The notes below the pieces were generated by a model that had not been told where the DNA came from, did no database searches, and saw nothing but the letters and a program-made list of their open reading frames with translations. A program made the position numbers and the translations under genes. A stretch of DNA of 64,000 bases from Bugula neritina (taxonomy: Eukaryota; Animalia; Bryozoa): assembly GCA_964035545.1 (NCBI GenBank), contig OZ037772.1:124001-188000 (forward strand), read 5' to 3'. Positions 1-64,000 of this stretch are shown here, piece by piece. The stretch's first letter is position 1, and each line of letters opens with the position of its first letter.

Positions 1-3000
1 GTCTGTCCATTGTCTTACTCAAGGCCAGCTCTATTCTATAATTATCCACTATCTGTGTGCAGCTCTTCAAATATCCATATATTTCTAGCCTCAGGTTTGT
101 AGCTCTCTTTCTAATCTCTGCTATCTAATAAATAGTAACACAGCGTAACCACATCTGCACCTCACAACCTCTGCACTCGAAATGAAGGTGACAGATCACC
201 CACTGAGTGGACAATGACTCAGTCACGTGACACTCTATACACAGCAGAGAGCTAGTACATCACGTGACTAGTCTCCTCCTCCTGACACCTGTCAATCACT
301 CAGACAGCCAACCTCTCTGTGTGTGAGTGATTGACAGTTGCAGAAGGATGAGTGAGTCATCTGTACTGACAGGTTCCTCTGCACTGAGTAACGTGTGATG
401 AATGACTACTGCTACTTGTACACAGAATGATAATACTTCAATGGCCAGTTAATTCTAGTGACAAATGAAATTTATTTCTATTTACAACTCAAAGACCAAG
501 TGCAAATTCCAATTTCAGCCAACCAGAAATACATTAGAGGACATCACCATGTCAGCATACCTGAGCGTCAGCCACAGCGTTTACTCTGGCAACCATCTTC
601 TTCACTTCATCTTCTATTTTACTCAGTTCTTTCCAGGCATCCTTTGAGATGTCATTCAACTCTGCAACTTTCTCAGACAGAGTCTCTATTCCACCAGTCA
701 GACTTTCTCGTAACTCACAAGACAAATCACTCAAAGATGCCAAGTCATGGGATGCTACTGTCTCTTCTGTATACATAAAATCACACTATTCATAAAATCA
801 TTTTTAGATATGATATTGTACTTATCCTACACCTACTACCTGTACCTACAGGTTGGTGATGTATCACTATACACATACTATGTAATTACTAGACAGTTGG
901 TTGGACTAGAAATATTTCACAGGTTAGCTCATTAATCACTGCACTTGGAATAATATAATTGAAAAAATTAGAGCAGTGACTCCCAACCTTGGGGGATTCC
1001 CCTTGCAGGGAATTTGGGCTTTCCAGGGGTTTCATTTCTCAAAAATTCACACAGTTTACCAGCTCTTTGAGCTCTTGCCTTGTTTTCCAGGTTACATGTA
1101 TTATGTATAACTATAACTAAACTCAAGTTGTGGCAGACACTGGTCCATGTCAAACACAAAGTGCCTTTTCCTTTTCTACCCTAGCTGCTACCCCTCCTAT
1201 ACTATGAATAGAGGTTAAAAAGTTTCTTGAAAGTAAAAACCAACAGCAAGTTTTTGCAGTCAGTGGATCTCCATAAACTACTTATTGCATACCTAGTAGT
1301 TATATTTGCTGTACTAAAAACTCTGAACCTAAAATGAATGAGTATAATCATCAACTCACTGCTTTTAATAGCAGCATCAATGCTTTCAAAGCTGAACTGA
1401 AGTTGCGGCAGACACTGGCCGATGTCAAATACAAAGTGCTTTTTTCTACACTCAATGAATTATTAGGAAAACAACCTGTCCCAGATTTTCTTTATAAATG
1501 AAATTACAATTTTATCAAAGAGGCGGAAACTTATAAGAAAACATTTATAAAAAGGGGATGGTATAAAAAAGGTGGGACACCACTGAGTTAAAGCTATGCC
1601 TATACCATCTTATCAAGGAAACAAACACTTGAAGGATGAAGTATACTAAATATTCAACATAACAGTGAGAATATAAACTCCTGCACTATCCACTTCTGTC
1701 TCACACAAACCTTAATGCTGACAAACTGACTTCCTCTTTTACTGTTACATAACTCACTTTAATAATAAAATAATAAATAACAGGTTCTTGTAACATTTCT
1801 CAGCTTCTTTCTACAGAAATAGAAACAGCAAGTAAATACCTGTCTTATCCTTACAGCCAGTCCTCATATCACATCTCAAACAGAATATCTGGTGACACTT
1901 GGAACACACTTCTGTCAGCTGTTCCTGTTTATGATGTTCACATTCAGTTATAGTATATCTTTGGGGAGAAGCTCTGTAGACCTCAATGTCAATAAACTGA
2001 TGTCTATCTCCCATCAGCTCTCTGTGAGTCTGTATAATAAAGGTCAACAGTTTAGTTGGTTGTATTTTCACCAACAAGGCTGTCATAGTTGACTCACTGC
2101 ACTGTGAAACTGTGTGTTTAGTATAAAAAGTCACACAGACTCAACATTTCTTTTCAATAATATTCTACATACAAACCAGAACAGGTTTAGTAACCAATCT
2201 TGAGAAATTATATAAAAAAGACTCACTTCTTGATGCTGCTGACACAATTTCTTTTGACTCTCAAGACAGAACACAGCAGCTTCTGTTCCACCTTTACACA
2301 CATCGCAGGGAATGGGTGCAGGTTTGGGTGGAGACTTGTATTCTAAGGGGTCTCCATGCTGAGCTACTGGTAGTGTTGTGGGATCCGTGATGTCATAGTG
2401 ATCTTTCCTACAATATATAGCAATCAGTATGTTGCCTGTGTTAGCTGTGTTTAGTATATCTCAAGTAATGAAATACTCCATCCACACACACAGCTATGTC
2501 CTTGACAAATACTCATATAAATACTCACCACTCATCAACACAGGTTCATTATATTATAGACCAGAGGCTATCACATAAACACACTTGACTATATTATGTA
2601 CTTAATATGCTGGAAAATAGTCACTCATGACAAAGAACTGCTACTCAACAAATAGACTCAACTGTAACTTGTAGAGTAAAATGACAAGATAAATTACTAG
2701 TTAACTACTGAGTGGAGGCCATATTGTCAATAATTATTCACTATTGTTGCAAGTTTGTGCAATGCAACTAATTACTGAGGGGTGAATTCTGAAGAGTCAA
2801 TACTACAACATACTACAACTATTCCCTGCCACTCTAACTGCTAGGAGTGGCGCGAAACTGTCATTTCATCATCCTTGGCAATGTGTCAAGAGCTAGTGCA
2901 CTGTGAGTTCGTGTCACGTGTGAGTTGTCTATCTCGTGCAGCTAGCGTAAGAAGAGTGAGTCGTAGGATAAGTTGTAGTTAGTAATCCATTACTAGTAGG

Positions 3001-4560
3001 ATGATATATGCATGTATATATATTATAGTTATGTTATATTGTACAACTCACCACCAAATACAATTGTGATGGCCATCTAATAGTCAATCAAAATTTCAGC
3101 ACTGGATTTAACTAAATAGGTCACAGAATCACTGATTCCTGTCTAAGGGACTGACTACTAATTGTCATAAGACTTGCTCTTTAGTCAAATAGTTTCCCAG
3201 TGACTGCTTGGCCTTAATTTCAATGGCTATTATGCTTTGGCAGACCGGATGTTCGCCGAATTTTGAACAGCTAGTGGTAATAGTAGCAGCTGCTAGACTC
3301 CAGAGCTATGAGTCTATCGCATTAGAACTAAAGCTATTGAGCAAACTGCCATTATAAAAGTACCTCTCTCAACATTATATTAAAATAATATAATTCTACT
3401 CCTTACAGATTACACATAACCATGGACAATAACCAGACACTCCACTCTCACTACACAATCACTACATACTAGTAAACTGTACTTTGTGCCACAGCAACTC
3501 TGTTGTCATGACAACATCATACATGTTTCTAATCACAGGAAAGAAGATAGTAAACACAAGTCAATTCAACACAGTGGTTCCCAACCTGGGAGAATCCCCC
3601 TATAAGAGGGAATTTGGGCTTTTTAGGGGGAGCCTGGATTTCGATTTTGAAAATTTCAAGCAGTTTGTTAAAGACTTTTGAGCTCTTGCAAGTTACATGT
3701 ACATGTATATCTATAAGCATTCATCTTAGCTCATCTATTTAACCAGTTCTGCCATCTCAGTCTACTTCTACATGAATGTGTTTTAATTACAATATTGGGG
3801 TTGGGGTTTAAGGGTTGGGGTGGGAGGTTGGAAAGCAAGCTGATACAATGTCATCAGCTGCAGCCATAATATTAATAATTGAACTGCTCTGTGTTTTATA
3901 CATGCATAATATAATTATCAGAAATAACTATATTATATTCAAATGTAATAGGAAAAATATTGCATAGTAATCTATATTATCATTATGTCAGTCATAAATT
4001 TTTTCGTTTTTTAAAGGGGGGATAATTAATAGTAAACATGTATGAAAGTGGGGATGATATGAAAAAGGTTGGTCTAACAAGTCTTGTACTGTATGAGAAC
4101 AAAATAATATAATGAGGAGACAACCCCAATCCCATGACATCCAACAGCACCACAATTCAACAAGAGAGGACAGCTGATGGTGCAATCTACATAACAGTTA
4201 CTTTCTCTACCTAATGAGAAGATATCCACACACTCCACAAGTTAGTAACCAGAGTTCACATAGAATATACAGTATTGTTTGCTTTTCATAGACACAGATC
4301 AGACAACTCATAGATGATAGTGAGATAATCATATGCAAGCCTATGACATGATATATTGTGTTATGTACTGTAACTCACCTACAATAAGCACATCTAATAT
4401 GATCCTTCCTACCACCGATGTCAGTCTTCAAACATCTCATGCAGTACACATGTAGACAGGGCAGAGTTCTGGGATCTTCAAGTTTGTTGAAGTACTGCGA
4501 GCAGTACCCACAGCGATACGAATTGTTTAGTCTTCTTTTCACAACTCTGGATTCTGCCAT
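1..4560 (-). CDS. TRIM-like E3 ligase, copy A (RING, 2 B-boxes, coiled coil); 3' part lies left of the window. Exons 4379-4560, 2227-2407, 1840-2029, 561-766, <1-124
   Basis: C3HC4 RING (CGYC...PCLHVYCMRC...CAYC), B-box motifs CDVC...C..H and CEHH...CSKC...C..C, helical exons. GT-AG sites with consistent phases 2,0,1,0 and no stops in the spliced frame. Confidence 0.85.
974..1585 (+). mobile_element. hAT (Buster/Charlie-like) relic in a TRIM intron
   Basis: CAGTG...CACTG termini, near-perfect 8-bp TSD with central TA, residual INAFKAELKLW peptide. Paralog at 44244-44871. Confidence 0.65.
3572..4078 (+). mobile_element. Related hAT relic (paralog at ~48502-49009)
   Basis: Begins CAGTGGTTCCCAACC and shares both end regions with 974-1585. 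Confidence 0.55.
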
Positions 4561-6049
4561 TTTGGTTATATAATAAGGTAATCCTGTAAAAGATACACAT
4601 ACTCTTAGCATAATATTTTACACTACATCTGTGAAGGTTTCCCAACCAAAGACTGGCCTATTAAGTTCTAAGTCATAACCAGACCATCAATATGAAGAGG
4701 AGAAGTGAAACATGAATACCAGTGAGTTATGTATTAATTTCATGAACAAACAGCAGAATTGGGCTCAGCTGCTTATGTAAGCTGGAGACTTCATGAACTC
4801 CCAATAATAATGTGTTTCTAACTGAGTATTTTGACACACTACTGGGACAGAGTCTACACCTGAGCATAGGATAGACTTTGTTTCTTCCCAGGGTGTACTT
4901 TGAACTATTACATAGCAAGGAGTGTATAGCATGAGTGAGAAACTAACCAGGGGGAACATAGCAGTGTGAGAAAACATAGTTCTATGAAATATTTTGTGCT
5001 GGGTGTTGGAAATTCTTTGTTTCCTTGATAATCTACATGACAAAACTCATTTTAACATTTCTGCAGTGTTAGTGATGCATGATTTAATATGTTACTTAGA
5101 GTCACCCTTCCATCTGTCAGGAAACATGCCATCAATTGCTAGTTAGCTATTCTAATCATCTAATAGAAACTATGGTGGTGTGAAACAAACTAATTTAACA
5201 TGTTTGTGCTTCTGTTAGGTCAGGTGTAGTTGTTTCATGAGTTGGCAGCTTCTACACTCATCTCTAGCCAATTATTTATTCTACACTCTTACCTAGCAAA
5301 TGATTTATTAACACTAACCTCATATTTTATGTCTACAACATCATAGAAATGCGGCTAACCTTATATTCTCAGTAATCTATAGAATAGTCAATTCCAATTA
5401 TGTAACTTTAATTTTAATACCTATCATGTAACTATGTTAGTTTTTTAAATGATATAAATTTAGAGGTAAAGATAGCAGCAACTAGTGTTGTTACATAAAT
5501 TAGAGCAGTGCAGTACATGTTAGTTGTATAATCAAAGCTGAGTAAAATAATATAAGCCAACTAAATATGCTATTCACAATGAATACAGAAGGGCAGTGCA
5601 TTGGAATGTGCAGGGTATGACAATGTCTCACATGCAGTGATCACTATGCACTGTCATTAATAACTGACTATTGCCAGTGGTAAGATATTCATATTCTGAT
5701 ATTCAAATCGAGTAAGCGTAACATTAATTTAAAAACTTGCAATTATAATTATAATTATTATTATAATTATAATGATGATAATGCTATTCAGTGTTACAAT
5801 CATAAATTCACAAAGTAAAGATAAGTGACTCACTGGTTATAAATAATAATATTAATAAACCTACTATAAGTATAACTTGTTAAGATAATCATTTTAAATA
5901 AACTTAATGATGATGGTAGCGAGCGTGGTATTAAAACCGATTGCAACACTGAATCTAATTCTAATAGTTTTAGTAATGTAGTAAATGTAATACTTATACT
6001 GATTGCCGACTATTGATAAACTAAGTCTATAAATGTTATACTAACCCCG

Positions 6050-6190
6050 AGTTATCAGTGTGTAGTCCTCTTCAGTCAACGTGTGAATGACTGTGTTCAA
6101 TGACGTTATAATGTTACAACGGAAGGGGCGTGTATTTGTTGAGTCACGTGACATACAATAACCAGTTACGCTTGGCTTAGGGAACTGCAT
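6050..6190. promoter_or_regulatory. Candidate promoter upstream of TRIM copy A
   Basis: CGGAAG, GGGGCGTG and GTCACGTGAC (6143-6152) clustered in a CpG-enriched patch. Confidence 0.35.
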
Positions 6191-7082
6191 AGACATTTGG
6201 TATATGAATATAATATCATTATCATTATTTACATCATGATATTATTATATTCATATAACAACTGTCATCGCTTTTGCTTAATTTCAGCACTGAATGCTGA
6301 TTGCAGATTGTGTTCTGAATTGTGAAATATAGTTTCTCTATTTTCCAGTTATGTAACAATACTTTGTTACAAGAGATTTATTCAAGTATAATATTCTGCA
6401 TGTTTCTAGATATGTAGTTATTATTGTATATTTAGTTATACTTCTTGTAGATATTCAAATAACTACCAGAGAGGCCTTATTCCTGTTCTGTTACTTGACA
6501 TGTGTTAACAATAATTGTCTTTGTATTGTATTAAAACTATTGTATATATCTAAAGAGAGCTCATAAAGACTGGGGAAGCTTCAGAGAACCTTTAAAACAA
6601 ACTGAACTACACAGAGAGCAGCTCTGATTGAGACAACCAAGTTAATTGGTGTTGAGTGACTCTCTTTCTGATATACCAACTCTTTAGAGAATTATTTATA
6701 TTCTAATACTAGAAAGTTAGAGTTTCTATAACAAAGTATCTAACTGCTGGGTCAACTATTCCATACTTATTAGTCAGCCTAGCCTCAGCTGTGCCAGTGT
6801 TCCTACAGCATGTGGTGTATAGTGTAGTTGTATGTGTGGGCTGTGGGGTGACCCACCCTAACTCTAGTAGAGATAGTCAAGTCATGTGATATAACTTCAG
6901 GCTACATTATATCACATGAGAATGTTTATCTCAAGTATTATATTTATATTAAACACTCCTTAGGGATAAGAAATGTCAAGTTACTAATGATATTTGTATA
7001 GTACTTGAAGTAACAAACTTTATAGATAACAATTTTTCAATTAGAGTGCCATAGTGTTCCTACAGCATGTGATGTAGTGTAG

Positions 7083-8119
7083 TTGATTTTAGGTAATAAT
7101 GGCAGAGGGAAAATGGCACAGGTAATAATGGCACAAGTAATAATGGCACAGGTAAAATGGCACAGGTATAAAATGGCACAAATAAAATGGCACGCAGGTA
7201 GAATGGCACGCAGGTAATAATGGTTCTGGTATCAAGGGCACAAATGGAAAAAGCCTAGCAGGAAAAAATGGCTTACTGGTGTTTATAAGTTTTCTTAAAC
7301 TCCAAACTCAAACCCTCAACTCTAACCCCTTATTCACACTTACCGTACGGTAAAAATAAAATTGCCCTGCTGTTACGTTTGGTCGACACGCGTCACACAC
7401 TGAGAAAAGTACAACGCATGACGTTGAGCTATGACCAATCATAATAAGGCTAATTCTTGTCTGCGGTTACTTGTACTCCTTTGAATATTATTCACAAATT
7501 ATTGCAACATTATTTTCAAAAAATGTGATAATAATGTTCTTGACTAGATAAACGCATAATTTAAAAAAAGAAACCTCTCCTTTAAATATATGTGTCTATT
7601 ATATATATAATTGTGCAAACTAATTTGAATAATAAAAATATTTAAGCTGTCCAATTAATTTTTACATTGTTGGTTTGCATACTTTAGTAATTAGTGAAAT
7701 CTACATTTTTAAGCTGAATTTAATTCAAGCAAGGGGAAAAAGATATTTTAATCCTTTGAAACTTTTGAATTTATTAAATTAAATCAACAATAAGCGATTA
7801 AAACAAACCAGCGGAAAGGACTTTTTAAATTTTATAGTACCATATCAACTCTGCCTGGTGTGATTTTTTGAGCCAAGCAGTGCTTGATTAACGCTGCAAC
7901 TTATACCAGGAATGGCTGAAATTTGCTGTTATGGCGTACAATACGTTAAGCGTAATTAGGAGGGTAAACCACAAACTCAAAACCCAAACCCCAAACTAAG
8001 AACCTCATTCTCAAACCTTAACTCCTTCCTAACTACTTAACCTGCCTCAAACCTTAATATTGAAAATGTGCTATATAGTTTTACCTATTTTGCCAATTGT
8101 ACCATTATCACCTGACACC
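7083..8119. mobile_element. Insertion with AATGGCACAGGT repeats and AACCC tracts, containing a nested TIR element (~7325-7967)
   Basis: Interrupts one unit of a local triplication and is flanked by AGTGTAG direct repeats (7076-7082, 8120-8126). The nested element's right end recurs at ~28300-28420. Confidence 0.6.
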
Positions 8120-8763
8120 AGTGTAGATATGTGTGGGCTGTCAGGTGACCCACCCTAACTCTAGTAGAGATAGTCAAGTCATATGATGTAACTTCAGGTT
8201 ACATTATATCACATGAGAATGTTTATCTCAAGTATTATATTTATGTTAAACACCCCTTAATGATAACAAATGTCAAGCTAATAATAATATTTGTATAGTA
8301 CTTTAAGTAACAAACTTTAGATAACAGTTTTTCAGTTAGAGCTCTTCTGCAGATAAAAAATTTCCATCACGAAGAACTGGACTGTAAATTTCATTGTAAA
8401 TATTCCATTGCAGTCACATATAAACCTAGTATTGTATAGTTATAATAGTTTTATTAACATGTTTTAAAATGCAAGCAACTAACTTTCAACAAAAATAATT
8501 TAAGACTTCAAGTGAACTGATAAACTATGTTATTATACATCTGATCAGCCATCATTCTTCTCATTCTGTCATTTAGTGAACTGTCTGAGAAGTAGCAGTG
8601 GTCATGTGACCATCTTGCAGGTGGTTACAATTACTATACTATACTAATGGAGTATAGTATATTATTATGTACAATATTTGAATTGTGTTAAGTGTAAAGT
8701 AACACTATAGAGTGACCATTAAATTTTAGGTCACTGGCATACTAATATACCAACTATTTACAG

Positions 8764-9187
8764 CAGGGCTTTTCAACAGGCGGCCCAGGCCGGATGTGGC
8801 CCCCAGCCTACATTTATGTGGCTCCCAGCCTACATTTATGTGGCTCCCAGCCCACATTTATGTGGCTCCCAGCCTACATTTAAGTGGCCCCCAGCCTACA
8901 TTTATATGTGGCCCTCAAAGGCAAAAAACTAAAACAATATTTCACATGTATACTTGGATTAGAGTGAGAAGCTATCTTTCTAATGTCTTACTTATACACA
9001 TGCTATAAAACAGTAACTATTGGAACTTTATTGTGTAGTGATTTATAGGAATTTGGAATAAAGTAAATTTAAACATACTGATGCTGTGGCCATCAGAGCA
9101 AGCCAACGTGTCCAATGTGGCCTTCGTCATGAAGTATTAATTGCTTTCATGCAGTGGCCCTCGCTCTGAAAAGGTTGGACACTCTTG
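8764..9187. mobile_element. hAT/Charlie-like MITE with an internal 22-bp repeat
   Basis: CAGGGCTTTTCAAC...GTTGGACACTCTTG termini with GGCCC motifs; TSD not evident. Confidence 0.55.
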
Positions 9188-10560
9188 CTTTTATTTCTAC
9201 TACTAGAAAGTTAGAGTCTCTATACCAAAGTATCTAACTGCTGGTTCAACTACTCCATACTTATTATTCAGCCTAGCCTCAGCTGTGCCAGTGTTCCTAC
9301 AGTATGTGTTGTAGTGTATGGATATGTGTGGGCTGTCAGGTGACCCACCCTAACTATAGAAGAGATAGTCAAGTCATATGATATAACTTTAGGTTGCATT
9401 ATATCACATGAGAATGTTTATCTCAAGTATTATATTTATATTAAACACTCCTTAATGATAAGAAATGTCAAGCTAATAATAATATTTGTATAGTACTTGA
9501 AGTAACAAACTTTAGATAACAGTTTTTCAACTAGAGCTCTTCTGCAGATAAAAATTTTCCATCACGAAGAACTGGACTGTAAATTCTTCCAACAAACTCA
9601 CCAAGAGCAAAATCTACCGTAACTATTATTGACACTGTCTATGATTTAATGTGTACTCCGCATAATCCCACAGTCGTATGTAAACCTAGTATTGTATAGG
9701 TACACCCAAATTAGTCTTATAGGAACAATTTATAAAATAGCCTACATGCAAGTAACTTTTAATCAATAAAATTAAGGATAAGTAAATTGATAACATAAGC
9801 TATGTAATATTATTGGTACGTGTCTTACCAATTCTTTTCCTGTTGTAGAGAAGGGTCAATTGTTCCCCTACACAAGCATTTGTGGATGTCATCAGTATCA
9901 GTATAAGATTACTTTATCAACAGGGAGACCTGTCAAATACAGTAGCACCTGGAGACAACAAGAGAAGATAATTTCCTTGTTATTAAAACTGTGATAAGCA
10001 GTTATAAACCAGGCAGCAGCAAACAAGTACTTAATGATGAACTAATCAGTTTACAACCAATAACTAACAGTGTAAATTATTGTCAACCTTAGACTAATAA
10101 TAAAAGTGATGAACAATTGTTTTATTATGTAAAACACATCCAATCAGAGGTGTGTATCAATTCAACAATGTCATCATTATAAGCTGTACAAATTCTGCAT
10201 GTTCAAGTGTAAAATACTTGCTTTTAAGAAGCTGTGCTATTTTTATAGGACACATTATTTTGTTTCATATTTTAAATTCTTGAGTTTAAAGTTCATTTTT
10301 AAAATGTTAAATTAATTAAATATGCATGTCTGCATGTAAGAATATAGACTAGTAGAGTTTCACCACAGCCCAGCTGTTGCTACATAATATACTTTATATT
10401 ATATTATTTGACTGACATGGTGGTGAATGAGTTGGTTTTTTTGCAGTTCACTAACTGTGAGTCACTAAAGTTGGCACAGGATTATGATTGGCTGTACTTT
10501 ACAGGAACACGCAGTTCATACTTGCATCTGATTGGATTAATAAATCATACTCCAGTCTAT

Positions 10561-11380
10561 GTATAACATTAAACACTGTATAACATAGTATACTGTATGA
10601 CATAATATACTGTATGACATAGTATACTGTATGACATAATATACTGTATGACATAGTATACTGTATGACATATTATACTGTATAACATAGTATACTGTAT
10701 AACATAGTATACTGTATAACATAATATACTGTATAACATAATATACTGTGTGACATAATATAACATAGTATACTGTATAACATAGTATACTGTATAACAT
10801 AATATACTGTATAACATAATATACTGTGTGACATAATATAACATTATACACTGTATAACATAGTATACTGTATGACATAGTATACTGTATGACATAGTAT
10901 ACTGTATAACATAGTATACTGTATAACATACTATACTGTATAACATAATATACTGTGTGACATAATATAACATAGTATACTGTATAACATAGTATACTGT
11001 ATAACATAATATACTGTATAACATAATATACTGTATAACATAATATACTGTATAACATAGTATACTGTAAGAAATAATATACTGTATGACATAGTATACT
11101 GTATAACATAGTATACTGTATAACATAATATACTGTATAACATAAGATACTGTATACCATAATATACTGTATAACATAATATACTGTATAACATGATATA
11201 CTGTATCACATAATATATTGTATAACATAGTATACTGTATGACATAATATACTGTATAACATAGTATACTGTATAACATAATATAATGTATAACATAATA
11301 TACTGTATAACATAATATACTGTATAACATAGTATACTGTATAACATACTATACTGTATAGCATATAGCATACTGTATAA
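10561..11380. repeat. 17-bp minisatellite (ACATAGTATACTGTATA)
   Basis: Tandem array; source of the spurious YSILCYTV ORFs. Confidence 0.97.
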
Positions 11381-11643
11381 CGTTTCACCAACATGATATG
11401 CTTTATAATGTATATCACTACATGTCTACATGTTGTATGTGTAATTTAACTTTTATATTCAACTGACATGCTGGTTTGAGAAATAAATTTACAGTAAAAC
11501 TTATTAAATTACTTCAAATAAACAGGTGTTAGTATAAATAGAATGATTATCCTGAAAGAGTAATAATAATATACTATATGTATTATTGTAGTATATTCAA
11601 ATTATTGACATTGGAGTTCATGATGACTGAGTTCCTCTCTGGG

Positions 11644-11648
<5 letters not shown>

Positions 11649-11719
<71 letters not shown>

Positions 11720-11747
11720 CTCAATCTCAATATATATATATATATAT
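11649..11747. repeat. (TA)n microsatellite
   Basis: Direct reading. Confidence 0.95.
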
Positions 11748-11910
11748 TGTTGAGTTGTGTGCTGTTGGTTTTATCTGCATGTAGGAAAGAGGCTTTATGG
11801 TTGTTGAGTCTGGCTTTGAAGGTAGTTGAACAGAGTCCTATGTATGATTGGCTGGAGTTACTGTCATGTCTTGTCACAGTTGCTTGGTATATTAAGTCTT
11901 TGCAAACCTT
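11748..11910 (-). mobile_element. Shorter paralog of the Penelope GIY-YIG fragment, cut at a (TA)n tract
   Basis: Near-identical to ~54968-55125. Confidence 0.75.
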
Positions 11911-12942
11911 ATTATATATTAATAACTTAATGCCATTTGCTTATATACTTCATAGCAGCCAAAGTAAAATTTAAAATATTGATATGGTCAACACAGTTGG
12001 AACTAAGTGACTAAAACATATGTTACACTCCATTTTAAACTAACAATGTCTAATTTCAGGATGAATAGGTTAAATAATCAAATCTGAAAACTGCAGCTTA
12101 TCAGAAATCTGTGACCAATTTTATTACTATAATAATTTTGATGATGAAATTTACAAGCTGACAAATAAGTTGTGTAGTGCTGTATGGTAAAATATATTTT
12201 GCAATATCAGAGAAATGATTGGATTAAATGAATTTAAAAATGTACCACCAACAGAATTACTAAATTAACAACAGTTTCTAAATATATAAAGTCATAGGGA
12301 GGGGCTTTACACCCTCCCTACCTCATTCTAGAATCACTACTCACAATCTCAGGTTATGGTGGAATAATTAAAAAACAGCATAAACCATATAGCTAAACTT
12401 CTTCAAATTTATATGTACAAAAATCACCATCACTGCCTCAGAAGTCTGGGATAAATTTATTTAGAGTAATCAAATATTTCATTTAAAAATTAGGTTATAT
12501 AAGAATCAGACTGCTGGTCTCAGCCAACCAAACATTGATTGCATTCTCTGATTGGCCACTAATTCTCTAATCAGGGACAGTTTTAATAAATCAGACAAAT
12601 AACACTGTTGTTAGATATGAGTCTATGAAAAGCAGACTTCTCCAAGCTGAACCCCAAACTCTTTGTGGGTGGTCCCGATGTCACCAGGAGCAATGTCAAT
12701 AATAGGCAAGTGGGTGGCGGTCTTGGTGTCAATCTCAATCACTGTCTGAGCTTCTGATAGTATTTGGAATACTACAAAATAGCAGAGGGCAAACTCAAAA
12801 CTCTAAACTTGCACAGAAATCAAAGTGCTTTTGGGTTGAACTCATTAGTAGTTGTTAAAAAGCCTCAAAGGCAAGCTATATTGTATATCAATACAAAAAG
12901 ATAGAAAAAAAGATGCAACTATCGCAATCATGTTCATATGCA

Positions 12943-13198
12943 GGTAGAATTTACACTATATAGGTCAGGTTTACATTATATAGGTCAGATTTACACTGTA
13001 TAGGTCAGATTTACACCATATAGGTCAGGTTTACATTATATAGGTCAGATTTACACTGTATAGGTCAGATTTACACCATATAGGTCAGATTTACATTATA
13101 TAGGTCAGATTTACAGTATATAGGTCAGATTTACAGTATATAGGTCTGATTTACAGTATATAGGTCTGATTTACGCTATATAGGTCAGATTTACATAC
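12943..13198. repeat. 20-bp minisatellite (TATAGGTCAGATTTACACTA); paralog at 56147-56402
   Basis: Tandem array abutting a collagen donor site. Confidence 0.95.
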
Positions 13199-13647
13199 CT
13201 TGCAATCATTCTGCAGCACTGAAGATTGAAACCTGCTATCTGTCGCTGTGTATTTTTTTCACCAGCTGTATATAAAATGACTGACTTATTCTTCCTACCG
13301 AATGCATCTTCTACCGCCACTGAGTTTATACATCTACAATCGACAAAAGGAATAGTCATGCCAACAACTCGCTCAGCTTAAAAAGGCCTGTGATTGTTCA
13401 GATTATCAAATGACTTGCAACATAGTAGAGGACTACTATTTGGTGATTGGCAACTAGCAACTGGTGACTAGTGAATACTGACTAGTGACTATTTGATAAG
13501 CTGCTGTGGTAAACAGCATGGTAAAAATGATCCATGAAAACCAGTCAGAGTAACTATCATACATAGTAATCCTGCCAGTTGAAGTAACAAGCACTGCTGG
13601 GATTCAATATGATTACTTAGCCTACACCCTGCCTTAGTGCAGACTAG

Positions 13648-13791
13648 CTGCGAGGAGAACCCCAGCATATAGCATAAGTGTGAGGGAAAGCCCAGGATAT
13701 AGCATAAGTGTGAGGGAAATCCCAGCATACAGCATAGGTGTGAGGGGAATTCCAGCATATATAATAGCTGTGAGGGAAACCCCAGCATATT
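13648..13791. repeat. 30-bp minisatellite; paralog at 58594-58828
   Basis: TGTGAGGGAAACCCCAGCATATAGCATA.. units. Confidence 0.9.
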
Positions 13792-14107
13792 ATAGAATAC
13801 CTAAAAAGAACAGAAATACACAAGCAAGGGTGAGTAACTCCTCATTTTTACCTACAGGACCTTGATCTCCTTGTTTACCCTGATATCCGATCTCAACAGG
13901 TCCAGGTACTCCGTCTCTACCTGTAAGCACTCATTGATAGCATCACAACAGGTGCAACTAGTTTTCAACTTGATTTCTATGTTACTATAATAAACAGTGT
14001 GACTGGTCACTATAGAATAGCTAGAAATCAGCTCGCTAAATAAATGTCATATTATAGGAGAGAATAGAGACGTCATGACGACATGATGCAAGGTAGTTAT
14101 AAGTTCG

Positions 14108-14322
14108 TAGTAAGTTTTGTCTGTCTACACCCCTATGTAGTTTAGTCTGTCTACACCCCTATGTAGTTTAGTCTGTCTACACCCCTGTGTAGTTTAGTCT
14201 GTTTACACCAAAATATAGTTTAGTCAGTCTACACCCCTGTGTAGTTTAGTCTGTTTACACGTCTGTGTTGCTTGGTTTGTCTACACCCCTGTCTAGTTTA
14301 GTTTGTCTACACCCCTGTGTAG
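14108..14322. repeat. 26-bp minisatellite; paralog at 59140-59303
   Basis: TAGTTTAGTCTGTCTACACCCCTGTG units. Confidence 0.9.
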
Positions 14323-14932
14323 ACCATAATCAAATAATGCAAAGCTCTCTGAAAAAACAAAAATGCTCCGAGACAGAGTTTTCCCCTTTTCCACATAACA
14401 AACATAAAATAATGAAAACGAAAAAGATCCCAACATAACTTGACAGATTAAACTCAATTGAGCGTAAACATCACCTGGTTCTCCAAAAAGTCCGGTATCT
14501 CCTGACAAACAAGGTGGTCTCCTTTCTCCTGCATCTCCAGGATTGCCGGATATACCAGGCAGGCCATCAACATCGGGGGAACCCTTCCTCACCATCAGTT
14601 CTGTAAGATCCCGGGTGTCTTTTATGACCCATTATCCCTTTCTGTTCACTGCAAAACAAGATTAACACGTAATACAAGTAGGCATGGCCCTGCAGAACAG
14701 AACAGAGTAGCCAATCACATCACTACTCTGATACTGTCAAGCCAATCACATCGCTTCACTGGTATTGTGAAGCCAATATTCTCATTACAATACTCAGGCA
14801 ATAATAAACAGCAAAATATGAAAAAACAATTTATTTAAAACTTATTACCGAATTAAAGTTTACTTCTAGTAAAAACATGGTGGAGAATACATCTAGACCT
14901 TGAACAATAAAAGTATGAGCTCCATAATAAAC

Positions 14933-15461
14933 CAGGGTTGGGGTCAATTACATGTGAATGCAATTAATTACAATTACATGAGAATTTGTCAATTACAATT
15001 ATAATTACAGTTGAAATAAATGTAATTAATTACAGTACAAAATTACATTGTAAAGCAATTAATTACAATTACATGGCAATGCAAATAATTACAATTACAA
15101 TTACTTTTGTTCTCACAAAGGACAAATAGAAGTTATGCAATTTCACTTCTAGGGTCCAACTAGCAGGGGCAATTTTGACAGGGGTGAACCTCCTTTGTTC
15201 TCAACACTGATACTATACTACATTGACTTAACCTGAACTTGTTATTTAACAGTAGGCATGTTAAAAAAGAATGAATTTCTTAAGATTTAAAAGTTTGAAG
15301 TAATTGAGATGTAATTGTAAAAATAAATTACATTAGATATGTAACTAATTACAATTACAATTACATGTCTATACATCAATTACAAATTAAATTCAATTAC
15401 TTAAAAAAATGCAATTAAATACAACAAATTACAATTACAAATTACAATTACCCCAACCCTG
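14933..15461. mobile_element. hAT MITE with AATTAC-rich arms (truncated paralog at 59915-60366)
   Basis: TIR CAGGGTTGGGGT...ACCCCAACCCTG; perfect 8-bp TSD TAATAAAC. Confidence 0.9.
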
Positions 15462-16317
15462 TAATAAACTGTGAAACACCTAGACGTGGCTAACTGATAA
15501 CACAAGGCAAGGAACTCAAGCGATATTTCCAAATATTTCAGAGGAAACAACTCCCACACAAGCAGTGAGCCCCACAAAAATACTATTCACCAACCTCGGT
15601 TCTTGCAGGTCAAGATAACCAGGAGCACCGACTGGTCCGAGGAATCTCTTGAGCCCAGTCGACCGGCTCTCTCCCATTGGACATTGAGGTCCGGGTTTTC
15701 CAGCATCTCCTACAGAACAGGGCAATCCCGTTTCCCTCGTCTCCTCTGAAGTTCGGCAGAACAGAACAGAGTAGCCAATCACATCCCTGCTCTGATATTG
15801 TAAAACTAATCACATCGCTGCACTGATATTGCTAAGCCAATCACATTGCTGCTCTGATACTGTCAATATTCTTATTACAAGATTCAGGCAATAATAAACT
15901 GTACAATGCGAAACAATAATTTATTTTAAACTTATTACTGAAATAAAGTTTACTTCTAGTAAAAATATGGTGGATAATACATAGACAATGAACAATAAAA
16001 GTATGAGTTTCAGAATAGTTTGTGAAATACCTGCTATGATAGAGACATGTAGGCAGTGTCTAACCTGGTTGGATGCACACTCAGAGTCACTTTTACACGT
16101 CAGTGTGCACACCTCGTTAACACAGATCTGATGAGGTAGACATTCTTGATGAGTCTTACACGTGAGTAGAGCGAGTCCATCTGATGGAACTATACTTTGT
16201 ACAGTAAACTGTAGAAAGATATCATATACCAGTATCAAAACACAGTCTAGGTCTCAGTTGGTAGCTTCACTATATATCTGATCGATATTTACCTATCTGT
16301 TTATCTGCCTGTCTGTC

Positions 16318-16416
16318 CAGTCAGTCAGTCAGTCAGTCAGTCAGTCAGTCAGTCAGCCAGCCAGTCAGTCAGTCAGTCAGTCAGTCAGTCAGTCAGCCAG
16401 TCGGTCAGTCAGTCAG
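16318..16416. repeat. (CAGT)n microsatellite
   Basis: Direct reading. Confidence 0.95.
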
Positions 16417-16671
16417 TTCATCTGTCATTCTGCTAATATATGGTAATGGTATAACTTATACTAGGCAATACCTATACCTCTGATCCAAGTTGTCTCCACT
16501 CTCTTCCAACACTGCTGCAAGCTGACCACTCGTACCGTAGGAGACAAATGAGTCATTACTCAAGTCACTAGCAGGATATATAGACACCACTTTGGTTGTG
16601 GCTACAAGAGATGTAGAATAACTTGTCCAGCAACTAACAGTGCAAGTTATTATGACTAGCAAACTGCTACT

Positions 16672-16983
16672 GTAACTATACTAACAGAGTAATTAAACTA
16701 ACAGAGTAACTATACTAACAGAGTAACTGTACTAACAGAGTAACTGTACTAACAGAGTAACTATACTAACAGAGTAACTGTACTAACAGAGTAACTATAC
16801 TAACAGAGTAACTATACTAACAGAGTAACTATACTAACAGAGTAACTATACTGACAGAGTAACTATACTAACAGAGTAACTGTACTAACAGAGTAACTAT
16901 ACTAACAGAGTAACTATACTAACAGAGTAACTATACTAACAGAGTAACTGTACTAACAGAGTAACTGTACTAACAGAGTAACT
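16672..16983. repeat. 17-bp minisatellite (TAACTATACTAACAGAG); paralog at 60492-60871
   Basis: Tandem array abutting a donor site. Confidence 0.95.
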
Positions 16984-17984
16984 TACCATCATTCTGTAGA
17001 TCCAGCGGATCATCAAAGAGTCTGTCCTGCTCAGCATCAGAAAGATCTGGATCGTTGAGAGGATAAAGCTGATAGCATATGTTGGATATGCATTCAGTAA
17101 ACTCAGATCCACATTGTTCATCTTCAGTACAGTCTATTAATAGAAACAAAACTCTATAAATAGCAAACTAGTCACTAAATAACCTCACATATCTCACATA
17201 CACAACATATCTCTACTTCTTTGCTATTTTTGATAATTGACTCACAGTATAAGTGATTTCAGTTAGTCATGACTCACAGTATAAGTTACAGCAGATACTT
17301 GGACTCGCAGTATAAATTATAGTAGGTAGTCATAACTCATAGTATGAAAGTCATCAATAACTCGCAGTGTAAGTCATAGCGACTACTCACCTGACAGCCC
17401 TCTTTACAGACACCATGGCGACATATCTGTCCATCACTAGGACAGGCTGTGTTGTCAGTACACGGATAGAAGCACCTGCAAAAAATGCTGATAATCACAC
17501 CAAGTGTGATGCATCGTTTCTACTGAAAAATCGCAAACCAAAATATGTAGAAAATAAACCAAATTCAGCTTTAAGGTTACACTCTGTTATGTAAATACAT
17601 AACAAAAATCATTCAAAAATCCTGGCCAGCACAGATATAAGTACAACAGAAAGCAACACTTTTAAACTCTAATAGAGTTTAGAACAAAGATTTCGCATTC
17701 AAACCTGAAGAACATTCTACTAGTTCTGAGTGATAAAGATCCTAGACAACAGTTCTGTCATCTGGTGAGGCCTGCTGATAACATCTTTTCTCCAAACAGA
17801 TCTGCAGCTTCCCACAGTCTCGGTCAAGGTCACATACCCCAACACAGGCACCACGCTCGCAGGTGAAGCCACACGCACAGTTCTCAGGGTCTGAAGAGTT
17901 CAACAAAAACTATAAACTATACGGATGATTAGTCAGCTTAGTTGCGTCAGAGTTGAGATGTGCTGGAGGGTAGTTGTTGAATAC

Positions 17985-20670
17985 TAGCAGTATAAACTAG
18001 TAAGATAACTTGGTAACATAAACTAGTAATATAACTTGGTAGTATAACTTGGTAATATAAACTAGTAATATAACTGGGTAACATAAACTAGTAATATAAC
18101 TTGGTAACATAAACTAGTAATACAACTTGGTAACATAAACTAGTAATATAACTTGGTAATATAAACTTGTAATATAACTTGGTAGTATAACTTGGTAATA
18201 TAAACTAGTAATATAACTTGGTAACATAAACTAGTAAAATAACTTGGTAGTATAACCTGGTAATATAAACTAGTAATATAACTGGGTAACATAAACTAGT
18301 AATATAACTTGGCAAAATAAACTAGTAATATAACTTGGTAACATAAACTAGTAATATAACTTGGTAATATAAACTAGTAATTTAATTTGGTAACATGAAC
18401 TAGTAATATAACTTGGTAATATAAACTAGTAATATAACACGGTAATATAAACTAGTAATATAACTTGGTAATATAAACTAGTAATATAGCTTGGTGATAT
18501 AAACTAGTAATATAACTGGGTAACAAAAACTAGTAATATAACTTGGCAAAATAAACTAGTAATATAACTTGGTAATATAAACTAGTAATATAACACGGTA
18601 ATATAAACTAGTAATATAACTTGGTAATATAAACTAGTAATATAGCTTGGTGATATAAACTGGTAACATAACTTGGTAATATAACTTGGTAATATAAACT
18701 AGTAATTTAATTTGGTAACATAAACTAGTGATATAACTTGGTAACATAAACTGGTAATATAACTTGGTAACATAAACTAGTAATATAACTTGGTAAAATA
18801 AACTTGTAATATAACTTGGTAATATAAACTAGTAATATAACTTGGTAATATAAACTAGTAATATAACTTGGTAGTATAACTTGGTAATATAAACTAGTAA
18901 TATAACTTGGTAACATAAACTAGTAATATAACTTGGTAATATAAACTAGTAATATAACTTGGTAATATAAACTAGTAATATAACTTGGTAATATAAACTA
19001 GTAATATAACTTGGTAATATAAACTGGTAGTATAACTTGGTAATATAAACTAGTAATACAACTTGGTAGCATAAACTAGTAATATAACTTGGTAACATAA
19101 ACTAGTAATATAACATGGCAAAATAAACTAGTAATATAACTTGGTAACATAAACTAGTAATATAACTTGGTAATATAAACTAGTAATATAACTTGGTAAT
19201 ATAAACTGGTAGTATAACTTGGTAATATAAACTAGTAATATAACTTGGCAAAATAAACTAGTAATATAACTTGGTAACATAAACTAGTAATATAACTTGG
19301 TAATATAAACTAGTAATATAACTTGGTAATATAAACTGGTAGTATAACTTGGTAATATAAACTAGTAACACAACTTGGTAGCATAAACTAGTAATATAAC
19401 TTGGTAACATAAACTAGTAATATAACATGGCAAAATAAACTAGTAATATAACTTGGTAACATAAACTAGTAATATAACTTGGTAATATAAACTAGTAATA
19501 TAACTTGGTAATATAAACTGGTAGTATAACTTGGTAATATAAACTAGTAATACAACTTGGTAGCATAAACTAGTAATACAACTTGGTAGCATAAACTAGT
19601 AATATAACTTGGTAACATAAACTAGTAATATAACATGGCAAAATAAACTAGTAATATAACTTGGTAACATAAACTAGTAATATAACTTGGTAATATAAAC
19701 TAGTAATATAACTTGGTAATATAAACTGGTAGTATAACTTGGTAATATAAACTAGTAATATAACTTGGCAAAATAAACTAGTAATATAACTTGGTAACAT
19801 AAACTAGTAATATAACTTGGTAATATAAACTAGTAATATAACTTGGTAATATAAACTGGTAGTATAACTTGGTAATATAAACTAGTAACACAACTTGGTA
19901 GCATAAACTAGTAATATAACTTGGTAACATAAACTAGTAATATAACATGGCAAAATAAACTAGTAATATAACTTGGTAACATAAACTAGTAATATAACTT
20001 GGTAATATAAACTAGTAATATAACTTGGTAATATAAACTGGTAGTATAACTTGGTAATATAAACTAGTAATACAACTTGGTAGCATAAACTAGTAATATA
20101 ACTTGGTAATATAAACTAGTAAGATAACTTGGTAATATAAACTGACAATATAACTTGGTAATATAAACTAGTAAGATAACTTGGTAACATAAACTGGTAA
20201 TATAACTTGGTAATATAAACTGACAATATAACTTGGTAATATAAACTAGTAAGATAACTTGGTAACATAAACTGGTAATATAACTTGGTAATATAAACTG
20301 GTAATATAACTTGGTAATATAAACTAGTAATTTAACTTGGTAACATTAACTAGTAATATAACTTGGTAACATAAACTATTAATATAAGTTCGTAAAATAA
20401 ACTGTTAATATAACTTGGTAACATAAACTAGTAATATAGCTTGGTGATATAAACTGGTAATATAACTTGGTAATATAAACTAGTAATTTAATTTGGTAAC
20501 ATAAACTAGTGATATAACTTGGTAACATAAACTGGTAATATAACTTGGTAACATTAACTAGTAATATAACTTGGTAACATTAACTAGTAATATAATTCGG
20601 TAATATAAACTAGTAATATAACTTGGTAATATAAACTAGTAATATAACTTGGTAATATAAACTAGTAATT
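17985..20670. repeat. ~2.7-kb satellite with a 26-bp dimer of 13-mers (AATATAACTTGGT AATATAAACTAGT); short paralog at 61763-61925
   Basis: Alternating 13-bp subunits. Confidence 0.97.
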
Positions 20671-21879
20671 TAATTAAATTAATAAGTAAATTAATAAATA
20701 AATAGTGTTACTAGACAAAGACAGACAAGATTTAGTCGAATAAATAAATTAATAAGTAAATAAATAAATAAATAGTGTTACTAGACTAAGACAGACAGAG
20801 TTAGACAATGAATTAGTAAACTGTCAAGTTGGTTAATATGATTACAATAATATAACCTACCCAGTGAGCCCACTCCCTCAACACCTCCAACTACCCACAG
20901 TCAGAAACAACCGCAGGGATCAAAAATTCACAGACGGAAAAAGATCTCTGTAACCCAGTACAATCTCTAGACCACAAAAATCTCAAACCAGCAGGCTGTG
21001 AATTCTGTGATTATGCTCTTCTTTGGCTCCACTCTTTTAGCACTACCGACGGTAGCACAAGTCAAAGGAGGTGTAACGGTATGGAACTTCTCTATTATTC
21101 AATATTTTATTCTAGTTACAGTTAGTCGTAGTCATACTGGTCAAGTTTCACAACTTGAAGATAGACCAAAAAAATTGAAAGCATATATGTCTATTAGTGT
21201 GCAACTTGAAATGTAACTTAGAAAAGAGAGAAACAGTTAATTTTAACGCATGGTCTTCAATTAGCAATGCAAAATAAAATCAAATACTAATACAGTTATA
21301 GTTATACTCATACCGTAATAGTTATAGTAATAACCATCTTCATAATGATCATCATCATGTAGCCTACTACTACTAGCACTACTGCTACTACTAGTGGTAG
21401 TATTACTATTAGTATTAGTATTACTCTAATACTATTACTATTACTAGTTATTAGTATTAGTAGTTAGTAATGTGATTATTAGTACTAGTAGTAGTACTAC
21501 TAGTAGTAGTACTAGAACTAGCTTAAATTATCTAGCAATAATCTGGCAAAGACTATCACTATGACTATGAGTATCAGACTCAGTATGAGATTGAGTATCA
21601 GTATGGGATTGAGTATCACTATCAGTATGAGTATGTACTATAACTATGTTATCTGACTAAGACTAAGAGTAAGAGTAAGACGAAGTGCAAGTGTTACAAT
21701 AAATAAATAATACTTATTCAGATTGAGATTATTCTACATAGTCAAAATTGAGTTTCCTACATTATTTATTTCATAATATTGATTGAATTAAGAACATTTA
21801 TAATTGTATCGCGATAGCCCTGATGGCTGATACAGACATAAAATGGAAGCAAATATTACTTCTCAGCAGTTTGAAAGAA

Positions 21880-22130
21880 ATCAACTAAAATTCGCCTGAA
21901 ATCAATACGGCGACGCTTATCGTACTTCCAGCTTTGCGATCAAGTTAAAAGTTGTAGTTTGCGGGTTTACATGAGTACTCTTAGCGAGTCAATATCGATC
22001 ATTAATTTCTATCTAGCCTTGCTTCTCAAAAACGGATTTTAAAGTCATGAAAACCATACAATTGGATATTGCTTAAGTACAATGAGAGGCGTAAGCGCAC
22101 CGTCTAGATAATCTTGTCGCATTGTAAAAT
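21880..22130. promoter_or_regulatory. Candidate promoter between the divergent collagen and VARS relics
   Basis: CpG-enriched patch flanked by low-complexity tracts; possible non-coding exon donor GTAAGT at 22309. Confidence 0.3.
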
Positions 22131-23029
22131 AAATTATGCTATATACTTGCTGTACCCACTAGGATTAGTGATGACTGAGCATGAGTTGCTTTATACTTGT
22201 GACTTATAAGTTGTAGTTTTTAACTCAATTTGACGAAACTTATTATCCTTATTTTGCTTGAAAAGAATGCTACGCTTTAAAGATTTAATTCTCTTGCATA
22301 AGCAAGTTGTAAGTAATAGTAATACTAATACTAATACTAATAGTAATACTCTAATTGAGTAAGTTGTAGTGTTAATATAATTTTTTATTCATTATTAATA
22401 TGAATAAGAATCAATCAGTTATAATTATTGAATAAGTATAACATGATATTGATATTCATATTGATTATGATCAAGATTATCATTATGATTATGATTATCA
22501 CTGATAAGCGATAAATGATAATAATAATCATTATGATTATGGGTTCATCACTTTTCATTTTTTTAAGTGATTATCATTATCGTTATGAATATGATTTATG
22601 AATTTCATTAATCATAATGAAAGGTGATGAACCTAAATAAAATGATATAAATAAATTTAAAAATTATTATAAAATAAAAATATAAATATTTATAATGCGT
22701 ATTTCATTTTGATTTTGTAGTAATTATATTTATTATTTTTTAATTTATGTTAACTCACCTTCAATTAGTTATACTCAAGTTATAGTTTTTTATATTCCTA
22801 GTGATAGTCTCAGCCCTCACGGCTTACAGTTACTGATTGGGATAGACTTTCTACAGCTACTATGTCTACTGGTACTTGGGTACTCCTAGTCATATTGATA
22901 GTCCTCTTACCTCTTACGCGCATTAGAGCATGTAGCAAGAGGCACACCTCTACAGTTGCTGATTACAGGCTAGCAAGTATTTTCAGTATGTTGCACATAT
23001 ACAACTCTGGTGTATTGATCAATTATTTA

Positions 23030-23420
23030 GCATAGACTTAAGCTCTCGGGCTGTTTTTGGAAAGAAGCTGCTGTAGTAGGCTGCTGATTTTGCAAAAATG
23101 GTTGGGGAATCGTCCCTGCTTGATGCCTTAGTAAACCTAGTATTTTAGGTTTTACTGTTCATCAGTTCATAGGAGTTGGTTAGAGATGCCTGATTTCCCT
23201 CATTAGATAGAAGTCGCAACAGTAACTTGTGCCTCAGCTTGAAGCGTCTGTCAGGGAGAGATTCTAGGTTTAGTTTGTCACGTGCCACAGTGATACTGTC
23301 TCTGCCTTTCAATTTAGCAATGAATCTGATTGCATTATTTTGCACCTGTTCTATATCTTTGATGAGGTATTGCAAACGGGGATCTCAAATTGCTGCTGCA
23401 CCTTCTAGTTGTGGCCTACT
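23030..23420 (-). mobile_element. Non-LTR (CR1/L2-like) ORF2 C-terminal fragment
   Basis: RPQLE...*DP...IEQVQNNAIRF...LPDRR...SFFPKT, with stops. Confidence 0.75.
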
Positions 23421-25149
23421 CATACTCATGTCGATAATTCATTTAGTTTACCTTACTATTTTAGTTTCAATAAATACAATTATATTAATTATATTTATAA
23501 TAATATTAACTATAATAATTATTTAATTCTATACCATGATTTGATAATTATTATTGTAATCTAAAAATCAAATATGCCTATTAATATTAATTTCATAGTT
23601 ATGATAATAAAAGTGTGAAATTAAATCATTTTTAATGTTCATTCAATGATTTAAGTTCTTATCATTAAAAACAAATGGTTAATTATCGTAATTGATAAGT
23701 TAAAGTTGAGATAATCATAATGGTAGACATAATGATAATCGTGAATAGTATAATCATCACCTAAAGTAAAAGGTAAACCGTTATCATGTTCATAATGACT
23801 ACATAAAGTTGAATGTTGTTATGATAGTAAGTTATACTTGTATAATTAAATAAAAGTAATATTATTTGATTTTACATTTCAAGCTGCAATTACAAAGTTT
23901 GACCTTTGATGGTGAAAAGCAATCATCACCATCATCATGCTGATCACTTGCAATCTATTCATATTACTAATTAATCATTAAGCATAATTGTCAGTCATCA
24001 GACTGAGTCATTTATGGTTGACCTTGTGATTAACATTGGCATTTCGATTTTAGCAGAATCTTTCAAATGACAATGATTATTATCATGTGATAGTCACAAA
24101 GTTGAAATCCAGTATCGTTTGTCTGAAAATTTCGTGATTTTTCATTAGAATCAGAGATGAGATGTCTGTTCGTGAAAAGTCACAGTCTTTCATTATTGAA
24201 CTGTGTGGTTTATAGAAGTTTTATCACTGAACTCCCACGCATAACTAAGGCAATACTGAGCCATTAGTTTATATTATTAGTATTAAGATATCTGTCTATA
24301 ACTACACTGGGTCAGTAGTTTGTATGTTTAGTATTGAGATATCTATTAGTTCCATGCCGGCTGATTGTGTTTTAAGGAAAGTCTCACAATAAACGAACAT
24401 GTCGGAAGTGAACCCTGGTGATGCGCCAACTGGCGAGGTCAAGGTGAAATCTGAGAAAGAGTTATAGAAAGAAGCTGCTAAAGCTGCTAAACTAGCCAAG
24501 TTTCAAGCTAAGCAGGCTAAACAGAAGGCAGAGTCTGCCACGACTACTGAGGTGTCTGTTTAGTTAGTTACAAGTTCTATATATACTAAGGTAGGTGCAG
24601 TAATGGAGAAATTGAGAAAGCCTGTGTTCTAGATTAGAAATGTAGCATAAGAAGTTGTGTTTTTGTAAGAATTTCAACCCAAACCCCAAACCAAAATTTG
24701 ATAATAAGATTAAAGAACCTAGGCTATCTCGATTTCTACACTACTGCTCCTAAATGTATATATTTGTGTTACTTTCTATTCATATTTATGGTTGTACTTC
24801 TACATGAAGGTGTTACTTGAATTACATATTCGTATTGCGACTGTATGGCTGTACTTTTACCTGGAAGTTGTCTGTATCTGCAGCTAACAATTTCCTTTTT
24901 ATTTTCTTCAAATTTGATTTTTTTTTTCTAGAAAAAAGTGAAAGAGAAAAAGGAGAAGGCTGTAGTAACGTATGTCGATGACACACCAGTTGGCCATAAG
25001 AAAGGTTCAGTTCAATTATTCTCTACATTTTATACTCAATTGAGCTCTTCATTCTTTTACTTACAAGTTTCAGCTGAAGCACTGATTTATCAGTGTACAC
25101 TGCTCGGTAGTGAACACACAGTTATGTGTGTAAGCAGTTTTACTAAAAA

Positions 25150-25468
25150 TTGTTGAAATCATATTAATAAGGAAGCTCACTCTGTAATACTCAAATATAA
25201 CTCGCTTAATCACTATTTGATGCCCTTTGAAAACGTAATAAATTAAGTTGACAGCATAAAAGTGATAATTGAAAAAGACAGCCGATGTAATTATAAACAT
25301 GAATACCCCATATCTAAAGGAGTTATCATTCCCTTTGATTGTTACTCTAAAATTATTTGATTAAGCATGTACAAAGCAAAAATTTTGATGATTGGCTTTT
25401 AGAATGAAATGCGAGTCGGCAAAATTGAATTTCTGACTGAAAATCGTGAAGGTATAAACACTGCTTTA
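25150..25468. mobile_element. Diverged relative of the 46952-47398 MITE
   Basis: Shared blocks TTGAAATCATATT, CTATTTGATGCCCTTTG, GCATAAAAGTGATAATTGA and GAAAATCGTGAAGGTATAAAC. Confidence 0.7.
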
Positions 25469-28400
25469 GACTGAAGTAATAAGACATGGTATTCCAATAT
25501 CCTACATTTAGGGCTGCCCTACTCATACATTGGATAGCCTCAGATTCAAATACTCCTAACAGTCTGCTGTGTATAAGTTATATAAGTTGTAGTAGTGGTG
25601 TCAGGCCACAGTCTTATTTATTCGTCCTGGTTGGTGGTTAGACTATGGGCTATGAATAGATTATTGTATTTATACATGTGTTTATCATATTTGAACTGTA
25701 TGGACCAGTAGAAGACAAGTCTCAACTTAGTATATCTAGATATCAGTGTATAGTCACCATCCTTGTGAGAGACTCCTGGTGGAAAGCATTTTTGTTAAAA
25801 CAGGCTGAGGACTTATTTAGATGTGGCACAGGAGCAATTATGACTGGATGCTCTTCTTACCATCACCAGTGGCCTTTGTCAAACAATGGCTTCATGTTCA
25901 CTAGACAAACGCTCTAACCCCTAGACCACAGCTGCTCCCCTATACTTTATAGTTTTCTGTTATTCTAGACACGATGTGTCCCATGCCTGATTCTTACTCC
26001 CCGTCCTATGTGGAAGCTGCCTGGTACTCTTGGTGGGAGAAGGAAGGATTCTTCAAACCTGAGTATAATCTCAAAGGTACACTTCTCATCATAGTAAAAT
26101 CTATAATGTGTGATTGGTTACTTCTAACACGTAGAGGTGTGATTTGTTACTCTGTTGTAACAGGCACTGTGATTGGTTGCTTTTTACTTTGTAACCGAGA
26201 GAGATGTGATTGGTCGCTTTGTAACAGGTAGAGATGTGCTGAAACTCACACCTGAAGAGAAGTTTATCATCATGATCCCTCCCCCTAATGTGACCGGGAC
26301 TCTTCACCTAGGACACGCCCTCACGGGGGCGGTTGAGGATGCGATAGTTCGGTGGTGAGATGTTCATTCATATAGATGAGACAACTCCGTACTTACCTAG
26401 TCACTAAACTGGTTGTGTATGTAGCTTATAGCATGTAACAGTAGACACCATTCCTCTGGTGGTGACTACGTGACATTTTGGCATCTTGCCAACTCACTTT
26501 GAGATATTCCACAGACAGGCTATGAACATCCCCCTGTTAATTCTTTTTTGAATGCTGAGAAAATTTGTGTTAAGTACCGGTTGGCATAAGTCATTCATCT
26601 ATTATATTGATGTTATTTCAACCACAGATATTTCTCTCAGCACCTTTCCAGAATATCTACAGGTGTCTGATATGCTTGTCTGTCAGGTGTCTGCAGGGGT
26701 CAGTTCTATTGTATTGTCAGGCACCGGATGAATGGGAAGGTGACACTGTTTGTACCCGGATGTGACCACGCAGGAATAGCCACTCAAGTTGTCGTCGAGA
26801 AAAAACACGCTAGAGAAGAGAATAAAACTCGACACGATTTGGGACGAGATGAGTTTGTGAGACGAGTGTGGGACTGGAAGAACCAGTAAGGGAATATTTT
26901 ATCTTGAAAATGCATTTCATAGCGACTTAGTATTCGGGTTTGAGTTTTTATTTTATCGTATTGGTGTGCAGTTGCTACAGTTTGATATAAGATAATATAA
27001 TAACGCTAATATGATAAAATTATATATATAATTGAATATACAAAAAGTTAAATATAGGTTTACTTCATCACACTCTATCATTGGACTCATTATTTAAGTT
27101 GCTAATATAACTAAGTTTTGCAGCACAACGATTGGTCAGTGTTATTATATAATTTCTATAGAAAAGGAGACAGAATCTACCATCAGTTGAGGAAAGTGGG
27201 CGGGTCTTATGACTGGGACAGAACTACGTTCACTATGGATGAGGTGAGGAGTTATCCTCTCTATACATATATTATGTTTGAGTAGTGGAGTCTATATGCC
27301 GTGTCGACTGTTTACTGACTCAGTGTGTTATCCTCTCTATGATTGGTTAATCATGAGGCCTGGTCTCCAATCAGCTCACACTTGACACATGACTCATATA
27401 TACTTGTTTATTAGAAATCTTTAAAAGCGGTGAACGAAGCGTTTATCAGAATGCACGAGAAAGGTGTGATCTACAGAGCTAACCGACTGGTCAACTGGTC
27501 CTGTACTCTCAACTCTGCCATCTCTAATATTGAGGTATATCGTACAGTATCAGTTTGACTCCCGGCTGTGTGTACGTCAACTGGTTATTCACTGCGAGAC
27601 TTGTGTGTTGGTGGTAACTAACCTAATAGTAGTATTCAGACACAGCCTGATATATTACATTATGACTATCTTTGAATGAATACATCAATGAGACCACAGC
27701 CACATATTCATTCATACGAGCATTCATATACATTATATGAACTGATAGAAAAGAATGAGAACGCAGTGACTCAAAAGCACACACTACAGTTTAACCTTTG
27801 ACCTGTATAGTCTGAGAGAGTTGTATCACTGATTGCAGGTAGACAAAGTAGAGTTGACAGGAAGGACTATGCTCTCTGTGCCGGGCTACAAGGAGAAGGT
27901 GGAGTTCGGAGTTCTCCTTTCCTTTGCATATAAAGTGGAAGACTCTGACGAAAAGATCATTGTGGCCACAACTAGATTAGAAACTATGTTGGGTTAGTAG
28001 ACATCAATGTCACTAATAGCTTTGTTGCTTAGCAACGTAATAATAGCTGACTCTTGCTGCCAGTTGAAGTAACTCCAGTAGATCTCTCTAACTATTCTTA
28101 CTTTCTCACTTAGGAGCAGTAGTGGAGAACTTGAGATAGTCTAAGTTCTTTAATTTTATTATTCCATTTTGGTTTAAGGTGCGGGTTGAAGTTTTCAAAG
28201 TCCGCTATTAGGTACGATCTATGACGCTACATTAGACATTTATATCCAATGAATTAACGCAAAAGTTTTTCTGTCCAATAGGAGTCCGCCGCAACTTATT
28301 TGAATCAAGCAGTGCTTGATCCTACCGTACCGCAACACCGTACAGGAAGCTCAGACATTTGTAAAAATGGCTGATATTTGCTGTTACGATACGATACGGT

Positions 28401-28698
28401 AAGCGTGAATAGGGAGGTTAGTGGTTAATTAGCTTGATACTAACTTACTGGGAGTTGTGTACTCTGAGTATAGTGACTGTGAAGTTGGATCTGGTAAACA
28501 CTCAGTAAATATCAAAACTCAATACTGTGAGAGACTATAAAGTCTGGTTACTATTGTAGGTGACACTGCCGTGGCTGTCCACCCTGAAGACGGCCGATAC
28601 AAACACTTACGCGGGAAATTCGTGAGACATCCTTTTGCTGACAGGAGAATACCTATTGTGGCTGACGACTTTGTGGAGATGGAGTTTGGGACAGGTGC

Positions 28699-29178
28699 TC
28701 TGTTGTCCTGTATATTCATAGCCTGTTGTCCTGTATATTCATAGCCTGTTGTCTTGTATATTCATAGCCTGTTGTCCTGTATATTCATAGCCTGTTGTCC
28801 TGTATATTCATAGCCCATTGTCCTGTATATTCATAGCCTGTTGTCCTGTATATTCATAGCCCATTGTCCTGTATATTCATAGCCTGTTGTCCTGTATATT
28901 CATAGCCTGTTGTCCTGTATATTCATAGCCTGTTGTCCTGTATATTCATAGCCCGTTGTCCTGTATATTCATAGCCCGTTGTCCTGTATAATCATAGCCT
29001 GTTGTCCTGTATATTCATAGCCTGTTGTCCTGTATATTCATAGCCTGTTGTCCTGTATATTCATAGCTTGTTGTCCTGTATATTCATAGCCTGTTGTCCT
29101 GTATATTCATAGCCTGTTGTCCTGTATATTCGTAGCCTTTTGTCCTGTATATTCTTAGCCTGTCGTCCTGTATATTCA
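28699..29178. repeat. 23-bp minisatellite (CTGTTGTCCTGTATATTCATAGC)
   Basis: Tandem array starting 4 nt into a VARS intron. Confidence 0.97.
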
Positions 29179-29474
29179 GGTATATGGCTCTGTGTGCTAA
29201 ATCAAGTAAAATGACTCATAGTTACAGATCTCAATGTAATAGAAGTTGTCCTCTCTTGTTCTCCTAAAGAATAGCTCCATTAACATATCCATTATATTTT
29301 ACAATGCTGTTGAGTTGAACTGTTACTATGTGTGTCTGTCTGTTAACAATGACCTCCACACCGTGTTCTCTTGTGTCATAGTCGATCTAAAGATATCATT
29401 GAGCCGATACGCAAACCACAGTGGTATGTGGTGTGTGACGATATGGCAGCCAAGGCTGTAGAGGTACTTCATTA

Positions 29475-29860
29475 TATATTATGTATAGTATATAATATAT
29501 TAGTACTGTATAGTATATAATATATTAGTACTGTGTATAGTATATATATTAGTACTGTATAGTATATAATATATTAGTACTGTGTATAGTATATATATTA
29601 GTACTGTATAGTATGTATATTAGTATTGTATAGTATGTATATTAGTATTGTATAGTATATATATTAGTACTGTATAGTATATATATTAGTACTGTATAGT
29701 ATATATATTAGTACTGTGTATAGTATGTCTATAGCATAGTATATCTATAGCATAGTATATCTATAGTATAGTATATCTATAGTATAGTATATCTATAGCA
29801 TAGTATATCTATAGTATAGTATATCTATAGCATAGTATATCTATAGCATAGTATGTATAC
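29475..29860. repeat. Compound AT-rich minisatellite filling a VARS intron
   Basis: TAGTACTGTATAGTATATA-type units followed by ATAGTATATCTATAGC-type units. Confidence 0.9.
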
Positions 29861-30081
29861 TGCAGGTAGTAGAATCAGGCAAGCTAAAGATAATACCAGA
29901 CTATCACAAAGTCACTTGGTACAAATGGCTGAGGAACCCCAGGGACTGGTGTATCTCCAGACAGCTATGGTGGGGGCACAGAATACCAGCCTACTTTGTG
30001 CAGATCCAGGGGCAACCTAAGGCTGAGGTATGACTCATTCTTCATCTTGTCTTGTGTTATTTATAGAAAGCATTTTATCAA

Positions 30082-30825
30082 GTATATGTTGAGTATGTAT
30101 TGAGTATATATTGAGAATTTATTGAGTAGATATTGAGTATATATTGAGTGTGTATTGAGTATATATTGAGTATGTATTGAGTATTTATTGAGTATATATT
30201 GAGTATGTATTAAGTATATATTGAGTGTATATTGAGTATGTATTAAGTATATATTGAGTATGTATTAAGTATATATTGAGTATATATTGAGTATATATTG
30301 AGTATGTATTGAGTATATATTGAGTATATATTGAGTATATATTGAGTGTATATTGAGTATGTATTAAGTATATATTGAGTATATATTGAGTATGTATTGA
30401 GTATATATTGAGTATGTATTAAGTATATATTGAGTATATATTGAGTATATATTGAGTATGTATTGAGTATATATTGAGTATGTATTAAGTATATACTGAG
30501 TATATGTTGAGTATATATTGAGTATATATTGAGTATATATTGAGTATGTATTGAGTATATATTGAGTATGTATTGAGTATATATTGAGTATATATTGAGT
30601 ATATGTTGAGTATATATTGAGTAGATATTGAGTATGTATTGAGTATGTATTGAGTATTTATTGAGTAGATATTGAGTATATATTGAGTATGTATTGCGTA
30701 TATATTGAGTATGTATTGAGTATGTATTGAGTATGTATTGAGTATATATTGAGTATATATTGAGTATGTATTGAGTATGTATTGAGTATATATTGAGTAT
30801 GTATTGAGTATGTATTGAGTATGTA
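30082..30825. repeat. 11-bp minisatellite (TATATATTGAG)
   Basis: Tandem array. Confidence 0.97.
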
Positions 30826-31255
30826 CACACCTCCAACTTTCTCTTCTCCTTTATAGTAAAGCAGCGAGCTACATTTCTCTAACTACTTATTGATAATTTA
30901 CTTTCTTTTCTTCACGAACTAGACATTTCCTTTGAGTAAATTAACCCCAGTTTCAGTTTGTCAGAGAAGACAACTCTGAACATTGTTCCATTTTTTGCCT
31001 TTTATACAGATGAAACAGTGCTGGACACTTGGTTTAGTTCTGGAATATTTCCTTTCTAGACTATGGGGTGGCCAGATAACACCCCCGACCTGCAAGCCTA
31101 CTACCCGGGTACTCTGCTAGAGACTGGATATTCTCTTCTTCTGGGTGGCCCGCATGGTCATGATGGGACAATTCCTACTCGGGGAGCTTCCCTTCAAAGA
31201 GGTACGTCTGGTGGTAGAAAGTGTCTTCTGCTTCTTCTGATGTCTGTGGTTACCA

Positions 31256-31500
31256 TTCTATATCTATATCCTTTAGATGACTCTATTCAATATACTTATT
31301 CTATATCTATACCCTTTAGATGACTCTATTCAATATACTTATTTTATATCTATATCCTTTAGATGATTCTATTCAATATACTTATTCTATATCTTTACCC
31401 TTTAGATGACTCTATTCAATATACTTATTCTATATCTATATCCTTTAGATGACTCTATTCAATTAACTTATTCTATGTCTATACCCTTTAGATGACTCTG
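31256..31500. repeat. 43-bp minisatellite
   Basis: CCTTTAGATGACTCTATTCAATATACTTATTCTATATCTATA units. Confidence 0.93.
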
Positions 31501-31729
31501 TTTAATTAGCTGATAACTTTATAGTTTTTTTCAATTTAGAGTAACGCTGCTATTATTGGGGAAACAATCTCTTGTATAACCAATGAATGTGAAATGTGCT
31601 GTTTTGACAGTCATGGGACTGAAGATCAAATGCATTCTGTGTCTAAATTGATAAACTCAAACTAAATGGCAAGAGGTTTTAATGGCTGTATGTGTATGCA
31701 AGATTATACATTATAGAAAGAGTATATAA

Positions 31730-32492
31730 ATATTATGTAATATATCTTATATTATGTAATATATCTTATATTATGTAATATATCTTATATTATGTAATAT
31801 ATCTTATATTATGTAATATATCTTATAATATGTAATATATCTTATATCATGTAATATATCTTATATTATGTAATCTATCTTATATTGTGTAATATATTTT
31901 ATATTATGTAATATATCTTATATTATGTAATGTATCTTATATTATGTAATATATCTTATATTATGTAATATATCTTATATTATGTAATATATCTTATATT
32001 ATGTAATATATCTTATATTATGTAATATATCTTATATCATGTAATATATCTTACAATATGTAATATATCTTATATCATGTAATATATCTTATATTATGTA
32101 ATATATCTTATATTATGTAATATATCTTATATTGTGTAATCTATCTTATATTGTGTAATATATTTTATATTATGTAATATATCTTATATTATGTAATATA
32201 TCTTATATTATGTAATATATCTTATATTATGTAATATATCTTATATTATGTAATATATCTTATATTATGTAATATATCTTATATTATGTAATATATCCTA
32301 TATATCCTATATATTATGTAATATATCTTATATTATGTAATATATCTTATATCATGTAATATATCTTATATTGTGTAATATATCTTATATCATGTAATAT
32401 ATCTTATATTATGTAATATATCTTATATTATGTGATATATCTTATATTATGTAATATATCTTATATTATGTAATATAACTTATGTTATGTAA
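31730..32492. repeat. 19-bp minisatellite (TATTATGTAATATATCTTA)
   Basis: Tandem array. Confidence 0.97.
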
Positions 32493-33112
32493 TTATTGCT
32501 GAGACTAGTGTAATTTGATGGTGGCTGGTAGAGCAGTGTTTGCTGGTTGAACTCAGGTGGCCGTGGTTGGTTCTTGTTAAGTATTTAATATGTGATAATG
32601 TTGGAGTAGCTGCAGTAGCAGTATTATTAGAAGTAGACACGTGGGTGTGTTCTATATAAGAGCCACAGGCTAAGTTTGTGGGTCAAGGTCAATACAGTTG
32701 TATAATGAAACACTACTTTCTGTTAGAATATTTACTTCATGTATGTAATACTTATATTATATATCTTCTCTCCTGTATAATCATATTTGCTGAGGGGGTA
32801 AATTTCTATGTTGAGTTTCTCCATGTTGTCATTTATTATGAAGTAAACAGTAGAGCAGCTCAGTGAATTATTCAATACTGACTGGTAGAACTTTATTATC
32901 TTCAACATAATCTGCTTAGTTGCATCTTTAAAGGAAGTCTTTCTGAGTGAGAAATATATTAGAAATTTATTGTATTATCATCGAATATATTTCAGTTACT
33001 ATATTATATTAGAAAGTAGAAACTTGCTTGTAGTGGTGTCAGCTGTTGTGATGTCACTGTAGTCTGTCTGTTTGTCTCAAACTGATTCAATCTGACATTA
33101 TATTTTTTAAAG

Positions 33113-33249
33113 GTGAACTGATGGTAACAATTCCCAGAGAAAGTCTTGGTGTGAGTGGCTTGGTGGAGGACATTGCTGTTTATAACAGAGACACAGTGTT
33201 TCTAGCATGTGGAGATGGTGGTCTGAGGAGATACACAATAAAATACTAA
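33113..33249 (+). pseudogene. Orphan paralogous last exon of a TRIM-NHL-like gene, inverted relative to the two TRIM genes
   Basis: 137-nt exon after an AG acceptor encodes (G)ELMVTIPRESLGVSGLVEDIAVYNRDTVFLACGDGGLRRYTIKY*, the same length as and highly similar to 41318-41454. The upstream intron at ~32690-32750 matches ~41540-41600 in reverse complement. No upstream TRIM exons found. Confidence 0.85.
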
Positions 33250-33374
33250 ACTTATCAGCTACAGTCTACTAATAATTAGCTCAGTGAAGTCACCAATGCA
33301 CACCCATAGTACATGTCAAATATAATATATTGTGTTCTACTCACAGTATAATATTATATATTCCACAGGACTTA

Positions 33375-33704
33375 GCCTAGGGCCACACGGTGCTTATTTT
33401 CGCATGCGAAAATTGAAATCACAAGTAGCAAAGGTGTCCACTGTAGCGTCAGTGATGCGTGATAAATAAAGCTTTCATTTTTAAATCGCACTCGCAATTT
33501 ACTGGAATGTAGCACTAAAATAAAGAAATTGGGCTCGCCTAATAACTACCAGCCAATTAGGTGACTACGACAGAGACGATTTGCACTTGCGTTGAAAATG
33601 CAGAGCGACAAGTGCGAACGTTTTCTCAACGCGCACAGTGGACACCTTTGCTACTTGTGATTTCAATTTTCGCATGCGAAATTACGCACCGTGTGGCCCT
33701 AGGC
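33375..33704. mobile_element. PIF/Harbinger (Tourist-like) MITE
   Basis: ~70-bp TIRs starting GCCTAGGGCCACACGGTGC; TTA TSD on both sides. Confidence 0.9.
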
Positions 33705-34400
33705 TTACACTGCTTATATGCAGTATTTGATGTTGATTAGTAATGATTATGTAACATATTTACTCTGCTATGCTGTCAAGACTCTGTAGTCACATTTACT
33801 CAATAAAGTTTGTTTGTAGAAATTATTTTTTGCTGGTTTATGACTCATCTACTTACTTAGTCATCACAATTTAAATATTATTTACTTTTTCATGTCAATA
33901 ACTCTGTTACTATTACTTCCTTATCAAGTAGTAGCTGTATGTAACTTGTGTGTAAGTTAGTTTACATGATACAGAGTAGATCAACTATTCCACAGATATG
34001 CATTTCATAAGTAATGTATATAAAAAGATTCACTGCAGTAAATTCTTAGCAATTTTCTCCAGCAATAGCTTAACAAAAGCCTCAGAAACTACAAATCTTA
34101 AAGCCATGTTCCAATATGTGAGACTATACAACAAAACTCTACTTTTAACACAATGGCTGGTGTTTTATGTAATGAGTGTGCAAAAGCAAATATACACATT
34201 GTATGAGCTATGTGCCATGGAGGGAAAGCAGACAGTTTTCTATGTAGACAGTAAGTTGGGGGTTAATGGGGTTGACCAGCAGTGAGCAACACCTTGAATG
34301 ACAATAAAGACTGTAGATCAGAGCATATTGATAGGTTATAAACATAGAAATATATCAGAGGTTATGAATGTCAACATATTATTAACATCATAATCACCGG

Positions 34401-34671
34401 TGTTGTGTTGTATAGATAAATACTGCAATGAATTACTACCAACTTTCTTACTGTCACTATACACTTTATTATCTCAAATCTCGAAGCTAACTGACCCACT
34501 TGATAAACAAACAGTATGTCACAACAGTTACATAGCACTTTTAAAACCACAACATAATTACTTTGACAGCATAATTGTATAGCTATAACATTCCACAATA
34601 TAAGGCTACTAGCAGGTATAAGTCATGGGATAATATATACATAGCTTTAGTAAACAGATACAAACATTACA
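34401..34671 (-). repeat. 3' LTR
   Basis: Direct repeat of 38437-38707; preceded on the minus strand by the polypurine tract AAGGGGAAA (34672-34680). Confidence 0.95.
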
Positions 34672-34707
34672 TTTCCCCTTGATCTCAAGATCATAATTGG
34701 TTTACAG

Positions 34708-37700
34708 TTAATTAATATAAAAGTCTGCCATCCACTGAGGTGGTCTCCTGTCTCTTGTTATACGGCTTCCTTCTTCCTGGTTGGCCTCATCCACAACTTC
34801 AGGATTGCCAATTCCCCAACTGCAAGTTTCACTGCCATCTAAATCACTGTTATTGCCATCACTTTCATCAGATACCTCCTCATTAATACCAAGACCAGCA
34901 TCACCACACAGTTCAATATCAACTTCAGTGCACAAATGACTGATAGCATCATTTTGATCACCTTCATTTTGTCGTGCAAGCCTCACATCAGCAACATGGC
35001 GGTTTACTCCATCTATTTCTACAACTTTGTCAGATATTAGCTTTGTGACAGTGCCTTGCTTCCATTTTGTATCACATCTAACCTTCCCCGGCTTAACAAA
35101 AACATTATCTCCTACTTTGTAGGAATTAGTCCCTGTCTGTTTAGCAGGGAAATCTCTTTCTAATTCCTTTTCTACAGGCTCCCTTGGCAACCTCGGATGA
35201 TAAGCATGAATAGCAGCAGCAGGTATGATACCAACAGAGTTAGGTGTATTGTTGTACCAAAACACCATGCATTCAGGGGTTTTTCCAGTTCTCGCCACCA
35301 TCCTTTTTATTGTTCTATGGTTTCTCTCCACTATTCCATTTCCAGAGTGCTTGTATGCACAACAAAATATCAGTGAAACACCCCAGTCTTCTAACAAGTT
35401 CTTGGTTTTACTGCTCTTAAAGCACGGTCCATAGTCACAAATCAGCTCTTGGGGAGGACCTCTCTCAAGAAAAATTCTGCACAAATGCTTGAGTGCTTGG
35501 TCTGCAGTCTCATTGCTCATAGCAACCCAAATTGCAAATCTACTCGGTCCACAGTCCACTACTGTAAGATATGGTTTACCAGAAACGAATGCTACGTCAA
35601 CTGCAACTCTCTGCCAGTTTTCCTCCACATCTAAACTTCCATGTTTCCACGCTATTGGAGCAGGATCTATTTGTTTGCACATTTGGCAAGATTTCACAAT
35701 TTCTGATACAACTCTTCTATCCACTGGTATCTTCATCCTACTTACAACATGCATTGTCCGATCTACACCTAAGTGATGCCTGTTGTGAAGCTCAATAACT
35801 TTTCTACCATGCTTTGTCATCCCTAGCGCAACAACTTTTGAATCAGGCTTATTCTTTTGAACTTTCTGTAGCCACCTTTTGGGAACACGAGTTAGAATAT
35901 CAGACAGGTTCTTTTCTGATGGAACCAGCTTGATAGACAGCATAAGTCCATATTCGTCAATTAGTTGATTAACAATCTCTAGTCTTCTTTTAACAACCAT
36001 CTCGCTCAACCCACTGACCTTGGGTCTTTTTGTGTTCTCTAAAATAGACCGAAGCCAACTATAAACAGTTGCAGAGTCTGTGACCAACACTAACTTCTTA
36101 ATTTTCCACCTCAGGGCAAGATTTAGTCCTTTTATAGTTGCTTCCAGCTCTGCTACATTGATGTGAGCATCATCCTTTCTAAGCCATGCACAATCTTCCA
36201 CCACATGACCATCTATTTGCAAACAACATCCCATTGACAAGCTACTTGCATCACACCACATAATGCCAGGCTTGTCTTTATCAACTTCCCAAATGCCTCT
36301 CACTGGGTCTTCTTTAGTGACTTTTTCCATTATTTCTTCAATGATGTCTTGTGAATAGCTCGGAATGCGTTCTTCCCAGGCAACATCATTGGCGCTTCTT
36401 TTGACAAAACTACATGACGTTCTCAACCACCCAGCCACAGGGTAATGTCCAACCAACTTGCCACAGAGTGAGAAAAGTTCTCTTTTGGTCATGTTTTCCT
36501 GCAGCATAGGAAGTTTGCCATCTCTACACCATGCAAAGTTTCCATTGCCTACATCTCTCACTCTCAATCCTAACACTCGAGCATCATTAAGGGGTTCTGG
36601 CTCCTTAGTCACTAACCCATACATTAACAGCAGCTGTCTCACTTTATCTACCCCTACTAAACTCTTGTTGACCCAGATATCATCTATGTAATGGTCAGTT
36701 CCTTGCTTGACCTCACTATCTTGTGCCAGTACTGTGCTAATTATCCTTGACATTATTTTTGGAGCAACACTTAATCCAAATCCCATTCGAGTCATCACAT
36801 ACAAATTACCTTTATACTTTACAGTTTGAAATTTCTGTAAGCTCCTACTCACATGAATTTGCAGATATGCCTTTTTTAAGTCTAAAAGACAGGCTTCAGT
36901 CCCTTGCTTTCTCCACTCACGCACCTTTTCTTGGCAAATCGCAGTGTCCTGTCCTGGCATACTCTCAACATGGCTATTGAGCTCTCGATAATCCATAACA
37001 GGTCGAACCTTTTTGGGTTTGTTTGGCTGACTTGCAGCCATCAATGGAATTACACCATCAACTTTGCCATGTTTCTGAACGTTATACGGCTCCAACCACC
37101 CATCTGCTACCCACTGATCTAATTCTGCTTCATACTCGTTTATATGCTCTGGTGGCACTGCATACTGTGCACACTGGTTGCTTAACTGTGGCTCTCCTAT
37201 CTGCCACTTCCACTCAACAGTCCACCTCTGCCCATCAAAGACAGCTATAAAATCTGTATCCTCAATTCTTAATTTTGAAGTTGTTGGTGATATAGGTGCG
37301 GCTAATGCACACATCTTAGAGTGCCAAGAAACTTTACCATCTTTGTCAAATGTTACTCCCCCCAACTTCTTAATAATGTCAAACCCTAAAATTACATCTG
37401 CACCACACACCAGACTTGGTGCAACTAAACAGCGGTTTCTTACCACTACCCCATCAACCACTAACTCTACTACCACCTCGCCACCACACACTGTTGTCTC
37501 TCCATTTAGCATTGTCACTACATGTTGAGGCCCGCGCAGCCACCCTCTGATTTCTTTACACAACTTTTCACTGATTACTGTTTGTTGACAGCCTGAATCC
37601 ACTAATGTTTTTATACGACGAGTACATCCTGAATTATTTGTGTATACATATATGAAGGGTAGCACCTCATTAGCTACTGCAGCCTTGGGGAAACACCCGG

Positions 37701-37743
37701 TGCTGATGGTTCCCCTTGCCCGTTTCCCAGCTTTTCTGGGCAA
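34708..37743 (-). CDS. pol: Pol (protease, RT, RNase H, integrase), -1 frame relative to gag
   Basis: LVDSGC protease; LDLKKAYLQI and YIDD RT; CDASS / AELEA / TDS RNase H; H..HH...CQMC zinc finger and D,D(35)E integrase. Uninterrupted 1011-codon frame. Confidence 0.95.
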   Translation of the reverse strand: MPRKAGKRARGTISTGCFPKAAVANEVLPFIYVYTNNSGCTRRIKTLVDSGCQQTVISEKLCKEIRGWLRGPQHVVTMLNGETTVCGGEVVVELVVDGVVVRNRCLVAPSLVCGADVILGFDIIKKLGGVTFDKDGKVSWHSKMCALAAPISPTTSKLRIEDTDFIAVFDGQRWTVEWKWQIGEPQLSNQCAQYAVPPEHINEYEAELDQWVADGWLEPYNVQKHGKVDGVIPLMAASQPNKPKKVRPVMDYRELNSHVESMPGQDTAICQEKVREWRKQGTEACLLDLKKAYLQIHVSRSLQKFQTVKYKGNLYVMTRMGFGLSVAPKIMSRIISTVLAQDSEVKQGTDHYIDDIWVNKSLVGVDKVRQLLLMYGLVTKEPEPLNDARVLGLRVRDVGNGNFAWCRDGKLPMLQENMTKRELFSLCGKLVGHYPVAGWLRTSCSFVKRSANDVAWEERIPSYSQDIIEEIMEKVTKEDPVRGIWEVDKDKPGIMWCDASSLSMGCCLQIDGHVVEDCAWLRKDDAHINVAELEATIKGLNLALRWKIKKLVLVTDSATVYSWLRSILENTKRPKVSGLSEMVVKRRLEIVNQLIDEYGLMLSIKLVPSEKNLSDILTRVPKRWLQKVQKNKPDSKVVALGMTKHGRKVIELHNRHHLGVDRTMHVVSRMKIPVDRRVVSEIVKSCQMCKQIDPAPIAWKHGSLDVEENWQRVAVDVAFVSGKPYLTVVDCGPSRFAIWVAMSNETADQALKHLCRIFLERGPPQELICDYGPCFKSSKTKNLLEDWGVSLIFCCAYKHSGNGIVERNHRTIKRMVARTGKTPECMVFWYNNTPNSVGIIPAAAIHAYHPRLPREPVEKELERDFPAKQTGTNSYKVGDNVFVKPGKVRCDTKWKQGTVTKLISDKVVEIDGVNRHVADVRLARQNEGDQNDAISHLCTEVDIELCGDAGLGINEEVSDESDGNNSDLDGSETCSWGIGNPEVVDEANQEEGSRITRDRRPPQWMADFYIN

Positions 37744-38408
37744 TTTCTTGCTATATGTGATGTTTGATCACAAATAAAACATCTCCTGACATATCTTGGC
37801 TGATAATTTCTACGGGTTGACTTGGGACATTCACGAGCCATATGTGAAGTTGAGCCACAACTGAAGCAAGCTCCCTTTGCCTTTTGGTAGCCAGCTGCAC
37901 ACGCCATCTCACTTTCTCTTGTACTCAGCATTATTCTTGCTCTAGCCACCAGTTCGGGCAAACTCAATTTCTCTACAGAAGCCATGGACTTTAACTGCAA
38001 GGACACATCACCTGGCAACCCTGCCATGAAAGCGCATTTTGAAATTGGCTCTGCATCCTTCTGTCCAATATGTGCCACTAACCTTTTTATGTCTGCTAAG
38101 TAGACATCAACTGGCTCTCCATCACGCAGCACACGCTTCTGTAGCTCATCGTATGCAGTATAGCAGTTTATTCCAAAAGCTGTTAGTAGTGCAGCTTTGA
38201 GCTTCCCATACTCCTCTTTGTCACTTTCTGGTAGCTGCTTATATACTGCAAACGCTGGACCAGCCAGGAACAGGGGCAAAAATGATTCTAGATCAGTTAT
38301 TTTCTGCAGCTTTGCCACCAGCTCTAATTTATCAAGCCACTCACTGAATTCTCCACTGTTGCTGTCTTCATATTTACTTATTATGTCCGAGAGCTTGACT
38401 GATGCCAT
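37674..38408 (-). CDS. gag: Gag, 244 aa, two CCHC zinc knuckles
   Basis: CFSCGSTSHMAREC and CFICDQTSHIARNC; the ATG lies 28 nt after the 5' LTR. Confidence 0.92.
   Translation of the reverse strand: MASVKLSDIISKYEDSNSGEFSEWLDKLELVAKLQKITDLESFLPLFLAGPAFAVYKQLPESDKEEYGKLKAALLTAFGINCYTAYDELQKRVLRDGEPVDVYLADIKRLVAHIGQKDAEPISKCAFMAGLPGDVSLQLKSMASVEKLSLPELVARARIMLSTRESEMACAAGYQKAKGACFSCGSTSHMARECPKSTRRNYQPRYVRRCFICDQTSHIARNCPEKLGNGQGEPSAPGVSPRLQ
37679..37728 (-). promoter_or_regulatory. -1 ribosomal frameshift signal
   Basis: G GGA AAC heptamer in the gag frame (37722-37728), 6-nt spacer, GGGGAAC/GTTTCCC stem with loop CAGC able to pair with downstream GCTG. Confidence 0.75.
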
Positions 38409-38424
38409 TGTAATATTGTAATAT

Positions 38425-38436
38425 GCCGAAATAGCT
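38425..38436 (-). promoter_or_regulatory. Putative primer-binding site complementary to the 5' end of tRNA-Phe(GAA)
   Basis: The plus strand reads GCCGAAATAGCT directly abutting the LTR; this equals nt 1-12 of the conserved eukaryotic tRNA-Phe(GAA). No TGG-type PBS is present. Confidence 0.75.
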
Positions 38437-38707
38437 TGTTGTGTTGTATAGATAAATACTGCAATGAATTACTACCAACTTTCTTACTGTCACTATACAC
38501 TTTATTATCTCAAATCTCGAAGCTAACTGACCCACTTGATAAACAAACAGTATGTCACAACAGTTACATAGCACTTTTAAAACCACAACATAATTACTTT
38601 GACAGCATAATTGTATAGCTATAACATTCCACAATATAAGGCTACTAGCAGGTATAAGTCATGGGATAATATATACATAGCTTTAGTAAACAGATACAAA
38701 CATTACA
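38437..38707 (-). repeat. 5' LTR
   Basis: Direct repeat of 34401-34671; contains AATAAA on the minus strand. Confidence 0.95.
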
Positions 38708-39552
38708 ACCGGCTTTCCATGTACCGATCTCAGGGAGATCGATCCATGGAAAGATGTCAAAGATCGATCTCAGTCGTTCTGAGCTGGTCGGTCTGTAGAG
38801 CTCGAACTCAGATCGATCTCATAGCAATAAGACCATGGAAAGACGAAAGATCGATCCGAGAAGTAGAAAAATGACTGCTCGCTAAAATGTTGTCTGCTAA
38901 TGAAAATGATAACTTATTGTTAATTACTAAGCAAAGTACTTAATAATTAGGATAGCCATTTTTTCAAGTGACAAAACTTTGACCTTTAGTAAAATGATTA
39001 AGAAAACTTAATTATGTAAAATTATAGACGGTAGAAGATACAAAAAGTGAGAGCATTTAAATTGAATTTAAACGACCAGTATAACGCACTGTCATTAGTT
39101 AATTGCTGCGTAATTTTAAGCCTAATAGTCCCGTAAGTTTATGAATAAGCTGCACAACAGCTATTAATTTTATATAAGCTGCCAAGCTAAAATATTAAAA
39201 TAAATTATCTTAAATTGGCCGAATTACTTCATATTGAAAGCTTTATTGCGTAGAGTTTATAGCTGACGTTAAATTTTAGACTATGAAAATTTTGTTTTTC
39301 AACAGCAGTAGCTTTTATCACTTAGGTGAGTGAAAAAAATATACTATTAATGTAGTCTTCACCTAAGAGGAGGCAACTCCGAGAGATCGATCTGACACTC
39401 TCATGGAAAAATGATCGAGCTGAGCACATTTCTCAGATCGATCTCGCTGAGATCGATCTGAGATCGGTACATGGAAAGCCCGTGAATATGAACCAAGTTA
39501 AATTAGTTAAATCTTGCAAGTTGTGCTCTTAATTTTATATTAGCAAGGCTAA

Positions 39553-39740
39553 TGAGGCCAAACAAGGTAGTGTACCATTAATACTGTTGAGGCCAAACAA
39601 GGTAGTGTACCATTAATACTGTTGAGGCCAAACAAGGTAGTGTACCATCAACACTATTGAGGTCAAACAAGGTAGTGTATCATCAACACTATTGAGGCCA
39701 AACAAGGTAGTGTATCATCAATAATAATATTGAGGCCAAA
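39553..39740. repeat. 35-bp minisatellite
   Basis: TGAGGCCAAACAAGGTAGTGTACCATTAATACTGT, ~5 units. Confidence 0.93.
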
Positions 39741-41317
39741 TGACAACAAGCTGTACTATATTCAAGATGAACTGAAACCTACTGAGAAAGTTTCTGTTAG
39801 AGTCATTACAACTTGTCTGTGCACACAGAAGCACCAAAATGGTCCACAATTCACGAAGGTATGTCAACTGCATGTAGTTGTAAAATATCTTAGCTCAGCC
39901 TGCAGTGTTCTCTGGAATATTCCTTAGGATATTAAGGATAATTATTTTTTTCTGTTTTATTGTTGAGCTTATATACTCTGATTTGTATCAACACTACATT
40001 GTTAGATTGAAACTGTTTCTGTGAGCCAACTAGACAACAGACAGTATAGCAACAAGAAAATGATTTAATCATTGTTTGTAGGTCAAAGGTTAAATAATAA
40101 TATGAGAGAGGGGTTGATAGTTTAATACTTTATACAACATTAGTATTACATTATAATCTCAGTATAGATAACTGCTAATACATTTTGTTAAATTTTAGAG
40201 TGATGCCTTTTTGTTGCATATATTATTACATAACATGTGATTATTACTTGCTGATGTCTCTTATTGAATTTTAATTTGAAAACTCAAATAGTGATTGAAT
40301 CAGTAAATATATAATTTATCTGTTTATTATTAATGTTATTTTAACAGAAATATGCTACTTTGGAGTTATTCCGAATACTATAATATATAAGTTGTAGTAT
40401 TCAGGTCAGCTAGGGTTGGTATATTGGCATGGGTTGCTTGGCTGTGAGGATGACTCCAGCTCCTGTCTTAGTCTGTGAGGAGTTAAGACTGTGATCCAGA
40501 ACACGTCTGCCTTGGATGGTGTTCAGGGGTGCCTGGGTGGGTGGAGTCCCTTAACCTGAGTGGTGTTCAAGAGTTCTTGTCGTCTACCTGGTGTTCAGGA
40601 GTGTTGGTGTAGGAGAGGTCAGCTATTTATATTATACGGAGCACTCCCTTTGACTAATAGTATACTACCACTGCACACTGGAGAGGAGTTGTCCTCTAAT
40701 ATTACATAATGGTGAACATGTCATAATTAAACTGTAACCAATTTAACTAAACTCATCAAATTACACGCATTTCACAAAGCAGCTGCATCACAGACAGCTC
40801 ATGTGCAGAGTAATACAGTGTTTATATCTAGCTGATTGCCTTATATATTATTTATCAGATTCCTGATTGCATGACAAGAAACAATTTGATTGGCTACTCA
40901 ATGCTATTGTTTGCACAGCAATGGAATGTATAACATTGTGAATGGTTGGAATAAATTTACTTAGTTATGTTGGAGTTACTTGCACCTGCATGTCAATTCA
41001 GTGAATAAATTCTCCCACAGACAAGTCATTTAGAGTTACTGCTCCAGTAAAGATTATTTTTTAGTAAGTGAACTCAACTTGAACTAAAGCTAATGAGGCA
41101 TGAAAACAGACTATATTTTCGCTAGCAAATAAACTTTATTAGATAGTAAAATGGCAACATATATTTGATACAGTAAAACATCTCATATCTAACTATAAAT
41201 ACAGGGTGTGTGTAATGATGAATTGTAATGAATCCAACTATGTTGATGACAAATATTATCTAGTTTATCTCTCAGCACCTCACTGAGCTGATTATTAGTC
41301 AACTGTAGCTGATAAGT

Positions 41318-44300
41318 TTAGTATTTTATTGTGTATCTCCTCAGACCACCATCTAAACATGCTAGAAACACTGTGTCTCTGTTATACACAGCAATGTCCC
41401 TCACCAACCTACTCACACCAAGACTTTCTCTGGGAACAGTAAGCACCAGTTGACCTGCAAATAATAGCATCATATTGTATCAGTTGGTGTGTATTGAGAG
41501 AAACTGACAGACTGTCTTTAAAGATGGAACTAAGCAGGTTGTATGCATGAAGTAAATATTCTAACAGAAAATAGTGTCTCATTATACAACTTGTATTGAA
41601 AGGAAGACTGAATAGAGAGTTTACTAAGAGCTCACTGCACACTACACAGAGTACACCTTAAACCTATACAATATAATACACACTTTTACCTGTGCTTACA
41701 TCCTGCATGTTACTGCAGCTGGAAATAAACTTATTGTAGGGAGGCAGTATTATTCACTAATATTATTATTAGCTACAAGTCATGTGATGAAGAATATAGC
41801 ATCTACTATCAGCATGTTACAGTCTTTATTACATAACTTTTAGCTAAAAATAACATCAGTGACTTGATAAATACTAACAATATCATAATATATCTTATGA
41901 GTGGAAGTTGTTTACTGTTGATTATTAAAATATATTATTTACTACAACATAATTATATATAAAATAACTAAACTTACTATAATAAACAGAGTATTTACCT
42001 TCAAGTGAGAGGATGAGGAGAGGTCCTATCCCTGTACAGATGTGAATCAGTTCAGATGTTGGATCAAAGGAAATACCAGTTGGGTCTGAGATGTGAGGAA
42101 ACTCCCACATTAGAGAGAGAGTTGTGTTCTCCACTTTATATCTTCTCACTTTACCATCTGCAGTGAAGTCTCCTATGAGGAGAGTTGAGTCTGGGAGGAT
42201 GCATACAGGGTAAGGGTTCTCCATCTCAGGAAGTGGGAACTTCTGTATTTTATTGTCAACTAGGTTACAGACTACCAGCTGTTTCTCTCTACTGTCTACA
42301 ATAGAGAGCAGTGAGTCGTGCTGAGCTATTCTATAGTAAAGGAAGGGTACATCTACTGAATGCTTGTAGAGGGAGCGAGTCTTCTCAAAGGAGTTCGGAT
42401 CAAGAAGTGAGACTTCAGCTGTTTCCTCCTCTCTGTTATACCAGCTGCCAACCATCACCCCTTCAGGTTGGATTATCTCCCCCCACCCTGTAGTGTTGGT
42501 GTGTTTCACTGAGCTGATAGTATCCAGAGTCTCTCTATTTATTACTTCTACACCTTCTCGTGTCCGACACATCAGATGTCCATCAGCTGAGATGTTTACT
42601 GAGGCACACAAGCCACGTACAGGAAGTCCATCAGACTGGAGAGAAGATGGTGGCTGCAGCAGCTTCAGTCCCAGACTGTCTTCACTGTCTGCAACAACAA
42701 AATAACAATTCTATAACTTGAGAATCTCATCACCTGAGGAGGTGGGAACAGCTTTTCAAACCTAAAATAAAAAGATGCACAGGTCTAAGTGAGAATATCT
42801 TGTTAATACTGACAGCAGGTAGTCAGCATAACACAGTTTAGCAGCTCACTTATACATCATAAACTCTGAAACACTGCAGAAATGTCTCATAATGTGAGAG
42901 TAAAACAAAACTCAATTCTCTGATAAATAAACTCTATCTACTTATTCTACTATTTAAATATTCAGTGAAAACAATTCAACTGATTACAAGCAGAAAGTTA
43001 TTTATAGTTAGTGTTACTATTTATAGACTCCACCTACATGTTGGTACCAAGATGCTGTCTGGAAGTACACACTTCTCTATTACACCAATATCTGTAGCCT
43101 TTTCCACCTTCTCACTCATCTCTTTGTAGTCTCTCACAATCCCTGCATCATTGAACTTATCAACTGCATGTTGTACTGTGTCCAGCAGAGACTGTCTGCC
43201 CATTGTCTTACTCAAGGCCAGCTCTATTCTATAATTATCCACTATCTGTGTGCAGCTTTTCAAATATCCATATATTTCTAGCCTCAGGTTTGTAGCTCTC
43301 TTTCTAATCTCTTCTATCTAATAAATAGTAACACAGTGTAACCACATCTGCACCTCACAACCTCTGCACTTGAAATGAAAGTGACAGATCACCCACTGAG
43401 TGGACAATGACTCAGTCACGTGACACTCTATACACAGCAGAGAGCTAGTACATCACGTGACTAGTCTCCTCCTCCTGACACCTGTCAATCACTCACACAG
43501 CCAACCTCTCTGTGTGAGTGATTGACAGTTGCAGAAGGATGAGTGAGTCATCTGTATTGACAGGTTCCTCTGCACTGAGTAACATGAGATGAATGACTAT
43601 ACTGCTACTTGTTCACAGAATGATAATACTTTAATGGCCAATTAATTCTAGTGGCAAATGAAATTCATTCCTGATTACAACTCAAAAACCAAATGCAAAA
43701 CCCAATTTCAGCCAAACAGAAATACATTAGATGACATCACCATGTCAGCTTACCTGCGCGTCAGCCACAGCGTTTACTCTGGCAACCATCTTCTTCACTT
43801 CATCTTCTATTTTACTCAGTTCTTTCCAGGCATCCTTTGAGATGTCATTCAACTCTGCAACTTTCTCAGACAGAGTCTCTATTCCACCAGTCAGACTTTC
43901 TCGTAACTCACAAGACAAATCACTCAAAGATGCCAAGTCATGGGATGCTACTGTCTCCTCTGTATACATAAAATCACACTATTTATAAAAGCATTTTTAG
44001 ATATGACATTGTACTTATCCTACACCTACTACCTGTACCTACAGGTTGATGATGTATCACTATACACATACTATGTAATAACTAAACAGTTAGACCCTGC
44101 CTCAAGTATTGCTATCTGAGTTAATCATAGCTCAACCTTCTCTAGCAGTGATTCACACAAAGGAACATTCTAGAAAGATGTCACATGTTTAGCTCATTAT
44201 TCCCTGCTTGCACTTGGAATGACATAATTGAAAAAAATTAAAGCAGTAGCTCCAACCTTGGAGGAATTCCCCTTGCAGGAAATGTGGGCTTTTTAGGGGG

Positions 44301-47300
44301 TTTCGTTTCACACAGTTTGTTACCAGCTCTTTGAGCTGTTGCCTTGGTTTCAAGATTACATGTACTGTATATGTATAACTACAACTCCTTCATTTTATGT
44401 AGTTCATTTATTTATCCACACTACATTTTACAATCTAAGTTTACTTCTACATTCATGTGTCTAATATTCACTCTACCCTAGCTGCGAATGGAGGTTAACA
44501 AGTTTCTTGAAAGTAAAAAACTAACAGGAAGTTTTTGCAGTCAGTCGAACTGATCTCCATAAACTACTTATTGCATACCTAGTAGATATATTTGCTGTAC
44601 TAAAAACTCTGAACCTAAAATGAATGAGTATAATCATCAACTCACTGCTTTTAATACCAGCATCAATGCTTTCAAAGCTGAACTGAAGTTGTGGCAGACA
44701 CTGGTCCATGTCAAACACAAAGTGCTTTTTTCTACACTCAATGAATTATTAGGAAAACAAGCCGTCCCAGATTTTCTTTATAAATCAAATTACAATTTTT
44801 TAAAAGGGGGGAAACTTAATAGAAAACATTTATAAAAAGGAGGATGGTATGAAGAAGGTGGGACACCACTGAGTTAAAGCTATGCCTATACCATCTTATC
44901 AAGGAAACAGACACTTGAAGGATGAAATATACTAAAATATATTCAACATAACAGTGAGAATATAAACTCCTGCACCATCCACTTCTGTCTCACACAAAAC
45001 TTAATGCTGACAAACTTACTTCCTCTTTTACTGTTACATAACTCACTTTAATAATAAAATAATAAATAACAGGTTCTTGTAACATTTCTCAGTTTCTTTC
45101 TACAGAAATAGAAACAGCAAGTAAATACCTGTCTTATCCTTACAGCCAGTCCTCATATCACATCTCATACAGAATATCTGGTGACACTTGGAACACACTT
45201 CTGTCAGCTGTTCCTCTTTATGATGTTCACATTCAGTTATAGTATATCTTTGGGGAGAAGCTCTGTAGACCTCAATGTCAATAAACTGATGTCTATCTCC
45301 CATCAGCTCTATGTGATTCTGTATAATAAAGGTCAACAGTTTAGTTGGTTGTATTTTCACCAACAAGTCTGTCATAGTTGACTCACTGCACTGTGAAACT
45401 GTGTGTTTAGTATAAAAAGTCACACAGACTCAACATTTCTTTTCAATAATATTCTACATACAAACCAGAACTGGTTTAGTAACTAATCTTGAGAAATGAT
45501 ATAAGAAAGACTCACTTCTTGATGCTGCTGACACAATTTCTTTTGACTCTCAAGACAAAACACAGCAGCTTGTGTTCCACCTTTACACACATCGCAGGGA
45601 ATGGGTGCAGGTTTGGGTGGAGACTTGTATTCTAAGGGGTCTCCATGCTGAGCTACTGGTAGTGTTGTGGGATCTGTGATGTCATAGTGATCTTTCCTAC
45701 AATATATAGCAATCAGTATGTTACCTGTGTTAGCTGTGTTTAGTATATCTCAAGTAATGAAATACTCCATCCACACACACAGCTATGTCCTTGACAAATA
45801 CTCAAATAAATACTCATCACTCATCAACACACATTCATTATATAGACCACAGGCTATCACACAAACACACTTGACTATATTATGTACCTAATATGCTGTA
45901 AAATAGTCACTCATGACAAAGAACTGCTACTCAACAAATAGACTCAACTGTAACTTGTAGAGTAAAATGACAAGACAAATTACTAGTTAACTACTGAGTG
46001 GGGGCCATATTGTCAATAATTATTCACTTTTGTTGCAAGTTTGTGCAATGCAACTAATTACTGAGGGGTGAATTCTGAAGAGCCATTACTACAACATACT
46101 ACAACTATTCCCTGCCACTCTTAGCCTAGGGCCACACGGTGCGTATTTTCGCATGCGAAAATTAAAATCACGGGTAGCAAAGGTGTCCACTGTAGCGTCA
46201 GTGATCACTCGCTTTCAATAAAACGCAATTTACTGGAATATAGCACTAAATAAAGAAATTGGGCTCGCTGAATAACTACCAGCCAATTAGGTGACGACGA
46301 CAGAGACGATTCGCACTTGCGTTGAAAATGCAGAGCGACAAGTGCGAACGTTTTCTCAACGCGCATCGTGTGGCCCTAGGCTAACTGCTAGGAGTGGTGC
46401 GAAACTGTCATTTCATCATCCTTGGCAATGTGTCAAGAGCTAGTGCACTGTGAGTGCGTGTCACGTGTGAGTGTTGCCTATCTCGTGCAGCTATCATAAG
46501 AAGAGTGAGTCATACACTGCGTTTCCATTATCGCATTATGCGAATGGATTTTCTCATTCGCCCTATGGAAACAGTTTCATCGAAGCAAAACCGCAGCCGG
46601 AAATTACACCGAACGGCTCCTTCGATGAAAATTTTCCTTCGCATTATGCGCATCATGGAAATGGTTCCTTCGGTTAAATCGAATGAAACCTTTTGTGCCG
46701 GAGGCAGAGATCAGCATTTGTGGCGGCTAGTTACATAGTTACGCGATGCTAACAATAATTATAGGTTACAACCTACGCTAAAGTGTACTTCGACTTTTAA
46801 AAATTTAAATTATTCTATTTATCCTAGCTGCTATTATTTAAAATAATTACTAATCATCTTAAATTTATAAAACTATTTTGCAAGCCAAAGCTTTCTCAAG
46901 CTAAAAATAAGTTGACAGCTAATTTCATTTTGAAAATTTAAATTACTTTTAAGTTGCGTTTATACCTCTGCTGAAAAAAGTACCGAGTTTAAGTTAATAA
47001 TGCTTGTCCGGGTACCCCTTTATAGTCAAACCGAAACTCGTTGAAATCATATTGATGCGGTTGCTCACTTTCTGAAATTGAAATTTGACTCGCATAATAG
47101 CTATTTGATGCCCTTTGTAAACGTCGTGAATTAGTGAAGCGGAAAGCATAAAAGTGATAATTGAGAAGGCGTAGGCTATATAGTTATAACCGTATAAGTA
47201 CGTTGTCTAATCGCCAAAGTAATAACTAAATAACGATGTTTACAAGGAGTTATTACTCCTATTCTAAAATTGGCCGATTAAGTTATCACAGTACAAAAAT

Positions 47301-49491
47301 TTCAACGAGTGGCTTTTACAATGCAATGCAACTAGGAGAAATTTCAACCCGGCCAAATTGAAATTTTGACCGAAAATCGTGAAGGTATAAACGCAACTTT
47401 AAGCTTTTGTTTATCGATCAAGAAATACGTTATGCTTTCATTGGTTTATAGTTTAAATAAACTGACTCAAAGTTTGTGTATTTAGTTGATTTAATCTATC
47501 AAAAATGGGGACAGAATTAAAAAATTGTCGTTGTGCATGAACTCAAACTCAAAGTTGGCCATATTAATTATCATTTTAGTTCGGCCGTCACAGTTGCAAA
47601 GAGAAGATAACTTCGTACGGATTGCATAGGAACGTGTGGTTTTTCCTTCGATGTAATCCGTACGGGCATCCGTACGCATTCATTCGCCTTCATGGAAACG
47701 CAGTGATAGGATAAGTTGTAGTTAGTAATCCATTTAACTATCTTCAGTGTAGTACTATTATGTATGTGCAGCAGGTTGGGTCACAGTCTAAGTCAGAGGG
47801 GGGGGGGTTGGCATAATATAGGCCTAAATCCTCAACACTATTCATGACTCAGTACAAAGTAACACCTAATTATACAACTGACTGATGGTAGAAGAAGTAC
47901 CAACTCATCAAAGCTAAAGGAAACACTCAATTCACAGATTATATTAGACATTGATTGACGCCACATAATATTATATTGTACCAAATACAATTGTGATGGC
48001 TATCTAATATTCTATCAAAATTTCAGCATTGAATTTAACTAAATAGGTCACAGAATCACTGATTCCTGTCTAAGGGACTGACTACTGATTGTCATAAGAC
48101 GTGCTCTTCAGTCAAATAATTTCCCAGTGACTGCTTGGCCTTGTCAATGGCTATTATGCTTTGGCAGCCCGGATGTTGGCAGAACTTTGAACAGCTAGTG
48201 GTAATAGTAGCAGCTGCTAGACTCTAGAGTCTAGAGCTATGAGTCTATCGCATAAGAACTAAAGCTATTGAGCAAACTGCCATCATAAAAGTACCTCTCT
48301 CAACATTATATTAAAATAATATAATTCTATTCCTTACAGATCACACATAACCATGGACAATAACCAGACACTCCACTATCACTACACAATCACTACATAC
48401 TAGTAAACTGTACTTTGTGCCACAGCAACTCTGTTGTCATGACAACATCATACATGTTTCTAATTGCAGGAAAGAAGATAGTAAACACAAGTCAATCCAA
48501 CACAGTGGTTCCCAACCTGGGAGAATCCCCCTATAAGAGGGAATTTGGGCTTTTTAGGGGGAGCCTGGATTTCGATTTTGAAAATTTCAAGCAGTTTGTT
48601 AAAGACTTTTGAGCTCTTGCAAGTTACATGTACATGTATATCTATAAGCCTTCATCTTAGGTTATCTATTTAACCAGTTCTGCCATCTCAGTCTACTTCT
48701 ACATGAATGTGTTTTAATTACAATATTGGGGTTGGGGTTTAGGGGTTGGGGTGGGAGGTTTGAAAGCAAGCTGACACAATGTCATCAGCTGCAGCCATAA
48801 TATTAATAATTGAACTGCTCTGTGTTTTATACATGCATAATATAATTATCAGAAATAACTATATTATATTCAAATGTAATAGGAAAAATATTGCATAGTA
48901 ATCTATATTATCATTATGTCAGTCATAAACTTTTTCGTTTCTTAAAGGGGGGATAATTAATAGTAAACATTTATGAAAGTGGGGATGATATGAAAAAGGT
49001 TGGTCTAACAAGTCTTGTACTGTATGAGAACAAAATAATATAATGAGGAGACAACCCCAATCCCATGACATCCAACAGCACCACAATTCAACAAGAGAGG
49101 ACAGCTGATGGTGTAATCTACATAACAGATATCTTTTTAACCTAATGAAAAGATATCCACACACTCCACAAGTTAGTAACCAGAGTTCACATAGAACATA
49201 CAGTATTGTTTGCTTTTCATAGACACAGATCAGACAACTCCTAGATGATAGTGAGAAAATCATACGCAAGCCTATGACATGATATATTGTGTTATGTACT
49301 GTAACTCACCTACAATAAGCACATCTGATATGATCCTTCCTACCACCGATGTCAGTCATCAAACATCTCATGCAGTAGACATGGAGACAGGGCAGAGTTC
49401 TGGGATCTTCAAGTTTGTTGAAGTACTGCGAGCAGTACCCACAGCGATATGAATTGTTTAGTCTCTTTATCACGACTCTGGATTCTGCCAT
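41318..49491 (-). CDS. TRIM-NHL-like protein, copy B, ~621 aa. Exons 49310-49491, 45516-45696, 45129-45318, 43754-43959, 43038-43317, 41999-42688, 41318-41454
   Basis: Same RING/B-box/coiled-coil exons as copy A, plus propeller-like repeats (ENPYPVCILPDSTLLIGD, SDPTGISFDPTSELIHIC). Spliced CDS of 1866 nt is open to TAA at 41318-41320; AATAAA on the minus strand at 41135-41140. The exon-5 donor (43038) is the least certain junction. Confidence 0.85.
44244..44871 (+). mobile_element. hAT relic, copy B
   Basis: Flanks AATTAAAG / AGTTAAAG; homologous to 974-1585. Confidence 0.65.
46124..46381. mobile_element. Second, internally deleted copy of the 33375-33704 MITE
   Basis: Same termini; TTA/TAA flanks; empty site in copy A at ~2835. 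Confidence 0.88.
46516..47705. mobile_element. MITE with CACTGCGTTTCCAT TIRs
   Basis: Perfect 14-bp TIRs; 3-bp TSD ATA; empty site in copy A at ~2963. Confidence 0.88.
46952..47398. mobile_element. Kolobok-like MITE nested inside the 46516-47705 element
   Basis: TIR AGTTGCGTTTATACCT...AGGTATAAACGCAACT; TTTA/TTAA flanks; a diverged relative lies in VARS intron 2. Confidence 0.7.
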
Positions 49492-51599
49492 CTTGGTTAT
49501 ATAATAAGGAAATCCTGTAAAAGATACACATACTCTTAGCATAATATTTCACACTACATCTGTGAAGGTTTCCAAATCAAAGACTTAACCATTAACAATA
49601 AACCATACAAAATAAAGACATGAAGAATAATGTCAAACAAAGGCAGTTAATAACACTGGTATACATGATAGTCAGCTACAACATGCTGAGCTCACAGCTT
49701 CAACTCTCTAACAAAGGCTGTATTGTTTCCATTGTAATCACTGAATAGGTTTTTGCTGGTGACTCAAACTCCATAAACAATAAATATGAAGCGATGTTGT
49801 GTGCTTCAGTGAACACTATTATTCTACTTCTATTGAACATCACTAATCAATTGTTTCCAATATATAGAGGAGAAGTGAAACACGAATACCAGTGAGTTAT
49901 GTATTACTTTTATGAACAAACAGCACAATTGGGCTCAGCTGCTTATCCCCTCATTCAAAGATATCAGCCATTTTTGGGCTAGATACATTGCGTGGGCTCA
50001 CGCTAAGACACAAAATAGGGGGAAACATAGCAGTGGGAGAAAACATAGTTTCATGAAATATTTTGTGCTGGGTGTTGAAAATACTTTGTTTTCTCCATAA
50101 TCTAAATGACAAAATTCATTTTAACATTTCTGCAGTGTTGGTGATGCATGATTTAATATGTTACTTAGATTCCCTCTTCCACCAGCCAGGGAAAAAGCCA
50201 TCAACCGCTAGTTTGCTATTAAATCATTTAATAGAAACTATGGAGGTGTGAAACATACTAATTTAACATGTTTGTGCTTCTGTTAGGTCAGGTGTAGTTG
50301 TTTCATGAGTTGGCAGCTTCTACACTCATCTCTAGCCAATTATTTATTCTACACTCTTACCTAGCAAATGATTTATTAACACTAACCTCATATTTTTATG
50401 TTTACAGCAATAGTAGATCATATAAATGTGGCTAACCTAGTCATATGAGTCAATATTGGGTGATAATCACCAAGATTATCATTATGTATAAATTTAATGA
50501 TGGTAGGGGACCTGGCAGTAAAACCAACTGCAACACTAAATCTAATACTGATAGTTATAGTAGAGCAATAATAGTAACTTACACTTTATAGTTAAACTTA
50601 TAGTAAATGTAATGCAATGAGTAAAAATTACTAATACTAATTAGTAATTACTCATACAACAATACTAATATTAATAGCAGTAATCCTAATAGGAGATGCA
50701 ATATCAATACTAATTGTAATTACTAATAGTAATACTTGAAGTTAATACAAATATTTATATAAACGAAATAGTGCGAAACTGAAATACTAAGTCTTAATTC
50801 CTATATAGTTATACCAACAGTAAATCGAATAGCAATACTAAGAGTAATCTAATAGTACATGTATTACGAATAGACTAATACTTGTAGTACGTAATAGTAA
50901 TCTGTAATCGTAGGCTACTACCACTACTACTACTGTAGACGTAGTAGTACTAGTAGTAGTACTAGTACTACTACTAGTAGATCAATTTTTCAGTATTAAA
51001 ACTTGAACCTAAACTTGAAGTCGATTAAATTTTTTATAATAATAATAAATTTAATATCATTAATACGATATTCATATTTATATTATTCGATAAATCATTA
51101 TAATTAATTAATTATTGATCATATGCCTATGGGCTATGGTATTACTATGTCTATTGTAAATTTCAAATCGAAGACTCAAAGAGAAACAATTATATTTAAT
51201 TAATAATAATATTATAACATTAACTGTAAGAATTTTAATTTATATAACTTATAATTTAAATATAACTTAGTCTTAAGCTTTTTCTTATATTGATATTATA
51301 TAAGTTATAAGCCTAGACTTAAACCTAAAGCTTAAAGGCTAAAAGTAGAACTAAAACTAAAAGTAAAAGTAAATCTAGAATTAAAATAGTAAAATACTAA
51401 ATAGTAAATACTAAAATAGTAAATCTAACTCAGTAACTGCAAGTATTAAAATACGGGTACCTGATTAATTTGAGAAATGATGAGATGACTCAAACTGTTT
51501 TCACCTCACGAGAGTCAATAGTGTCAGTCTGTAAACTGGTAAGAAACTTGGTAACTAGTAAGTAGTAACTGAGAAAAGGCACAATATGAATAAAACTAA

Positions 51600-51750
51600 A
51601 GTAACGAGGAAGTTCTGCGCGCAGAAGGATTATTACACGTCACTCAACTACAAAGGTCGGCTCTATAATAATCACGTGAAAGAAATTAATGTTGCATTCA
51701 GTGAGCGGAGCGCTATATTGTAGCGTCGAAGAGAGACAACTCTAAGGTTG
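51600..51750. promoter_or_regulatory. Candidate bidirectional promoter upstream of TRIM copy B
   Basis: CpG-enriched patch in CpG-poor DNA; palindrome TTCTGCGCGCAGAA (51613-51626); TCACGTGA E-box. Confidence 0.4.
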
Positions 51751-52134
51751 AAATCTGAAAAATTATCCAGGGCATCAGGTGTGCACGTTTTTCAATTGAG
51801 CTATTTTAGAATATCCAATTCCGGTCCTGCATATTTTCAAATTACAAAAATACCAATAACATCTATGTCCTTTTTAGTAGCAAAATCTTTACAAGGACTT
51901 TGTCTCTTATTAGTCTCCTTCAGTGTCAGCTAGCACTTGCGTCTTTTTGTTTGTACTTTCATTATGTAAAATATTTTTATTATAATGTTTGAGTTGAGCT
52001 GTTTAGTACTAGCATATTCAGCAACATCACTGAACATCTGATTAATCCTGAATTTTCTTAACTGGCAGGCTACAATCAAGATGGCAGAGGGATGTGATGC
52101 TATGGTAGAGGTATGGTGGTTCCTCTAGCTCATG

Positions 52135-53235
52135 CAGTGGTTCCAAACCTTCTTCATACCATATCATCCCCCCTTCCATAACTGTTTACTATTAAGTTCC
52201 CCTCTTTCTAAAAGTGCAATTTATGAATGATAGGCATAATATACAATAGAAGTCTATATTTGTTCTAGTATATTTGATTATAATATAAGATTATGATTAT
52301 TATATTATGCATGTAAAAAGCACAGAGCAGTTCAATTATTAATATGATGGCTGAAACTGGTTAATTTGTGCTGCAGCTTGCTTAAGTTTGACTGGGGTTT
52401 TGACAAGCTGTATATTGTAGGTCACTTTGCAGGTCAAGGCAGTTTATTTGCTGATTCCTAACCATTAGCATATTAATTGAAGGAATCCTATCTTATATAA
52501 AAACGTGGTGCTGAATGGCACTAAAACTGTTAGTGTATTGTCAGCAATGTGTGGGTAGAGTTTGCTTGTGGAAACACAGAATTCATCAAATCATCCTTCA
52601 CTGTAAACCAGCTCAATGACACTCTCATGTAACTCTCTTATGAAGGTAGCTCAGGGAAATACTGTTAAATAATGGTAAAAGTTCAAATATATTCGCAGAA
52701 ATGCTTTTTGAAAGATATCTCTGAAACAGGTTCTTTTTCTAATAATTTATTGAGTGTGAGGATAGTTGTATCACAGAATTGTGTCAAGGTCACAACTTGA
52801 GTTCAGCTTTGAAAAGATTGATGCTGCCATAATGAAGAGTGATGATGTGATGATTGTACTGGAACACAGGAAATATATCCACTATATGTATGCAGTGTGT
52901 ATAGTTTATAGAAATGAGCTTGCATTGCTGCTTAAACTTCCTGTTGGTTTTGCTTCCAATTCAAACTTCTGAACCTTCATTCGTAGTAGGAGGGGTATAG
53001 CAGCGAGGGTAGAGTGAATAATAGACACATGGATGTACAAGTAAACTTAGATTGTAGAGTGTAGTGTGGATAAATATATGAACTACATAAAATGAAGGAG
53101 TTATAGTTATACATATGCAGTACATGTAATCTTGAAAACAAGGCAAGAGCTCAAAGAGCTGGTAACAAACTGTGAAATTTTTAGAAATAGAAATCTTCCC
53201 TAAAAAAGCCCAAATTCATCACTATTGGGAAGATC
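52135..53235 (-). mobile_element. Longer inverted member of the same hAT relic family
   Basis: Starts CAGTGGTTCCAAACC; reverse-complement similarity to ~3860-3910 and ~1010-1410. Confidence 0.55.
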
Positions 53236-53348
53236 TGGTCTAGCTGAGCTAAGGTGAGGGGAGGTGAGAGAGTAACCAAGTTCCAGTGTATAATATTCAT
53301 CATTATAGACTGACAAGAGCATCTCATTTGTATGTTGGTTAATATACA

Positions 53349-54603
53349 ATAATATACTGTATAACATAGTATACTGTATAACATAACTTACTGTATAACA
53401 TAGTATACTGTATAACATAGTATACTGTATAACATAATATACTGTATAACATAACTTACTGTATAACATAGTATACTGTATAACATAATATACTGTATAA
53501 CATAATATACTGTATAACATAACTTACTGTATAACATAGTATACTGTATAACATAATATACTGTATAACATAACTTACTGTATAACATATTATACTGTAT
53601 AACTTAATATACTGTATAACATAGTATACTGTATAACATAGTATACTGTATGACATAATATACTGTATAACATAATATACTGTATAACATAATGTACTGT
53701 ATAGCATAATATACTGTATAACATATTATACTGTATAACTTAATATACTGTATAACATAGTATACTGTATAACATAGTATACTGTATGACATAATATACT
53801 GTATAACATAATATACTGTATAACATAATGTACTGTATAACATAATATACTGTATAACATAGTATACTGTATAACATAATATACTGTATAACATAGTATA
53901 CTGTATAACATAGTATACTGTATAACATAACATACTGTATAACATAACATACTGTATAACATAATATAATATTGTATAGCATAGTATACCGTATAACATA
54001 ATATACTGTATAACATATTATACTGTATAACATAATATACTGTATAGCATAATATACAGTATAACATAATATGCTGTATAACATAGTATACTGTATAACA
54101 TATTATACTGTATAACATAATATACTGTATAACATAGTATACTGTATAGCATAGTATACTGTATAACATAATGTACTGTATAACATAATATACTGTATAA
54201 CATAATATACTGTATAACGTAGTATACTGTATAACATAATATACTGTATAACATAATATACTGTATAACATAGTATACTGTATAACATAGTATACTGTAT
54301 AACATAATATACTGTATAACATAATATACTGTATAACATAGTATACTGTATAACATAGTATACTGTATAACATAGTATACTGTATAACATAATATACTGT
54401 ATAACATAGTATACTGTATAACATAATATACTGTATAACATAATATACTGTATAACATAGTATACTGTATAACATAGTATACTGTATAACATAGTATACT
54501 GTATAACATAATATACTGTATAACATAATATACTGTATAACATAGTATACTGTATAACATAGTATACTGTATAACGTAGTATACTGTATAACAAAATATA
54601 CTG
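53349..54603. repeat. 17-bp minisatellite, copy B
   Basis: Same unit as 10561-11380, longer array. Confidence 0.97.
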
Positions 54604-54769
54604 AGCTGAATTAAAACAGTTTTATATATTTTGCATTTCCGCTTTTATAATATCCAAATTGGTGACGCTGTTTAAAACAAACGTCTGTAGGCGAGCAGTA
54701 AAGTTTAACGCTAACATCATTTGCTAATAATATTTTGCACTCGCAACACACGCACTGTGTGTGGCAGGT

Positions 54770-55125
54770 CACTAGCGTGGAATTCTCACACTTCGCTCTT
54801 TGCGTTTGTTGAGAGTGGATAACTCCGGTTGTTTCAAAATTACATATTTCTCATAGCTACATAAGTTACATCTGTTGATTAGGTTTGAGTATGATTTACA
54901 AATTTTTAAAATGATCCATTTTAGGCTGAATTTCGTGTTGTTTTTGTTTTAAATCCCGGATGTGTCTGCTGAGTTGTGTGCTGTTGGCTTTATCTGCATG
55001 TAGGAAAGAGGCTTTATGGTTGTTGAGTCTGGCTTTGAAGGTAGTTGAACAGAGTCCTATGTATGATTGGCTGGAGTTATTGGCATGTCTTGTCACAGTT
55101 GCTTGGTATATTAAGTCTTTGCAAA
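54770..55125 (-). mobile_element. Penelope-like element GIY-YIG endonuclease fragment
   Basis: LIYQATV...YIGLCSTTFKARLNNHKASF...LSRH, then frameshifted CNLCSYEKYVI...LNKRKE. Confidence 0.8.
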
Positions 55126-55840
55126 CCTCATTATATATTAATAACTTAATGCCATTTGCTTATATACTTCATAGCAGCCAAAGTAAAATTTAAAATGTTG
55201 ATATGGTCAACACAGTTGGAACTAAGTGACTAAAACATATGTTAAATTCCATTTTAAACTAACAATGTCTAATTTCAGGATGAATAGGTTAAATAATCAG
55301 ATCTGAAAACTGCAGCTTATCAGAAATCTGTGACCAACTTTAGTACTATAATAATTTGATGATGAAATTTACAAGCTGAGAAGTAACTTGCGTAGCACCT
55401 TATGGTAAAATATATTTTGCAATATCAGAGAAATGATTAGATTAAATGAATTTAAAAATGCAGCACCAACAGAATTACTAAATTAACAACAGTTTCTAAA
55501 TATATAAAGTCATAGGGAGGGGCGTTACACCCCCCCCTACCTCATTCTAGAATTACTACTCACAATCTCAGGTTATGGTGGAATAATTAAAAAACAGCAT
55601 AAACCCTATAGCTAAACTCCTCCAAATTTATATGTACAAAAATCACCATCACTGCCTTGGAAGTCTCGGATAAATTTATTTAGAGTAATCAAATATTTCA
55701 GTTAAAAATTAGGTTATATAAGAATCAGACTGCTGGTCTCAGCCAACCAACATTGATTGCATTCTCTGATTGGCCACTGATTCTCAAATTAGGGACAGTT
55801 TTAAAAAATCAGCCAAATAACACTGTTGTTAGATATGAGT

Positions 55841-58800
55841 CTATGAAAAGCAGACTTCTCCAAGCTGAACCCCAAACTCTTTGTGGGTGGTCCCGATGTC
55901 ACCAGGAGCAATGTCAATAATAGGCAAGTGGGTGACGGTCTTGGTGTCAATCTCAATCACTGTCTGAGCTTCTGATGATTTGGAATACTACAAAATGGCA
56001 GGGGGCACACTCAAAACTCTAAACTTGCACAGAAATCAAAGTGCTTTTGGGTTGAACTCATTAGTAGTTGTTAAAAAGCCTCAAAGGCAAGCTATATTGT
56101 ATATCAATACAAAAAGATGCAACTATCGCAATCATGTTCATATGTAGGTAGAATTTACGCTATATAGGTTAGATTTACACTTTATAGGTCAGATTTACAC
56201 TATATAGGTCAGGTTTACATTATATAAGTCAGATTTACACTATATAGGTCAGATTTACACTGTATAGGTCAGATTTACACTATATAGGTCAGATTTACAT
56301 TATATAGGTCAGATTTACAGTATATAGGTCAGATTTACAGTATATAGGTCAGATTTACAGTATATAGGTCTTATTTACACTATACAGGTCAGATTTACAT
56401 ACCTTGCAATCAGCCTGCAGCACTGAATATTGGAACCTGCTGACTGTTACTGTGTATTCTTTATCACCAGCTGTATATAAAATGACTGACTTATTCTTCC
56501 CACCACATGCGTCTTCTACTGCTACTGAGTTTATACATCTACAATCAGCAAAGGGAATAGTCATACCAACAACTTGCTAATCTTAAGAAGAAGCCAGAGA
56601 TTGTTCAGATTATCAAGTGACTAGCAACATAGTAGAGGACTAGTATCTGGTGACTAGCAACATCCATACAGGAAACCAACACGTTACTATAGCGACAATT
56701 CTCAACATAAAACTTTTGAATATTCTAGCAACATTTAACTGGAGAAATGAACTAAATAGGTGACTCATCAAACAAGAATGTCAATCATCAATGCTAGGAG
56801 GAGAAATACATTATAACAGCTGTCTTTATTTTTATTACAATAGTTTCTAACAGTTAATTATAAAATTGTTTGTCTGCAAATTAAACATACAAACAATTTG
56901 AAACAGGTCCATCATTTGAGTTCCAAAACAGCATTTAAAAGAGCCTTTCCACTACAAAGCAGGCAACATCAAAGCACATCATGACTATTACTCACTGAGG
57001 TACATATTATAGAGCTCATTGTTGGCGCCTGCATCATCTGCTTGTACACCTTTACTGTTGGACATCATTGCACTCATCATCATAGGGGGCGCACCTAACA
57101 TAACCCATGGTAGAATCAAATAAAAGCTTCAATCACAGGCTATGAATGAAATTCCCAAAAGATCATCAATACACAGTTGAAAGAAAATAAAAAAAGATAC
57201 AAGTAATGAACAATGATTCAGTTTTACTAATAACTAACCAAATACTGGGCTTTACCAGGAGGTCCAGGACTGCCAGGACTACCCATTTCCCCATCTCTCC
57301 CTTGTTCACCCTAGAAATACAGACTATTGGTTTATTACAACTAAACTAACAAGATGAATAACAATAACCTGCTGACAGTGTAAGTGCATGCGTGTGTGAG
57401 CGTGAGTGTAAGTTTTTACCTTAGCACCATCAGGTCCAGGTGGACCCATAGCACCAGGAGAACCAGTTATTCCTTGTTTGCCATCAGCACCCAGTAGCCC
57501 GGGTGGTTCAGCAATACCAAGTGATCCGACATCTCCCCTTGCATCATAAATACCGGGAGATCTGGGAAATTCCTGAGGTTCCTGGAAACCAGTGGGTCCT
57601 ACAACAGCAGCACCATTCATATTATCATGAGTTAGGAATTGCCTTATCTTCTTACCAGGTAGGATAACTCTTTGAGTCCAGAAGCACCCTGTGGCCCAGC
57701 TGGCCCCTATAGTAACGAATATATTTAGGAGACACACCTTAGCTGTGAGATATTAGTGAATTATATTTTCTGCAATATTATTGTATTGTATAACATATTA
57801 TATTATGGTGTATTATACTGCACTGTTATGTAATATATTACATGATGTGGTGTCACTGAAGCAACTCTAGTATTAACATAAATAAACTAAAACAAATAAA
57901 CAACTACAGGATTGACTAGTGGAAAACCAGAGAACTGAAATAAATAGAAAACTGAATAAAGAATGTTCCTGCCTTATCACCCTTGTCTCCTTGAGCACCT
58001 TCAGGTCCCTGGTTACCGGGGATTCCCACTAGACCCATGGAGCCAGGAGATCTTCGAACGCCCTGCTCCCCATGTTTACCATCAGCACCCGGTACTCCAG
58101 GTAAACCGTCTCTGAAAAAATTGATAACAAATTATAAAAACTAAATCAAATAAAAAGTTCCAAGAAGCTGAATAGGGTAGAGTAAAGCACAAAAAATACC
58201 TTTCATCAGATCCGGGTTCTCCAGTGACCCCCCTTGAGCCGGTTGGACCAGGCATACCAGTTCGTGCAGTTTCTCCTGTCTTTCCATTTCTGCCATCCAG
58301 ACCGGGTTCTCCAGCTTGTCCGACAGGTCCTATGAACCAAGCAGCACCAGTATGCATTACAAGTGGTCATTTATTAATTCTGGAACACCACATTTCTCAA
58401 CATTTCTGGTATATTTCTTTGTTTTCTTGTTTTTACTAAGACAATGCATCATGTGGCAAACAATATGGTAAAAATGATCCATGAAAACCAGTCAGAGTAA
58501 CTATCATACACAGTAATCCTGCCAGTTGAAGTAACAAGCACTGCTGGGATTCAATATGATTACTTAGCCTACTCCCTGCCTTAGTGCAGACTAGCTGTGA
58601 GGAGAACCCCAGCATATAGCATATCTGTGAGGGAAACCCCAGCATATAGAATATCTGTGAGGGAAACCCCAGCATATAGCATAGGTGTGAGGGGAATTCC
58701 AGCATATATAATAGCTGTGAGGGAAACCCCAGCATATAGCATAGCTGTGAGGGAAACCCCGGCATATATCATAGGTGTGAGGGGAATTCCAGCATATATA

Positions 58801-61762
58801 ATAGCTGTGAGGGAAACCCCAGCATATTATAGAATACCTAAAAAGAACAGAAATACACAAGCAAGGGTGAGTAACTCCTCATTCTCACCTGCAGGACCTT
58901 GATCTCCTTGTTTACCCTGATATCCTATCTCAACAGGTCCAGGTACTCCGTCTCTACCTGTAATCACCCATTGATATCATCACAACAGGTGCAACTAGTT
59001 TTCAACTTGATTTCTATGTTGCTATAATAAACAGTGTGACTGGTCACTATAGAATAGCCTACTAGAAATCTGCTCCCTAAATAAAGGTCAAATTACAAGA
59101 GAGAATGGAGACGGCATGACGCAGGGTAGTTATAAGTTCGTAGTAAGTTTAGTCTGTCTGCACCACTGTGTAGTTTAGTCTGTCTACAGCCCTGTGTAGT
59201 TTAGTCTGTCTGCACCCCTGTGTAGTTTAGTCTGTCTACACCCCTGTCTAGTTTAGTTTGTCTACACCCCTGTCTAGTTTAGTTTGTCTACACCCCTGTG
59301 TAGACCATAATCAAATAATCCAAAGCTCTCTGAAAAAACCAAAATGCTCCAAGACAGAGTTTTTTCCTTTTTCCACGTAACAAACATAAAATAACGAAAA
59401 CGAAAAAGATCCCAACATAACTTGACAGATTAAACTCAATTGAGCGTAAAAATTACCTGGTTCTCCAAAAAGTCCGGTATCTCCTGAAAAACAAGGTGGT
59501 CTCCTTTCTCCTGCATCTCCAGGATTGCCGGATATACCAGGCAGGCCATCAACATCGGGTGAACCCTCCCTCTCCATCAGTTCTGTAAGATCCCGGGTGT
59601 CTTTTGGGACCCATTCTCCCTTTCTGTTCCCTGCAAAACAAGATTAACCTATAATACAAGTAGGCATGGCCCTGCAGAACAGAACAGAGTAGCCAATCAC
59701 ATCACTACTCTGATATTATCAAGCCAATCACATCGCTGCACTGGAATTGTTAAGCCAATATTCTCAATACAATATTCAGGCAATAGTAAACTGTACAATG
59801 CCAAACAACAGTTTATTTTAAACTTATTACCAAAATAAAGTTCACTTCTAGTAAAAACATGGTGGAGAATACATCTAGACCTTGAACAATAAAAGTATGA
59901 GCTCCATAATAAACCAGGGTTGGGGTCAATTACATGTGAATGTAATTAATTACAATTACATGAGAATTTGTCAATTACAATTACAATTATAATTACAGTT
60001 GAAATAAATGTAATTAATTACAGTACAAAATTACATTGTAAAGCAATTAATTACAATTACATGGCAATGCAAATAATTACAATTACAATTACTTTTGTTC
60101 TCACAAAGGACAAATGGAAGTTATGCAATTTCACCTCTAGGGTCCACCTAGCAGGGGCAATTTTGACAGGGGTGAACGTGCTTTGTTCGCAAAAGTGATA
60201 CTATACTACATTGACTTAATCTGTACTTGTTATTTAACAGTAGTCATGCTAAAAAAGAATAAATTTCTTAAGATTTTAAGATTTAAAAGTTTAAAGTAAT
60301 TGAGATGTAATTGTAAAGTAATTGCAAAAATCAATTACATTAGATATGTAATTAATTACAATTACATATGAGTCATTACTCAAGTCACTAGCAGGATATA
60401 TAGACACCACTTTGGTTGTGGCTACAAGAGATGTAGAATATCTTGTCGAGCAACTAACAGTGCAAGTTATTATGACTAGCAAACTGTTACTGTAACTATA
60501 CTAACAGAGTAATTATACTAACAGAGTAACTATACTAACAGAGTAACTATACTAACAGAGTAACTATACTAACAGAGTAACTGTACTAACAGAGTAACTA
60601 TACTAACAGAGTAACTATACTAACAGAGTAACTATACTAACAGAGTAATTATACTAACAGAGTAACTATACTAACATAGTAACTATACTAACAGAGTAAC
60701 TATACTAACAGAGTAACTATACTAACAGAGTAAGTATACTAACAGAGTAACTGTACTAACAGAGTAACTATACTAACAGAGTAACTATACTAACAGAGTA
60801 ACTGTACTAACAAAGTAACTATACTAACATAGTAACTATACTAACAGAGTAACTGTACTAACAGAGTAACTTACCATCATTCTGTAGGTCCAGCCGATCA
60901 TCAAAGAGTCTGTCCTGCTCAGCATCAGAAAAATCTGGATCGTTGAGAGGATAAAGCTGATAGCATATGTTGGATATGCATTCAGTAAACTCAGATCCAC
61001 ATTGTTCATTTTCAGTACAGTCTATTAATAGAAACAAAACTCTATAAATAGCGAACTAGTCACTAAATAACCTCACATATCTCACATACACCACATATCT
61101 CTATTTTTGACAATTGACTCACAGTATAAGTGATATCAGTTAGTCATGACTCACAGTATAAGTGATTTCAGTTAGTCATGACTCACAGCATAAGTTACAG
61201 CAGCTACTTGGACTCGCAGTATAAATTATAGTAGGTAGTCATAACTCATAGTATGAAAGTCATCAATAACTCGCAGTGTAGGTCATAGCGACTACTCACC
61301 TGACAGCCTTCTTTACAGACACCATGGCGACAGATTTGTCCATCACTAGGACAGGCTGTACACGGATAGAAGCACCTGCAAAAAATGCTGATAATCACAC
61401 CGAGTGTGATGCCTCGTTTCTACTGAAAAATCGCAAACCAAAATATGTAGAAAATAAAGCAAATTCAGCTTTAAGGTTACACTCTGTTACGTAAATACAT
61501 AACAAAAATCATTCAAAAATCCTGGCCAGCACAGATATAAGTACAACAGAAAGCAACACTTTTAAACTCTAATAGAGTTTAGAACAAAGATTTCGCATTC
61601 AAACCTGAAGAACGTTCTACTAGTTCTGAGTGATAAAGATCATAAACAACAGTTCTGTCATCTGGTGAGGCCTGCTGATAACATCTTTTCTCCAAACAGA
61701 TCTGCAGCTTCCCACAGTCTCTGTCAAGGTCACATACCCCAACACAGGCACCACACTCGCAG
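55841..61762 (-). pseudogene. Fibrillar collagen alpha-chain pseudogene, copy B
   Basis: Terminal exon 55841-55987 (TVIEIDTKTVTHLPIIDIAPGDIGTTHKEFGVQLGEVCFS*) and exon 56403-56538 (CINSVAV...RFQYSVLQADCK) match the COLFI C-terminus. Telopeptide exon 56996-57094 (KGVQADDA). Gly-X-Y exons at 57.2-59.6 kb have broken triplets and frameshifts; the first half of COLFI is absent. Confidence 0.85.
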
Positions 61763-61931
61763 GTAACATAAACTGGTAACATAAACTAGTAATATAATTT
61801 GGTAACATAAACTAGTAATATAACTTGGTAATATAAACTAGTAATATAATTTGGTAACATAAACTAGTAATATAACTTCGTAATATAAACTACTAATATA
61901 ACTTGGTAATATAAACTAGTAATTTAATTAA

Positions 61932-64000
61932 AGAATCCCTGACACACTTTACTTATATAGCATGAAAATATTCATCTATATCTTAGCTATCAATTAAGCA
62001 TCCCTTTAAGGGTGGATGGCTATACTATTTCATTTTATAACAACTTTAGTGCATGCATGTCCAAAAAACTTTCGGATTTCTAAGCTCTCAGTGCACACGT
62101 ATTACGCCGGTTTCCGGTCTGCTTCGAGTCCTAGTTACCTTATAACTAATAGTAATAATTGCATACTTTCGCAGCGTGTTATTTTTAGCCACTGCAACAC
62201 ACAGATAAATCACTATACTGACATAAATTTTAAAACACAGAGTACAACTAATGCTCAATGAAAAAAACAAATGATACCATTTTATTATTGATATTAGAAG
62301 CTTAAGTTACTTCCGTTAGAAATTTTGAGCATCGGAAAAATGAAATAGCCTCACCCTCACGATGTAATTAGAACGGGTGGCTAAGTACGGTGATAACACG
62401 ATATTGTTAAAAGAAATTAGCTAAATCCAACGAGTGGCAAACTTTTCTATAAAACCTTACAAATAATTGCATGTAACTTATTACGCTTCCAAATAGATTA
62501 TCATTACCGTAACCGGATATTACCAATATAACCTGTGCCTAGTAGTACTACTACTAGTAGTAGTCGCTCGCTATCTATATAAATTCGATTTCATATTCAT
62601 ATTGCCATTGGACTCTAATGAACAAACTTATTACCTATATTACTAGTTACACTTGCACTTACTGTCGGCATGACTACACGAATGGCTTCAAGTTCTAAAG
62701 GCAAATGCAAAAGAAGAGTGTGTGAAGCTGCAAAGTGCAATGTGTTCGTACAAGGAAAAACACATGTTTAAATGGCCTGCTGATACTGTGTGTGGTGAAA
62801 AATGGACCAAGTTTGTCAATACGAAAAGAAAAAACTTTCTGCCTGATAACTCTCGTTTGTGTTTTCAGCATTTTGGTGATGAACAATTTACAAATATGGG
62901 CATGTATAAAGCAAAACTCATTAACATGTAAGTGAACAACTCACTCAAACTCATAGTGATACTGACTTAGTGATTGTGATAGAATTAGACGATAATGATA
63001 GTTTTTTTAATGTTGATTTTCAACAATAAGTATAACTACAACTATTAAGTATTACTACAAGTTGGTATAAGTCAATAGGATTGTCATGACCGTGTTGATT
63101 CAATTTCATGTGACTATGACATAAACTTGCAAGTACAAGTTTGCATTTATGATTTACACGATAACCATTATTGTAAGGAAATTCATTTATAATGGCGATA
63201 ATATGAAAGACTTATGATTATCAGAATGTGTCATAGTCACTTGGATACATCCCATTAATATTATGATTCATACGCACTGATACTCATGCTATGAGTATGA
63301 TACTGGTAATGGTGCCCATCATCAATACCAGTAAAAATTAATGGTAAATATTGTTCACTTAGCTTATTGAAAGAATAAAAATTCATTGTCTTTGATTTAC
63401 TCTTTAGATTGCATTTAGAGAAAACAGCAGTCCCAACTATTCATTTAGTGGAAACTGAGGGTGCAACTGGATGCACTCCATTAACTCCTCGGAAACAAAG
63501 TCAGCAGGCAGCCACTATCACACCTAAAGAAGCTCGCTGGTTAAAAAGATCAGACCCTGGTTTTCTGTAAGGATTATAATATTGAAAATGCGATCTTGAG
63601 CAATAAAATTGAAATATGATATAGACAGCAATTGAGATTTTCTGCAGCTGTTTCAATAATACTTTTCCATTTACCTTCATATATAATAATATTTTAGAGC
63701 TTTGCCAAGTCAAACTAAAAAACCAGCTCTCAATCTTAAGCCAGAAAAGAAGGGCCTACAGAAAGGAATAGGACACAATAAATATGTGCAAACACCTAAA
63801 AGGATGCAGAAAAAGATTAGAAGCAAAGCTGTTCAATGCTGGTATATAGAAATATGGCGAAATAGTATTGTTCACTTAGCTCAAAAACTGAATTCATAGC
63901 TTTTCTCCATATTTATTTTTATTTAAAATGCATGTTCTAATGCAACAAAAAAAACAAATATTTTTGTGTAATGGAAATAATATTTTTAATTTTCCACCTC
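61932..64000 (+). mobile_element. Probable Kolobok-type DNA transposon, left part
   Basis: Homology to copy A (~20677) stops exactly at TTAA (61928-61931). The new sequence starts AG and contains a THAP gene. The right end lies outside the window. Confidence 0.6.
62670..63841 (+). CDS. Spliced THAP-domain gene (probable transposase N-terminus). Exons 62670-62927, 63408-63566, 63698-63841, continuing; apparent 1-nt frameshift in the A-run at 62756-62760
   Basis: CEAAKC...FKWP...W...RLCFQHF, with the AVPTI box in exon 2. Phase-2 GT-AG junctions are consistent. Confidence 0.75.

Follow-up and report, generated by a model that had tools for sequence, protein, structure and literature searches.

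A predicted primer-binding site complementary to the 5' end of tRNA-Phe in a compact LTR retrotransposon of Bugula neritina and its relatives

Reverse transcription of LTR retroelements and retroviruses is started, in the textbook account, in one of three ways: from the 3' end of a host tRNA, from a half-tRNA cut in the anticodon loop, or by self-priming. In the canonical mode of retroviruses and Ty3/gypsy elements, the primer-binding site (PBS) begins with TGG and pairs with at most 18 nt of the 3' end of a tRNA that is not cut, and in the self-priming element Tf1 an 11-nt 5'-terminal RNA is released by the element's RNase H. The RNA that supplies the Tf1 primer is the element's own transcript (PMC4600332). 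In the known half-tRNA cases, initiator tRNA-Met (or a tRNA for Ile, Tyr or Asp) is cut in the anticodon loop, which yields a primer of about 39 nt for a PBS that pairs with the anticodon-stem region, and the elements concerned belong without exception to Ty1/copia (PMC10886601, PMC6317226). Surveys and discussions of PBS types distinguish the tRNA 3' end, the half-tRNA (in Ty1/copia only), self-priming and elements without a PBS (PMC6317226, PMC10886601), and Skipper of Dictyostelium, which is Ty3/gypsy-like, carries a degenerate polypyrimidine run instead of a TGG PBS and has no identified partner (PMC5006619).

Here we describe an LTR retrotransposon from the bryozoan Bugula neritina, found in a stretch of 64,000 nucleotides (the window, that is, the whole of the DNA analyzed), that departs from each of these systems while retaining features of all of them. 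With canonical retroviral and Ty3/gypsy priming it shares the use of a host tRNA, a PBS adjacent to U5, a polypurine tract at the 3' LTR and, as proposed here, unwinding of the acceptor stem by nucleocapsid, but the strand of the acceptor stem that faces the PBS is the opposite one. The likeness to copia of Drosophila and Ty5 of yeast lies in a host tRNA that would be cut internally, with the 5' fragment as primer, and in a PBS that lacks TGG; unlike in those elements, it is nt 1-12 that are paired, the proposed cut falls in the D stem, the tRNA is tRNA-Phe (tRNA-Lys in one member of the clade) and the pol order is protease, reverse transcriptase (RT), RNase H, integrase. As in Tf1, Tf2, Tj1 and sushi elements, a short PBS (12 nt here, 11 there) lies flush against the LTR and is complementary to the very 5' terminus of an RNA, and we propose for it that the primer is likewise released by cutting where a short RNA:RNA duplex ends, with the same run-off of plus-strand strong-stop synthesis; in contrast to Tf1, the LTR lacks a complement of the PBS, which pairs instead in trans with a host tRNA. 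Skipper has likewise given up the TGG PBS, though here the partner can be identified and the match is exact.

Structure and affiliation of the element

The element occupies positions 38707..34401 on the minus strand of the window. Its 5' LTR (271 nt, TGTAATG...CAACA, 38437..38707) is 100% identical to the 3' LTR (34401..34671), and the LTR borders are set by three features, namely the identical 271-nt repeat, the TG..CA termini and a 5-bp target-site duplication (TSD), CCGGT, which lies immediately outside both LTRs (5' copy at 38708..38712, 3' copy at 34396..34400). The gag ORF (37674..38408, minus strand) encodes 244 aa with a CCHC zinc knuckle (PF00098, E 2e-9). It overlaps by 70 nt with the pol ORF (34708..37743, minus strand), which lies in the -1 frame relative to gag and encodes 1011 aa comprising protease, RT, DUF7047, RNase H and integrase, as assigned from Pfam matches, catalytic columns and a structure model. 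Within the overlap and in the gag register, the heptamer G GGA AAC (37722..37728, minus strand), assigned from the sequence, is a candidate and likely site of programmed -1 frameshifting. The polypurine tract AAGGGGAAA (34672..34680, minus strand) directly abuts the 3' LTR.

Three full-length identical copies are present in the genome at separate sites, with the TSDs CCGGT, CTTGT and TCTAC; as the copies are identical while their sites and TSDs differ, the window's family must have moved very recently, which bears out the original prediction that the element is intact and young. The whole element is also covered, at 95-99% identity, by contigs of probable RNA runs, and on the basis of the three identical copies and these probable transcripts the family looks active. 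Contigs of two of the probable RNA runs, X2 and X5, match the LTR, the PBS and about 9 bases of the leader and then diverge (at window position 38416), and they appear to represent a sister subfamily that shares only the LTR-PBS end with the window's family. Two further repeat features were observed in the surroundings. At 30010-32600, just outside the neighborhood of the element, three tandem arrays adjoin one another, with periods of 11, 43 and 19 nt, and the segments 33371-33653 and 46120-46383, which are 91-95% identical and 12.7 kb apart, are copies of another repeat that brackets the element.

In sequence order, the Pfam matches place gag first, followed by protease, RT, RNase H and a C-terminal integrase. 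Two LTRs with TG..CA ends, a short TSD, a gag with a zinc knuckle and this order of pol domains are the features of Ty3/gypsy elements (Metaviridae), and the gene order of Ty1/copia, with integrase before RT, to which half-tRNA priming belongs, is not the one found. The label Gypsy that the element had been given is thus upheld by gene order but not by its RNase H, since the Ty3/gypsy Pfam models PF17917 and PF17919 find no match in the RT/RNase H of the element. The RNase H instead matches PF13456 and PF00075, and the thumb corresponds to DUF7047. Both kinds of RNase H are present among the atlas neighbors of pol, relatives bearing DUF7047 are common in arthropods and other animals, and the catalytic residues of the RNase H (the Asp/Glu columns) are invariant across the family. 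The structure model of pol resembles a retroviral protease-RT-RNase H, and a Foldseek search with the whole of pol returned generic retroviral protease-RT matches; a sequence search of the PDB returned retroviral integrases only, with no match to the RT. In the model, a three-helix thumb (residues 420-477) stands between the RT palm and a single RNase H (residues 482-606). A dual RNase H of the Odin or retroviral kind, in which a degenerate tether domain precedes a second RNase H, was considered and rejected, as the model places one RNase H directly after the three-helix thumb. The paper that describes Odin makes no mention of a PBS (PMC9040795).

A 12-nt site facing the 5' end of tRNA-Phe

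The 5' LTR ends in ...CAACA at 38437 and is followed by A-GCTATTTCGGC-A-TATTACAATATTACA (38436..38409, 28 nt) and by the gag ATG at 38408. No TGG-initiated PBS follows the 5' LTR of this element, and the 28-nt leader is as the original prediction had described it. Read as RNA, the sequence directly after the terminal CA of the LTR is predicted to be AGCUAUUUCGGC, then 16 non-conserved bases (38409..38424, minus strand; information of about 0.1-0.35 bits) and the gag AUG. The predicted PBS is the 12-mer AGCTATTTCGGC (38425..38436, minus strand), which abuts the terminal CA of the LTR, is conserved throughout the clade and is the exact complement of nt 1-12 of the host tRNA-Phe(GAA).

The tRNA side of this match was examined in the host genome (216 Mb), which contains five tRNA-Phe(GAA) genes of identical sequence, all beginning with GCCGAAATAGCTCAG and ending with TTTCGGCA. 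Positions 38436..38425 form 12 Watson-Crick pairs out of 12 with nt 1-12 of this tRNA, and the original prediction, which had started from the 5' sequence of eukaryotic tRNA-Phe in general, is borne out exactly by all five genes of the host. The partner regions in the tRNA are nt 1-7 of the acceptor stem, then U8 and A9, then G10-U12 of the D stem, and C13 lies opposite the final A of the LTR, so that pairing cannot extend beyond nt 12. Genome-wide, the 15-mer GCCGAAATAGCTCAG occurs in the five tRNA-Phe genes only. Among tRNA-like starts of the form GCC....TAGCTCAG in the genome, the tRNA-Phe sequence is unique to Phe, and the other common type is GCCCGGA.

The suggestion that the leader mimics the 3' acceptor strand up to and including the discriminator A is not supported, since only 31 of 56 elements have A at position +13 (0.35 bits) and in several of them this A is that of the gag ATG itself. 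Nor was further conserved complementarity to nt 13-76 of tRNA-Phe found: a comparison of these nucleotides with the region from -150 to +250 around the PBS gave 24 complementary 7-mers, spread over 19 elements, and the reversed tRNA gave 20. Extended contacts between tRNA and template, in the style of Ty1, Ty3 or HIV, were accordingly rejected, no position being shared between elements.

Conservation and variation of the site within the clade

The 15-mer pattern ACA+AGCTA+NNNN+GGC, in which ACA is the LTR end, occurs 155 times in the host genome compared with 9 times for a reversed control, and nearly all of the 155 matches are of the TTTC type or its CpG-decayed TTTT form. As judged from the sequences, the match of the 12-mer is far beyond chance. 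Close copies of the element keep the 12-mer, and changes are seen only in copies of 90% identity or less, where all of them are CpG transitions. Through a gag search we found further families, and at least seven divergent families in the same genome, with gag identities of 23-62% and unrelated LTRs, carry ACA|AGCTATTTCGGC followed by a short leader. In a neighboring clade of the same genome (gag 29% identical, 540-nt LTRs), on the other hand, the PBS is an ordinary TGG-initiated one, which makes the odd PBS a trait of the clade and not of the host.

Several LTR sequences in this genome deserve mention in their own right. An abundant second LTR family with 540-nt LTRs (L152-L154, at G000:C1:6.10 Mb, C7:7.46 Mb and C1:32.59 Mb) has gag-pol ORFs of 900-1500 aa and the conventional TGG-initiated PBS TTGGGGGCTGCTCCGGG. 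Two loci (L020 and L021, at G000:C5:8.19 and 8.36 Mb) have LTRs that are 95% like those of the window, followed by the 12-mer and then by unrelated internal sequence, and are possibly non-autonomous derivatives that keep only LTR and PBS. Five LTR copies (L022, L023, L025, L027 and L028) all continue into the same non-PBS sequence, AGCATGATG....

Relatives of the pol protein number in the hundreds and lie mostly on contigs of about 4 kb. We took 83 loci, 3 by exact protein look-up (including one from the bryozoan Watersipora) and 80 from metagenome assemblies. About 55 distinct relatives, from metagenomes and Watersipora, have pol identities of 34-72% and unrelated LTRs, and they nevertheless show the same layout of LTR-end ACA, 12-mer, a leader of 0-43 nt and the gag ATG. 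Wherever the 5' part of a relative is present, the AGCTA-NNNN-GGC 12-mer stands directly after the LTR-end ACA, so that the alignment across the family and its relatives, by which the original prediction was to be judged, reveals a site conserved at its post-LTR position despite LTRs that have nothing in common. In a profile of 56 distinct elements, whose invariant bases are partly pre-selected by the pattern search, the LTR-end ACA (-3..-1) carries 1.7-1.9 bits, AGCTA (+1..+5) 2 bits and GGC (+10..+12) about 1.9-2 bits, while +6..+9 are variable and no consensus exists from +13 onward (0.35 bits or less). Where loci did not fit the pattern, the sequence upstream of gag was inspected without bias, and this turned up only near-variants, with a 1-base deletion, a 1-base insertion and, in one case, CGCTACCGAGGC.

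This profile can be read directly against the tRNA. The near-invariant AGCTA faces U8-A9-G10-C11-U12 and GGC faces G1-C2-C3, the positions +6..+9, which alone are variable, face nt 4-7 of the acceptor stem, and conservation ends at nt 1 of the tRNA. Acceptor-stem nt 4-7 are positions at which tRNAs of one specificity differ between taxa. The types of 12-mer are clustered on the pol tree, yet at least 16 changes of type are required, as would be expected if the PBS adapts to, or copies, the tRNA of the host. We infer from these sequences that the variant 12-mers (with TCGC, TCAC, TCTA, CCTC, TCCC or TCTC at the variable positions) may covary with host tRNA. No tRNA genes were found on the contigs of the metagenome relatives taken, and a string search of the literature for tRNA 5' ends complementary to the variant 12-mers found only that of tRNA-Lys(CUU).

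The member concerned, L109, is the most distant and a deep-branching one (34% pol identity), with LTR borders (TG..CA) that are confirmed by the head/tail overlap of its contig. After the terminal CA it reads AGCTAGCCGGGC, the exact complement of GCCCGGCTAGCT, with which mature tRNA-Lys(CUU) begins according to primers in a published study (PMC12140204); the 12-mer of L109 is thus the exact complement of nt 1-12 of that tRNA. That two different tRNAs are matched over the same 12 positions and in the same geometry would be difficult to account for if the partner were anything but the 5' end of a tRNA. No Lys-type PBS matching the host's own tRNA-Lys(CTT) was found in the Bugula genome.

Two relatives have unusual sequence upstream of gag. 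In L123 (1833-1950), the 12-mer PBS is separated from the gag ATG by about 100 nt that resemble a tRNA or a tRNA-derived SINE and are followed by a T run, and ARAGORN made no tRNA call on this segment. In L115 (2741-2752), of which the contig holds a single LTR copy so that the LTR border is not fixed, CGCTACCGAGGC lies upstream of gag and its complement, GCCTCGGTAGCG, resembles the start of another tRNA, perhaps an elongator Met-like one.

Proposed priming from a 5'-terminal tRNA fragment

The observations above suggest that the 12-mer is the minus-strand PBS and that the primer is the 5'-terminal 12 nt of the tRNA, cut between nt 12 and 13, a reading that we consider probable. Priming from a very short 5' tRNA fragment with its 3'-OH at nt 12 had been put forward from the window by itself, and comparative evidence now speaks for it: the match in the host, the conservation across the clade, the confinement of variation to the acceptor stem, the switch to tRNA-Lys(CUU), the exclusion of self-priming and the youth and mobility of the element. 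In the proposed mechanism, the CCHC nucleocapsid part of Gag would presumably open the acceptor and D stems of the tRNA, and a cut in the tRNA where the 12-bp RNA:RNA duplex ends, between U12 and C13, would leave a 12-nt primer whose 3'-OH lies opposite the first base of the PBS. RT would extend this primer into U5 to yield minus-strand strong-stop DNA, and plus-strand strong-stop synthesis would later run off the 5' end of the primer. Such a run-off may be why the PBS is exactly 12 nt long and why conservation ends at nt 1 of the tRNA, and linear cDNA would have flush TG..CA ends because the PBS abuts CA and the polypurine tract abuts TG. It is the geometry of the PBS that requires the primer's 3'-OH to be on nt 12 of the tRNA, and both priming from nt 12 and the identity of the cutting enzyme are inferences. 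Our preferred candidate for the latter, by analogy, is the element's own RNase H, which is favored because of the precedent of Tf1, where an 11-nt 5'-terminal RNA is released from an RNA:RNA duplex; the alternative is a host nuclease. To our knowledge, a 12-nt 5' tRNA fragment that ends in the D stem is not among the usual classes of tRNA fragments.

The alternative that survives best is that the 12-mer, while paired with the 5' end of the tRNA as proposed, serves some purpose other than priming, such as recruitment or packaging of tRNA-Phe, control of gag translation, or as a target of 5' tRNA fragments of the host, with a different primer in use. The argument for priming is comparative and a primer duplex of 12 bp is short, although 11 suffice for Tf1, and because the 12-mer adjoins the gag start codon a translational role is conceivable. 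Against this, the 12-mer always abuts the terminal CA of the LTR, which is where the 3' end of a primer must define the end of U5. In six elements (L125, L095, L134, L144, L099 and L150) the gag ATG follows immediately after the 12-mer; the whole leader is then the 12-mer, and no other PBS is possible between LTR and gag. Neither a TGG site nor a self-primer is present to take over the task, and a target of silencing is not something that the element itself would conserve. We therefore regard a role other than priming as unlikely.

Still less probable, in our estimation, is a primer other than a cut tRNA, either another cellular RNA with a natural 3' end in ...GCCGAAAUAGCU or an uncut tRNA that, as in retrons, offers an internal 2'-OH near nt 12 as the point of priming. 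What speaks for such a primer is that the model preferred here is weakest where it needs an unusual cut in the D stem. The confinement of the 15-mer GCCGAAATAGCTCAG to five tRNA-Phe genes in the genome argues against another RNA, as do the variable positions of the 12-mer, which are those of the acceptor stem while the invariant ones correspond to the conserved U8-U12, and the fact that in L109 these 12 positions match a second tRNA, Lys(CUU). We know of no branch priming in LTR elements.

Self-priming of the Tf1/sushi type, in which the first bases of the element's transcript would fold onto the 12-mer and be cut to form the primer, resembles the present case in PBS length (12 nt against 11 in Tf1), in the absence of TGG and in the direct abutment on the LTR, yet we judge it extremely improbable and consider it refuted by the search of the LTRs, since matches to the PBS complement within 350 nt upstream are no better than those in shuffled sequence (mean best of 4.42 against 4.45 mismatches in 52 elements), the best match in the window's own LTR has 5 mismatches, and conservation of a 12-mer across unrelated LTRs is not what it predicts; it could be revived only if transcripts began outside the LTR with GCCGAAATAGCT.

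Priming from the cut 5' end of a tRNA is apparently undescribed. In the literature searched, outside the scope of which lay subscription journals and Repbase notes, there is no description of a PBS complementary to a tRNA 5' end, and the string of the 12-mer appears there only as probes for tRNA-Phe; the search for precedent that the original prediction had called for thus found none in these papers, though we acknowledge a small but real chance that the mode has been mentioned somewhere before. Taking the clade as a whole, we lean, with only slightly better than even confidence, toward a more general view. According to this view, a widespread clade of compact elements (about 4 kb), in animals and in unidentified hosts of marine and freshwater metagenomes, would prime with the 5'-terminal 12 nt of a host tRNA, Phe or, in one branch, Lys, which the RNase H of the element itself would cut free where a 12-bp RNA:RNA duplex ends. 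Such priming would constitute a third mode of tRNA priming with a mechanistic link to the self-priming of Tf1, and the PBS may be renewed from the primer at every cycle and would in that way follow the acceptor stem of the host.

If the reading is correct, it would add a fourth way of starting reverse transcription, the third that relies on tRNA. The precise cut between nt 12 and 13 of the tRNA that it needs would mean either that a retroelement RNase H has a new substrate or that a host nuclease is put to a new use. To our understanding, standard tools for LTR annotation look for a PBS only as the complement of tRNA 3' ends, and methods confined to the 3' end would report the elements of this clade as having no PBS. 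The finding would also imply that 5', and not 3', tRNA fragments could interfere with elements of the clade. Because the family in the window looks active, the mechanism could be tested directly in the host animal.
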